DNA from: Kiritimatiellia bacterium
GTDB lineage: Bacteria > Verrucomicrobiota > Kiritimatiellia > JAAZAB01
Assembly: GCA_040767085.1 (NCBI GenBank)
Contig: JAXGPF010000017.1
Coordinates: 1-57,738 of the forward strand
Direction of reading: 5' to 3'
DNA: 57,738 bases
The notes under the pieces were generated by a model. It was not told the origin of the DNA. It searched no databases and was given only the letters and a program-made list of their open reading frames with translations. This document shows, in pieces, positions 1 through 57,738 of this stretch (its first letter is position 1; each line of letters begins with the position of its first letter). The position numbers and the translations under genes are program-made.

Positions 1-2
1 AA

Positions 3-323
3 GAAGCGGCCGCCTGCCTGGGCGCTTCGCCCGCGCGCGCCATCTGGCGCATTACTTTGCCGGCCATTCGGGTGCATCTGCTGGCCGGCTGCATCCTGGC
101 TTTCAGCTTCGCCATGCTGGAAGTATCCGATTCGCTGATGCTGGCGCAGCGCCAGATGCATTTTCCCATCACCAAGGCCCTCTACGAGCTGGCGCAGATT
201 CTGGGCGAAGGCCGGTACATTGCCGCCGCCCTGGGGGTCTGGGGGATGCTGTTTCTGCTGCTGACCCTGGTCTGCGCCGGCCGGCTGCTGGGACGCCGGC
301 TCGGGCAGGTATTCCGGTTTTAA
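3..323 (+). CDS. ABC transporter permease, C-terminal part (iron/FbpB-like), 5'-truncated by window
   Basis: Frame open from the window edge reads EAAACLGASPARAIWRITLP (EAA loop) followed by hydrophobic helices. Confidence 0.75.
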   Translation, partial: EAAACLGASPARAIWRITLPAIRVHLLAGCILAFSFAMLEVSDSLMLAQRQMHFPITKALYELAQILGEGRYIAAALGVWGMLFLLLTLVCAGRLLGRRLGQVFRF

Positions 324-341
324 CAACCTGCATCGCGCAGG

Positions 342-1085
342 CTAAACCACGCCGCTGATTTTTTCCAGGGGCGCGCGCCGGCAGGCGCAACTTGCGCTGT
401 CCAGGCGGCGCAGGGGCGCCAGCCACCGGGCGGCATTGAGAATCACGCGCTGCACGTTGGCATCGTGGAACGTCGGATACGTTTCATGGCCCGGCCTGAA
501 GTAAAATATCCGGCCATGCCCGCGTTCGAAGACACAGCCGCTGCGAAAAACTTCGCCGCCTTCGAACCACGAGACGAATATCAATCGTTCCGGTTCGGGA
601 ATATCGAAACGCTCGCCGTACATTTCCTCATGGGGCAGTTCGAAATAATCATCCAGCCCGGCGGTGATGGGATGGTTGGGCGCCAGGTTCCACACGCGTT
701 CGCGTTCCCCGGCCACCCGCCATTTCAAGGTGCAATTGGTTCCCATCAGGCGCATGAACGGCTTGGAGCGATGCGAAGAATGCAGCAGCATTAATCCCAT
801 GCCGCTCAGCACCTGCGCCTGCACGGCCGCGGCGATACCGTCGTTGAGCGCCTGATGGGCTGTGTGACCCCACCAGATCAGGACGTCGGTGTTCTCGAGG
901 ACATCGCCGCCCAAGCCGTGATCGGGCTCGTCCAGGGTCGCCGTGCGCACCTCGAAACCGCCGTCCCGGCGGAGCGCTGCCGCAATCACCGCGTGCATTC
1001 CCTCGGGATAGATCCGGCGCACTTCCTCGTTTTTCTTTTCATGCCGGAATTCGTTCCAAACCGTCACCCTTATTTTTGCGGACAT
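342..1085 (-). CDS. thuA: ThuA-family trehalose utilisation protein
   Basis: Motifs [40 protein letters not shown]. Confidence 0.9.
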
Positions 1086-1163
1086 GCCTGGTCTCCTTGA
1101 ATTGATTAACCGGTCAACAACGGACTACCTGAGGAGCCAGGGATAATCAAGCATATAATGCAA

Positions 1164-1270
1164 GTGTCCGGTGTTCAAAACCCGACATGTCCGGTGTTCC
1201 GTGTTCCGTGTTCCGGCGTAAAACCATAAAACCCTCAAACTTAAAACTTCCCAAGCGTAAGTTTTTAAAT
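1164..1270 (+). repeat. Periodic repeat tract: (GTGTTCC)n followed by a TAAAACCN-type element
   Basis: gtgttccgtgttccgtgttcc then cgtaaaaccataaaaccctcaaacttaaaactt; homologous tracts at ~40325, ~44455 and 45629-45880. Confidence 0.75.
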
Positions 1271-1396
1271 TTGCCCACTACGGAAAATTTAACGCATTGA
1301 CATGCATGGGTAAAACCGTTTTACTCATTTCCCGGATGCCCGCGCGGGCAGATGCGCGCCGGACTGTTTTTCGTTAATCCAAACACAGGAAAAACC

Positions 1397-3277
1397 ATGA
1401 ACATCTCGCTCTGGGATTATTATCAACGATTGGCCGATAAAATCGGCGCCAAAGCCCTGGCCGGCGCTCCCAGCCGGGCGGAATGGGCCAAAATACGGCC
1501 ACGCCTGGCCCGGGAATATTTCCAGTCCATGGGGCTGAATCCCCTGCCCGATTACCGCAGCGCGGAATTCCGCGATGGCGGCGTCTGGCGCGGCCGGGGC
1601 TTCCAGGTGCAGCGCATCGCCTGGCAAATCCTGCCGGACTGCTGGAACAGCGCCTGCATTTACCGGCCCGATCCCATGCCGGCCGCGCGGGCGCCGGCGA
1701 TATTGTACACCAGCGGGCATAGCGGCCATGGCGCGTATTTTTCGCAGCGGCATGCGATTATGTGGGCGCGGCGCGGGTATATTTCGATGGGCTTCGACAC
1801 ATTCGAGCAGGGCGACAATCCCGGCGACCACCACGGCCTCTGTTATCACCGCCGGCCGGATTGGGTTTCCATGGGCTTCACTGCCGCGGGCGGCGAGTTG
1901 TGGAATTCCATCCGCGCGCTGGACATCCTGGAGCAAACCCACGGCGTGGATTCGGCTAAAATCGGGGTGACCGGCAATTCCGGCGGCGGCGCCCACAGTT
2001 TTTTCCTGGCGCTGGCCGATGAACGGATCAAAGCCGCGGCGCCGTCGTGCGGCGTGGTGCGTCCCAGATATCTCTTTGACCGGCAGCACCTGCTGACGCA
2101 CTGCGATTGCATGTGCTATCACAACCTGTTCCAGCGCGATCCGATCGAGTTCGGCTGGCTGTTCGCGCCCCGGCCGCTCCTGTTGTGTTTTGCGATGGAA
2201 GATTTGCACTTTTCGCTCGATCAATACCGGGAATTGCACGCCGGCATACAGAGATTTTACCAGCACCTGGGCCAGCCGGAAAAATGCCAGCTCTGCGAGT
2301 ACCACGGCCCGCACGGCTACCAACCGGAATCGGTCGAACGGATCAACCAATGGTTCGACGAGCATCTTTACGGCGAGGCCCGGCCGCGCCTGGGCTTGGG
2401 GGAATTGGAAATACCCGAGCCGGAAACCTGCATTTTCCAGGGCGCGCCGCCGCCCGACAACCGCATGGCGCAATTGCCGGAGTTGCTGAGTCCGACCGGC
2501 GCGGTGACGCTGCCGGCCAAGCCGGACGATTGGCCGGCGCTGCGCCACGGCATGTGCAAGACCATCCGCGAAAACCTGATGCATCATTTTGATACCACGG
2601 CGCGGCTGGAACTCAAGCAACTGGGCGACTGGATCAAAGGCGTATGGAATTACCGTAAATATCGCGCCGTATTCGGCGACAATGAAATCTGGGTGGAAAC
2701 CCTGACGCCTCCCAAGCCGACCGACAAGGCCGTCATCGGCCTGGCCGACACCCCGGAAAACGCCCGCGATGTGCTGATGCGGCTGTCAGACGATATCCGG
2801 CATACCATCGCGGTCATTGTCCCGCGTTTTTCAGGGTTCAATGCCTGCATGACGCAGACGACCGCGCTGCTGCGCGCCGGCGCCTATACCGGCATGACGC
2901 CGTTCATGCTGATGCTGGAAGACTTGGAACTTGCGGCGCCGGCCGTGATGGCGCTCCCGGAACTGCGCAAGCGCCAGGCGTATATTTACGGCCGCGGCGA
3001 TGCCGGCGTCGCCGCGCTGTATCATGTCATCATGGATGAAAACACGGCCGGCGCAATCCTGGATGGCATCCCGTCCAGCCACCGCCAGGGCGCCTATTTC
3101 CTGAACGCGCTGCGCTGCCTTGACTTGTCGCACGCCATGGGGCTCGCGGCGCCCCGGCGGATCGGCTTGATCAACGCTCAACCATCGTTATGGACGCGCC
3201 GGTTGTACAACCGGCTGGGCTGCCCGGAGAATCTGTTTGCGGCGGCCTCGCCGCGCGAGATGCTGCTGCGCCTTTAG
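1397..3277 (+). CDS. Two-domain alpha/beta hydrolase (acetylxylan esterase-like)
   Basis: GVTGNSGGG nucleophile elbow, HCDCMC, GPHGY; second degenerate hydrolase domain; AGGA upstream of ATG 1397. Confidence 0.75.
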
Positions 3278-3786
3278 CCGTTGTTGCCGGATGCGAGCAA
3301 GGCGCGGTAACGATCGCAATCTTCCCGGTTAAAGCAGCAGAAGATGACCGCCGGCGCCGCCGGATGCCGGTGTTGGAAATCGGCGCAGGCGCGCACGGCA
3401 ATCGCTGCGGCGGCATCTTTGGGGTAGCCATACACTCCCGTGCTGATGCACGGAAAAGCCATGGAGCGGCAGCCGTGTTCCGCGGCCAGACTCATTGAGC
3501 TCAGGTAACATTGATAGAGCAGTTCCGCTTCCCCCGCCCCACCGCCCTGCCAGACCGGACCGACCGTATGGATGACATATCTGGCCGGCAGGCGGTAGCC
3601 CCGGGTGATTTTAGCCGCGCCGGTCGGGCAGCCCCCCAGGATTCTGCATTCCGCCAGCAATTCCGGGCCGGCAGCCCGGTGAATGGCGCCGTCCACCCCG
3701 CCGCCGCCCAGCAGTGTCCGGTTGGCGGCATTGACGATGGCATCCGCCTCCAGCAGCGTGATATCAGCTTGGATTGCTTGTAACAT
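3274..3786 (-). CDS. Macro-domain protein (O-acetyl-ADP-ribose deacetylase, YmdB-like)
   Basis: [32 protein letters not shown]. Confidence 0.92.
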
Positions 3787-3789
3787 CCA

Positions 3790-4536
3790 TCAGCTCCCGC
3801 ATATGGAACAACGCGGATTGGGCGCGACGGCCACTATCCGGAAACGCATGGACAAGGCGTCAAACAGCAGCAGACGATTGACAAGCAGTTCGCCGATGCC
3901 CAGCAAGTACTTGACGGTTTCCGCCGCCTGGACGCAGCCCAGCAAGCCCGGCACAAAGCCCGGCGGCCCGGCCGGGACGGCGGCCGCCGCCGGCGGATAT
4001 TCGTCAAAAAGGCAGCGATAACAGGCGCCGCGGCCGGGCACCGCCGTCAGGGCCTGGCCGGCATACCGGCTGACTCCGGCATGCATCGCCGGGCGCCCCG
4101 CCGCATGGCAGGCGCCGGCAATCGCCATCTTGGATTCAAAATTATCCACGGCATCCACCACGCAATCGTAGCGCGCCGGCAGCGCCGGCGGTGTCGCCGC
4201 CGACCAGCGCTCCTGCAGTAGTTCCACCCGCACGTCCGGGTTGAGATCCCGCACGGCGCGGGCGGCGGCATCCACTTTCGGCCGGCCGATATCCGCGGCG
4301 CGGTAAAGAATCTGGCGCTGCAGGTTATGCAGTTCCACGCGGTCGTCATCCATCAGCCCCAGCGTCCCGACCCCCGCCGCCGCCAGGTAATAGACCGCGG
4401 TGGCCCCCAGCCCGCCCGTCCCGACCACCAGCACGCGCGCCCGCAAGAGGCGCGCCTGGCCGGCCGGCCCGATTTCCGGGAGCGACAGGTGCCGGGTATA
4501 CCGCGCAGTTTGTTCCGCCGTCAGGGTGTTATCCAT
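3790..4536 (-). CDS. ThiF/MoeB/HesA-family adenylyltransferase
   Basis: RYTRHL, GTGGLG, NLQRQ, CYRC and C-terminal CSIC zinc sites. Confidence 0.92.
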   Translation of the reverse strand: MDNTLTAEQTARYTRHLSLPEIGPAGQARLLRARVLVVGTGGLGATAVYYLAAAGVGTLGLMDDDRVELHNLQRQILYRAADIGRPKVDAAARAVRDLNPDVRVELLQERWSAATPPALPARYDCVVDAVDNFESKMAIAGACHAAGRPAMHAGVSRYAGQALTAVPGRGACYRCLFDEYPPAAAAVPAGPPGFVPGLLGCVQAAETVKYLLGIGELLVNRLLLFDALSMRFRIVAVAPNPRCSICGS

Positions 4537-4605
4537 CGGAAGGCCTGGTTGAAGGTTGGCTGCGCCGCAGCGTCAACCCAAACCGGGTTAACGCTGACGG
4601 CCGGA

Positions 4606-4803
4606 CTATCCGCCGCCGGCAAACTCGAGAATTTCAACCCGGTCGCCTTCGCGCAGTTCATGTTCCGCGCGTTGCGCCAGCGGGACAACATTGCCGTTCG
4701 CCAGCACCGCCACCCGCCGGCCCGGGGCGATCTCATTCAGCAAATCCTCCAGGCGCGGGCGCCCCTGGTACTCCATGCTGTCGCCATTCACCGTCAGTTG
4801 CAT
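4606..4803 (-). CDS. thiS: ThiS-family sulfur carrier protein
   Basis: 65 aa, MQLTVNG start, LREGDRVEI, C-terminal GGG. Confidence 0.88.
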   Translation of the reverse strand: MQLTVNGDSMEYQGRPRLEDLLNEIAPGRRVAVLANGNVVPLAQRAEHELREGDRVEILEFAGGG

Positions 4804-4827
4804 CTCGTCGTTCCCTTCCCCGCGGAT

Positions 4828-6123
4828 TTATTGCGTTGCCTGGCGCAGCGCCTGATCCATATCCGCCTGAATATCCGCCACGTCTTCCAGGCCGACCGAC
4901 AACCGGATGTAATCGTCGCTGACACCCGTGGCCTGGCGCTCCGCCGGGGTCAATTGCTGGTGTGTGGTGGAGGCCGGGTGGATTACCAGGGTCTTGGCGT
5001 CGCCGATATTCGCGAGATGCGACAGCAGGCGCACGGAATTGATAAAACGGCGCCCCGCTTCCAGCCCGCCCTTGATCCCGAACCCAACCATGCCCCCGAA
5101 TCCATGTTGCAGGTAACGGGCGGCGACCGCATGATCCGGACTGCCGGGCAGGCCCGGGTAACAGACCCAGTTGATCCGGGGATCGCCCTGCAGCCAGCGG
5201 GCGATGGCCAGGGCGTTGGCCGAGTGCCGTTCCTGGCGCATGCGCAGCGTTTCCAGTCCCTGGATGAACATCCACGAGTTGAACGGACTCAACGCGGCGC
5301 CGAAATCGCGCAGCAGGGTCAAGCGTGTTTTGAGAATGAAGGCCAGGTTGCCCGCATCCGGCAGGTTGCCGAAGGCATCCCAGTACACCAGTCCGTGATA
5401 ACTCGGGTCGGACTCGGTAAATTCCGGGAATTTGCCGTTGTTCCACGCGAAGCGCCCGCCGTCCACGATGATCCCGCCGAGGGATGTGCCATGCCCGCCG
5501 ATATACTTGGTAGCCGAACTGGCAATGATATCCGCCCCGTGGGACAACGGCTGGACCAGGCCTGCGCCGATGGTGTTATCCACCACCAGTGGCACGCCTG
5601 CCGCATGCGCGATTTCAGCCAGCGCGGCGAAATCCGGGACATCCAGCTTGGGATTGCCGATAGTCTCGACGTACAGGGCGCGCGTCCGCGGGGTAATCGC
5701 CCGGCGGAAGGCTTCCGGATCGCGCGAATCGACAAAGCGCGCGGCCCGGCCGATTTTCGGGAAAGCGTGATGCAGGAGCTGGTACGTGCCGCCGTAGAGG
5801 TTGTTGCCGGCGACAATTTCATCGCCCATGCGGGTAATAGCCAGCAGGGTGTAGGAAATCGCCGCCTGGCCCGACGCCACCGCCAGCGCGCCCGTGCCGC
5901 CTTCCAGGGCCGCCATGCGTTTTTCAAACACATCGGTGGTGGGATTCATCAACCGGGTGTAGATATTGCCGAATTCCTTCAACGCGAAGAGATCGGCGGC
6001 ATGCTCCGCGCTCTTGAACATGTACGAGGTGGTCATGTATAACGGCACCGCGCGGGAGCCGGTAGCACTGTCCGGCGTATGGCCGGCATGCAACGCCAAT
6101 GTGTCAAATCCGAATTTTTGCAT
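4828..6123 (-). CDS. metY: O-acetylhomoserine aminocarboxypropyltransferase (sulfhydrylase)
   Basis: GNIYTRLMNPT, SATKYIGGHG (PLP lysine), HLANIGDAKTLVIHPASTTHQQL. Confidence 0.93.
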   Translation of the reverse strand: MQKFGFDTLALHAGHTPDSATGSRAVPLYMTTSYMFKSAEHAADLFALKEFGNIYTRLMNPTTDVFEKRMAALEGGTGALAVASGQAAISYTLLAITRMGDEIVAGNNLYGGTYQLLHHAFPKIGRAARFVDSRDPEAFRRAITPRTRALYVETIGNPKLDVPDFAALAEIAHAAGVPLVVDNTIGAGLVQPLSHGADIIASSATKYIGGHGTSLGGIIVDGGRFAWNNGKFPEFTESDPSYHGLVYWDAFGNLPDAGNLAFILKTRLTLLRDFGAALSPFNSWMFIQGLETLRMRQERHSANALAIARWLQGDPRINWVCYPGLPGSPDHAVAARYLQHGFGGMVGFGIKGGLEAGRRFINSVRLLSHLANIGDAKTLVIHPASTTHQQLTPAERQATGVSDDYIRLSVGLEDVADIQADMDQALRQATQ

Positions 6124-6259
6124 TTTTATGCACTCCTCCCCAAGGCGGGCTTTGCCCGCAACCCAATTTTGCTTTTCTTCCTCGCCGACACGCGAGACCC
6201 GACACGCGACACGAAAAGGTTTGCTACGGAAAATGTATCAGGTCGAAACGGAACGGTTT

Positions 6260-6761
6260 CAATAGCATCCCATAGAAAACTGATTTATTCTCTCACAAAG
6301 TCGCAAAGCCACAAAGAAGATGGGATTATTTATTACGGAACCGGATAAGCGGTTAGCCACCCTCCTTCGTCAAGACTACGGAGGGCAAGCCCGCCTTCGC
6401 TAAAGCTACGGCGGGCAAGCACAGGCACAGGAAAAAGCATGGATGTAATGGAATTGAGCGGCATGCCGCGCTGTCCGCTAAGCGGACATGGATCGGCGGA
6501 CACCCGGATACCCGAATTGATTCGCGTATCAGGGTGTCAGCCGATCCGCCAGACCGGCAGATGCCGGTCGGCGCGGCAGTCGTAAATGATTTGATTTTGT
6601 GCATTTTATGCATTTTGTGGCAAAATTGCCCTGCTTGGTGTGCCCGGTGGGAACGATGCCATTGGCCAAAAAACCGGAACTTAAGATTATAAGCAAACTC
6701 CAATTTCCTTAAAGAATATCGTCGTTTCCATCTGATAAATCATATCTATGGGATGACAGTG
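6260..6761. mobile_element. MITE-like non-autonomous element (502 bp) with imperfect TIRs and 9-bp TSD
   Basis: Direct repeat gaacggttt at 6251-6259 and 6762-6770; ends caatagcatcccataga... and ...tctatgggatgacagtg; inner tgatttat/ataaatca also complementary. Confidence 0.75.
6360..6419 (+). repeat. Two tandem 30-nt hairpin (REP-like) units
   Basis: ccctcc-ttc-gtc-aa-gac-tac-ggaggg-caag and cccgcc-ttc-gct-aa-agc-tac-ggcggg-caag. Confidence 0.85.
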
Positions 6762-6838
6762 GAACGGTTTAAGAACCTCTGCCAGGCCGGTTCATGCAAG
6801 TCAATTTGCCAGCTTGGCGGCGGATGTCAATCCAAAAC

Positions 6839-8176
6839 TCAGCGGTAAGCGTCATGCAGCAGGCAGTGCGCCATGGCCAGCAGCCCAACGTGCAGGAACA
6901 GCAAGGGCCAGGCGTATTTCCACAGCCGCGGATGCCGGGCGCCGGCCCACCCCATCCAGATCGCCGCCGGCGCCAGGATGGGAAACATGTAACGTCCCGC
7001 GGGCTGGTAATCGTACAAGACCGCGTACAAGACCAGCAGCGCCAGGTTAAAGGCTGCCAGGCTGGCCACCCAGTACAACCCCCAGCGGACAGGGCGGTCG
7101 CGCGCGGTCCACGCCGCCGCGACGAACAACGCCGCCGCCGCCGGCGCCAGGAATTTCAACGCGGCATAAACTTGCGGATCGAAACTGACCGTACCGTAGT
7201 CGAACTTGCCGTAGAAATAAGCCAGGGTCTCCGTGAAGAAATTGCGCCGCACCAGTTCCACCAGCACCGGCCATGATACATGCGGGGCCATGACCGCCCG
7301 CGGCCCCGGCTGATCCACGCCAATCGAGGCCAGCCACGCCGGCGTCGGCGCCCCGGGCATCAACTCGCCATACAGCATGAAATTGCGCGCATACCAGCCG
7401 CCGGCCAGCAGCAGGGCCATCGCGGCGGAGGCCATGGCCAGCCGCCAGAGCGCGCGCCCGGATAGCCGGCGCGCGCAGGCCAGGCCCACCCCGCCCAGGG
7501 CCAGCCAGGGCAGGTAAACCCAGTAATTCAGCTTGGCGGTCAACAGCAAGCCGATGCCCGAGCCGAACCACCAGGCCGCTTTCCAGGGAGGTGTGCGGTC
7601 GGGCGCGGCGGCGGCCGCTGCCATCGCATTGACCGTCACTGCCGCCAGCCAGCCGGAAACCGCCAGCGCGTAGGCGTCGGCATTGACGTAACTGCAAACA
7701 TAGACGGCCTGTGGTATCAGGGTTATCACGGCCACCGGCAAAACCGCGCCGGCGCCGCGGCCGCCAGCGCGGCGGACGGCCGCCAGCGCCAGGTTGAGCA
7801 ACGCCAGGCCCATCAGGCCGGACATCAAACGCGCGCCGATGTGCCAATCCAGTCCCGCCCAGCGGCGCCCGGCGGCGGCCGCTGCGGCCGCTAAAACGTA
7901 ATTCAGGGCGGGGAACTTGTTGTAACTGGAAGCATTGCGCGTGAAACAGTCCGTATCGTCCACCCCATAGACCGGCAGACGGCGATGCTCCAGGATGAAT
8001 TTTACGCTGTACCGGAAATGATTGTCTTCATCCGGCGCCCGGTCGTACGGCACCGTAAAAATCCAAACCAGGGCGGAGGCGCCGAAAACCAGGTTGAGCA
8101 GGGCCGCCGGCCAGCATCGGCGCGCCCAGGCGGCAAGCGTCAGTATCATCGGCGGTAATCCCCCTTGCTCAGCCAT
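6839..8176 (-). CDS. Polytopic membrane protein, probable GT-C fold glycosyltransferase (ArnT/PMT/DUF2142-like)
   Basis: PDE motif after first TM helix, FPALNY, VNAD, LTAKL, QPAGRY; many TM segments; start could be 8149. Confidence 0.65.
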   Translation of the reverse strand: MAEQGGLPPMILTLAAWARRCWPAALLNLVFGASALVWIFTVPYDRAPDEDNHFRYSVKFILEHRRLPVYGVDDTDCFTRNASSYNKFPALNYVLAAAAAAAGRRWAGLDWHIGARLMSGLMGLALLNLALAAVRRAGGRGAGAVLPVAVITLIPQAVYVCSYVNADAYALAVSGWLAAVTVNAMAAAAAAPDRTPPWKAAWWFGSGIGLLLTAKLNYWVYLPWLALGGVGLACARRLSGRALWRLAMASAAMALLLAGGWYARNFMLYGELMPGAPTPAWLASIGVDQPGPRAVMAPHVSWPVLVELVRRNFFTETLAYFYGKFDYGTVSFDPQVYAALKFLAPAAAALFVAAAWTARDRPVRWGLYWVASLAAFNLALLVLYAVLYDYQPAGRYMFPILAPAAIWMGWAGARHPRLWKYAWPLLFLHVGLLAMAHCLLHDAYR

Positions 8177-8892
8177 TTTTCCAGGAGGGCGTAAAGCACG
8201 ATAAACAGGTAGCGGCTGCCCATTTCATGCATCTGCAGCTTGGATTGTCCCGCCTGGCGGTTGCGCCAGGCGATGGGCACGGTTGCATACTGGTAGCCCC
8301 GGATGATGGCCTTGAGCGGCATTTCCACGGTCAGGTTGAAGTGCGCCGATAAAAACGGCTGCAAGCCTTCAATCACATCCCGGCGGTAGCACTTGAAGGC
8401 GTTGGTGATGTCGTTGTGCGGGATTTGAAACAAGGTCTTGATAAACCAGTTGGCCAGGCGGTTCACCGCCAGTTTGAAGCGCGGATAATCCACCACGACG
8501 GCGCCCTTGATGAAGCGCGAGCCGAAGACGCATTCCGCGCCGGCTTTCATTTTGGTGTAGTAGACGTAAATATCCGAGGGATCGTCGGAGAGGTCCGCCA
8601 TCACGATACAGGCCGCATCCCCCTTGAAATGATTCAAACCGCAGCGCACGGCATAGCCGAACCCATGGGGCGGCGGGTTGTTGACATGCCAAATGCGCGG
8701 ATTGCGCGCCGCCCAGCCGCGCGCAACGCTTTCCGTGCTGTCCGTGCTGTTGTCGTTGACCACCAGAATCTCGTAATCATCCGCGCCCCGGGCGGCAAAC
8801 GCGGCGACAATGGCGCCGAGCGTTTCGGCCAGGGCGCCTTCCTCGTTATGCGCGGGGATGATGATCGAAAAAAATGGCCGGGAATCGCTCAT
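8146..8892 (-). CDS. Glycosyltransferase family 2 (polyprenol-phosphate sugar synthase-like)
   Basis: IIIPAHNEE, VVNDNSTD, MADLSD, VFGSRF; start 8892 overlaps the upstream stop (ATGA). Confidence 0.88.
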   Translation of the reverse strand: MSDSRPFFSIIIPAHNEEGALAETLGAIVAAFAARGADDYEILVVNDNSTDSTESVARGWAARNPRIWHVNNPPPHGFGYAVRCGLNHFKGDAACIVMADLSDDPSDIYVYYTKMKAGAECVFGSRFIKGAVVVDYPRFKLAVNRLANWFIKTLFQIPHNDITNAFKCYRRDVIEGLQPFLSAHFNLTVEMPLKAIIRGYQYATVPIAWRNRQAGQSKLQMHEMGSRYLFIVLYALLEKWLSKGDYRR

Positions 8893-10046
8893 GGCGCAAA
8901 ATCCGCGACCGCCGCGATGACGCGCGCCTGGTCGGCTTCCGTCAAGTCGTAATAAAACGGCAGGCGGACCAGGCGGTCGCTCACGCTTGCGGTCACCGGG
9001 CAGTCGCCGGGCCGGCCGCCGAACTTGCGGCCCATGGCGGACAGGTGCAGCGGCTGGTAATGGAAAACCGCATGGATGTTGCGGCGGCGCAGCGCCGCGA
9101 TCAAGCCCTGGCGCGCGGCCAGATCCGGCAGCAGCAGGTAAAACATGTGCGCCGGATGTTCGCAATCCGGCGGCGCCACCGGCAATCGCACGGCATGCGC
9201 CGCGGCCCAGGCGCGCAACCCGGCGTCATAGCGCCGCCAGATGGCGCGGCGCTTGCGCTGGATCGCCGCCCGCCGCTCGAATTGCGCCAGCAGGAACGCC
9301 GCCAGCAGGTCGGACGGCAGGAAACTCGAACCCAGGTCCACCCAGGAATACTTGTCCACCTGGCCGCGGAAAAAACGGCCGCGGTCGGTGCCCTTTTCGC
9401 GTAATATTTCAGCGCGCTCCGCCAGGCGCGGATCGTTGATCAGCAGCGCGCCGCCTTCGCCGCAGGAGAAATTCTTGGTTTCATGGAAACTTTGGGCGGC
9501 CAAAGCGCCGAAAGTGCCGAGATATCGGCCTTGGTATTTGCCGAACAGGCCGTGGGCGTTGTCTTCCACCACGGGAATCTCCCGCGCGGCCGCCAGGGCC
9601 ATGATGGCGTCCATCGCGCAGCCCACCCCGGCGTAATGCACGGGCACGATGGCGCGCGTGCGGGTGGTAATCCGGCGCTCGAGGATGTTCTCGTCCATGT
9701 TCAGAGTGTCCGGCCGGATGTCGCAGAAAATCGGCCGGGCACCGCGCAGCACGAAGGCATTGGCGGTGGAAACGAAGGTAAACGACGGAACAATGACGTC
9801 ATCGCCGTTCTGGACGTCGAGCAGCAGCGCCGCCAATTCCAGGGCATGCGTGCCGGAAGTGGTCAAAAGCGCCCGGGGCACGCCCAGGACGCGCTCCAGC
9901 CAGGCATGGCATTTGCGGGAAAACGGTCCATCGCCGGAAATCTGGCCCTGGGCGACAGCCTGAGCCATGTACTCCATTTCCCGGCCGGCCAGGGCCGGGC
10001 GATTGAAGGGAATGAACGCCGGGGATGGAGGGGTTGGCGGTCTCAT
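8889..10046 (-). CDS. rffA: dTDP-4-amino-4,6-dideoxygalactose transaminase (DegT/DnrJ family)
   Basis: IPFNRP, SFHETKN, EKGTDR, GQVDKYSW, AVFHYQPLH. Confidence 0.88.
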   Translation of the reverse strand: MRPPTPPSPAFIPFNRPALAGREMEYMAQAVAQGQISGDGPFSRKCHAWLERVLGVPRALLTTSGTHALELAALLLDVQNGDDVIVPSFTFVSTANAFVLRGARPIFCDIRPDTLNMDENILERRITTRTRAIVPVHYAGVGCAMDAIMALAAAREIPVVEDNAHGLFGKYQGRYLGTFGALAAQSFHETKNFSCGEGGALLINDPRLAERAEILREKGTDRGRFFRGQVDKYSWVDLGSSFLPSDLLAAFLLAQFERRAAIQRKRRAIWRRYDAGLRAWAAAHAVRLPVAPPDCEHPAHMFYLLLPDLAARQGLIAALRRRNIHAVFHYQPLHLSAMGRKFGGRPGDCPVTASVSDRLVRLPFYYDLTEADQARVIAAVADFAP

Positions 10047-10068
10047 AATGTTTAAACAAAGACCTCGG

Positions 10069-10803
10069 TCACGGCTGCGCGCAGGCCGGGCGCACTTCGA
10101 TAAACAAGCCGTTGGACAATTCCGGATAATCCTCGGCGAACTCGTCCATCGCATCCTTGACCGCCGGGGTTAAATTCAAGGCAGTCAATTGGCCGAGTGA
10201 AAAAGGCTTGAAAGCCAACCCGGCGATTTTTTCGATCCGCAGCCCCGTCTGACCGATTAGTTCCTTCCAATCGTCGTAAGTGCAGGACCGCTTGTGCCCG
10301 AAGGCCCGGTCAACCTCGGACAATTGCCGCAGGTCATCGAGCATGCCGGCGCGCTGCGCCAGCAACCGGTGCAGGGAAGACGCGCTGGGCACGCCAATGA
10401 ACATCCGGCCGTGCGGCGCCAGGAAACCCGCGTACTTGCGCAAGAGCGCCGCGGGATCGTCCACATGTTCCAGCACGGCGCAGACGCCGACATGGTCAAA
10501 CTTCTCGTCCGTCTCGAAATCCTCGAAATACGTCTGGATGACTTCCACGTTGGCATAGCGGCCGGCATATTGCCGGACCATTTCCGATGCTCCTTCGAGG
10601 ACCACTACCCGCTTGAAATGCGCGCGGATGCCGTCGAGGGTAATCCCATGGCCGATGCCCAACTCCAGGAAATTCCCGGAACTGATCTTGCGGGTCACGC
10701 AAAAATGCAGGTAGCGCCGCAAGGCGCGTTCGTATTCTTCGTAAAACGGCCCGCCATTGTAGGCGGCCGTGTATTGGTTCAAGTCTTCTTTGGACGGCAT
10801 CAT
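10069..10803 (-). CDS. Class I SAM-dependent methyltransferase
   Basis: LELGIGHG, VLEHVDDP, VPSASSLHR. Confidence 0.85.
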   Translation of the reverse strand: MMPSKEDLNQYTAAYNGGPFYEEYERALRRYLHFCVTRKISSGNFLELGIGHGITLDGIRAHFKRVVVLEGASEMVRQYAGRYANVEVIQTYFEDFETDEKFDHVGVCAVLEHVDDPAALLRKYAGFLAPHGRMFIGVPSASSLHRLLAQRAGMLDDLRQLSEVDRAFGHKRSCTYDDWKELIGQTGLRIEKIAGLAFKPFSLGQLTALNLTPAVKDAMDEFAEDYPELSNGLFIEVRPACAQP

Positions 10804-10972
10804 TCGCGCTCCCCGGCGATTCCTGCGGCCCCAGCGCACGGCGCAATGCCGGCCGGACGGCGCCGCATGGTCAAACCGGCATGGCGCAATGCTTATCACA
10901 ACGCCAGCCCAGTTGTCAAACGGGAAGTGCCGGAAACACGCGCCGCGGAATAGGCGGACACGGAATTCAGGT

Positions 10973-13786
10973 TCAATGCACGGTCAACGTGTTGACGCTA
11001 TACCAGGTGTTTGCGGCATCCAGGACGCCGTCGGGGGCATCCACCCCGAAATAAAATGCATAAACGCCGGGAGGCGCGCCGGTAACACTGAATATTTCCC
11101 GGGCGGGCATCTCCTTCAACGGGCCATGGTGCGCGGGCGCCAACCGCCCGTCCGGGGATAAGCGCCACTGGCCGGCGGCATCGAGATAATACCAGCCGCC
11201 CGGCGCGTGCATCACGATCCACCAGTCGGCCTCGCAGCCCTCATAAACGCCGGGACACAGTTCCACCGCCAGTGTGCAAGTCTCGTCCGCCATAATTTCC
11301 ACCGGCAGCCGGGATCCGTTCACCAGGACGCACGGGCCGGCATCCGCCGCCCAACCGGTCGCGACGGTGCTGTACACGGTCCGGCCGGATGCATTAGCGG
11401 CCCGGACCCAGAAATAGCACAGGCGGCCGGCGGGCGCGTTCTCAACCCAATATTCCGACCCGGCGGTTTCCGCCAGAAGCATGGACTGGACCGGCTGGTC
11501 AGCCAGCGCGCCCCAGATGGTATACACGGCGGCGCCGGGCGCCGGCGTCCATGCCACCTTGATCCGGCCGGGGTACTCGCCCTGGCTGGCGGCAGCATGG
11601 ATACATGCCAGCCGTGCCGGGACGCCCGGCACCTGGCCGGCCAGGTCTTCCCAGGCAAAGCCGCCGTCCACGGCACTGACGCGGTAAAAATCAAAGGTGC
11701 CGTCGGACCGATCGTCGGCGTCATTGAAGGCGATCGGGCCCGTGCATCCCCGGCAAAGGCCGGCGGCCGCCTTGATCCGCGCCTTCAACTCCGGCAGGGT
11801 CTGGGAGCTGCCGTATTCCTGCAGCACCCTGGCGGCAATGGTCAAGCCATCGTAAGCGGCCATGGGATAATAACGCACCGCGACACCGCCGGTTTCCGTT
11901 GCGATCCGGGCCGCGACCGCGCCATATAACGGATTAGTAAAACTGCCGGCAATGGAACAGGTATAACGCGTAAGCGCGGCGAACTCCGCCGCCGGCGCGT
12001 TCTGCAGCAGCGCGTTATTCTGGGCCATGCCGTCGGTGCCATACCAGCGGACCGCGCCGAGCGGCGCATGAGCGGCGGCGGCGCCCAGCGCATCAATCCC
12101 CTCGTCAAATAGAATTGTGACCACCCCCACCCGCTGTGCGCCGCATTCCGCGATGCGGGCGGCCACCTGGTCCGCCATATTGGAAACGACTTCCGGAATG
12201 AACGCCAGGGCGCGCGGGCAGTAATTCGAGGCGAAAACCGCGCCGCCGCGGGCGGCATGCTCGCGGATCAAGGCGTCCATGAAACCCTCGCCGTAAATAT
12301 CCGTCCGGGCCAGGATGGCGATGTCCGTTATGCCGTCGCGCGCCATCATATCCGCCAGGGCCGCCGCCTGCTCGGCGTCAGCCGGCGCCAGGCGCAGGAG
12401 GTTGTCTTCCGGCAAAGCCAGCGGCACGGCGGTCGAGGAACTGGAAATCAGCAACATGCCGTTGGCATCGGCGAACATCTTCAGAATCCGGCATTCTTCG
12501 CTCGATTCCGGTCCGAACACAATACGGCAACCGCGGGCGTGCAAGTCCTGGAGCGCGTCAAACGCGACGCCGGCGTCCGTCCGGGTATCGGACACGATCA
12601 GCCGCAGGCGGGGCATGCCGGGCTGATTGGTGATGGTCTGCAGCGCCTGGCGCAAAGCGGATTGATACGCCAAGCCGATATCCGCCAGGTCGCCAGTCAG
12701 CGGCAGCAGCGCGCCGATCAGGATTGCGCCATCTGCATCCGCGTCCGCCCGGGGTTGCGGTCGGGGGCCGGTTGCCGCCATATCCGCCCGCGCCGCCCCG
12801 GCGGCGCCGAAACCGCCGCCGGCGACATACATCGCCACCGAGCAGGACATATCGTAGGGATACCAGTTTTCATATCCGGCCATGACCGCGCTGTTCAGCG
12901 GGCGGAAGACATCGTTGAGGAAATACATGGTCTGGCCCCAGCGCAGCGAGGTGGAAACCAGCGAATAATATTCGCCGCTGGAGGGTCCCGCCATGAGCCG
13001 CAGCATCACCACCTCGCCCGTCGTGGAGCAGCCGGACAGGCTGAAGCCGCGGTACGAGCAGACGCCGCGGTAAGCCTGGTAATTATAGCGGTCGCGCAGC
13101 AGGTTCATCCGGTAGCAATCGCCGTAACCGTTGGTCATCACCAGGGAGTAAGCGTTCTTATCCGGCGCAGCCGCCCCGGCGCGGCCGAACATGGCATAGC
13201 GGTCGTCCGGCGACGCCAGGCCAAACACGGAATGCGCCAGTAAATCCGGCTGGTAATAAACCGGCGGCATCCCGTAACCGCCGGCGCTGATGTACATCGC
13301 CACCGAGCAGGACATATCGTAGGGATACCAGTTTTCATATCCGGCCATGACCTCGTTGTTCAGCGGGCGAAAGACATCGTTCAGGACATAAATCGTGGTG
13401 CCCCAGCGCAGCGAAGTGGAAAGCAGGGAAAAATGTTCGCCGAAAGAGGGCGTCGCCGTCATCCGCAGCATCACCACATCGCCCGTCGTGGAGCAGCCGG
13501 ACAAGCTGAAGCCGCGGTACGAGCAGATGCCGCGGTAAGCCTGGTAATTATACCGGTCGCGCAGCAGGTTCATCCGGTAGCAATCGCCGTAACCGTTGGT
13601 CATCACCAGGGAATACGCGCCCCTGGCTGGAGCATCCGTGGCCGGCGACCGGGGCGTTGGTATTTCGGCGCGCGCGGCGGGTAAAACACCCAACCCCGCT
13701 ACCGCCAGCAGCATCGCCATTGCCGCGCGGCGGTCCAGGCCATACGCGCGCGCAGCAGTTCGGACATACAATCGGCATGCATACAT
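10973..13786 (-). CDS. Large exported multidomain protein: two repeats of an unknown domain + type I periplasmic-binding (LivJ-like) domain + FN3-like domain + C-terminal domain
   Basis: Signal-peptide-like N-terminus (..PAARA), IGALLPLTG, FGPESS, YGTDG, TGPIAFNDADDR; YFWVRAAN; true start uncertain. Confidence 0.75.
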   Translation of the reverse strand: MYACRLYVRTAARAYGLDRRAAMAMLLAVAGLGVLPAARAEIPTPRSPATDAPARGAYSLVMTNGYGDCYRMNLLRDRYNYQAYRGICSYRGFSLSGCSTTGDVVMLRMTATPSFGEHFSLLSTSLRWGTTIYVLNDVFRPLNNEVMAGYENWYPYDMSCSVAMYISAGGYGMPPVYYQPDLLAHSVFGLASPDDRYAMFGRAGAAAPDKNAYSLVMTNGYGDCYRMNLLRDRYNYQAYRGVCSYRGFSLSGCSTTGEVVMLRLMAGPSSGEYYSLVSTSLRWGQTMYFLNDVFRPLNSAVMAGYENWYPYDMSCSVAMYVAGGGFGAAGAARADMAATGPRPQPRADADADGAILIGALLPLTGDLADIGLAYQSALRQALQTITNQPGMPRLRLIVSDTRTDAGVAFDALQDLHARGCRIVFGPESSEECRILKMFADANGMLLISSSSTAVPLALPEDNLLRLAPADAEQAAALADMMARDGITDIAILARTDIYGEGFMDALIREHAARGGAVFASNYCPRALAFIPEVVSNMADQVAARIAECGAQRVGVVTILFDEGIDALGAAAAHAPLGAVRWYGTDGMAQNNALLQNAPAAEFAALTRYTCSIAGSFTNPLYGAVAARIATETGGVAVRYYPMAAYDGLTIAARVLQEYGSSQTLPELKARIKAAAGLCRGCTGPIAFNDADDRSDGTFDFYRVSAVDGGFAWEDLAGQVPGVPARLACIHAAASQGEYPGRIKVAWTPAPGAAVYTIWGALADQPVQSMLLAETAGSEYWVENAPAGRLCYFWVRAANASGRTVYSTVATGWAADAGPCVLVNGSRLPVEIMADETCTLAVELCPGVYEGCEADWWIVMHAPGGWYYLDAAGQWRLSPDGRLAPAHHGPLKEMPAREIFSVTGAPPGVYAFYFGVDAPDGVLDAANTWYSVNTLTVH
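12810..13620 (-). repeat. Intragenic domain duplication, 465-bp period
   Basis: AYSLVMTNGYGDCYRMNLLRDRYNYQAYRG...YENWYPYDMSCSVAMY occurs twice with high DNA identity. Confidence 0.92.
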
Positions 13787-13937
13787 GACGCAATTCTCCA
13801 GAATTCCACGGGCGGCTTGCGCCCGCGCCGTGCGGCGCGGCCAGGGGAATAAGCCATCCCATACCTTCTCATTACGCGCTGATCATAATGATTGGTTTCC
13901 ACCTCTTCAAGCATGAAATCTTGCGCCCTCAGGCGCG

Positions 13938-14165
13938 CAGGGCTGCGTCATGCTCCCGCGCCTTGCGCGCCGTTCCGGATCAGAAGCGGCCAAGGGACCC
14001 AGGCTTTGCCAAGGCTACGCTGGGCAAGCTGGCCGCCCTACCATCGGAGCAGAAGCGGCCAAGGGACCCAGGCTTTGCCAAGGCTATGCCCGGCGAAGCC
14101 CGGCTTTGCCGGACTCAGCCGGCAAGCAGCACCGAGCCGTTTTTTCCGAGAATGACGCAGCCCTG
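13938..14165. mobile_element. MITE-like element (228 bp), 18-bp TIR, 9-bp TSD, inserted at the lnt stop codon
   Basis: cagggctgcgtcatgctc / gagaatgacgcagccctg (1 mismatch); tcaggcgcg at 13929-13937 and 14166-14174; internal 69-bp-period duplication. Confidence 0.85.
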
Positions 14166-15749
14166 TCAGGCGCGGCGGCGCCAGGCCGCGGCCAGGCTGG
14201 CCAGGGTGAAACACACGCAGCCCCAGGCGAACCAATCTCCGTAACGGGTGTAGAACGTCAGCGGCATGTCCGCCGGCGGAATGGCAACGCGCCGGCAGAT
14301 CGCCGCCGGCGGCGCGGGATGGCCGCCGACGGGCGGCAACTCGTCCATCACCCGGCCATAACGATCGATAAAACAGGTAATGCCGGTATTAGCGGCGCGC
14401 ACGGCCGGCGTCCGGTTTTCAATGCAACGGAAAACGCAATGCGCCATATGCTGGCGCGCGCCCGCCAGCGGATCGAACCAGGCGTCGTTAGTCTGGTTCA
14501 CCAGCAAGCGGCCGCCCCGGCGCACGGAAGCGCGCGCCAGTGCCGGCATGATATCCTCGAAACAGATCAAGGGGGCCAGCGCCGCTCCGCCCGCCAGGCG
14601 GAAGACCGTCGCTTCCGCGCCCGGGGTAAAACTGTCGGTCACCGGCGTAAAGCGCCGCAGCCACGCCATCCAGCGTTCCAGGGGGACATATTCGCCGAAC
14701 ATCACCAGGCGGCGCTTGGCATAAAATTTTTCCAGGTTGCCCGGCGCGGTCAGCAGGAAAGAAGAATTATAATACTGCACCCCGCCGTCGCGTTCGGCCC
14801 AGTCCATCGAACCGGCGACAATCGGCACGCCGTTGGTCAGGAGGCGCGACAACATATCCGCCGCCAGGACGCTGCCGCGGAAAAAATCGGGCATGACGGT
14901 TTCCGGCCAGACCACCAGGTCCGGTGCGGCCTGCCGCAGCAGGTCCGCGGTGGCCTGCTCCAGTTTCCGGTAGATTGCTTCCGTCCAGCTTTCATCCCAC
15001 TTCAACTGCTGCGGGATATTCAACTGCACCAGGGCGATCCGCGGCGCCGGACCCTGTGCGGACGCCGGCCCGCGGTAAGGCGCCGCCGCCGCGTATGATC
15101 CGGCCAGCAGGCCGGCCAGCAGGCCGGCCGCCAGCGCCGGCAGCCACCAGCGCCGCCGCGGCGGCGGATGGGCCAGGCACAATGCGAGCAAGGCGGCGGC
15201 GCCGGCCATGATGAACGACACAGCATACACACCGCCCCAGGCGGCCGCCTGCAGCAAACCCGGGCGGGCATATTGGCTGACCGCCAGGAGGTTCCAGGGA
15301 AAACCCGTGAACAGGCGGGCGCGCAAAAACTCCAGGGCAACCCAAAGCGCCGCCAGCCCCAGGGCCGGCAGAATATACCCGGGCGCGGTATCCGGCCGCC
15401 GCCAATGCCGCAACAGGAAGGCCGCCGCGGCGGCGAAAGCGGCCAGGTAGGCGGCGCAATACAGGCTGACCGCCGCCCAGCCGGCCCAGGACACGCGCGT
15501 CAGCCAGAATAGGGAAAGCAGCCAGGCGACCGCGCCAGCCAGCAAGCCCTGGCGCGCCGCGGCGGCGGGCGGCAGATGGATACAGAGCGCCAGCAACGGA
15601 AGCAACGCCGTCCAACCAGCCCAATCCCAGCCCAACGGCGGGAAGGCGGCGAACAGCAGAAACCCGGTCAGGGCGCTGCCGAGGCATGGGCGCCGGAGTG
15701 CGCTCCCGCCGCGCCACTCCGGGAGGTATGGCTTTGCAGGAAAGTGCAT
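14166..15749 (-). CDS. lnt: Apolipoprotein N-acyltransferase
   Basis: FTGFPW, QLNI, VWPET, YYNS, K..LVMFGEYVP, ICFE, TNDAWF, RAANTG. Confidence 0.93.
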   Translation of the reverse strand: MHFPAKPYLPEWRGGSALRRPCLGSALTGFLLFAAFPPLGWDWAGWTALLPLLALCIHLPPAAAARQGLLAGAVAWLLSLFWLTRVSWAGWAAVSLYCAAYLAAFAAAAAFLLRHWRRPDTAPGYILPALGLAALWVALEFLRARLFTGFPWNLLAVSQYARPGLLQAAAWGGVYAVSFIMAGAAALLALCLAHPPPRRRWWLPALAAGLLAGLLAGSYAAAAPYRGPASAQGPAPRIALVQLNIPQQLKWDESWTEAIYRKLEQATADLLRQAAPDLVVWPETVMPDFFRGSVLAADMLSRLLTNGVPIVAGSMDWAERDGGVQYYNSSFLLTAPGNLEKFYAKRRLVMFGEYVPLERWMAWLRRFTPVTDSFTPGAEATVFRLAGGAALAPLICFEDIMPALARASVRRGGRLLVNQTNDAWFDPLAGARQHMAHCVFRCIENRTPAVRAANTGITCFIDRYGRVMDELPPVGGHPAPPAAICRRVAIPPADMPLTFYTRYGDWFAWGCVCFTLASLAAAWRRRA

Positions 15750-15797
15750 GGGATGAATGCATCCGCGGCGCGGCAGCAGCACTGCCGGCAACGGCGA

Positions 15798-18700
15798 TCA
15801 CGCGCCGCAACATTTTTTGTATTTCTTACCGCTGCCGCACGGACAGGGATCGTTGCGCCCCACCTTGGGCTCGGCGCGCTGCACCGGGACCGGCGCTGGG
15901 CGCGCCGGGCGCCGGCCCGGCGCGCCTCCGCCGCCGGCGCGCGGCGCGTCGCCGTCAGCCAGGCCGGGCAGCGACTGGTGCACCGCCTGCGCGCGCGGCA
16001 GGGTGGCCAGCAGGCGTTCGTAGGCTGGCAGCGAGGTAGTCGAACGGAACATGCGCATGACTACTTCGTTCTTGATCGAATCCATGAGGGTGGAAAACAT
16101 GTTGAACGCTTCGCGCTTGTATTCCACCAGCGGATCGCTCTGGCCGTAGGCGCGCAATCCCACGCCCTGGCGCAGGTTGTCCATGCTGCGCAGGTATTCC
16201 TGCCAAAGCGTATCGATGGAGTGCAGCAGGATAAACCGCTCCATCATCGGCAGGGCCTGGGGATCCTCCACTTCCGCTTTCAGCTCATACGCCCGGCGCA
16301 CGCGTTCGTAAACCGTTCGGGCGGCCTGTTCGGCGTTCGCGGCGCCGGCCAGTTCCTCCGGACACAGACCGAGCGGAAAGGCGCCGTTGGCCCACTCCGC
16401 GAAACTGGCGGCGCGCTCGGGGTCCACCTTGTCGTCATCAAAGACTGCCGCGGCATGCGCTTCGATTACGTCGGCCACCAGGTCGTAAAGATGCTCGCGC
16501 ACTTCGCCCGAGCGCACGATCTCGCCCCGGAAGCTGTAAATCACTTCGCGCTGCTTGTTCATGACGTCGTCGTATTCCAGGGTGCGCTTGCGGATGGAAT
16601 AATTATGCTGCTCGACGCGTTTCTGGGCGGTTTCGATCGAACGGTTGAGCCAGGGATGCTGTAATTCCTGGCCCTCCTCCAACCCCAGCCGGCTCATGAT
16701 ATTGGCGATGCGGTCGGAGCCGAACAGGCGCATCAGGTCGTCTTCCAGGGAAACGTAAAACCGCGAGGAGCCGGGATCGCCCTGCCGCGCGCAACGGCCG
16801 CGCAACTGCCGGTCAATCCGCCGCGACTCGTGGCGCTCGGAGGCGATGACATGCAAGCCGCAAGGGCGCTCCCGCAGGACATCGCGCAGCCGCCGGTTTT
16901 CGTAATGCTCGTCCAGCGAAGACTGCGACAAGACCAGTTCGCGCGGCAGGTACACCACTCCTTCGCCCAGCTTGATGTCCGTGCCGCGGCCGGCCATGTT
17001 GGTGGCGATGGTGACGGCGCCGGGCTGGCCGGCGCGCATGACGATTTCCGCCTCGCGCTCGTGGTTCTTGGCGTTGAGCACATTGTGCGGGATGTTTTCG
17101 CGTTTCAGCATCCGGCTGATCAACTCGGATGTTTCCACGGAGATGGTGCCGACCAGCACCGGCTGGCCGCGGACGTGGCATTCATTGATTTCATCGATCA
17201 CGGCCTTGAATTTTTCCCGGCGGGTGCGGTACACCACGTCGTTGAAATCAATGCGGCGCACCGGGCGGTTGGTGGGAATAACCATCACGTCAAGCTTGTA
17301 GATGTCCCGGAACTCGTTGGCCTCGGTTTCGGCCGTCCCGGTCATGCCGGACAGCTTGCCGTACATGCGGAAATAATTCTGAATTGTGATGGTCGCCAGG
17401 GTCTGGGTTTCGCGCTCGATTTTGACGCCTTCCTTGGCTTCCACCGCCTGGTGCAAACCGTCGCTCCAGCGGCGGCCCGGCAGAATCCGCCCGGTATATT
17501 CGTCCACGATCAGCACCTGGTTTTCCTGCACCACGTAGTTGACATCGCGTTCGTAGAGGCAGAAGGCCCGGATCAACTGGTCCACGCAGTGGATGCGTTC
17601 GCTTTTTTCCGCAAACGCCGCCTGGGCGCGCTGGCGCCGTTCCATTTTCTCCTGGGGCGACAAGCCGGTCTGGCCGTCAATTTCCGACATCTGCCCGATC
17701 AGGTCGGGAAAGACGTAAGCGTCCGGGTCGGACGGATTCAGGGTGTTGCAGCCTTTTTCTGTCAGGGTGGCGTCATGGCCGCGCTCGTCAATGGTAAAAT
17801 AAAGCTCCTCGCGCAGGGCGCGCGCCTGGTCCTTGCGCACTTCGGTCAGCATGGCGTTTTCGATCTGTTCCACCATCCGCCGCGTGTCGGCCTCCTCCAG
17901 CATGTGCAGCAGTTGCTTGTTCTTCGGCATGCCGTGCCGCACCTGGTAAAGGCGCAGCTTGGCCTGTTCGGTATCGCCGCGCTCGATGGCGGCGCGGGCT
18001 TCCTGCATGAACTGGTTGCATAACTCGCGCTGGCGGCGCACCAGCCGATCCACGCCGGGGGTCAATTCTGTGAACTGGTGATTATCCACGGGCGCCGGGC
18101 CGGAAATGATCAGCGGGGTCCGCGCTTCGTCGATCAGGATGCTGTCGATTTCATCCACGATGGCGTAAAAATGGCCGCGCTGCACCACGTCTTCCGCGGT
18201 ATGCGCCATACCGTTGTCGCGCAGGTAATCGAAGCCGAACTCGCTGTTGGTGCCGTAGGTGATATCGCAGGCATACTGGGCGCGCCGCTCGGCCTGGTTC
18301 ATCTGGTTCTGGATGCAGCCGACGGTCAGCCCGAGGTAGCGAAAGACCAACCCCATCCATTGCGAGTCGCGGCGCGCCAGGTAATCGTTCACCGTCACCA
18401 GGTGGACGTTCTTGTCTGTGAGGGCGTTGAGATACAAGGGCATCGTGGCCACGAGGGTCTTGCCCTCGCCAGTGGCCATCTCGGCGATTTTGCCATGGTG
18501 GAGGGCGATCCCGCCGATCAACTGGACATCGAAAGGCACCATGTCCCAGGTCATCTGGTGCCCGCACACTTCCGCCACCGTGCCCTGCAGCCGGCGGCAG
18601 GCGTTCTTGACGACGGCAAAGGCCTCGCAGAGCAAATCGTCCAGGGCCGCCCCGCGCGCCAGGCGGTCCTTGAATTCCGCCGTCTTGCCGCGCAGGTTTT

Positions 18701-18818
18701 CCTCGCTGAGCGATTGGTATTCAACCTCCAGGGCATTGATCCGCTCGACCAACGGGCGCAGTTTTTTCACATCCCGATGATGTTTGGTGCCAATTATTTT
18801 GTTGATAATCCAACGCAT
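15798..18818 (-). CDS. secA: Preprotein translocase subunit SecA
   Basis: [40 protein letters not shown]-terminal [18 protein letters not shown]. Confidence 0.98.
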
Positions 18819-18826
18819 ATCCGGTT

Positions 18827-18855
18827 ACTGTATCAAAGCCTTGTGTTTTTGTCAA
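18827..18855 (-). promoter_or_regulatory. Putative sigma70 promoter of secA
   Basis: Minus strand TTGACA-17 nt-TACAGT ending 8 nt before the ATG. Confidence 0.55.
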
Positions 18856-18882
18856 AATTTGTTCCCGCACCCGGAGGACATT

Positions 18883-19623
18883 ATGCCGCCCAACGCCGTT
18901 TTGCCTGATGGGCCCCAACTGATCGTCGCCCTGGATTTGCCGGCCGCCGGCCCTCTGCCGGATTTATTGCGCCGGCTGCCGGCGGCGGTCGCCTATTTCA
19001 AAATCGGCCTGGAATTATTCATCGCCGACGGCCCGGCGGCGCTGGCCGCGCTCCGCGCGGCGCGCAAGAATGTGTTCCTGGATTTGAAACTGCACGATAT
19101 TCCCAATACCGTCCGGCGCGCCGTGAACGCGGCCGCCCGCCATGAGATCGCCATGCTGACGCTGCACGCCGGCGGCGGCCGGGCCATGCTGGCGGCGGCG
19201 GCGGAAGCGGCCCGGGCATGCGGGCCGCGCGCGCCGCTGCTGCTGGGCGTCACTACGCTCACCAGCCTGAACGCCGCCGACCTGGCGGAAATCGGCATCG
19301 CCCGCAATCTCGAGGCGCAGGCGCTGGCGCTGGGCGCGCTGGCCGCTGACGCCGGCGTGGGCGGACTTGTGGCTTCGGTCCATGAAACCGCCATGCTTCG
19401 GCGGCGGTTCGGCGGCGCGCTGCGCATTGTCACGCCGGGTATCCGGCCCGCCGGCGCGGCGGCCCAGGACCAGCAGCGCATCGCCACGCCGGCGGCAGCC
19501 GTGGATGCCGGGGCGGATTTCCTGGTCGTGGGCCGTCCGATCCTGGAAGCGCCCGATCCAGGCGCCGCGGCCGAGACCATCCTGGCCGAAATTCAGGCCG
19601 CCAGCCGCGGCGGCGCGGCCTGA
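18883..19623 (+). CDS. pyrF: Orotidine-5'-phosphate decarboxylase
   Basis: LIVALD, KIGLEL, DLKLHDIPNTV, VTPGIRP, VVGRPI; GGAGG RBS. Confidence 0.96.
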   Translation: MPPNAVLPDGPQLIVALDLPAAGPLPDLLRRLPAAVAYFKIGLELFIADGPAALAALRAARKNVFLDLKLHDIPNTVRRAVNAAARHEIAMLTLHAGGGRAMLAAAAEAARACGPRAPLLLGVTTLTSLNAADLAEIGIARNLEAQALALGALAADAGVGGLVASVHETAMLRRRFGGALRIVTPGIRPAGAAAQDQQRIATPAAAVDAGADFLVVGRPILEAPDPGAAAETILAEIQAASRGGAA

Positions 19624-19633
19624 GGAAAACCCG

Positions 19634-19749
19634 CACGACTGCGTCATTCGCGGCGGCTCGCCCGTAGGTCTACCCACGACAAATGCTTATGAAACGGTAG
19701 GGCGAGGTCTCCGTACCGAGCCGTCTGTTCTGAGAATGACGCAGCCGTG
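19634..19749. mobile_element. MITE-like element (116 bp), same family as 13938-14165, 16-bp TIR, 10-bp TSD
   Basis: cacgactgcgtcattc / gaatgacgcagccgtg (1 mismatch); ggaaaacccg at 19624-19633 and 19750-19759; shared subterminal accgagccgt..gagaatgacgcagcc. Confidence 0.85.
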
Positions 19750-19844
19750 GGAAAACCCGGAGACCGGCCCGTATTTTGCTTGCCTTTGCGGAAAATATTC
19801 ATTATGGGAGAAGACATCACAACCAAGTTCGGCATGGCGCAACT

Positions 19845-20906
19845 ATGAAAAAAACATGTTTGGTTACCGGCTCTTCGGGATTGATCGGCTCGGAAGTCTG
19901 CGCATTTTTCCACGGCCGGGATTATGCGGTCCACGGCATTGACAACAACCAGCGCGCCGTTTTCTTCGGTCCCCAGGGCGACACGCGCTGGAACCAGCGG
20001 CGGCTCGCGCAGACGCTCGCCAACTTCCGCCACCATGAACTGGATATGCGCGACCGGCCGGGCATCCTGGCCCTGCTGCGCGAATTACGGCCCCAGGCGA
20101 TCATCCACACCGCCGCCCAGCCGTCGCACGACCGCGCCGCCGCCATCCCGTTCGACGACTTCGACACCAACGCCGTCGGCACGCTGAACCTGCTGGAAGC
20201 CGCGCGCCAGGCTTGTCCGGAAGCGCCCTTCATCCACATGTCCACCAACAAGGTGTACGGCGACCGCCCCAACACCATCCCCCTGAAGGAATTGCCCACC
20301 CGCTGGGAATATGCCGATCCCGCCTACGCGCATGGCATTGACGAAAACTTCCCGATTGACCAGTCGAAACACTCCCTGTTCGGCGCGTCCAAAGTCGCCG
20401 CCGACGTGCTGGTGCAGGAATACGGACGCTATTTCAACATGCCCACCTGCTGCCTGCGCGGCGGATGTCTGACCGGTCCGAACCACACCGGCGTGGAACT
20501 GCACGGCTTGCTGAGTTACCTGGTGAAATGCAATCTCGAAAACCGCGAATACCGGGTTTACGGCTACAAGGGCAAGCAGGTGCGGGACAACATCCACTCG
20601 GCCGACGTGGCGGCCTTCATGTTCGCCTTCGCGCAAAAGCCCCGTTGCGGCGAAGTTTACAACCTGGGCGGCGGCCGCGAAAATTCCTGCTCCATCCTGG
20701 AAGCGTTCGAACTGGCCGCCGCCGCCACCGGATGCCCTTCCCGTCATGTTTACGTGGATACGAACCGGATCGGCGATCATATCTGCTACTACAGCGACCT
20801 GCGCAAAATGCGGCGGCATTACCCGGACTGGTCGGTTGCCATTCCCCTGCCCCGCATCATCGATGAAATTGTCGCCGCCTGGCGGCAACGCCTGGCCTCG
20901 CCATGA
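19845..20906 (+). CDS. NAD-dependent epimerase/dehydratase (CDP-paratose 2-epimerase-like)
   Basis: [38 protein letters not shown]. Confidence 0.88.
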
Positions 20907-21961
20907 AAATAATGATTACCGGCATTTGCGGTTTTGTCGGCAGTTCGCTGGCGCGCATCCTGCCGGAATTACTGCCCGGCCTGACGGTGACCGGCGTCGA
21001 CAACCTGCTACGGCCCGGCGCCCATCTCAACCGGAACGCACTGGCGGGCCGCGGTGTATCCTGCTTTTACGGCGACATCCGCGATCCAGCCGACCTGGAA
21101 AACCTGCCGCCGGCCGATTGGATCATTGACGCCGCCGCCTGCCCCAGCGTAATGGCGGGCGTGGATGGCCGCCTGGGCAGCCGGCAATTGCTGGGGCATA
21201 ACCTGGCGAGCACCGTCAACCTCCTGGAGCTGTGCCGGCGCTGGAATTGCGGATTGGCAATCCTGAGCACCAGCCGCGTTTATTCCATTGCTGCTCTGAC
21301 GCAACTGCCTTTGGAGACGCGGGCAACCCGCTTCGCGCTCGCCGCGGCCTCGGCCCGGCCCGCCGGCTTCAGTGAAGCCGGCCTGACTGAACAATTTTCC
21401 ACATCCCCGCCCATCTCGCTCTACGGCGCCTCCAAACTGGCATCGGAAATCCTGGCCCTGGAATACGGTGCGGCGTTCCGGTTCCCGGTGATCGTCAATC
21501 GTTGCGGAGTGCTGGCCGGCGCCGGGCAATTCGGCCGGGCCGACCAGGGCATCTTCGCCTACTGGATTCACGCTTCCCGCGAGGGCCGCCCGCTCCAATT
21601 CATCGGATTCGACGGCGCCGGCCGCCAAGTGCGGGATTGCCTGCATCCCCGCGACCTGGCCGCGCTGCTGGCCCGGCAAATGCAGCGTCCGCCGCAAGCG
21701 CCAGCCCCGTTCAACGTCAGCGGAGGCATGGCGAACAGCGCCTCCCTGGCCGAATTGGATACCTGGTGCCAAGGCCGCTTCGGCCGGCACACGGTGGCGG
21801 CCCAGCCGGCCAACCGGCCCTTCGATGTCCCCTGGCTGGTGCTGGACAGCGCCGCCGCCCGCCGGGAATGGGACTGGCAACCGGCCATCCGCCTGGAGGC
21901 CGTCTATACGGAAATCGCGGACTTCGCCGACCGCCATCCGGATTGGCTGGCGCAAACCTGA
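20903..21961 (+). CDS. NAD-dependent epimerase/dehydratase
   Basis: [31 protein letters not shown]-coupled to the upstream gene. Confidence 0.88.
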
Positions 21962-22012
21962 ATCAATCTTCAAACCGTGAACCATCCAACCGCGAACCCG
22001 GGTAGCCTCGCC

Positions 22013-23011
22013 ATGCAAATCATTTACGCGCGCTATAACCGGCACCGGCGCCCCGCCTTCCAGACTGCCACGCTCATCGTCCGGGAAGGCGGCCGGCAAT
22101 ATGTCGTCAAGCAGGCGCTGACGCCGGAAGCTCGCGCCCACCTGGCGCAGCTGCGCCAGACCCAACAATTGCTGGCACAATGCCGCGCCGCGCCGGAAGC
22201 GGCCTTCCCCGCGCTGCTGGAAGACCGCTGCACGCCCGACGCCCTGGCTTTTGAATACATTGACGGGGTCAGCCTGGACCGGATTCTCTGGCAGGCATGG
22301 CGCGCCGGGGATAAGCCGGCCTTCCGGGAAGCGCTCGACGGCTACCGCCAACTGTTAGCCGGGGCTTTCGGCGCGCAACCGCGGCCGGTGATCACGCCGG
22401 AACTCCGCGCGATTTTCGGGGATAACCTGGCCGCCCGTCTGGGCGCGCGCGGCCCATGCAGCGGCCTGGCCTTCATTGATCCGGTATTCGAAAACGTGCT
22501 CTGCCGCGGAACCGGACGGGTGTTCATCGACAACGAATGGGTGCTGCCCGGCGCCCTGCCCGTGGATTTCGCCCTGCACCGCGCCTTGTATTATTTATTC
22601 AAGGTGAAATACGCGCAACACCGCATCGAAGACTTTGTCAGCCTGGAGGAAATCCTGGCGCATTTCAAGATGACGGAAGCCGATGCGGCTGTATATCGCG
22701 CGCTGGATGAGCGTTTCCAGGCTTATGTCTTCGGGGACGATCGCAGCTCCGCTTACCTCGACCGTTACGCGCGTTACGCGCATGTTTCGATTGCATCGCT
22801 CGAACAGACCATATCCCACCAGCGCCAGGTCATCCGCGATTTGAACGGGCAGCTTGCCGCCATAATCAACACCCCGGGGTGGCGCATGCTGGAAAAACTG
22901 CGGCGCGCGGCGGACCGGCTGGCGCCGGCGGGTAGCCGGCGGGCCGGGTTGGGAAAAGCGTTTTGGCGCAGGCTATGGCAGCCGCGCCGGCCGGCCGGAC
23001 CGCCGGCTTGA
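22013..23011 (+). CDS. Hypothetical protein, kinase-like domain plus short coiled coil (glycan-locus associated)
   Basis: VVKQ, FEYIDG, DPVFENV, FIDNEW; C-terminal heptad-like segment and INTPGWRMLEKLRR. Confidence 0.6.
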   Translation: MQIIYARYNRHRRPAFQTATLIVREGGRQYVVKQALTPEARAHLAQLRQTQQLLAQCRAAPEAAFPALLEDRCTPDALAFEYIDGVSLDRILWQAWRAGDKPAFREALDGYRQLLAGAFGAQPRPVITPELRAIFGDNLAARLGARGPCSGLAFIDPVFENVLCRGTGRVFIDNEWVLPGALPVDFALHRALYYLFKVKYAQHRIEDFVSLEEILAHFKMTEADAAVYRALDERFQAYVFGDDRSSAYLDRYARYAHVSIASLEQTISHQRQVIRDLNGQLAAIINTPGWRMLEKLRRAADRLAPAGSRRAGLGKAFWRRLWQPRRPAGPPA

Positions 23012-23027
23012 TGCCTGGTCGCCGGCG

Positions 23028-23993
23028 TCACTCGCCGGCGCCGCCGGCCTCGCGCATCTTGGCGTAATACGGATAGGCGGCGCGCGGCAGACCGGGCGCC
23101 ACATGTTTCCACCGCTTGTACATCCAAAGCCATTGGTCGGGATGCCGGCGGATTTCCGCCTCGAACAGGGCGGCGATGCGCTGGGTCGTCGCGCGCCGCA
23201 CCGCCTCCACGTCTTCGCCCGGCGCCCGCCACACGCACCAGAACGGCAGGGTGTAAAGATTATAATAACCGCCCGGTGCCACCTTGCAGAAAACCATGGT
23301 GATGGATGTTCCCGTGCGTTCGGCCAGGACGGCGGCGGCGTTGGACATGGGAATCGGCAAGCCGAAGAAATCCACGAAAATCCCGCCATCCTCCTGCTTC
23401 ACGTTCTGGTCCAGGAGGAGGGCCACATTGCCGCCCGCGCGCAAGGTGCGCAGCAACTGCCGCACGGCGCCCTGCTTGGGAATGATCCGCACGCCGCCAG
23501 CCGCCCGGAACCTGAGAAAGGAGTCATCCACGGCCGGGTTGGCCAGCGGCGCGGCCACCGCCGTCACCGGCACGCCATCCATCGCCAGGGCCTGTGCCAG
23601 CAATTCCCAATTGCCGAAATGCGCCGTGACGCCGATGGTGGGAAAACGGCGCAACCCTTCGCGCAGCCAAGGATCCACCCGGACATATTTCCGCAAACGC
23701 GCGGCGGTATCGCGTGAAAACCAGAAAAAATCCAGGAACACCAGGGCGAAATTGCGGAAGGATGCCTGCGCCAGGCGCCGGCATTCGGCCGGCGGCAAAG
23801 CGCCCTGGAACGCCAGGGCCAGGTTGGTTAAGGCCAGGCGCCGCAATCCCGGCGCGAGCCAGTAGGCCAGCCAGCCGCCGATTGCCGCCAGTCCGCGCAC
23901 CGCGACGCGCGGCAAACGCGGCGCCACGGCCATGCCCAGCTTGACCAGGATGATTTCCAACCGGAATCGCAGTTTACGGAGCAAGGGGTGCAT
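23028..23993 (-). CDS. Lipid A biosynthesis acyltransferase (LpxL/HtrB family)
   Basis: HFGNWE, LLDQ, FVDFFG, PDQWLWMYKRWK. Confidence 0.9.
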   Translation of the reverse strand: MHPLLRKLRFRLEIILVKLGMAVAPRLPRVAVRGLAAIGGWLAYWLAPGLRRLALTNLALAFQGALPPAECRRLAQASFRNFALVFLDFFWFSRDTAARLRKYVRVDPWLREGLRRFPTIGVTAHFGNWELLAQALAMDGVPVTAVAAPLANPAVDDSFLRFRAAGGVRIIPKQGAVRQLLRTLRAGGNVALLLDQNVKQEDGGIFVDFFGLPIPMSNAAAVLAERTGTSITMVFCKVAPGGYYNLYTLPFWCVWRAPGEDVEAVRRATTQRIAALFEAEIRRHPDQWLWMYKRWKHVAPGLPRAAYPYYAKMREAGGAGE

Positions 23994-24051
23994 GGCATCC
24001 AGATCGCTGAAAGCGGGCACGGGGGCAAGGCCAACCAGCGGGCATGCCGGA

Positions 24052-24124
24052 TGAGCCGGGCGGGACTCGAACCCGCGACCACAGCATTAAAAGTGCCGTG
24101 CTCTACCAACTGAGCTACCGGCCC
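24052..24124 (-). tRNA. tRNA-Lys(TTT)
   Basis: GGGCCGGTAGCTCAGTTGGTAGAGCA, anticodon loop CT-TTT-AA, GGTTCGAGTCC; CCA not encoded. Confidence 0.95.
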
Positions 24125-24144
24125 ATGTCCATTCAAAAGAATAA

Positions 24145-24212
24145 ACACTATTGAAAAACACCGGCTTTGTCAAACGCAAAAAACTTGACATGTTCCGGAT
24201 ATCCGGTATGTT
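24145..24212. promoter_or_regulatory. Back-to-back sigma70-like promoters (tRNA-Lys on -, mfpsA-like gene on +)
   Basis: Minus: TTGACA-17-TAGTGT (24173 to 24145); plus: TTGACA-16-TATGTT (24185-24212) with palindrome ccggatatccgg in the spacer. Confidence 0.5.
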
Positions 24213-24458
24213 AAGCAAACATGCGGCACGGCATTCGTTTGCGTGAATGCAGCGCCCGGCGGTTTTTGAATGCATCCCTGCCGCCGGCATGCCGCGCACC
24301 CGTTGAGGTTCAGCGGTAAACACGCCCGGGCTTGAGTATGCACGTCCGGATAACGCTTGCAGGCATTCACGGTTTTCCGCCGCGGATCAGGCTGAATCAG
24401 TCCCCGGCCGGACCGGCAACCGCAATTGAAACGCAAATCGAAATAGGAGGTATACGCC

Positions 24459-25760
24459 ATGCCCGGCAAACGCACCCACAGAATCATGATGATTTCCACC
24501 CACGGTTATGTCGCCGCCAACGCCGGTTTCGGCAAGCCTGACACCGGCGGACAGGTGGTTTTCGTGCTGGAACTGAGCAAAAGTCTGAGTCGCCTCGGAT
24601 ACCAGGTGGACATTTTTACCCGCCGCTTTGAAGACCAGCCGGCGGAGGAAAAAGTCGCCGAACGCGTCCGGATCATCCGCATTCCTTGCGGCGGCAACGA
24701 TTTTATTCCCAAGGAATACTTATGCGAAGCCATTCCGGAATGGACGTTGAACACGGAAAATTTCATCAAGAAACATCATTTGCGTTATCAATTCATCAAC
24801 AGCCACTACTGGGACGCCGGCTTGGCCGGCCAGGCCCTGGCTAACAAAATGGCCTTGCCGCACATTCATACACCGCACTCGCTGGGGGCCTGGAAACGCG
24901 ATAACATGTCCGGCACGCCCGCCGAACTGGAAAATTTATACAATTTCAAACAGCGCATCCGCGAGGAAAAGATTATTTATGACGAGTGCGATATTGTCGT
25001 GGCCACTACTCCCAGCCAGCGCAAGATTCTGACCGCCTGTTACGATTTGGCGCCGGAAAAAATCCATATCATCCCCCCCGGCTACGATGACACCCGCTTC
25101 TTCCCGGTTTCCACCGCCCAACGCGCCGCGATCAAGCGGGAAAACCACCTGGAAGGACGCATCGTGATGGCCATCGGACGCATCGCCGCCAACAAGGGCT
25201 ATGACCTGCTGATCCGCGCCATGCGCCATGTAATTCAGCGTTTGCCGGACACCCGCTTGATCCTGGCGATCGGCTCGCATACGCCGACGGCCGATGAAAT
25301 GCCGCTGCTGGATGAACTCAAACAACTGGCGCAGGAACTGCACATTGCCGACCAAGTGGTGTTTTCGCACAAATGGATTCCCGACGAGGAATTGCCGGAT
25401 TATTACCGCGCCGCCGATGTATTTGCCCTCAGCAGCCGCTACGAGCCGGTCGGCATGACGGCCATCGAAGCCATGGCCTGCGGCACGCCGACGGTTATTA
25501 CCACCGAAGGCGGCCTGCGGGAACTGATCACCTGGGGGTTGGAGAGCGTGTATGCGCCGCCGGAAGATGACGCGGCCTTCGGCCTGGCCATTGCTGCGAT
25601 TTTGCGCGAGCCGCGGATTGCCGCGCAATTATCGCGTTATGGCTCCTACAAAGCCCGCGCGGCTTTCACCTGGATGGGCATTGCCCAAAAAACCCTGAAC
25701 ATCCTGCAAACCCGTCCGGAACGCATCCGGCCGGAATTGGCGCCCCCGGCCAGTGTTTGA
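24459..25760 (+). CDS. mfpsA: GT4 glycosyltransferase, mannosylfructose-phosphate/sucrose-phosphate synthase family
   Basis: ISTHGYV, DTGGQVVFVLEL, RIPCGGNDFIPKEYL, NSHYWDAG, HTPHSLG, SRYEPVGMTAIEAMACG; AGGAGG RBS. Confidence 0.82.
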   Translation: MPGKRTHRIMMISTHGYVAANAGFGKPDTGGQVVFVLELSKSLSRLGYQVDIFTRRFEDQPAEEKVAERVRIIRIPCGGNDFIPKEYLCEAIPEWTLNTENFIKKHHLRYQFINSHYWDAGLAGQALANKMALPHIHTPHSLGAWKRDNMSGTPAELENLYNFKQRIREEKIIYDECDIVVATTPSQRKILTACYDLAPEKIHIIPPGYDDTRFFPVSTAQRAAIKRENHLEGRIVMAIGRIAANKGYDLLIRAMRHVIQRLPDTRLILAIGSHTPTADEMPLLDELKQLAQELHIADQVVFSHKWIPDEELPDYYRAADVFALSSRYEPVGMTAIEAMACGTPTVITTEGGLRELITWGLESVYAPPEDDAAFGLAIAAILREPRIAAQLSRYGSYKARAAFTWMGIAQKTLNILQTRPERIRPELAPPASV

Positions 25761-25814
25761 ACGGCGCGCCGCAAATCCAGAGCCGGCGCGCGGGGGCGCG
25801 CCGGCCGCCGGCCA

Positions 25815-26642
25815 TCAGGCGGTTGTTTCCGGCGGCATAACGCCGAAATGAATCAATCCTTCGATGATGCCCGCAGCGTAGTAACCGCTCAAGCCAAAGG
25901 CGCCGCGGGCGCAATACAGCCGATCCCCGCGCCCTTGCTGCGCCAGCGTCCGCCGGAGAGTTTTGCGCACATCATCCCGCGCATTGCGGACCAGGATTGA
26001 CCGGCAACCGCTGGCCAGCGGCGCAAGATCATTGCCCGAATCGCCCGCATAAACCACATCTGCCAACGCCAGACCATAAATGCGCCGCACATATTCCAGC
26101 CCGGCGAGTTTGCCGGCGGCGCGCGGCAGAATATCCAGCAATCCCAGGCGCCGGGGTTCATCCACGCTGTAAATCGCGCGCGCTGCCGGGCAAATCACCG
26201 ACAAGCGGGCGCGCACGGCCTCCACCCGCGCATCCGACGGCTGTGGTTGTTCGAGGAAATAACTTATTTTAAACGGATTCTGATATGCCGCCGGCTGCGG
26301 ACGCAGGCGGGCGCACTTCCGCAACTCGCGGTCAAGCCGCGCCCGATTCCATCCGGGAGCGCCGGCCCGCACCAGTTCCACCCAAGCGGCCTCGGGCCGG
26401 AACTGCCGGTTCGATACACGGTAAATACGTGTGCCGACCTCGCAAACGGCATACGCCGGAAAAGGCGCGGCATATTCCCGAATGCCTGCCGCTGTTTCGC
26501 GTGCATGGCGCCCGGTAACATAAACCAGGATAATGTCAGGGCGCGCTTCCAGGAACCGCCGCAGCCGCGGCAGCGATCCGTCGTCCGGCTGCAATCCGTT
26601 GGGAAACAGCGTCCGATCCAAATCCGTCGCCAAAATCAACAT
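25815..26642 (-). CDS. HAD-IIB hydrolase, sucrose/mannosylfructose-phosphate phosphatase-like
   Basis: LATDLDRTL, YVTGR, LDILP..AGK, AGDSGND. Confidence 0.85.
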   Translation of the reverse strand: MLILATDLDRTLFPNGLQPDDGSLPRLRRFLEARPDIILVYVTGRHARETAAGIREYAAPFPAYAVCEVGTRIYRVSNRQFRPEAAWVELVRAGAPGWNRARLDRELRKCARLRPQPAAYQNPFKISYFLEQPQPSDARVEAVRARLSVICPAARAIYSVDEPRRLGLLDILPRAAGKLAGLEYVRRIYGLALADVVYAGDSGNDLAPLASGCRSILVRNARDDVRKTLRRTLAQQGRGDRLYCARGAFGLSGYYAAGIIEGLIHFGVMPPETTA

Positions 26643-26762
26643 TTTCGCCTCCCGCACTCCCCGCCCGTTGCCGCGGACGATGCCGGCCGGACCTGGCCTG
26701 CGCCCGGTGCTTGAGCGGCCCGGGGCCTGGCAGATCAAGCCATACCCAATCCCGTCCAAACC

Positions 26763-27602
26763 TCAACGTTTGATTCCCGCCGCTGCCATGCTCAACACCA
26801 GGTACCGCTGGCTGAAAGCGAAAATCAACACCATGGGAATCGTAGCCATGACGCTGTACGCCATGATTTCGCCCCATTGGATGGGCGGCAGGGTGTAATA
26901 ATGGCCCAACCCCAGTTGAATGGTTTGAAAGTCCGTGCGGTTGGTCATGATCAGGGGCCAGAGATATTCCGACCAATGAGCAATGAAATCCAGCACCGCG
27001 CAAGCCGCCAGCGCCGGCTTGGCCAGCGGCAGAGCCACGCGGAAAAAAATGCGGAACCAACTGGCGCCTTCCATGCGCGCCGCTTCCTCCAATTCCGCGG
27101 GCAACCCCAGGAAATACTGGCGCATCAAAAAAATATTAAAAGCCTTGGCCAGATAAGGCAGGAACAGGCCCGGCAAAGTATTCATCAACCCGCCGTGCAC
27201 GCCGAGCATCAAAAACAGCGGCACTGCCAGGGCTTCGAAAGGAATGATGATCAACGCCGCTACCAGGCCGAACAGCATCCCGCCCGCCGGCACGCGCAGC
27301 CGCGCGAAGGCGTAGGCGCAGGCAGCGTTGATAAACAGGCCCGCGCCCACGATGACACCGCTGAAAACCAGCGACACGCCGACCGTGCGGACAAAAGCCA
27401 CGCGCCGGAAAACGTTGGCGTAATTTTCCAGCCGCACCGGCCAGGGCAGAAACTGCCGCCAGGAGGTGATTTCACGCAAGACTTCGGCATGCGGCAGGAA
27501 AGAGGAGCGCAGCATCCATAATAAAGGAAACAGGAACACCGCGCCCGCGGCCAGGGCGGCCCCCGCCAGCGCCCATTGTTTGATCATCGCGCGGCCCTTC
27601 AT
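26763..27602 (-). CDS. Carbohydrate ABC transporter permease
   Basis: AYAFARL, LEEAARMEGAS EAA motif. Confidence 0.92.
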   Translation of the reverse strand: MKGRAMIKQWALAGAALAAGAVFLFPLLWMLRSSFLPHAEVLREITSWRQFLPWPVRLENYANVFRRVAFVRTVGVSLVFSGVIVGAGLFINAACAYAFARLRVPAGGMLFGLVAALIIIPFEALAVPLFLMLGVHGGLMNTLPGLFLPYLAKAFNIFLMRQYFLGLPAELEEAARMEGASWFRIFFRVALPLAKPALAACAVLDFIAHWSEYLWPLIMTNRTDFQTIQLGLGHYYTLPPIQWGEIMAYSVMATIPMVLIFAFSQRYLVLSMAAAGIKR

Positions 27603-28519
27603 GCCCGTTCCTCCCGCGGCAACAGGCGCCGCTGCAACAAACTGATTGCCAGCACTACCGCGAAAAAAACAACCGAAATCGCCGCGGCTTTGCCATAACG
27701 CAAATTAGTAAACGCTTCGTCGTAAAGCATCAGAATCAGGGTGCGGGTGGCGCCGCGCGGTCCGCCGCGGGTAATCAAATGCGGCTGGACAAACAGTTTG
27801 AAAGCAAAGACGGTGGTGACATATACCACAAAAATCATGGTGTTTTTCAGCAAAGGCAGGGTAATCCGGCGGAAACACTGCCAATGCCCCGCGTTTTCCA
27901 GGCGGGCGGCCTCGTACAACGCCGGCGGGATCGCCTGCATTCCCGCCAGAAAAATCATCATTTGAAAGCCCACGCCCTGCCAGACCGACATGGCGGCCAG
28001 GCAAAGCATGGCCTGCCGCGGACTGTCCAGGAAGGGCTGGGGCGGCAATCCCAGTTTTTGCAGCAGCGTGTTGAAAGCGCCCGCGCCGGGATTGAGCAAG
28101 AGCGACCACACCACCGCCAACACCGCCATGGACGTGACGACGGGCAGAAAAAAAGACACCCGCAGCATGCGCCGCCACACCCCCGACCCGTTCACTAACA
28201 CCGCCATAAAAAGCGCCAATCCCACCTGCAGCGGGGTCACCAGGATGACGAAATACAACGTGTTCAACATAGCGCGCCAGAAATCGCCGTCCTGAAACAA
28301 CTCGAGGTAATTGGCTGCGCCGACAAATTTTATATTATCCGGCTGCAACAGCGTCTGCACGGATTGGTTGGTAAAACTGCCGGCCAGCGCCAGCAGAAAC
28401 GGCGCCACCACGAAAACTGCCAGCAGCGTCAAGGCCGGCAATGACAGCCAAAGGCCGGCATGGCGGTCCAGCCAGCCGCCGAATCGCTGCCGCATTGTAG
28501 ATGGCTGGTCTTGAGGCAT
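27599..28519 (-). CDS. Carbohydrate ABC transporter permease
   Basis: FVGAANY, FFLPVV, LYEAARLENA EAA motif, TRGGP. Confidence 0.92.
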   Translation of the reverse strand: MPQDQPSTMRQRFGGWLDRHAGLWLSLPALTLLAVFVVAPFLLALAGSFTNQSVQTLLQPDNIKFVGAANYLELFQDGDFWRAMLNTLYFVILVTPLQVGLALFMAVLVNGSGVWRRMLRVSFFLPVVTSMAVLAVVWSLLLNPGAGAFNTLLQKLGLPPQPFLDSPRQAMLCLAAMSVWQGVGFQMMIFLAGMQAIPPALYEAARLENAGHWQCFRRITLPLLKNTMIFVVYVTTVFAFKLFVQPHLITRGGPRGATRTLILMLYDEAFTNLRYGKAAAISVVFFAVVLAISLLQRRLLPREERA

Positions 28520-28535
28520 CCTGCTTCTCCGCCGC

Positions 28536-29783
28536 TCACGGCAATGCGGCTAAAACAGCGTCAATCCGCCGGGCCGCGGCGTCCAGCGCGGGTTGCACGT
28601 CCGCGCCGCGGGCGATGTCATTCAGCGCGCGCGACAATTCCATGGATAAAGTGCCGTAGGCCGGGGTGACCGGCCGCGCCCGGGCCGTCTGCTGCAATTG
28701 GGCGACGAACAAGCCGCGCGTAGCCTGGTAATCCGGCATCTCCGGCAAGGCTGCCAGCCGCGCCGGTATGCCGCCGTTGGCCCGGCAGAGCAATGGTATG
28801 CCCGCGCGCGCATCCAGTAACGCCTGTAAAACCACAGATGCCGCTGCCGGATCGCGGCAGGCGGAGGTAATGCCCCAGCACCAGGACCCGCTCGGCGATA
28901 CCGACCGGCGCAAGCCGGGATACGGGCTCATGCCGAAATCAATCCCGGCAGCGCGGTAGATCGGCCAGCGGTTGAACACACCCCAGGCCATGGCGGCTTC
29001 GCCGCGCGCGAATTTTCCCGGCGCGGCGTTGGCATCGGCCAGGCCGCGCAGGAATAACTGCTGCCAGGCTTGTATGGCCGCCACAGCCGCCGGGCCGTTG
29101 ACGAATCCCGAGGCGCGCCGGCCATCCTGGGAAAGCACCCGGCCGTCATTCGCCCAAATCAGCGGCATGAAGGCATAAGACAGCCATTCCCCGCCCCAGG
29201 TCAAGAAAGTTTCCAGCGGCAAAACATCCGGGAAACGCCGGTTAATTTCTTCCAAGGCCGCCGTGAACTCCTCCCACGTCCAGGCAGCCGCGGGCGCGGC
29301 CGGCGGCCGGATGCCGCAAGCTTCCAGGCGGGCGCGGTCGTAAAACAACAAGACCGTGGACTCGAACGCGCCCAGCGTGAAAAGTTCCTCGCGGTAAGAG
29401 CCCTGGGCGATGACTGTCGGCAGAAAATCCTGAAGATAGCCCTCCGGCACCAAATCGCCCAGCGGGCGCAGCACTCCCAACGCGGCAAAATGCGCTGTAT
29501 AAGGCCCGTCCACCTCCAACAGATCGGGCAATTCGCGGGCGATGGCGGCGGCATTGACGCGGTCGCCGTAGCCTTGCTCCTGCTTGAAGGATAACTGCGC
29601 GCGGATATTGGTCTGGCGCCGGTTAAAGGCCTCCACCAATGCCTGCAAGGCCTGTTTTTCCGCCGGCTGGCCTTCGTGGGCCCAAAGCGTGACGGACTTG
29701 CGTTCACCGTCTTGATCCGGCGCCCGCGATCCGCAACCCGTGCCAAACATGCATGCCAGTAAAATTAAAACCGCCCATCGCAT
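28536..29783 (-). CDS. Sugar ABC transporter substrate-binding lipoprotein
   Basis: Signal peptide with FGTGC lipobox, LPDLLEVDGP, WTWEEF. Confidence 0.88.
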   Translation of the reverse strand: MRWAVLILLACMFGTGCGSRAPDQDGERKSVTLWAHEGQPAEKQALQALVEAFNRRQTNIRAQLSFKQEQGYGDRVNAAAIARELPDLLEVDGPYTAHFAALGVLRPLGDLVPEGYLQDFLPTVIAQGSYREELFTLGAFESTVLLFYDRARLEACGIRPPAAPAAAWTWEEFTAALEEINRRFPDVLPLETFLTWGGEWLSYAFMPLIWANDGRVLSQDGRRASGFVNGPAAVAAIQAWQQLFLRGLADANAAPGKFARGEAAMAWGVFNRWPIYRAAGIDFGMSPYPGLRRSVSPSGSWCWGITSACRDPAAASVVLQALLDARAGIPLLCRANGGIPARLAALPEMPDYQATRGLFVAQLQQTARARPVTPAYGTLSMELSRALNDIARGADVQPALDAAARRIDAVLAALP

Positions 29784-29877
29784 GGACTGCTCCTTTCTAT
29801 ATGCCTGCGCCAATTTCAAAACTAACATTTTGAAAGAATTCGGATTTATCTTAACCACATAAAACCCCGTCACGGAT

Positions 29878-30987
29878 TCAGGATATATACTCCGCGCGGA
29901 TGCGCCGTCCGTCTTCGCCGAAAAAGTGCAGAGCCTGGCGGGTGCAGTGAAAATCCATGACGGCGCCCGGCGCCGGCTGTTGCTCCGCCGTCAGGCGGGC
30001 TGCCAGCCTTTGATTCTGCCAGCGGAAATGGACATGCGCATCCGCGCCCGTCATTTCCACCAATTCCACCGTGCCGCGCAACGCAAAAGCATCCGGACCA
30101 GGCCCGCCGCCGGCGCATATCTTTTCCGGGCGCACACCAACGGCCGCCGGCATCTCCGGCAGGTCGCGCGGCAAATCCGGAAAGTTGATCCGCAGGGGCG
30201 CCGGCGGGGACGCGCCCCAGGCAAACTGGAACGCGCCGCCGGCGCCGGAAAGCCGGCCGCGGATGATGTTCATCGGCGGCGCGCCGAAAAAAGCGGCAAC
30301 GAACAGGTTGGCCGGCGCATTATAAATCTCATCCGCCCGGGCGATTTGCTGGATCGCGCCATCCTTGATGACGCAGATGCGGTCGCCCAGGGTCATCGCC
30401 TCGATCTGGTCGTGCGTCACGTACAGGGTAGTGGCCGGAAACCGGGCGTGGAGGCGCAGTAACTCGGCGCGCATGTCGCCGCGCAGACGCGCATCCAGGT
30501 TTGAGAGCGGTTCGTCGAACAGGAAGACGTCCGGCCGGCGCACCAGGGCCCGGCCAAGCGCAACGCGCTGGCACTGCCCGCCGGAAAGCTGGGCCGGACG
30601 CTTCTCCAAAAACGCCTCCAGTTCCAGGATGCGCGCCGCTTCCGCGACGCGCCGGCGGATTTCATCCCGCGGCACGCGCCTGATCCGCATGCCGAAAGCG
30701 ATATTTTCAAAAACCGTCAAATGCGGCAGGAGCGCATAACTTTGGAAAACCATGGCGGCGTTCCGCCGGCCGGGCGGCAAACGGTTCACCAGACGGCCGC
30801 CGATGCGGATTTTTCCGGACGAAACCTGTTCCAAGCCGGCCACGATGCGCAGCAGAGTTGATTTGCCGCAACCCGATGGGCCCACCACCACGAAAAATTC
30901 GCCATCGGCAATGTGCAGCGAGACATCCCGCAAAACCGTTTGCTTGCCGAAGCGCTTCCATAGACTGTCAATCCGGATATCCGCCAT
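29878..30987 (-). CDS. Sugar ABC transporter ATP-binding protein (MalK/UgpC family)
   Basis: GPSGCGKST, VFQSYAL, LSGGQ, FDEPLSNLD, YVTHDQ. Confidence 0.95.
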   Translation of the reverse strand: MADIRIDSLWKRFGKQTVLRDVSLHIADGEFFVVVGPSGCGKSTLLRIVAGLEQVSSGKIRIGGRLVNRLPPGRRNAAMVFQSYALLPHLTVFENIAFGMRIRRVPRDEIRRRVAEAARILELEAFLEKRPAQLSGGQCQRVALGRALVRRPDVFLFDEPLSNLDARLRGDMRAELLRLHARFPATTLYVTHDQIEAMTLGDRICVIKDGAIQQIARADEIYNAPANLFVAAFFGAPPMNIIRGRLSGAGGAFQFAWGASPPAPLRINFPDLPRDLPEMPAAVGVRPEKICAGGGPGPDAFALRGTVELVEMTGADAHVHFRWQNQRLAARLTAEQQPAPGAVMDFHCTRQALHFFGEDGRRIRAEYIS

Positions 30988-31386
30988 TATACCAACACCT
31001 GCCGCGATTCACACATCAGTTGCAGCCCCATCCATCGCCGGGCATGATTTGTTTACCTGATTTTTGCACCGCGTAAGTTTGGCACGGGGCAAGGCGGCAA
31101 GGGTGATGGTGTATTCTTATACATGGAACCCTTGCCAACGCTGCACCGCGCCAAAATCGCGCGGCTGGCTGCCCGAGAATATTGGCGTTTTCTGAAACTA
31201 TACGCGTGTAACCACATGGGTGACGTTAAGTAACCGTGCAAATTTTAATTTACACGCTCTATAATTGCTTCAAATCAATTAAACGCCAATATTCGTGCAA
31301 AATTCAGGATTTAACATAACGTTTTAAAGGCAGCCTGTCCAGCAATTCCGGAAATTCCGGAAATTTGGGCAAAATAACGCAAAAAA

Positions 31387-33462
31387 TCAACCGGCGCCGT
31401 TCAAAACCCGTAATTCGTCGCAAGCCCGGATAAAGGATGCCGCGGACCAGGCCTGAAAGGCCTTGCCCATCGGCCGGCCCGTGCGGCCGTGGGCCCATTC
31501 GTTGAATTCCCAATCCCGGCCTTTGCCCTGGCGGTTCAACTGGGCCAGGCGGACGAGTTCCCGGACCGCCACATCGTGCAAGCCCAGGCGGTGTATGAAA
31601 CGCACCCACAAGCCGCCAATGAACGGCCAGATTCCCCCGTTATGATAATGATCCGGGAGGTTGAGAAGATTCACGGTATAATACGGTTTCCAGTCCGGCG
31701 CGCCGGCCTGCACCGCCGGATATATATTGGCCGCCGGATAAGGCTCATTCACACCCGCGCCCCACATGAATTTAAACGCCGTGCGCGCCCGCTCGGCGTC
31801 CAGCAAATGCAACAGAAACGCCAGGACATTTCCTAACACGTCGCAGCGCCAGTTAAAGGAAAACGGGGTGACTTCCGCGATCAGGTAGCGGGCATCCCCC
31901 AGTGAAAACTGCAAATCGGTGAACGCCTTCGGCTGGGCGGGATTGGGCGGACTGGTGGTCGGCCAGAAAGTCGCCAGAATCCGCTCACGGATATGCTGGG
32001 ACCAGCGCAGGTAATCCGCCGCGCGCGGGTAATCGCCCATGAATTCCAGCAAGCGCCCATAGCAAACGTTAGCCCGGAACCAGAGCACTTCGTCGTACAA
32101 TACGTTATAACTCCGGCCGAACAGGTCCGTCCAGTCGCCGGCCTCCGGGATTTCCAGCAAGCCGTCGTTGTTGCTGTCGTGGGCGCTCAACCAGTCCATG
32201 GCCCGCTGCAGGAGCGAAGCATGCTCGTAAAGCAGACGCCGGTCGCCCACCGCGCGGGCATAATTGTAAAAAGCGATAATCAGCCATAACCCGCCGTCAA
32301 TGGCGCAAATCCCCCCCACCCCGGAATAATCCGGCTTGCCGTCGTCAATGCGGACATTGGCGGGAATCTGGCCGGTAGGGGTGATGTTGTTAATCAAAGT
32401 TAAAAGAGTCCGCCGCTGGCAGGCGCGGATTTCGGGATCCTGCAGGTGATTCGTCAGCACAACCGTCATGGCGCCGTCACGCGACCAGACGCTGCGGTAA
32501 TTGACATCCGTCCCGGTCACTTCGTTTTCATCCAGGGCGCAGGCGGAAAAGCCCAGCGGGGTGATGTTTTTGCGCAAAGCCTCGATGGCGCGCCGGTAGC
32601 CTTCCGCCAGCAGCGCGCGATCCTCCGCGCTCAAGGCCGCGGCGGAAGCATCGCCCAGCATGCGGAATATGGGATCCGCCGCATCCGACCAGGCGGAATC
32701 CGACGAAGGCGGCGGCAACTCATCCAGCACGCCGTAGTGCTTCAGACCGTCCAGCACGCCTTCCGCCATGACCATGGTGGAAACATAACAAGGCAACGGC
32801 GCCAGGGCCGCCAATAATTCCGGCTGTGCGTTTTCCATCACCAGCCCATTGACGCCCGGCAGCAGAAACGCGCTGGCATCATCCCCCGAATCGCCGGCCA
32901 CCAGAATTTCAGCAAGGGGAATATGCAAAAATTCGGCCAGCCAGGCCAGCGCCCGGCCCTTGTCGGTCTGCGCCGGCAACACGCGCACCAAGCCGGTTTC
33001 GGAACAGCTCAGGTTCACTGCCAGGCCGCTTTTTTCAAACTCACGGCGCAATTCTTCAACTGGATTTTCCGGCAAAGCGTAAAACTGCCAGGTGGGTTTG
33101 TAAGGATGCAAAAAATCCGGCTGGCTGCGCGCCAAGCCGGGAAAATCGCCAAGAATGCGTTCAACCTTGACCGGGCGCCAGGATGGACCGGCCAACGCGG
33201 CGTATTCCTCCAGGGTCCGCTCCTGCCGGGCATCGTAAATGGTTGATCCCAACCCGCTGATGATATAATCCGCCGGCGGCAAAATATCCCGCTTAACCAT
33301 CCCTATGACGTCCGCCAGTTCGCGCCCGGTATTATATACCAGCAACGGATGGCGTTCCTCCGGGAGATTCCGCCAGGCAACCCGGAAGCGGCAAGTGGAT
33401 TCCGGGTTACCGAGCAGCGTCCCATCCAAGTCCGAATTAAACAAAGAAATTTTACAGGCCAT
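31387..33462 (-). CDS. Fusion: HAD-IIB sugar-phosphate phosphatase + GH100 (alkaline/neutral invertase-like) hydrolase
   Basis: N-term SDLDGTL, YNTGR, GDSGDD; C-term VWSRDG, IDGGLW, YHNGGIWP, FNEWAHG, FQAWS. Confidence 0.82.
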   Translation of the reverse strand: MACKISLFNSDLDGTLLGNPESTCRFRVAWRNLPEERHPLLVYNTGRELADVIGMVKRDILPPADYIISGLGSTIYDARQERTLEEYAALAGPSWRPVKVERILGDFPGLARSQPDFLHPYKPTWQFYALPENPVEELRREFEKSGLAVNLSCSETGLVRVLPAQTDKGRALAWLAEFLHIPLAEILVAGDSGDDASAFLLPGVNGLVMENAQPELLAALAPLPCYVSTMVMAEGVLDGLKHYGVLDELPPPSSDSAWSDAADPIFRMLGDASAAALSAEDRALLAEGYRRAIEALRKNITPLGFSACALDENEVTGTDVNYRSVWSRDGAMTVVLTNHLQDPEIRACQRRTLLTLINNITPTGQIPANVRIDDGKPDYSGVGGICAIDGGLWLIIAFYNYARAVGDRRLLYEHASLLQRAMDWLSAHDSNNDGLLEIPEAGDWTDLFGRSYNVLYDEVLWFRANVCYGRLLEFMGDYPRAADYLRWSQHIRERILATFWPTTSPPNPAQPKAFTDLQFSLGDARYLIAEVTPFSFNWRCDVLGNVLAFLLHLLDAERARTAFKFMWGAGVNEPYPAANIYPAVQAGAPDWKPYYTVNLLNLPDHYHNGGIWPFIGGLWVRFIHRLGLHDVAVRELVRLAQLNRQGKGRDWEFNEWAHGRTGRPMGKAFQAWSAASFIRACDELRVLNGAG

Positions 33463-33566
33463 AACGAAGCGATTATGCCCGGCAATCCGGCATGATTCAA
33501 GTTCAGAATTCCTGATGGTAATTTACTTGCCAAGCGGGCGTATTCTGGCATATTAAACAGCCAGAC

Positions 33567-33643
33567 GCTCCGGTAGCTCAGTTGGACAGAGCGGCGGATT
33601 CCTAATCCGCAGGTCGCGGGTTCGACCCCCGCCCGGGGTACCA
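33567..33643 (+). tRNA. tRNA-Arg(CCT)
   Basis: GCTCCGGTAGCTCAGTTGGACAGAGC, stem-loop GCGGA-TT-CCT-AA-TCCGC, GGTTCGACCCC, ends ACCA. Confidence 0.95.
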
Positions 33644-33718
33644 GCAGCGACACCGGCTTGCTAATAATCCCGTCAAGGATTCAGGTTATAGTCAACACCA
33701 AACAGGAGTACAACCCGC

Positions 33719-35089
33719 ATGAAGTCCAAACAGAAATTGAAATTTATCATCGTCGGGCTGGGCAACCGCGGCCGTGATTCATTCGCCCGGTCGCTGTTGG
33801 GATTTCCCAACCGCGGCCTGCCGGAGTTCCCGGAGCGCGCTGAAATCACGGCCTTCGTGGACATCAACACCGCCCGGGCCCGCGTGGCGAACGAGGTGCT
33901 GGGAACCAATTTCCCGGTCTTCGCCAACGTGGATGCCGCGATGGAAAAAGTCAACGCGGATTGGGCCGTGGTCACCACCGCCGACTGCACCCATGCCGAT
34001 GTTTGCGAAGCGGCGCTGGACCATAATGTCAACGTCGTGGTGGACAAGCCGCTGGCGACGAGCGTCTGGGAATGCGAGCGCATCATCGCCTCCGCCCGGC
34101 GCAACAATTGCCAGGTGATCGTCGGGCACAACCTGCGCTACAACGAATATATGCTGGCCATGGCGAAACTGGTGCGCGGGGGCGCCATCGGACGGGTGCT
34201 CCATGTCGAGGCGGCGGAAATCCTGGATCTCGACCACGGCGGATCCTATTTCAACCGGTGGCATTCGGAATTCGCCAAGTCGGCCGGCCTGATGAATCAC
34301 AAGTGCTGCCATCAACTCGATATCATCAACTGGGTGTTGAATGACGCGCCGGTGGGTGTCAGCGCCATCGGCGCACGGGATTACTACCTGCCCCGCCCGG
34401 ATTTGCCGCCGCACGGCCCGCGCTGCAGCACCTGCGCCATCGGCCGGCAATGCCCGCATCATTGCAATATTGACAACGATTATCCTGGCGGACGCCCGGA
34501 AGACCGGCAGCGTCTGCGGCGCATGTATGTGGACGTGGAGCAGGACGACGGCTATATCCGCGATGCCTGCGTTTTCAGCGACCGCAACACCATCAACGAC
34601 CATGAAACGCTCAACATCCGTTATGCCAGGGGCACGCTGGCGTCATTCAATCTGCTCACCTTCGCGCCCCGCGAGTACAATTACTTTTACTTTACTGGCA
34701 CCAAGGGCCGCATGGAATACGGCGTCGCCTTCACCCCCAAGGCCGGCCAGCCGGGCCAGCAGGGCATGGCGGAAATGGGCTACTTTGAGGAAGTCGGCAA
34801 GCCGTTCATCCGCATCCTGAAACATGACCGCACAGTGGAAAACATTGCCGTGGACCGCAAGCATGCCGGGTTCGGCCATGGCGGCGCCGACGTGAAATTA
34901 ATCGCCACGTTGCTGAACGTCCCGATTGAAAACGTTGATCCGATCCAGTTAGCCACGCCGGAGCAGGCGCGCAACGCCGTCGCGATCGCCGACATGGCCG
35001 CCCGTTCCATCGCCGCCGGCGGCCGCTACGTGGGCGTCGAAGAAACCGGCCGGGATTTCCCGCCCGCCCCGCCGGCGCGGCAGGAGTGA
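33719..35089 (+). CDS. Gfo/Idh/MocA-family oxidoreductase
   Basis: IVGLGNRG, DKPLA, GHNLRY, HKCCHQLD, GHGGAD. Confidence 0.9.
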   Translation: MKSKQKLKFIIVGLGNRGRDSFARSLLGFPNRGLPEFPERAEITAFVDINTARARVANEVLGTNFPVFANVDAAMEKVNADWAVVTTADCTHADVCEAALDHNVNVVVDKPLATSVWECERIIASARRNNCQVIVGHNLRYNEYMLAMAKLVRGGAIGRVLHVEAAEILDLDHGGSYFNRWHSEFAKSAGLMNHKCCHQLDIINWVLNDAPVGVSAIGARDYYLPRPDLPPHGPRCSTCAIGRQCPHHCNIDNDYPGGRPEDRQRLRRMYVDVEQDDGYIRDACVFSDRNTINDHETLNIRYARGTLASFNLLTFAPREYNYFYFTGTKGRMEYGVAFTPKAGQPGQQGMAEMGYFEEVGKPFIRILKHDRTVENIAVDRKHAGFGHGGADVKLIATLLNVPIENVDPIQLATPEQARNAVAIADMAARSIAAGGRYVGVEETGRDFPPAPPARQE

Positions 35090-35189
35090 TGGCAACATAA
35101 GTCTTCGGCATAGCTACAGCGCAGGCGGGCTGTGCCGCGCCGAAGCCGGGCAGGCGGGCGCTACTACCTCGGAGCGGCGATCCAGGCTT

Positions 35190-35540
35190 TTACCGGGGTA
35201 ACAGGCGCTGCGGATCAACCAGCCGGCCGCCGCGGAACAGCACGCCTTCCGATGCCAGCAAAGCGCGCTTGCGGCACAGGGCGGCGCCGCCGCGGCAACC
35301 TTGGAACCCGCCCAGGAGCCCGCCGGCAGCGACAACCCTATGGCAAGGCACAGCGGGCGCGAATGGATTGCAGCGCAAGGCCTGCCCCACGGCGCGGGGC
35401 GACCGGCAACCAATGGCCGCCGCCAGGCCGCCATAAGTGATCACCCGCCCGGCAGGCACCTTTGACAACGCGGCATATACCAGGGCCTGGAAGTCGGTCA
35501 CAATTGGTTCCGGCCGGGATTGACAAACAGACTTTTTCAT
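35190..35540 (-). CDS. MGMT-family methylated-DNA-protein-cysteine methyltransferase (DNA-binding domain only)
   Basis: [22 protein letters not shown] with active Cys; start uncertain. Confidence 0.85.
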
Positions 35541-35547
35541 CTATTAT
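35520..35547 (+). promoter_or_regulatory. Putative sigma70 promoter of the glutamate mutase operon
   Basis: TTGACA-16-TATTAT about 40 nt upstream of the ATG at 35586. Confidence 0.5.
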
Positions 35548-35585
35548 GCCGAATAACTGTTTACATCTCTTCAACACTGGAAATT

Positions 35586-36014
35586 ATGGTACCAAACAAG
35601 GGCAATAGTGTCACGGTTGTTTTGGGCGTCATTGGCGCCGACTGCCACGTCATCGGAAATAAAATCCTGGAACACTCCTTTCGCGAAGCGGGTTTCCGCG
35701 TGGTTAACCTGGGCGTGATGGTTTCGCAGGAGGAATTCATCGCCGCAGCCATTGAGACCAATGCCAGCGCCATGATCGTTTCTTCGCTTTACGGACATGG
35801 CGAGTTAGACTGCCGGGGCTTCCGCGCCAAATGCATCGAAGCCGGGCTGGGCGGCATTCTGCTCTATGTCGGGGGCAACCTCGTAGTCGGGAAGAGCGAT
35901 TTTAAAGAGGTGGAGCAGAAATTCCTGGGCATGGGGTTCAACCGGGTATTCCCGCCCGGCACCATTCCGGAAGACGGCATCGCCGCCTTGAAACAGGATT
36001 TAGCCAACGGGTAA
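35586..36014 (+). CDS. glmS: Glutamate (methylaspartate) mutase S subunit, B12-binding
   Basis: [15 protein letters not shown] (DxHxxG), [17 protein letters not shown]. Confidence 0.93.
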
Positions 36015-36021
36015 TCCAGAC

Positions 36022-37410
36022 ATGCCCAGATACCTACTGGCCGACATCGGCAGCACTTTCACCAAACTCTGCGCCGTGGATACGGATGCCCGCGCCATCA
36101 TCGCCCTGGCATCCGCGCCAACAACGGTAGCCGATGACGTGAACCGGGGATTCGAAGCCGCGCGGCGCGAGTTGCATCCAGCCATCGGCGCCACGGCCGC
36201 TACCCTGGTCTGCAGCAGCGCCGCCGGCGGTTTGCGGATAGCGGCCGTCGGCTTGGTGCCCCAATTGACCATGGCCGCCGCCCGCCAGGCGGCGCTGGGA
36301 GCGGGCGGCAAGGTGATCCATGCCTGCGCCTACGAACTGACGGAATCCGACACGGACGACCTGCGCCGCCGGCAACCGGACATGATTTTGCTTTCCGGCG
36401 GCACGGATGGCGGAGACCGGGCACACATCCTGCACAATGCCCGGATACTGGAACAGCGCCTGCCGGATGTGCCGGTGATTGTCGCCGGCAATCGCGCAGC
36501 TTACGGCGAAATGCGTGAAATTTTCGGCGGGCGCACGGCGGCGCCAGCCGAGATTATCTTTACCGAAAACGTCCTGCCCGAAGTCAACCGGATGAATCTC
36601 GAGCCAGCGCGGCGCTGCATCCGCGATTTGTTTTTGCGCCGGATCGTGCATGCCCGCGGACTGGACCGCCTGCAAACTGCCGCTCGCATCCTGATGCCGA
36701 CTCCGGAAGCCGTGATGCGCGCAATACGCCTGCTGGCGGAAGGCGTGTCAGCGGCGCAACCGGGCCTGGGCGAGTTGCTGGCGCTGGACATGGGCGGCGC
36801 CACCACGGACGTTTACTCCTGCGCCAGGGGAGCCCCGGAATCCCCCCAAACCGTGATCAAGGGGCTGCCGGAGCCGTACGTCAAGCGCACCGTGGAAGCC
36901 GACATCGGCCTGCGGCATACGATCGGGTTCCTGGCCGAGCAAATTGATCTGCCAGCCCTGGCCGCCGAGACCGGCCTGCCGGCCGCGGCCCTGCGGGATT
37001 GGATTGACAGCGTGCAGCGCCAGCCGGACCGTCTCCCGGCCGTCCCAGCGGAACTGACGGCGGACTCGGCGCTGGCCCGCGCCGGCTGCCGCATCGCCGC
37101 CATCCGGCATGCCGGCCGGCTGGAGGAAACATATACGCCAGCCGGGCGCGTATATCTCCAGGAAGGCAAGGATCTGGGCAGTGTGCCGGCCGTCATCGGC
37201 ACGGGCGGCCCGCTGGTCAACAATCCTGCGCCAGGCATACTGTTGTCAGCGGCGCGCCGGGCGCCCGGGATGACCGCGCTGCTGCCGCGCGATCCGGCAT
37301 ATTACGTGGATCGGCTTTACATTTTATGGGCCATGGGTCTGCTGGCGGAGGTTGACGCCGGAGCGGCGCTGGCCATCATGCGGAACAACCTGGAACAGGT
37401 TAGTGCTTAA
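36022..37410 (+). CDS. glmL: Glutamate mutase accessory/reactivase protein GlmL (MutL)
   Basis: DIGSTFTK, CSSAAGGL, GGTDGG, DMGGATTDVYS, KRTVEAD. Confidence 0.9.
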   Translation: MPRYLLADIGSTFTKLCAVDTDARAIIALASAPTTVADDVNRGFEAARRELHPAIGATAATLVCSSAAGGLRIAAVGLVPQLTMAAARQAALGAGGKVIHACAYELTESDTDDLRRRQPDMILLSGGTDGGDRAHILHNARILEQRLPDVPVIVAGNRAAYGEMREIFGGRTAAPAEIIFTENVLPEVNRMNLEPARRCIRDLFLRRIVHARGLDRLQTAARILMPTPEAVMRAIRLLAEGVSAAQPGLGELLALDMGGATTDVYSCARGAPESPQTVIKGLPEPYVKRTVEADIGLRHTIGFLAEQIDLPALAAETGLPAAALRDWIDSVQRQPDRLPAVPAELTADSALARAGCRIAAIRHAGRLEETYTPAGRVYLQEGKDLGSVPAVIGTGGPLVNNPAPGILLSAARRAPGMTALLPRDPAYYVDRLYILWAMGLLAEVDAGAALAIMRNNLEQVSA

Positions 37411-37420
37411 AGAATCACAT

Positions 37421-38875
37421 ATGAACATACAAAACCGCAAACTGAAGATGGACGATTTCATGCGCGAACGCGCCGCGGTGCTGGCGACCTGGCCGACCGG
37501 CGCCGAAGTGCAAAAGCTGGACGAAGGATTCGCATGGCAATCCGCCATCCCCGCCGGAAAACGTTTCAGCGCGGCGCTGGGTGCGGCCGCGGCCGAGCGC
37601 GCCACACTGGTCCAACCACGCGCCGGCGTCTGCCTGCTGAAAAACCATATCCAACTCCTGAAGCGGCTGCAGGACGAGGGCGGCGCCGACCTCCTGCCCA
37701 CCACAATTGACAGCTATACCCGCCAGAACCGCTATGCCGAAGCCAAGCGCGGTATAGACGAAAGTATGACCGGCGAGCGCTCGCTCCTGAACGGATTCCC
37801 GGCCGTGAACTACGGCGCCCGCATCTGCCGGGAAGTCACCTCCGCCCTGGACCGGCCCGTTCAAGTCCGCCATGGCACGCCCGATGCGCGCCTGCTGGCG
37901 GAAATCTCCATTGCCGGCGGCTTTACAGCGTTTGAGGGCGGCGGCATCTCCTACAATATCCCCTATGCCAAAAATGTTCCCCTGGCCCAGTCTCTCGCCG
38001 CCTGGCAATACGTGGACCGCCTCATGGGCCTCTACGCGGAACACGGCGCCATCATCAACCGGGAACCATTCGGGCCGCTCACCGGGACCATGGTTCCGCC
38101 GTCTATCTCCAATACCATCGCCATTATCGAAAGCCTGCTGGCCGCCGAACAGGGCGTGGTGGACATCACGGTCGGCTACGGCCAATGCGGCAACCTGCAC
38201 CAGGACATCGCCGCCATCAACATCCTGCGCCGGCAATGCCGGCAATACCTGGACGCGGCCGGTTTTTCCAACGTGGCGCTTTCAACCGTTTTCCACCAAT
38301 GGATGGGCGGATTTCCGGTGGACGAAGCCCAGTCTTTCGGCGTGATCGCCTGGGGCGCCGCCGCCGCCGCCCTGGCCGGCGCGACCAAGGTCATCAGCAA
38401 ATCGCCGCATGAAGCGCTGGGGGTTCCTTCCGCCGATGCCAATATCCAGGGCGTGAAGGCCACGCTCCAGATTCTGAACATGCTGCGCGGCCAGCAGCCG
38501 GTGGAATCGGATATCATCCGCGAGGAAGAAGCGGTGATTGCGCGCGAGACGGCGGCTTTGATGGATCACACCCTGCGCCTGGGCGAGGGCGATCTGGCCC
38601 GGGGCGTGCTGCGCGCCTTCCAGGCCGGCGTGCTGGATATTCCCTTTGCGCCCAGCCGCGAGGCTCGCGGCGCGGTGGTGCCGGTGCGCGATCTGCATGG
38701 CGCCGTGCGCTTTTTCGACTTCGGCAATCTTCCATTCGACGATGAAATCAAAAACTTTCACCGCCGCGCAGTATCGGCGCGCGCCCATGCCGAGCGCCGC
38801 GAGGTTTCGTTTCAGATGGTGACGGACGACATTTACGCCGTCAGCAAGGGGCGGCTGGTAGGCGCACCGCGCTGA
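37421..38875 (+). CDS. glmE: Glutamate (methylaspartate) mutase E subunit
   Basis: QPRAG, TIDSYTRQNRY, LNGFPAVN, RHGTPD, EGGGISYNIPYAK, HQWMGGFP. Confidence 0.95.
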   Translation: MNIQNRKLKMDDFMRERAAVLATWPTGAEVQKLDEGFAWQSAIPAGKRFSAALGAAAAERATLVQPRAGVCLLKNHIQLLKRLQDEGGADLLPTTIDSYTRQNRYAEAKRGIDESMTGERSLLNGFPAVNYGARICREVTSALDRPVQVRHGTPDARLLAEISIAGGFTAFEGGGISYNIPYAKNVPLAQSLAAWQYVDRLMGLYAEHGAIINREPFGPLTGTMVPPSISNTIAIIESLLAAEQGVVDITVGYGQCGNLHQDIAAINILRRQCRQYLDAAGFSNVALSTVFHQWMGGFPVDEAQSFGVIAWGAAAAALAGATKVISKSPHEALGVPSADANIQGVKATLQILNMLRGQQPVESDIIREEEAVIARETAALMDHTLRLGEGDLARGVLRAFQAGVLDIPFAPSREARGAVVPVRDLHGAVRFFDFGNLPFDDEIKNFHRRAVSARAHAERREVSFQMVTDDIYAVSKGRLVGAPR

Positions 38876-38903
38876 ATTTCAACAACACAAATCCGGAGGA
38901 ACA

Positions 38904-40154
38904 ATGACAAAAATCAAGGATGTAATCTGCGCGCCGGGATTGACCGGTTTTTATTTCGACGATCAAAAAGTCATCAAAAACGGCGTTACCGCCGATGGCG
39001 GCTTTTACAAGGGTGCGCCGCTCACCCCGGGATTCAAAAACATCCGGCAAGCTGGTGAAAGTATCGCCGTCATGCTGCGCCTGGATGACGGCCAACTCGC
39101 ACGGGGCGATTGCGCCGCCGTGCAGTATTCCGGCGCAGCCGGGCGCGATCCGGTCTTCCTGGCCCGCGATTTCATCCCGGTCATCGAACACGCGGTCGTC
39201 CCCAGGCTGCGGGGCCGCGCACTCGACGCCTTCCGTCCGCTGGCGGAAGAAATTGACCGGCTGGAATGCGGCGGCCGGCCCCTGCACACCGCCTTGCGTT
39301 ACGGCATCACGCAAACAATTCTAGACGCCGTGGCCAAGGCCCAGCACCGCCTGCCTTGCGAAGTCATCGCCGCGGAATACGGCACCGCCATCGCCGACCG
39401 TCCGGTGCCCGTGTTCGCCCAATCCGGAGATGAGCGTTACGCCAATGCGGATAAAATGATCATCAAGCAGGCCGATGTTCTGCCGCACGCATTGATCAAT
39501 AACGTGCCGGATAAATTGGGCGCGGACGGCGGCAAACTCCTGGATTATATTGGATGGCTGCGCGACCGGATCGAGCAATACCGCCCGCATCCGGAATACC
39601 ATCCGGACCTGCACATTGACGTTTACGGAACCATCGGGCTGATTTGCGGCAACGACACCGGGAAAATGGCGGACTACATTGCGCGCCTGGGCCGCGCTGC
39701 CGCCCCGTTCAAATTACGGATAGAAGGTCCGATGGACATGGGCGCGCGTGAAACCCAATGCAAGGCGCTGGCCGCGTTGCGCCGGCGCCTGCAGGCGGAC
39801 GGCTCCGGCGTCGGCATTGTCGCCGACGAATGGTGCAACACCCTGGAAGATACGCGTTATTTTGCGGACGCCCAGGCGGTGGACATGATTCAAATCAAAA
39901 CGCCCGACCTGGGCGGAATCAATAATTCCATTGAAGCGGTATTGTATTGCCAGCGGCATGGCATTGGCGCATACTTGGGCGGTACGTGCAACGAAACCGA
40001 CCGTTCCGCCCAGATTTGCGCGCATATCGCCCTGGCCACCCGGCCCGACCAGATGCTGGCCAAGCCGGGCATGGGGGTGGACGAAGGATTGATGATCGTG
40101 CGCAACGAAATGGCATGCACCCTGGCCTGCCTGGCGGCGGAACACGGCAGGTAG
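38904..40154 (+). CDS. mal: Methylaspartate ammonia-lyase
   Basis: GFYFDDQ, GDCAAVQYSG, QSGDERY, LPHALINN, ADEWCN, QIKTPDLG, GGTCNET. Confidence 0.95.
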   Translation: MTKIKDVICAPGLTGFYFDDQKVIKNGVTADGGFYKGAPLTPGFKNIRQAGESIAVMLRLDDGQLARGDCAAVQYSGAAGRDPVFLARDFIPVIEHAVVPRLRGRALDAFRPLAEEIDRLECGGRPLHTALRYGITQTILDAVAKAQHRLPCEVIAAEYGTAIADRPVPVFAQSGDERYANADKMIIKQADVLPHALINNVPDKLGADGGKLLDYIGWLRDRIEQYRPHPEYHPDLHIDVYGTIGLICGNDTGKMADYIARLGRAAAPFKLRIEGPMDMGARETQCKALAALRRRLQADGSGVGIVADEWCNTLEDTRYFADAQAVDMIQIKTPDLGGINNSIEAVLYCQRHGIGAYLGGTCNETDRSAQICAHIALATRPDQMLAKPGMGVDEGLMIVRNEMACTLACLAAEHGR

Positions 40155-40159
40155 AGAGG

Positions 40160-40402
40160 CGCAGAGAGGGGCAAAGGATCAGAGGCACAAAGGATCAAAG
40201 GGGCCGGCATGCACACCCACACATTTAATTTCCGATCCTCCTTCGTGACCTTCGTGTCCTTCGTGGTTAAATCAGAAGGGGCAAAGGATCAGAGGCACAA
40301 AGGGGAAAGTGTTCCGTTTTCAGGCGTAAAACCATAAAACGGTAAACCTTAAAACTTACAAATTTCCGCTTTCGCGTTCTTTGTGTTCTTTTGTGGTAAA
40401 TT
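40160..40402 (+). repeat. Mosaic of 8-10-nt periodic repeats
   Basis: ggggcaaaggatcagaggcacaaagg twice, cttcgtgac/cttcgtgtc/cttcgtggt, taaaaccataaaac, gttctttgtgttcttttgtggt; inverted homologues at 43689-43830. Confidence 0.75.
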
Positions 40403-40416
40403 AAAGGGGGCCTTGC

Positions 40417-41388
40417 ATGCGCGCCAACGTCTGGCATGAATGTCTGCGATTTGCGGCATATTACGCGCCGCGGGGCCGGGTACGCCTGTTGATGCTGGGT
40501 GAAAGCATCGGCCAACGTTATCTGTCGGCCAACGACCAACTGATCGGCATTCTCGGCGAAGCCGGGACGGGTAAATCCTCCATCATCAACGGCATGTTCC
40601 CCGGGCTGGAACTGACCAACGACGACGCTGGGATCAATGTCCGACCCCTGCCCCTCCTGCGCATGGCCCAGGATGGCAAATTTACCGCGCATACATTTCA
40701 CATAGACGTGCGTTTTGAAATGGCGTTTTCACAACTGGGCGAAATTGCCCAGGCCATCCACCTGGCCATCCGACACGGCCGGCGCGTGATTGTCGAGCAT
40801 TTCGATACGATTTATCCGGTTTTGAAGATTAACGCCCAGTTCCTGGTGGGCGTTGGCGAAGAAATCGTTTTGGTACGGCCGAACATCTTCGGTCCGTTTC
40901 CCGAAGACATCTGCAAGGTGATCGAAGGGACCGCCATTTACCGCAAGATGGCGCATAGCGCCGAGGACATAACCTCCATGGTTTTGGAGCGCGATTTCGG
41001 CATTCCGCCGCCTGAATATCACAGCGATGTGCCGCGCGGATTCGTGATCGCTTTTGACCGCAAACCGAAGAAACTGGACATCGCCGAACTGGAGCGCAAG
41101 GCCTTGAAGATTATCGCGGACAAACTGGATATCAGCTACGCCGATGGGGAGCATATCCGCATCGGCCCGTACCTCTACGGCTGCACCGGCCCGCGCATCC
41201 ATGTCCGGAATTCCGGGGAAATCCGCAACTTCCGGCTGCTGCCGGAACTGGTGCATGACATCATGGCGCGCAAACACTGCCTGGTGGGATTGATCGGCGA
41301 GCCGAAAGCCACATTTTTCGTGGACCGCCATCCGGATTTGCCGCATGGGCCACCCCGGTCGCCGGCTAAGGCGCCGGCGCATCAATGA
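40417..41388 (+). CDS. Uncharacterised P-loop protein with AlaRS/ThrRS second-additional-domain-like C-terminus
   Basis: GEAGTGKS Walker A; KMAHSAED and CTGPRIHV resemble the editing-domain metal motifs. Confidence 0.7.
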   Translation: MRANVWHECLRFAAYYAPRGRVRLLMLGESIGQRYLSANDQLIGILGEAGTGKSSIINGMFPGLELTNDDAGINVRPLPLLRMAQDGKFTAHTFHIDVRFEMAFSQLGEIAQAIHLAIRHGRRVIVEHFDTIYPVLKINAQFLVGVGEEIVLVRPNIFGPFPEDICKVIEGTAIYRKMAHSAEDITSMVLERDFGIPPPEYHSDVPRGFVIAFDRKPKKLDIAELERKALKIIADKLDISYADGEHIRIGPYLYGCTGPRIHVRNSGEIRNFRLLPELVHDIMARKHCLVGLIGEPKATFFVDRHPDLPHGPPRSPAKAPAHQ

Positions 41389-41419
41389 AACTGTAATTGA
41401 ATCCGGATTGCGCCACACA

Positions 41420-41526
41420 GTGGCGCCACTACATCCGGATCGGATTTGTAGCGGTCCGGCTTTGCCGGACATCGTTCCAGCGTAGGCAGGCGTGCCACGC
41501 CGAAGCCGGACGTAGGCGGGCCCTAC
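41420..41526. repeat. REP-like mosaic between convergent genes
   Basis: tgtagcggtccggctttgccggac and gccacgcc-gaa-gccggac-gta-ggcgggc; homologous to 35105-35168, 47094-47410 and 50879-50915. Confidence 0.7.
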
Positions 41527-41544
41527 GTCGGAGCGGCGGGCAGG

Positions 41545-42093
41545 TTACCGGTACAACGAACGGCCGGCGGAATCAATTGCAACCAATGCGGGGAAATCGC
41601 GGACTTCCAACCGGCGCAACGCCTCCGGGCCCAAGTCTTCAAAATCCACAATCTCCGCCTTAACCACGCATCGCCCAAGCAAAGCGCCCGCGCCGCCGGT
41701 CGCGGCAAAATAAACCGCGCCATGTTCCTGCATGGCGTCCACCACGGCGGCGGCGCGCGGGCCCTTGCCGATCATGCCGCGCACTCCCGCGGCCAGCAAA
41801 CGCGGCGCATAAGCATCCATCCGCGAACTGGTTGTAGGACCGGCCGAGCCCAGCACCTGGCCCGGGGCGCCGGGCGTCGGCCCGACATAATAAATTACCG
41901 CGCCGGCGGCGGGAAAAGGCAATGGCCGGCCGGCCTCCAACATCTGCATTAAACGCTTGTGAGCGGCATCGCGCGCGGCGTATATCACCCCGTTAATACG
42001 GACATGCGTACCGGCGGTCAGCCGGCCGGCCACGGCGGCCTCCAACGGCGGCGTCAGATTCACCGGCAGTGTTTTGACGGCCTCGATCGTCAT
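41545..42093 (-). CDS. Fe-S hydro-lyase (class I fumarate hydratase/tartrate dehydratase) beta subunit
   Basis: ARDAAHKRL, YYVGP, GPTTSSRMD, MIGKG, GGAGAL. Confidence 0.92.
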   Translation of the reverse strand: MTIEAVKTLPVNLTPPLEAAVAGRLTAGTHVRINGVIYAARDAAHKRLMQMLEAGRPLPFPAAGAVIYYVGPTPGAPGQVLGSAGPTTSSRMDAYAPRLLAAGVRGMIGKGPRAAAVVDAMQEHGAVYFAATGGAGALLGRCVVKAEIVDFEDLGPEALRRLEVRDFPALVAIDSAGRSLYR

Positions 42094-42845
42094 TTAAAGC
42101 TCCTCATCTTACGGATTTCTTCAAGCAACAAATCGGCAACCAGGCGCTGTCCCTCCGCATTGGGGTGCATGCCATCCAGCAGCAGGTCACCCCGGGCATG
42201 GCCGGGTGTTTCCAGGTGCCGGTCATACGCCGCCAAAACATCAACCAGCGGCGCAGCGGCGCCGGCGGCGACGCGCCGGACAATTTCGGCGTAGTCCCGC
42301 AAAGTGACATTGAATCCGTCCGGATCGTCCGGCCGGTAAGGCGGTTTACCGTAAACCTTGCGCAAGCGGTCGGTCCAACACAAGGCGTTGGGCGTCATCA
42401 AAATCACCCGCGCTGACCGGGCTTGCAAGGCGGTGACGAAATAACGGAGATTGGCTTCGTAATCCTGCCGGCTGACCCGCGGCTGCGATGCGCCGCGGCT
42501 GACATCAACCGCCGAATCGTTGATGCCGAATTGGATCAGCACCAGGTCCGGCTGATGCTTCAGGACATCGGTTTCAAAGCGCCGGCGGGCCATGGCGGTA
42601 TGGTTGCCCCCCACCCCGGCGTTAAGCACCTGCGCACCGGGCAACGCCTCCTGCAGGATATCGGCATAAACCTTCAAGTTGCCGCGCGGGGCGGTCGTCG
42701 AATCGCCAAAAGCGACGATCTTCAGAGGCCAGGCTTCCGCCGCTTGCGCCGCTGCCGATTGGCACATAAAAACCCCCGGGGTGATTAACAGAACCGCCGC
42801 CGCGACCGCGGCGTTTTCAACGCGCATTCCACCGCAGGCTCTCAT
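42090..42845 (-). CDS. SGNH/GDSL hydrolase, probably exported
   Basis: FGDSTT, NAGVGG, FGIND, DGMHPN; signal-peptide-like N-terminus. Confidence 0.88.
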   Translation of the reverse strand: MRACGGMRVENAAVAAAVLLITPGVFMCQSAAAQAAEAWPLKIVAFGDSTTAPRGNLKVYADILQEALPGAQVLNAGVGGNHTAMARRRFETDVLKHQPDLVLIQFGINDSAVDVSRGASQPRVSRQDYEANLRYFVTALQARSARVILMTPNALCWTDRLRKVYGKPPYRPDDPDGFNVTLRDYAEIVRRVAAGAAAPLVDVLAAYDRHLETPGHARGDLLLDGMHPNAEGQRLVADLLLEEIRKMRSFK

Positions 42846-43636
42846 CGCTCCACCTCATGCAATACGGCAGACCGGTCCACGCTCAAATCCACCTGGCCGA
42901 ACCCGGCATCGTCCGCCGGCAGAATCATCGTAAACCGGTGCGAGGCGTCCGCCTCAATCGCGCCGGCCGTCATGACGCATTCCAATACATGCCCGCCGAA
43001 GGCGCAGTCATCCGAGAGAAAATGCAAATGGTATCCCGGAACGTTAATCCCGCCCACGTAGGCCGGCAGCCGGAACCCAACCAGAGTTCCGGAAACATTC
43101 GTGGCATTAAAGACCGGTTGATGGCGCGTAACCTCCGCCAGAGTAGGATAAGGTTTATCCTGGGCTGGCACGCTGCGGGTCTTCATCGAAGCAAACATCC
43201 CGCGCGCCCTGATGGCGTACATCAAATTGGAATTTAAACCGGCGGCATTTACGCATTCCTGCAGGCCGGCGAGGTCCAACGAACGGTTGACGGGGATGGT
43301 TCGGTCGGGTGTAAAACGGATGACGGCGGCAAAGGGCGTTGTAGTGTGGCGCGGCGGTTCCCGGACCGAGCCATCGGCGCGCACCTGCCATACCCGGCCG
43401 TCCAAAACGACCATCTCCCCGTCCAGGCGATCGAACGTGCCGATGCCCAAATCGCCATGATCCAGCAGTGCATCCAACGTCATGCTGCCGTCAAACGCGC
43501 CGGCGAGGAGCGCGTCAATGGTCGCCACCTGGGTGACCGTGTCGCGCCCGCCGGTGGCGCAGCCGGCGGTACAGCCTAAAGCAATGGCAATGACGGCGCA
43601 AAACAAACTCTGAATGACTGATTTTTCAATTTTCAT
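42842..43636 (-). CDS. budA: Alpha-acetolactate decarboxylase family protein with predicted lipoprotein signal
   Basis: GDLGIGTF..LDGEM, TPFA, RSVP, GYHLHFL, GGHVL; N-terminal hydrophobic stretch ending TAGC. Confidence 0.85.
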   Translation of the reverse strand: MKIEKSVIQSLFCAVIAIALGCTAGCATGGRDTVTQVATIDALLAGAFDGSMTLDALLDHGDLGIGTFDRLDGEMVVLDGRVWQVRADGSVREPPRHTTTPFAAVIRFTPDRTIPVNRSLDLAGLQECVNAAGLNSNLMYAIRARGMFASMKTRSVPAQDKPYPTLAEVTRHQPVFNATNVSGTLVGFRLPAYVGGINVPGYHLHFLSDDCAFGGHVLECVMTAGAIEADASHRFTMILPADDAGFGQVDLSVDRSAVLHEVER

Positions 43637-43836
43637 ATGCATAAGTTCTTTCAAAAGTGTTCAATCTTCTGTATTTGTTGACTTTGCTCCTTTGATCCTC
43701 TGCCCCTTTGTGCCCCTTCCCTACAAAAGTCAACAGCGGGGAGAAATTCACCACAAAAGAACACTAAAGAACGCAAAAGGTCCAGGTACTGCCCCTTTGT
43801 GCCTTTGATCCTTTGCCCCTTTGCCCCTTTCCTCAT

Positions 43837-44340
43837 TTATCGCAACCCGCGGATAGAGTCCGCATGTTGCGGAAATTGCCGGCATAACGCGGCGGTATCC
43901 GCAAATTCAAAATCCTGGAAATCGAATCCCGGCGCTACCGTGCAGCCTGCCAGCGAAAACCCGGCATCCGCTGCCGGCCGCGCCCCAAACCAATGGCCGG
44001 CGGGGATGGTAGCCTGGCATAACTGGTCCGGCGCATCCAGCCGCGGCGTCCCCAGCACATGGCGGACAAACACGCCGGCCGGCGTCAACTCGCAGAGTTC
44101 CAGTGGAATTCCGGCGTAAAAATGCCAGGTCTCATCGGAACGCAGGCGATGCCAACGGGATACCTGCCCGCCCGGCAGCAGAAACAAGATGGCGGTGGCA
44201 AAAACACGCGCGCCCGCATACCGTTCCGGCAGCGCGCCGGCGGGAATGGATTCCGCGGAGCGGTAGGTTTCGCGGAAATACCCGCCTTCCGGGTGCGGGA
44301 TCAGGTTCAGCCGTTCCACCCATCGTTGATAGTCGGGCAT
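43837..44340 (-). CDS. Cupin_5 (DUF985) domain protein
   Basis: PHPEGGYFRETY, TAILFLL, HRLRSDETWHFY, CTVAPGFDFQDF. Confidence 0.9.
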   Translation of the reverse strand: MPDYQRWVERLNLIPHPEGGYFRETYRSAESIPAGALPERYAGARVFATAILFLLPGGQVSRWHRLRSDETWHFYAGIPLELCELTPAGVFVRHVLGTPRLDAPDQLCQATIPAGHWFGARPAADAGFSLAGCTVAPGFDFQDFEFADTAALCRQFPQHADSIRGLR

Positions 44341-44702
44341 TGTTCTGGAATTTTCTTTATGAGCCAATTTCAAAAGTCTCCCGGCGGGTTTGTTCCGCCG
44401 GAGACCAAGGTTATGCAAAAGAATATTTACCACGGATGACACTTTCGGTTCGGGCGTAAACCCTTAAAACCCTAAAACTTTCAAAACGTAAGTTTTACAA
44501 ACTTTCGCTCCTGCCACGCAAGGTGGCAGGGGACGATTTTTACCACGGATGACACTGAGAACACGGATGTGCAGGGGACGACTTTTGGAAATAAATCTAT
44601 ACTTCAGATAAAAAGATTGCTAGATTCAAAACAATTTAGCTGATGGAAAGTATGCCCATCTTTTAAGCATCTGGCAATATTTAATTTTCGGGGGCCACTG
44701 GC

Positions 44703-45545
44703 ATGCGTGAAGTGAACGTTCAAAAAATCGCGGAGCAACTGCGCGGATGCATCCGCCGCGCCAGTTTCGAATTGGGGCCGCGCGAAAGCGCTGCGCTGCG
44801 TAATGCCCAGGCGCAGGAGACCAGCGCCATCGGCCATGCCATCCTGGAAGATCTGGCGGCCAACCAGAACATCGCCGCCGCGGAACGCCGGCCGCTCTGC
44901 CAGGATACCGGCGTAGCCGTGGTCTTCCTGGAAATCGGCCGGCAGGTGCATCTGACCGGCGGCGACTTGAACGAGGCGCTGCAGCAGGCAGTCGGCGCGG
45001 CCTACACGGAAAATTATCTCCGGCCCAGCATGGTGCGCCACCCGCTGGAACGCGTCAACACCGGCAATAACACTCCGGCCATCGTGCACCTGCGCCTGAC
45101 CGAAGGCGACCGGGTGCGGCTGTGTTTTGCGGCCAAGGGCGGCGGCTGTGAAAATATGTCCCGCCTGGCGATGCTGACGCCATCCGCCGGACGGGCCGGC
45201 GTGGTTGATTTTGTGGTGCAGACCGTTGAGTCCGCCGGCGGCAATCCCTGTCCGCCGGTGGTGGTGGGCGTCGGGCTGGGCGGCAATTTCGAGCTCGCGG
45301 CGCTGCTGGCTAAGGAAGCACTACTGCGGCCGCTGGGCGAACCGGCAGCGAATCCGGCCGATGCCGAACTGGAAAGAGAGTTGCTGGAAAAACTGAACGC
45401 CACGGGTGTCGGCCCCATGGGTCTGGGCGGCGCGGTGACAGCTCTGGCCGTCCATGTGTCCGCGCATCCCTGCCACATTGCCTCCCTGCCGGTGGCCGTC
45501 AATCTGGACTGCCACAGCCACCGGCACGCCGAGTGCGAAATCTGA
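44703..45545 (+). CDS. Fe-S hydro-lyase (class I fumarate hydratase/tartrate dehydratase) alpha subunit
   Basis: PLCQDTG, KGGGCEN, GNPCPP, GPMGLGG, HIASLPVAVNLDCH. Confidence 0.92.
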   Translation: MREVNVQKIAEQLRGCIRRASFELGPRESAALRNAQAQETSAIGHAILEDLAANQNIAAAERRPLCQDTGVAVVFLEIGRQVHLTGGDLNEALQQAVGAAYTENYLRPSMVRHPLERVNTGNNTPAIVHLRLTEGDRVRLCFAAKGGGCENMSRLAMLTPSAGRAGVVDFVVQTVESAGGNPCPPVVVGVGLGGNFELAALLAKEALLRPLGEPAANPADAELERELLEKLNATGVGPMGLGGAVTALAVHVSAHPCHIASLPVAVNLDCHSHRHAECEI

Positions 45546-45628
45546 GCGGCGGATTGCGGCAAGTCTTGGCGCTGTTCAAGGCCGGCAAGCAAAATTCACC
45601 GCAAAGATCGCAAAGAAGGAAATTTGGA

Positions 45629-45880
45629 TTTGGTTCGAACGTAAAACCATAAAACCCTAAAACTTTCAAAACGTTAGTTTTGAGCATGGGGAAGAAATTT
45701 ATTGTTGAATGTTAAGTGTTTGGTTCGGACGTAAAACCATAAAACCCTAAAACCCTAAAACTTTCAAAACGTTAGTTTTGAGCATGGGGAAGAATATTTA
45801 TTGTTGAATGTTAAGTGTTTGGTTCGGACATAAAACCATAAAACCCTAAAACCCTAAAACTTTCAAAACGTTAGTTTTGA
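45629..45880 (+). repeat. Tandem triplication (90 and 99 bp periods) of an element containing (TAAAACCN)3-4
   Basis: Copies start at 45629, 45719 and 45818; the last ends 10 nt before the alr ATG. Confidence 0.9.
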
Positions 45881-45890
45881 AAATTACTAC

Positions 45891-47048
45891 ATGTCCATAA
45901 CAATTAAAAATCTTCGTCCGGCATGGGTTGAAATCAACCTGGATAATCTGCATGCGAACTTTGATGCTGTCCGCCGTCAGGCGCCGCGCGCGAAAATACT
46001 GGCCGCCGTCAAAGCCAATGCCTACGGGCTGGGGCTGTTGGAAGTCAGCCGTGAATTTGCGCCCAAGGCGGATTATCTGGGCGCAGCCTTTTTGCAGGAA
46101 GCGCTGGCCTTGCGGCAGGCGGGTTTGCACAATCCAATCCTTATTTTTGGTCCTGGCCAGCCTGCCGATGCCCCGGCAATTGTTCGGTGGGATTTGGATC
46201 AGACATTGACTTCCTGGGAAATGGCCGAAAGCCTGGCGACGGCCGGGCAGGCGGCGGGCCGGCCGGTGCGGGTCCATGTTAAAATTGACACCGGCATGGG
46301 GCGACTGGGCCTGACGCCGGCAGAAGCACCCGATTTTATTCATAAAATCAGCAAATTACGTGGTCTGAGTCTGACTGGTGTTTTTTCCCATTTTCCGGCC
46401 AATCTCAATAACTTTCCAGAATTCACCCGTAATCAGTTAAGCGTGTTCACCAGTTTGCTGGATGATCTACACCGCCGCGGATTCCGCATTCCCTTGCGGC
46501 ACATCGCCAGCAGCGCCGCAATTTTCCAACTCCCGGAATCCCATCTGGACATGGTACGGCCGGGCGGCTGCCTTTACGGGATGGGAGTCAGCAGCGACTG
46601 CGCGCCGGTCATGTCGCTCAAAGCGCGCATTTCGCATATCCGCGCAATGCCGCCCGGCGCCTATATCAGCTATCGCCTTACCTACCGCACCCAGGACAGC
46701 ACCCGGATCGCTGTTCTACCCCTGGGATACGCTGACGGCCTGCCGCGCGCATTGTCCAACCGGGGACATGTATTGATCGGCGGCCGGCGCTATCCGATTG
46801 TCGGCGTAGTCTGCATGGATCAGACGATGGTTGACATCGGACAGGCTGAAGTAAACATCGGTGATGAAGCAGTGCTGATTGGCAGCCAATTAGATAAAGA
46901 AATCACCATCAAACAACTGGTGGACTTGATTGATGGAACATCCTCCAACGAAATCTCCTGCCGCATTTCGCAACGTCTTCCCCGGATATATACCCGCGCC
47001 GGCCGGCCGGTTTATGTCAACCACGGATATCTGCCGGCGGCGGATTGA
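45891..47048 (+). CDS. alr: Alanine racemase family PLP enzyme
   Basis: AAVKANAYG, HVKIDTGMGRLG, MVRPG, GYADG, CMDQ. Confidence 0.88.
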   Translation: MSITIKNLRPAWVEINLDNLHANFDAVRRQAPRAKILAAVKANAYGLGLLEVSREFAPKADYLGAAFLQEALALRQAGLHNPILIFGPGQPADAPAIVRWDLDQTLTSWEMAESLATAGQAAGRPVRVHVKIDTGMGRLGLTPAEAPDFIHKISKLRGLSLTGVFSHFPANLNNFPEFTRNQLSVFTSLLDDLHRRGFRIPLRHIASSAAIFQLPESHLDMVRPGGCLYGMGVSSDCAPVMSLKARISHIRAMPPGAYISYRLTYRTQDSTRIAVLPLGYADGLPRALSNRGHVLIGGRRYPIVGVVCMDQTMVDIGQAEVNIGDEAVLIGSQLDKEITIKQLVDLIDGTSSNEISCRISQRLPRIYTRAGRPVYVNHGYLPAAD

Positions 47049-47093
47049 TGTTTTGCGGGAGTGTGTGAGTGTTGCGGGAGACGGATTGGAGAA

Positions 47094-47410
47094 TGTAGTA
47101 GTCCGGCTTTGCCGGACGTTCCGTTCTGGATGCGCCCCGTCCTACCTCCGGATTCCGGATGCCCCACGCCCCTGCTTCGTCAGACTACGCAGGGCAAGCA
47201 GTGGCTGCGCCCGGCGTAGCTGCAGCGAAGCCGGGCGCCACTACATCCGGATTTCTTCTTATGTAGTAGCCGAACGGCGTTCGGCATCTGGATTGTAGCG
47301 GCCGAACTGCGTTCGGCATAGCTTCAGCGTAGGCGGGCCGTGCCCGGCGTAGCTGCAGCGAAGCCGGGCGCCACTACATCCGGATTTGCAATAGCCGAAC
47401 GGTGTTCGGC
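47094..47410. repeat. BIME-like cluster of GTAG-type palindromes and GTA/GAA hairpins between convergent genes
   Basis: tgtag(t/c)(a/g)g + palindrome three times; gcccggcgtagctgcagcgaagccgggcgccactacatccggattt at 47209 and 47342. Confidence 0.8.
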
Positions 47411-47524
47411 TTCTGCCTGCCTCGGAATTCTTTATGGTACCAGAGCTTGGTCGCCATATTTGGGAATGCCGGGACAGGGGCGTCCCGGCTCCATGCCAGA
47501 AATGGGACGGGGCCTTGAGGCTGC

Positions 47525-50092
47525 TTACGGCCGGCAGGCAACGGATTCCGTGACAGGCGTATATTGCCAGTTGCCGAAATAGCCGGACATCAGCGCATAA
47601 TTCTGCGATGAGAGATAAACGCGCCAGAAACCGGTGGACAACTGGTAGAGCGCCGGATCGGCCTTGCCGTCGCCGTCGTAATCCGCCATAATCGGCAGGC
47701 AGCGCGATGTGCCCAGTACTGCGCTGACAATGACATAGCCCTGCCCCGACATGGCCACCTGCCAGAGCCCCGTGTAACGCCCATAAATGGCAGGATCCGC
47801 CATCCCATCCCCATCATAATCCATCGGCACAGGCGCATTATCGGGCCCGCCGAAAAACATGTTGATCTTCTGATAGCCGGAACCGCTCATGGCGACAATC
47901 CATTCACCAGTCGTTTCAGAATAAACGGCCGGATCCGCTTTGCCGTCAGCATCATAATCCTCGGGCACGGGCCGGAATCCCGGTCCGCCCAGCGTGAATG
48001 GCATGGTGTAGACAGCGTAATTCTGCGAGGATTTCAGGCCTTTCCAAACACGGGTCTGGGGATTGTAAAGCCACGGATCGGTTTTCAAGTCGCCATCGTA
48101 ATCCGCCTGCACCGGCAAATCGGCCGGCGAGCCGTACTGCGCCGTCAGCAACTGCGGCGGCGTCGTATTCAGATAAACTTTCCACGAGCCGGTGGCCGGA
48201 TTATACATACCGCCATCCGTCCGGAAATCGGCGTCATAATCGCCCGGTACGTTCAACCAACCCTTCAACCCGGAATTCCAAATCGTATATTCCGGCGTGT
48301 AGGACATGCTGGAGAATACCGCCTTCCAGACGGCGGACGTGTGGATAATCACGCCATCCGACTTGCCGTCCCCATCGAAATCGTTAATAACCCGGCGGGT
48401 CGGCTTCATCCGCACGGTCAATACGGCCACACGGCTGGTCGCCGCGCCGTAGGAATTGGATACACGGCAGCGATACTGCCCGGCATGACTTAGCGCCGCG
48501 GCGGCGATATTATAATTGCTGGAAGTAGCACCGGCAATGTTGGCGCCGTTTTTCTGCCACTGGTAAGTCAACGTTGGCGTTCCGGTGGCGCGCACGATGA
48601 AACCGACTGCCGAACCGACGTCAACCGTCACGGACTGGGGATGCACGGTAATCACCGGAGGCGTCCCGGTGATCCGGACCGCGCCGCTGGCGCCGGTCAA
48701 AGTGTAATTAGCTGCCTGCGCCCCGCCCAGCGCCAGCGTCCCGAAACTGGTAATTGCGCGCAGACCAACATTTGGACTGGCCAGCGTGCCGCTGCCGCTC
48801 ACGAAGTCAACCGCATCCGACCCCACCCTGTTGGTCACATCCAGGATCGTGTAAAGCGCTGTAGCCGTACCGTTATAGGCACGGGTACCGCCGGCCTTGA
48901 CCGGCAAACGGCTGACCGTCAAAGTGCCCGTACTGCCGCCCGAGTAGTTGCCGTCCGTAATCAACGCGATCACCTCGTAACTGCCGGCATTCGTTGGCGC
49001 CCAGGCATTCCCGGCATAGGTCAAACTGTACGATAATCCCGCCGGGACCGTCGTCACTCCCACCACCCGCGCAGCGCCATTGTAAACCTGCGCCAGGTTG
49101 GAAAGATTTACCGTGGCCTGCGCCTGCGTAATTTCCACCACGCCGGTAGCACCGGTCAGCGTATAATTAAGTGACTGCGCCCCACCCAAAGCCAGCGTGT
49201 CAAAACTGGTAATTGCGCGCAGCCCCACGTTGGAACTGGCCAATGTGCCGCTGCCGCTCACGAAGTCCACATCGTCCGATCCAACCTTGTTGGTTACATC
49301 CAGAATGGAAAACTGCGCGGTGGTTGTGCCGTCATATTCGCGCGTGCCGCCGACCGCAACCGGCAAAGGGGAAATGGTAAAATCATCCGGCGTGAATACA
49401 ATCACGTAATTGGAGTTAATGCCAAGCGTCCCTTGCTGAATTTCATAAGTGCCGGCATTTTCACCGGCGACCCTTGCCAAGGCTCCAGTGAAAGAATCGC
49501 CGGACATAGGGGTGCCGGCCGTAACGGTATAAGTCAGCGGCGGATCAACCGCCCCGTAAACCTTGCCGGTCGCAACAGCGGATACCTGGATGTTCATCTT
49601 TAATTCCAATGGGGCAGGATTCATGGGGATTTCCGTGGCATCATCATCCCCTTGAAAGCGATATCCCAGGATGGAAGCAATATGGTGCAAGCCAGTTTGG
49701 TTGGCAGGAACAATCACCTCGTAAGAAAACACCAATGGATTATTCGTCGGCAAAGTCTCTACGAATGTTATTTCATTGAAATTGGTTTGAACTTCGCGGA
49801 CACCCGGGCCCCAGGTGTTTTGTGAGAGAGTCCACCCAGGCGGCAGCATATTGGTTAAATACAACGCGTTTAGAACATACGTGTCCGGATAGGTAACCAC
49901 ATTGGTGACTATCAAGGTTGTTGTTCCAGGGTCCCCGGTGATATAACCGACGGCGGAATGCAGCGCCGTTACCGGACTCTGGGCGGCAACATTATAGGCC
50001 AGGCACCCTAACAAAGGTACCGCCGCCAGAATAATTTTCAGGCGCCGCAATCCATGCCAGTCATGGCATTTTGAATTTAAGCCGGTCATCAT
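47525..50092 (-). CDS. Exported modular surface protein (MBG-like, two YDG-like repeats, Ig domain, C-terminal FG-GAP/VCBS repeats)
   Basis: Signal peptide; KVYGAVDPPLTY; two LDVTN.VGSD.VDFVSGSG repeats; YQWQKNG..YRCRVSN; repeated DYDGDG.ADPA. Confidence 0.85.
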   Translation of the reverse strand: MMTGLNSKCHDWHGLRRLKIILAAVPLLGCLAYNVAAQSPVTALHSAVGYITGDPGTTTLIVTNVVTYPDTYVLNALYLTNMLPPGWTLSQNTWGPGVREVQTNFNEITFVETLPTNNPLVFSYEVIVPANQTGLHHIASILGYRFQGDDDATEIPMNPAPLELKMNIQVSAVATGKVYGAVDPPLTYTVTAGTPMSGDSFTGALARVAGENAGTYEIQQGTLGINSNYVIVFTPDDFTISPLPVAVGGTREYDGTTTAQFSILDVTNKVGSDDVDFVSGSGTLASSNVGLRAITSFDTLALGGAQSLNYTLTGATGVVEITQAQATVNLSNLAQVYNGAARVVGVTTVPAGLSYSLTYAGNAWAPTNAGSYEVIALITDGNYSGGSTGTLTVSRLPVKAGGTRAYNGTATALYTILDVTNRVGSDAVDFVSGSGTLASPNVGLRAITSFGTLALGGAQAANYTLTGASGAVRITGTPPVITVHPQSVTVDVGSAVGFIVRATGTPTLTYQWQKNGANIAGATSSNYNIAAAALSHAGQYRCRVSNSYGAATSRVAVLTVRMKPTRRVINDFDGDGKSDGVIIHTSAVWKAVFSSMSYTPEYTIWNSGLKGWLNVPGDYDADFRTDGGMYNPATGSWKVYLNTTPPQLLTAQYGSPADLPVQADYDGDLKTDPWLYNPQTRVWKGLKSSQNYAVYTMPFTLGGPGFRPVPEDYDADGKADPAVYSETTGEWIVAMSGSGYQKINMFFGGPDNAPVPMDYDGDGMADPAIYGRYTGLWQVAMSGQGYVIVSAVLGTSRCLPIMADYDGDGKADPALYQLSTGFWRVYLSSQNYALMSGYFGNWQYTPVTESVACRP

Positions 50093-50360
50093 ATCTCCCC
50101 CGCGCTGATACCCGACAAAATCATCCAAGCATGAGCTTTGTCAGTGATTTTCGTTTTAAAAAAAATGAGGCAATTCATACTTTCTAATATGACTTAAAAA
50201 CTACCATTTATTTCACGCGTAGGCTAGAAAATATTTAATTTTTTTACGGCGGCGTGGCGACCCCGCCGCGGAACCGACGGAAATAAATTAACCGCAAAAG
50301 ATCGCATAGAACTCAAAGAATGATAATCGGGGTTTTGACGATGGGATTCTGATTGCGACA

Positions 50361-50868
50361 TCCTGCTTCGTCGGACTACGCAGGACGCTGTCCTGATTCG
50401 TCGGACTACGCAGGACGCTGTCCTGATTCGTCGGACTACGCAGGACGCTGTCTGATTCGTCGGACTACGCAGGACGCTGTCCTGATTCGTCGGACTACGC
50501 AGGACGCTGTCCTGATTCGTCGGACTACGCAGGACGCTGTCCTGATTCGTCGGACTACGCAGGACGCTGTCCTGATTCGTCGGACTACGCAGGACGCTGT
50601 CCTGATTCGTCGGACTACGCAGGACGCTGTCCTGATTCGTCGGACTACGCAGGACGCTGTCCTGATTCGTCGGACTACGCAGGACGCTGTCCTGATTCGT
50701 CGGACTACGCAGGACGCTGTCCTGATTCGTCGGACTACGCAGGACGCTGTCCTGATTCGTCGGACTACGCAGGACGCTGTCCTGATTCGTCGGACTACGC
50801 AGGACGCTGTCCTGATTCGTCGGACTACGCAGGACGCTGTCCTGATTCGTCGGACTACGCAGGACAAG
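50361..50868 (+). repeat. Tandem array of 17 x 30-bp hairpin units, no spacers
   Basis: Unit tcctgattcgtcggactacgcaggacgctg; unit 4 has a 1-bp deletion; first unit reads tcctgcttcg, last ends ...caggacaag. Confidence 0.97.
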
Positions 50869-50965
50869 CCCCAGCCGTGCCCGCCGAAGCCGGGCGTAGG
50901 CGGGCGCTACTACAGGACAGAAATACTTGTCCGATATAGCTTCAGCGTAGTCGGGCGTTCATCAT

Positions 50966-51122
50966 TTTGGAGTGCGGCGGCTCGACGCCGCTTTCATCCA
51001 TCACGCACTTGCCCGGAAAAGCGGTCCCGCAAAGCGGGATCAACATCCAGCTTGCCACGCCATTGGCGTGGCTGCCGCACTCCAAATCCAAGCAAAGCGG
51101 CGTCGAGCCGCCGCACTCCAAA
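50966..51122. repeat. REPIN-like element with 29-bp perfect inverted repeats
   Basis: tttggagtgcggcggctcgacgccgcttt (50966-50994) / aaagcggcgtcgagccgccgcactccaaa (51094-51122); partial third copy at 51071-51086. Confidence 0.85.
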
Positions 51123-51197
51123 GCAAAACACAGAGCCGGAAACGGCAACAGGCGGCCATGCCGACTGGCATGGCCGCCTGCGTTTTACCAATTCCAA

Positions 51198-54100
51198 TTA
51201 CATGCCCAACTGCATAGCGCGGGCAACGTAACCTTCGCTGGAGAGCATGACCTGCCAGGCGCCTGTGCCGTCGGTCTTGCGAACCGCCAGGTCCGCCAGT
51301 CCGTCGCCATCGTAATCGCCCGGCGCAGCTTCCCAGCCTTCGCCGCCGAACACCTGCGTTACCGACGCGTAGCCGGCCTTCGACATCCAGACCGTCCACA
51401 CGCCTGCCGCCGCATCGTATGTGCCGGGATCGGCCAGACCGTCACCGTCATAGTCCGCGCACGCAGGCGCCAATGCCTGCCCGCCACCCTGGCGCAGCGC
51501 CTTCCGGGCCAGCGCATACTTCTGCGCCGAGAGCTTCACGCTTACCTCGCCGGCGCCGTCCATCACGGCCGGATCGGCCAGACCGTCGCCATCGTAGTCC
51601 GCCGCCGCCGGCAGACTCCCCACTCCGCCCAGGAATGCCGCCAGATCGGATTGCGCATACCCGGCGGCGGACAGCATCGCCGACCAGCTCCCAGTATCAG
51701 CTTCATACACTGCCAGGTCGCCCAGGCCATCGCCGTCGTAATCCGCCGGCGCCGCCGCCCAGCCCAGACCGCCAAGCTGCTTCTCAGCCAGGGCATACCC
51801 AGACCCGGACAGCATAACCTGCCAGACACCCGTGTTCTCGTCGTACGTGCACGGATCCGCCAGGCCATCGCCGTCGAAGTCCGTGCCAGCCGCCGCCTTC
51901 ACCGGCAACGTCACCGCGAACTCAACTGTTACCGACTTGGCCGCGTTCCACTCATCATTACCGGCCTGGCTGGCAGTGACAGTCACCGTGCCGGCTGCCG
52001 TGAAGGTCAGGACATTGCCGTTGAGTTCCGCCGGCCCGGTCACCGCAAACACCACCGGCAACCCGGACGAAGCTTCAGCTTCCAGCGCCACTTCCGCGGT
52101 GATCAACTGATCTTCAATCACAGAGAATGTGATAGCCTGGTCAGCCTTCACGACTTCTTCCGGCTCCTCGGGGTCAACCGGGTCTTCCGGATCAACCGGT
52201 TCTTCCGGATCCACAGGATCTTCCGGATCAACCGGGTCTTCCGGATCTTCTTCGGAGCCAACCGGCGCGATCGTGAGGCTATTCGCGCTGATAGTAGAAG
52301 ACTTGCCATCCACAACCACGTGCGCCCTGGTACCCAGAATCAAGGCGCCAGTCGCATCCTCGGGCACCTGCACGGTGATTTGAGCCGTGGCTGCCACCGG
52401 CAGCGCCGGCGCCATACAGACCGCCTCGCCACGCTGCACTTCCGGCAAGCCATCGCCATCTATGGAAAGCACTGTCCATCCTTCCGGCAATTCAGGCAAC
52501 CAGGCCAGACCATGCACGGTGCCATTCGGCGCAAACATGGACGCCGTGAGAGTAATGGGTTCGCCAGCGGTATAGTTGGCCGGACCGCTCAGTGACACAA
52601 TCGGCTGCAGAGCCAGATACTTGGTCGGGCCGGGGCCGTTGGTTGAACTGGAATAACCATCATCCAGATCGGACAGATCCACATGATACCCGCCAGCGCG
52701 CCAGTAACCCATAACTTTGTCCATTTCCGCAGCACCAATCACCCAGTCAGTTCCATCATAATCGGCGCTATGCAATCCGTCGCTAGCAGGACCAGTATAA
52801 AGTGCATTCGTTGCATTATACCCATCATAGGATTCAGCGCACGGATAATAGCTTGCCGACCGCCAGAACGCCTGGACATAGCTCAATTCGAACACATTAA
52901 TATAACGTGTAGGCGACCGGAAATCGGAGCTATGATAGCGGAACACCGGCAACACATCCGTCGGGACGGTATTGGTATGCGTTGACCCAACACGGCTGTA
53001 TTCCACCGTCGCGCTGATGTCGTTGGACACCGCTGCATTACCGGGTACATCCACCGTGTATTGGAAGACCACCGAAGTCCCGGAAACGGTCGTGAAGGTG
53101 ATGTCGGACCCCGACACCTCAGCCCCACCACCCGAAGCGGAATTCAAGGTCCACCCATCCGGCAATGTCGGCGTCCACAGCAGATACGTGAACTCATTGG
53201 TGATCGTAATGGAATTGCTGACCACCATAGTCCCGGTTGAAGGCGACCGATAGCCCTGGCAAGACTGCGTGATGTCCGCAGCAGCCGTCAGGGTGATCGG
53301 ATCGGAATCAACTGTCATCGTTCCGGCCGTGAACGTCAGTATATATTCCGTTTCCGGATTACCGGAGACCACCAGATTGGTGAAGGTAATAACGCCACCA
53401 TCGGCGGTAACGGCCGTTGTGCCACTGACTGTTCCGGAGAGATCATTAGTGATCGAAACCGTCACTTCCGTGGTGCTGTCGCTTATCACCAAGTTGGTGA
53501 ATGCATCGTAGATGCCCACCACCGGCTGGGTTTCCAGTTCCTGGCCATTGACCCCGCCGACCGGCTGGGTGATCATGCGCAGTTGGGTGGCGGTACCAAC
53601 CGTCAGCACCACTTCCGCCGTGTCATCAATCGCCACGCCGTTCAGTTCGCCGCTGATCACCGCCGTGCCAGGCGTCCCGCCGCCGGTGAACGTCGCCGTG
53701 AACGTACCATCCACATTCGTCGTCACCGCACCGATCGTCCCCAGCGTCGCGCTCAGCGTCACCGCGTTCGTGCCCGTCGTAGTCACGTTGTTCCCAAACG
53801 CATCCTTCAACTGCACCGTGATCGCCGAGGTGCCGCCAACATTCGTCGAAACTGGGTCGGCAGTGATCGCCGTCTGGGTCGGATCAGCCGCGCCAACCGT
53901 CAGTTCCACGTCCGCCGGAGTCGCGATCGCCACGCCGTTCAGTTCGCCGCTGATCACCGCCGTGCCAGGCGTCCCGCCGCCGGTGAACGTCGCCGTGAAC
54001 GTACCATCCACATTCGTCGTCACCGCACCGATCGTCCCCAGCGTCGCGCTCAGCGTCACCGCGTTCGTGCCCGTCGTAGTCACGTTGTTCCCAAACGCAT

Positions 54101-57100
54101 CCTTCAACTGCACCGTGATCGCCGAGGTGCCGCCAACATTCGTCGAAACTGGGTCGGCAGTGATCGCCGTCTGGGTCGGATCAGCCGCGCCAACCGTCAG
54201 TTCCACGTCCGCCGGAGTCGCGATCGCCACGCCGTTCAGTTCGCCGCTGATCACCGCCGTGCCAGGCGTCCCGCCGCCGGTGAACGTCGCCGTGAACGTA
54301 CCATCCACATTCGTCGTCACCGCACCGATCGTCCCCAGCGTCGCGCTCAGCGTCACCGCGTTCGTGCCCGTCGTAGTCACGTTGTTCCCAAACGCATCCT
54401 TCAACTGCACCGTGATCGCCGAGGTGCCGCCAACATTCGTCGAAACTGGGTCGGCAGTGATCGCCGTCTGGGTCGGATCAGCCGCGCCAACCGTCAGTTC
54501 CACGTCCGCCGGAGTCGCGATCGCCACGCCGTTCAGTTCGCCGCTGATCACCGCCGTGCCAGGCGTCCCGCCGCCGGTGAACGTCGCCGTGAACGTACCA
54601 TCCACATTCGTCGTCACCGCACCGATCGTCCCCAGCGTCGCGCTCAGCGTCACCGCGTTCGTGCCCGTCGTAGTCACGTTGTTCCCAAACGCATCCTTCA
54701 ACTGCACCGTGATCGCCGAGGTGCCGCCAACATTCGTCGAAACTGGGTCGGCAGTGATCGCCGTCTGGGTCGGATCAGCCGCGCCAACCGTCAGTTCCAC
54801 GTCCGCCGGAGTCGCGATCGCCACGCCGTTCAGTTCGCCGCTGATCACCGCCGTGCCAGGCGTCCCGCCGCCGGTGAACGTCGCCGTGAACGTACCATCC
54901 ACATTCGTCGTCACCGCACCGATCGTCCCCAGCGTCGCGCTCAGCGTCACCGCGTTCGTGCCCGTCGTAGTCACGTTGTTCCCAAACGCATCCTTCAACT
55001 GCACCGTGATCGCCGAGGTGCCGCCAACATTCGTCGAAACTGGGTCGGCAGTGATCGCCGTCTGGGTCGGATCAGCCGCGCCAACCGTCAGTTCCACGTC
55101 CGCCGGAGTCGCGATCGCCACGCCGTTCAGTTCGCCGCTGATCACCGCCGTGCCAGGCGTCCCGCCGCCGGTGAACGTCGCCGTGAACGTACCATCCACA
55201 TTCGTCGTCACCGCACCGATCGTCCCCAGCGTCGCGCTCAGCGTCACCGCGTTCGTGCCCGTCGTAGTCACGTTGTTCCCAAACGCATCCTTCAACTGCA
55301 CCGTGATCGCCGAGGTGCCGCCAACATTCGTCGAAACTGGGTCGGCAGTGATCGCCGTCTGGGTCGGATCAGCCGCGCCAACCGTCAGTTCCACGTCCGC
55401 CGGAGTCGCGATCGCCACGCCGTTCAGTTCGCCGCTGATCACCGCCGTGCCAGGCGTCCCGCCGCCGGTGAACGTCGCCGTGAACGTACCATCCACATTC
55501 GTCGTCACCGCACCGATCGTCCCCAGCGTCGCGCTCAGCGTCACCGCGTTCGTGCCCGTCGTAGTCACGTTGTTCCCAAACGCATCCTTCAACTGCACCG
55601 TGATCGCCGAGGTGCCGCCAACATTCGTCGAAACTGGGTCGGCAGTGATCGCCGTCTGGGTCGGATCAGCCGCGCCAACCGTCAGTTCCACGTCCGCCGG
55701 AGTCGCGATCGCCACGCCGTTCAGTTCGCCGCTGATCACCGCCGTGCCAGGCGTCCCGCCGCCGGTGAACGTCGCCGTGAACGTACCATCCACATTCGTC
55801 GTCACCGCACCGATCGTCCCCAGCGTCGCGCTCAGCGTCACCGCGTTCGTGCCCGTCGTAGTCACGTTGTTCCCAAACGCATCCTTCAACTGCACCGTGA
55901 TCGCCGAGGTGCCGCCAACATTCGTCGAAACTGGGTCGGCAGTGATCGCCGTCTGGGTCGGATCAGCCGCGCCAACCGTCAGTTCCACGTCCGCCGGAGT
56001 CGCGATCGCCACGCCGTTCAGTTCGCCGCTGATCACCGCCGTGCCAGGCGTCCCGCCGCCGGTGAACGTCGCCGTGAACGTACCATCCACATTCGTCGTC
56101 ACCGCACCGATCGTCCCCAGCGTCGCGCTCAGCGTCACCGCGTTCGTGCCCGTCGTAGTCACGTTGTTCCCAAACGCATCCTTCAACTGCACCGTGATCG
56201 CCGAGGTGCCGCCAACATTCGTCGAAACTGGGTCGGCAGTGATCGCCGTCTGGGTCGGATCAGCCGCGCCAACCGTCAGTTCCACTTCCGCCGTGTCTCA
56301 ATCGCCACGCCGTTCAGTTCGCCGCTGATCACTGCCGTCGCCGGCGTTGTCCCGCCAGTGAACGTCGCCGTGAACGTCCCGTCCAAGTTCGTCGTCACCG
56401 CGCCGATCGTCCCGCCCGTCGCGCTCAACGTCACCGCGTTCGTCCCCGTCTCGGTGATGTCGTTCCCATACGCATCCTTCAACTGCACCGTGATCGCCGA
56501 GGTGCCGCCAACATTCGTCGAGACCGGATCGGCCGTGATCGTCGTCTGGTCTTTGTCTGCATCCGCCGGCGTCACCGTAATCAGACCGGACTGCACAGGG
56601 GTCAGAGCCGGATCACCGAAGGCCGCCTGGATATTGCCCGAACCGACCAAGTGTCCGGTGAAGGTCGCGGAACCATTATCATTGTCAACTAGATCGCTTT
56701 GTTCCACGTCCGGAGTTACATTTTCCATCGTCCAGGTCGCATCCGTCACCAGCGCAACGAAGTTCGTGTCCTCATCACGGGCAATCGAGTAAACCGTGAT
56801 CGAAGAACCAGCCGTAACACTCTGCGCCGCCACTACATCGCCGCTGCCATTAGCCTCGTCTTCCACCCGTATCATGGTCGCCGGCTTGATTTCCAGCGGG
56901 TCGGGCTGCATGGGGTATTCCGTCGGGTTATTATCGCCGACAAACCGGTAAATGATGGTGGAATAGATTTCATTGGTGCCGGTTTCGCTGGCCGGAATGA
57001 TGACGTCATAGGTAAACGTCACGGGGTTTTCCGTCGGTAAAGTAGTAAACGAAATCTGATTCCCATATTCATTGGAAACGATTGCGCCAACAGCGCCAGC

Positions 57101-57738
57101 ATCGCTGCACGAGAAACTGTTGGTGTCAATTTCCCAGTTGGCAGGGAGGGAATTTGACATATTAAGGATATTCAGCGTCTTGGAGTCCGAATACTCAAAT
57201 GTATTCGTGATGGTCAGAGTCTGGGAAACCGCCAAGTTCGGCATGTAACCCAAAGAAGTGTGTTCGGCTCGTATGGCAATGATGTCAACAACCGTGGTCG
57301 GATTGGCGCCATCGCTCATTTCAAACACCAGATTCAACGTGCCAGCCGACTGCAGGTTGGAATAGGTGTTCAAAATTGTGAACACGTTGCCGGCCTCGTT
57401 TGAGGTATAATCGGTGACCGGCACCATGGGATATCCGTTCCCGGTAATGCCTTCGGCGGTGTTGCCGTTCGTGTTAACGGTAATGACAAGATCAGCCGAG
57501 TCGCCCAGAACGCGCTGAACATGAGAGGGGCTGACGGAAGAGTCGCTGTAGCCCTTTACATATTCGAGATAACTGGTGCTGTTGCCGCTGTAAATGTCAA
57601 ATCCGGTAAAATTATCGATGGTATTGTCAATAAAATCCAAATCAGCCTGGATTAACTCCAACTCTGTGGAAGAAACGCTGTTGCTGGCATACATGTCCCA
57701 GGTATGCGTCGTGAAATCTTCTCTAATGGAAATGCGGG
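51198..57738 (-). CDS. Giant surface protein/adhesin (>2170 aa) with invasin-type Ig repeats, dockerin-like module, acidic Pro linker and FG-GAP tail; split by a 1-bp deletion at ~56297; 5' end outside window
   Basis: ORFs 51198-56285 and 56276-57694 share the same repeat; upstream frame is open to the window edge; ITVQLKDAFGN invasin-D3/Big_1 motif. Confidence 0.85.
53629..56560 (-). repeat. Nine near-identical 297-bp (99-aa) tandem repeats plus one diverged copy
   Basis: atcgccacgccgttcagttcg recurs at 53629, 53926 ... 56005 and at 56301. Confidence 0.95.

Follow-up and report, generated by a model that had tools for sequence, protein, structure and literature searches.

The closest described counterparts of the hairpins reported here are the REP/BIME sequences of E. 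coli type, which occur with TnpA-REP, a group 2 RAYT (PMC8266576, PMC3479197). In the parts of that work cited here, they are GC-rich imperfect palindromes of 25-35 nt dispersed in spacers, whose stems covary around a conserved in-stem mismatch zone and which carry GTAG. The mismatch zone is a known recognition feature, both the stem bulge and GTAG are needed for activity, and the substrate is processed as folded single-stranded DNA (PMC8266576). Like the hairpins described below, they form subfamilies, inverted pairs and clusters. The GTAG- and CGTC-tagged REP superfamilies and the TIRYT/TIRtrons of Di Nocera et al. 2013 (PMC3733652) are likewise modular stem-loops with compensatory subfamilies, and the sections of that account drawn on here include occasional in-gene insertions and families shared by distant organisms. 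The IS200/IS605 transposons (IS608, ISDra2) also recognise imperfect hairpins and insert without inverted terminal repeats; their activity on the lagging-strand template results in an orientation bias that may be compared with the one reported below (cited part of PMC6006769). Finally, Rickettsia palindromic elements and in-frame REP insertions may sit inside genes (PMC3733652; PMC6006769, subclass 2.4).

The window analysed here, that is, the whole stretch of 57,738 nt from a Kiritimatiellia bacterium, contains a family of short hairpins that a preliminary description took for a structure-selected element with a loop-E-like core and for a candidate undescribed system. Loop E, or the sarcin-ricin motif, is an asymmetric 4x3 internal loop with AGUA opposite GAA, a bulged G and a flanking A-A pair. 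The hairpins behave like a REP-type mobile DNA repeat, so that “undescribed system” was too strong a term, and they are likely to be copies of a gene-less miniature mobile DNA unit of the REP class.

Compared with REPs of E. coli type, the unit has its GTAG in a symmetric 3x3 loop and not at an unpaired foot, its unpaired tag is a 3′ CAAG, its core is the same in many phyla, and no REPtron, that is, no RAYT or other transposase gene flanked by cognate units, was found. It also forms head-to-tail pairs and an array of 17 units, whereas head-to-tail dimers are rare among the REP families covered in the cited account (PMC3733652). The unit resembles members of the GTAG superfamily in being a short (20-40 nt), GC-rich, dispersed and mostly intergenic palindrome, but it has neither the unpaired GT[AG]G tag at the stem foot nor a terminal CGTC tag; it is set apart from these superfamilies by their text descriptions, not by family consensus sequences. 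Unlike the IS200/IS605 transposons, it has no transposase gene and only one hairpin in a total of 30 nt, and no fixed target tetranucleotide was seen.

Results

Architecture of the unit

The mobile unit is a single imperfect hairpin with a short 3′ tail, 30-33 nt in total, the hairpins alone measuring 25-28 nt. An outer stem of 6 bp and variable sequence leads into a fixed 3x3 mismatch module, C-TTC-G opposite C-TAC-G (C-GTA-G/C-GAA-G on the other strand), followed by an inner stem of 3 bp (GCY/RGC) and a terminal loop of 1-5 nt. On the other strand, GTAG is internal to the stem, where it forms part of the 3x3 loop. The tail is mostly CAAG; among 122 loci from other genomes, 54 have an unpaired terminal tag of CAAG or CAGG.

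The preliminary description had called TTC and TAC fixed. The module stood, but the invariant part proved wider, since it takes in the C-G pairs closing the loop and also the first pair of the inner stem, G-C, and variants exist: GTC/TAT, in which GTAG has degenerated to ATAG, TCC/TAC and TTT/TAC. The swapped variant retains the C-GAA-G...C-GTA-G module and its closing pairs, but with the opposite orientation towards the terminal loop. Of all non-complementary 3x3 interruptions that occur in stems of this architecture in the genome, TTC/TAC is the most frequent, with 41 cases (25 if the array is left out). Folding predictions favour the GTAG strand by about 1 kcal/mol; it is the more stable strand in 35 of 41 copies under DNA parameters and in 31 of 41 under RNA parameters.

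GUA opposite GAA is a feature that the GTAG strand shares with loop E, but the loop of the unit is symmetric, with C-G closure on both sides, and the position 5′ of GUA is always a C, in a pair with G. Loop E owes its asymmetry to an extra A and a bulged G, neither of which is present here, and the loop-E reading was given up.

Copies in the window

All copies listed earlier, at 6360, 6390, 13998, 47170, 47209, 47342 and in the array from 50361, are present in the sequence, as are the swapped GAA...GTA copies at 41494 (degenerate) and 50879 (Table 1). The CTTCG-N5-6-CTACG core occurs six times in the window; its mean in 100 shuffles was 0.09, and none of the 100 reached six.

Table 1. Hairpin units and associated features in the 57,738-nt window.
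Feature	Coordinates	Strand	Sequence or basis
Repeat-rich intergenic block holding units 1 and 2	6124..6775		Alignment of copies
Unit 1, 30 nt	6360..6389 (hairpin 6360-6385)	+	CCCTCC-TTC-GTC-AA-GAC-TAC-GGAGGG + CAAG
Unit 2, 30 nt	6390..6419 (hairpin 6390-6415)	+	CCCGCC-TTC-GCT-AA-AGC-TAC-GGCGGG + CAAG
TTT/TAC variant unit, 31 nt, CAAG end	13998..14028	+	Sequence
Degenerate TTT/TAT variant copy	14066..14099	+	Covariance-model match coordinates, 35.3 bits
Empty REP backbone GCGCCAC-loop-GTGGCGC	41409..41431	+	By eye against flanks of filled copies
Degenerate swapped copy (GAA...GTA)	41494..41520	+	Sequence; no covariance-model match at E<=10
Unit	47170..47198 (hairpin 47170-47194)	+	CCCTGC-TTC-GTC-A-GAC-TAC-GCAGGG + CAAG; sequence, covariance model
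Unit	47206..47235 (hairpin 47210-47235)	-	CCCGGC-TTC-GCT-GC-AGC-TAC-GCCGGG (minus-strand reading) + tail; sequence, covariance model
Second copy of the 47206..47235 unit	47339..47368 (hairpin 47343-47368)	-	Sequence, covariance model
Tandem array, 16.9 x 30 nt, no spacers	50361..50865	+	TCCTGA-TTC-GTC-G-GAC-TAC-GCAGGA + CGCTG; 99% matches
Swapped variant directly behind the array	50874..50906	-	Covariance model, 27.4 bits

Unit 2, the genome's top covariance-model match (50 bits), follows unit 1 head to tail and belongs to a different stem subfamily. Alignment shows the block around them to belong to a long dispersed repeat, present about 8-10 times in the genome, and the paralogous repeat at G000:C22:~407750 is without unit 1, which appears as an exact single alignment gap of 30 nt. 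In contigs from two public DNA runs, with about 92% identity in the flanking genes, position 6123 is joined to 6776 with 22 other letters between them; these resemble 6124-6146 by eye, so that the window has about 630 nt of extra DNA. The 13998 unit is nested in the loop of a classical GTAG-tagged REP (about 13986-14041) that carries its GTAG foot on the minus strand. The stretch 13998-14028 is skipped by contigs in two runs, with only 22 letters on the shorter side, in a repetitive sequence for which other loci may be the source.

The loop of the empty backbone at 41409 is occupied by a unit at other loci. The units at 47170 and 47206 form an inverted pair in a REP cluster between convergent genes. 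The spacer that holds the tandem array measures about 1220 nt here, whereas the orthologous spacer of G001 has about 200 nt and that of G004 about 311 nt. A type III toxin-antitoxin reading was considered for the array, behind which there is no small ORF. A CRISPR array was rejected: the repeats, 99% identical, have a period of 30 nt, which is just the length of the unit, and the best CRISPR repeat model scored 17.6 bits against a threshold of 35.

At gathering thresholds, Rfam returned two tRNAs only for the window, and when 6100-6800 and 47050-47520 were searched permissively, all that came up were chance matches far below threshold. The core strings were absent from the full text of the literature searched and from the supplements of PMC3733652, and a literature word search for REPs in PVC and Acidobacteria gave nothing beyond REP papers already cited here.

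Genome-wide copies and covariation

The covariance-model scan that had been proposed was run on the genome and, at E<0.01, gave 82 matches; 67 remain when those of the array are set aside. When 69 matches were placed against the calls of our own crude gene caller, 64 fell between gene calls, three inside a call and two at contig ends. In 41 distinct copies, 95.7% of stem cells pair, with the reservation that outer-stem pairing weighs less in this set because the outer stem was selected for pairing. Two inner pairs that were unselected by the scan read CG in 27, UA in 13 and UG in one of these copies, and CG in 17, UA in 17, GC in two and other combinations in five.

Among the 122 loci from other genomes, three positions free of the search pattern pair in 104, 109 and 120 cases, and shuffles of the first two of these positions gave a mean of 61% and a maximum, in 2000 shuffles, of 71%. 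In the copies from two distant genomes, seven of nine pairs change on both sides, a number reached by 2 of 500 shuffles. Subfamilies are distinguished by complementary stem changes. Stem changes keep intra-strand pairing around an invariant C-TTC-G...C-TAC-G module, and a structure-selected hairpin with covarying stems around an invariant unpaired module, as first described, is borne out.

Insertion as a block

Filled and empty sites could be compared within the genome. From 25 BLAST candidates 13 pairs were drawn, the 12 dropped ones being redundant backgrounds (six), the unit's own locus or another filled copy (five) and a case of low identity (one). All 13 aligned pairs, which span eight different sequence backgrounds, differ by one block of 30-33 nt that comprises the hairpin and its tail, and the moving unit is delimited to 0-3 bases. 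The GTAG REP that holds the 13998 unit occurs in the genome in 17 empty copies of 26 nt and nine filled copies of 57 nt, a difference of exactly these 31 nt. Exact boundaries were also sought in orthologous empty sites of three genomes of the genus (coding identity 75-86%), where the spacers are so diverged that only length differences are readable.

The frequent sites of the unit are the loops of other REP hairpins and positions directly beside an existing unit, and only rarely genes. A perfect outer stem of 6 bp or more is found no farther than 6 nt from 18 of 69 units, as compared with 2.4% of 5000 random intergenic segments of 30 nt. No fixed target tetranucleotide was found at the junctions, where, by eye, A is the last base of the left flank in 9 of 11 cases. 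Different inner-stem variants occupy the same backbone site between CGCGCGA and TTTTGG, which suggests targeted insertion. At C2:218244 the unit has 18 nt in common with the sequence that directly follows, as would result from local duplication or inverted-copy recombination.

In a RAYT-like gene, a 31-nt unit splits the codons between ALY and HVM relative to the intact paralog and shifts the frame, in which it differs from in-frame REP insertions. In G002, a frame of 333 aa lies behind the embedded unit. The insertion is common to four species of the genus; the four orthologous hairpins differ at 0-2 of 35 positions (by reading), and the BLAST identity of the query flanking them is about 82%.

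Orientation

The GTAG strand lies on the G-rich strand at 41 of 58 independent loci (p=0.002), a count from one draft genome that assumes the G-rich strand to be the leading one, as backed only by the 60% of rough gene calls that lie on it. Two classical GTAG REP families of the same genome have no strand bias (8/18 and 12/24). The GTAG strand has the same direction in five of six backbone classes, the sixth being the inverted partner in doublets. Among 32 copies in co-directional spacers, 26 follow the G-rich strand and 18 follow gene sense. There was no bias towards the sense of the neighbouring genes (22 versus 15 in co-directional spacers), and copies occur in divergent, convergent and co-directional spacers, 16 of 69 lying between divergent genes, where no 3′ end passes. 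The orientation follows the replication strand, not transcription. This speaks against the RNA side of the earlier suggestion of a single-stranded RNA or DNA element, and the replication-strand bias points to a mechanism that acts on single strands.

Distribution across bacteria

The core was found at no fewer than 122 loci, in records labelled with about 15 phyla, and is nearly identical amid unrelated flanks across phyla. Cultured carriers include isolates of Maricaulis, Niastella and Oceanicella, and the organism of the window itself occurs in landfill, sludge and digester habitats. The element is present in 29 of 41 genomes of the class, in 7 of 61 genomes of the order of Maricaulis and in 4 of 71 Acidobacteriota genomes, and five of five distant genomes with the element carry 4-15 copies each. 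In a tgt gene of a candidate-phyla-radiation genome, the open frame runs through the unit (140 residues matched to 130 profile positions). Phage collections gave no match, and plasmid collections gave chance-level matches only (E at least 0.2).

Search for a transposase

A check for co-occurring RAYT or HUH genes, which had been recommended, linked no gene to the hairpin. In covariance-model scans of flanks of up to about 1.5 kb, none of 30 Y1 loci was flanked by units on both sides; two (L050 and L203) have one strong unit within about 1 kb, and three Y1 paralogs in one region carry an embedded variant unit. In other phyla, no Y1_Tnp was found among 150 open frames at 77 loci within the short reach of 200 nt, and neither was a recurrent neighbour family, the 150 frames giving only unrelated housekeeping domains. 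The complete Maricaulis genome has 10 units and no match to Y1_Tnp or REP_Tyr_transpos, and one genome of the Acidobacteriota (G169) has units and no Y1 match. Y1 matches occur in 45 of 50 hairpin-bearing genomes and in 48 of 71 sampled Acidobacteriota, of which only four have hairpins, a comparison of little power. Among 41 relatives, hairpins are present in 28 of 36 Y1-positive and in one of five Y1-negative genomes.

The Y1 genes found in the genome itself encode only long proteins, recognisable by the motifs NH[YF]H and Y[IV]HLNP and by a C-terminal domain that resembles DnaA; they score 46-69 bits against an NCBIfam REP-transposase cut-off of 80. By motif reading they look like members of subclass 2.1, a RAYT-like group for which no REPs are reported in the cited part of PMC6006769. 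On our reading, the flanks of the genes carry GGGGTCAG..., in keeping with the GGGGWSAS inverted repeats reported for TIRYT genes (PMC3733652). An IS91-type Y2 transposase was considered as the mover and rejected, PF04986 being found in one of five hairpin-bearing genomes and not in this one. IS91-type elements target CAAG/GAAC. Y1/HUH genes are neither adjacent to the element nor discriminating, and no transposase is tied to it.

Discussion

We lean towards an explanation with three parts, in which a REP-class unit is acted upon by a single-strand enzyme at the replication fork and a tandem array arises by amplification. A trans-acting enzyme that works on single-stranded DNA would recognise the unit at the fork, where it would be present as one folded strand. 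What the enzyme reads would be the fixed module of purine-purine mismatches containing GTAG, which is proposed by likeness to E. coli TnpA-REP and its need for GTAG and the bulge of the REP stem. The active strand would be the GTAG strand, on the lagging-strand template, and the tandem array would be a secondary amplification of one inserted unit. The leading candidate for the enzyme is a Y1/HUH (RAYT-like) protein, a choice that we put forward tentatively.

Movement of the hairpin without a Y1/HUH enzyme, whether by host replication or repair, as in template switching at extruded hairpins and gene conversion between repeats, or by a recombinase of another kind, seems unlikely. It would account for the units in genomes without a Y1 match, such as the complete Maricaulis genome and G169, and for the lack of an adjacent enzyme gene in the 200-nt flanks in any phylum; the shared stretch at C2:218244 is of the kind that it would leave, and the tandem array and the head-to-tail pairs fit slippage. 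However, a near-identical core in unrelated flanks calls for master copying with specific recognition and not for de novo formation, the occupation of one backbone site by different inner-stem variants argues for targeting, and the IS91-type Y2 enzyme, with its CAAG target, was found in only one of the five genomes.

It is very improbable that the hairpins are a structured RNA motif with a loop-E-like GUA/GAA loop, bound by an RNA-binding protein that, for example, stabilises or processes transcripts. Purine-purine 3x3 loops flanked by C-G are stable in RNA, the predicted advantage of the GTAG strand holds with RNA parameters as well, and GCCUUGGC on that strand would give a CUUG-type tetraloop. 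Proposals of an RNA role for REPs in general are also on record in the cited part of PMC3733652. The orientation of the unit nevertheless tracks the replication strand and not gene sense, units insert in coding sequence and in other hairpins, the asymmetry of loop E is missing, and no Rfam family is matched. In the one RNA library, the contigs cover the neighbouring genes in part and leave 6385-7018 bare; this missing cover proves nothing, and the contigs are without strand or ends.

Still less credible is a double-stranded DNA site selected by the host for a nucleoid protein, gyrase or a regulator, with mobility incidental, for although REP/BIME elements bind host proteins in E. coli (cited part of PMC2817692) and, in four species, conservation of the hairpin in the RAYT-like gene far exceeds that of the flanks, compensatory changes keep an intra-strand pairing for which a duplex site has no use, the asymmetric mismatch module persists even when flipped, no fixed position relative to genes is seen and the distribution among relatives is patchy.

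To return to a REP-class unit moved as a folded single strand, a bolder form of this explanation, which we regard as improbable, would make the unit the missing DNA substrate of a large orphan RAYT-like subclass, that of the long Y1 proteins with a DnaA-like C-terminal domain. The folded GTAG strand at the fork would be what these proteins act on, inserting the 30-nt unit into single-stranded loops of other hairpins, and the nearly unchanged copy in the N-terminus of one such gene in four species would be an excisable switch. If this were true, the gene would be out of frame with the unit and would be restored by precise excision.

The natural filled and empty sites in one genome provide before-and-after examples of REP insertion, with a visible preference for the loops of other hairpins or for positions beside an existing unit. 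The unit is also an annotation hazard, as the hairpin gives rise to false open frames and to 10-codon insertions in genes, and as its repeats may interrupt assemblies. Since the core is conserved across many phyla, a result on its recognition in one organism bears on many.

Copies of the unit and covariation around its module

The unit is a hairpin of about 30 nt with a short 3' tail, mostly CAAG, whose outer and inner stems are joined through the 3 × 3 module C-TTC-G/C-TAC-G. All hairpin copies named in the preliminary description were found in the window, and its observation of a hairpin family was confirmed, in that the core is enriched and the stems covary around a fixed module. The window contains six occurrences of the core CTTCG-N5-6-CTACG where 0.09 would be expected, and none of 100 shuffles reached six. 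Genome-wide, TTC/TAC is the commonest non-complementary 3 × 3 interruption in this stem architecture (41 cases, 25 outside the tandem array). Other non-complementary interruptions over-represented in the same architecture, TCC/GAG (30), GAG/AAC (25) and AGT/AAA (24), are probably further repeat families.

Coordinates of units and related features
Feature	Position	Strand	Details
Unit 1	6360..6389	+	CCCTCC-TTC-GTC-AA-GAC-TAC-GGAGGG-CAAG, 30 nt
Unit 2	6390..6419	+	CCCGCC-TTC-GCT-AA-AGC-TAC-GGCGGG-CAAG, 30 nt, abuts unit 1
Tandem array	50361-50865		Period 30, 16.9 copies, 99% matches
Empty REP backbone, example	41409-41431		Read by eye
RAYT-like gene with embedded unit	L224 (G002:C82), L225, L226, L202/L223 (G000:C3:163,700-166,700)		Same N-terminal codon, four species
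G000, the window's own genome; G002, a relative in its genus; C, contig; L, extracted locus.

A covariance model, as proposed earlier, was built from an alignment of 41 distinct copies, and scans gave matches both in the window's genome (82 at E<0.01 in 4.08 Mb on 28 contigs, 67 of them outside the array) and in other genomes. The invariant columns of the alignment are the 3 × 3 loop, the C-G pairs on either side and the first inner G-C; paired cells amount to 95.7%, and module variants among copies are TTT/TAC, GTC/TAT and TCC/TAC. The covariation originally claimed is borne out in the own-genome copies, in 122 listed loci of other genomes and in two distant genomes. The outer stem of the 41-copy set was selected for pairing and counts less as evidence; two inner pairs outside the scan's selection are distributed as CG27/UA13/UG1 and CG17/UA17/GC2/other5. 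Among the 122 listed loci, complementarity at three pattern-free pairs is seen in 104, 109 and 120, with shuffled means of 61% for the first two and a maximum of 71% in 2000 shuffles. Both-sided changes were seen at seven of nine pairs in 18 distinct copies from an alphaproteobacterium and a candidate-phyla-radiation genome, in a model-fitted alignment that favours pairing. Because the copies described as swapped retain the whole module (C-GAA-G...C-GTA-G), flipped relative to the terminal loop, they are a sign that the module, rather than linear sequence, would be the conserved entity. The array spacer measures ~1220 nt in the window versus ~200 nt and ~311 nt in two genomes of the genus.

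Insertion and nesting in other repeats

The unit is inserted DNA. In-silico emptied sites were searched by BLAST; of 25 candidates 13 were aligned, the remainder being six redundant same-background copies, five returning their own locus or another filled copy, and one of low identity. All 13 filled/empty alignments, from eight different backgrounds, contain a single gap of 30-33 nt that comprises the hairpin and its tail (CAAG, CACAG, CGCAG or CAAGT), and unit 1 is itself such a gap relative to a paralogous repeat copy on contig C22.

Units also lie within the loops of other hairpins. A classical GTAG REP (repetitive extragenic palindrome) is present in 17 copies as a 26-nt hairpin and in nine copies with exactly 31 nt extra in the loop; the empty form reads GTAG-GGCGGCC-loop-GGCCGCC on the minus strand, and the window's copy at 13998 is the filled form. 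Other REP backbones likewise hold units within their loops, and 18 of 69 units lie ≤6 nt from a perfect outer stem of ≥6 bp, compared with 2.4% of 5000 random intergenic 30-mers. Inspection of 11 junctions by eye showed an A as the last base of the left flank at nine, and no fixed target word. Four copies of the backbone site CGCGCGA/TTTTGG hold units whose inner stems differ and are mutually compensated, a pattern that fits repeated insertion at the same place better than divergence after a single insertion.

Units 1 and 2 are located in a repeat-rich block, 6124-6775, which is one member of a long dispersed repeat family; members hold one, two or no units. This repeat is ~450-650 nt long, highly structured and present in about 8-10 copies in the genome; besides several further hairpins it contains direct repeats (..cacaaagaagatg..ttaccac..) in its interior. 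Contigs of two public DNA runs, ~92% identical in the flanking genes, connect 6123 to 6776 via 22 other letters that by eye resemble 6124-6146, and ~630 nt are therefore extra in the window. The whole block is absent between the same two genes in the ~92% identical strain.

Further repeats were noted. A 297-nt tandem repeat (53596-56549, 9.9 copies, 98% identity) lies inside a minus-strand ORF of 1695 aa (51198-56285), which probably codes for a repetitive surface protein. AT-richer spacers at 45642-45880, 40172-40355 and 43682-43830 contain runs of 8-nt units (TAAAACCC, CAAAGGAT, CCCTTTGA) and a 99-nt repeat (2.4 copies). At G000:C2:218244 and C28:158862, two copies of an apparent tRNA gene are followed at the 3' end by a long, perfect palindrome in which TTCG pairs with CGAA; one of them also carries a unit sharing its first 18 nt with the palindrome arm. 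This overlap points to local templating or to recombination between inverted units.

Taxonomic range

Matches to the covariance model were found in 29 of the 41 genomes of the class (18 of 24 in the same family, 10 of 16 other families), with near-identical hairpins despite unrelated flanks. In a scan of one genome per species, CCGSCTTCGCNNNNGCTACGSCGG occurred at at least 122 loci, where the chance estimate is only a few. The records of the matches listed carry ~15 phylum-level labels, although those of MAGs can be wrong; they include Acidobacteriota, Verrucomicrobiota, Kiritimatiellae, Lentisphaerae, Planctomycetota, Bacteroidota, Ignavibacteria, Alphaproteobacteria, Desulfobacterota, Bdellovibrionota, Nitrospirota, Omnitrophota, Hydrogenedentota, Marinimicrobia, Armatimonadota and several candidate-phyla-radiation groups. 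Three cultured isolates are among the matches listed (Maricaulis sp., Niastella soli and Oceanicella sp.), and a few matches, such as the Actinomycetes-labelled ones, resemble coding sequence matched by chance. Five distant genomes hold 4-15 unit copies each, with outer stems that vary and covary around the fixed core. The distribution becomes patchy outside the class, with units in 7 of the 61 genomes from the order of Maricaulis and in 4 of the 71 Acidobacteriota sampled.

In an Omnitrophota MAG (L114) a single complete unit is surrounded by tandem expansions of both half-arms, and in G040 (L047) a ~187-nt tandem repeat has one unit per copy; these larger repeats were seeded by the hairpin. 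At a further locus (L044, G016:C150), a 30-nt direct duplication, including the apparent 5' end of an initiator-tRNA-like sequence, by eye brackets a ~115-nt insert that ends with a unit.

Strand orientation

A loop-E motif, a CRISPR array and any Rfam family were all rejected as the identity of the unit, the proposed check against Rfam having returned no known family. The RNA (loop-E) reading put forward in the preliminary description is unsupported, as orientation tracks the replication strand and not gene sense. Based on a rough self-made gene caller, 69 covariance-model matches were placed: 37 in co-directional spacers, 16 in divergent and 11 in convergent ones, three inside gene calls and two at contig ends. 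In co-directional spacers, gene sense was matched by the strand reading C-GTA-G/C-GAA-G (the GTAG strand) in 22 cases and by its complement, the TTC strand, in 15. Of the 69 matches, 49 have the GTAG strand on the G-rich strand; the figure is 41 of 58 loci (p=0.002) once neighbours were merged and two mixed-orientation loci dropped. Within co-directional spacers the G-rich strand was followed by 26 of 32 and gene sense by 18 of 32; 60% of the rough gene calls are on the G-rich strand. Five of six backbone classes have the G-rich-strand direction (10/12, 14/17, 11/15, 8/12 and 3/5), and the sixth (0/4) is made up of the inverted partners of doublets. Two families of classical GTAG REPs in this genome lack such a bias (8/18, and 12/24 for the CCGAAC family). 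The latter (GTAG then CCGAAC-nnn-GTTCGG; 24 loci genome-wide) is clustered with units at 47240-47420.

If the G-rich strand is assumed to be the leading strand, the GTAG strand is located on the lagging-strand template, on which IS200/IS605 transposases act according to PMC6006769. By prediction, the G-A type mismatches being on the GTAG strand, that strand is more stable by ~1 kcal/mol.

Y1 transposase genes

The window's genome has seven loci matching the Y1 transposase profile (Y1_Tnp), and up to ~12 by the REP-transposase model, with all proteins below the cut-off of that model (46-69 bits versus 80). By reading, these proteins fit subclass 2.1 of Quentin et al. in their length, in the motifs NH[YF]H and Y[IV]HLNP and in a weak C-terminal match to DnaA; PMC6006769 reports no REPs found for this subclass. 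At L001-L007, the long Y1 (RAYT-like; RAYT, REP-associated Y1 transposase) genes stand between inverted GGGGTCAG(T/A)CC.. / ..TGACCC motifs, which in places are repeated in tandem. By reading, these GGGGTCAG-type repeats resemble the GGGGWSAS inverted repeats reported by Di Nocera et al. for TIRYT genes (PMC3733652).

None of the 30 Y1 loci examined is flanked by units on both sides, genome-level co-occurrence of units and Y1 genes is weak, and one complete genome (Maricaulis) has units and no Y1 match; the Y1 link is therefore an analogy, not a finding. An embedded unit leaves the link in play. This unit, 31 nt long and of the GTC/TAT type, separates the codons for ..EYAGAL-Y from those for H-VMARGDR.. 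within a RAYT-like gene; it is carried by three paralogs in the window's genome and by a single gene in each of three further species of the genus. In one of these species, G002, the frame downstream stays intact over 333 residues, and an ATG 14 nt upstream opens a 347-aa frame that reads through the hairpin. By reading, the embedded hairpin differs at 0-2 of 35 positions among four orthologs, versus ~82% BLAST identity of the flanking query. A pseudogene lineage and a switch are both conceivable readings.

Discussion

The best reading of the unit is a REP-class miniature mobile hairpin acting as single-stranded DNA. It works like an E. coli-type REP, with which it shares covarying stems around a fixed mismatch zone and GTAG. 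In the E. coli REP, according to PMC8266576, the folded single strand is processed only if both features are present. In contrast to described GTAG REPs, which carry the tag at the foot and have a REPtron (a RAYT gene flanked by cognate REPs), the unit has its GTAG away from the foot and is without a REPtron. The unit's core strings are absent from the literature searched in full text; they are also absent from the text supplements of PMC3733652, a comparison that covered text, so that some overlap with a described family is conceivable. The mobilising enzyme was not found here. The unit has an unusually wide range and habitually nests in the loops of other hairpins.
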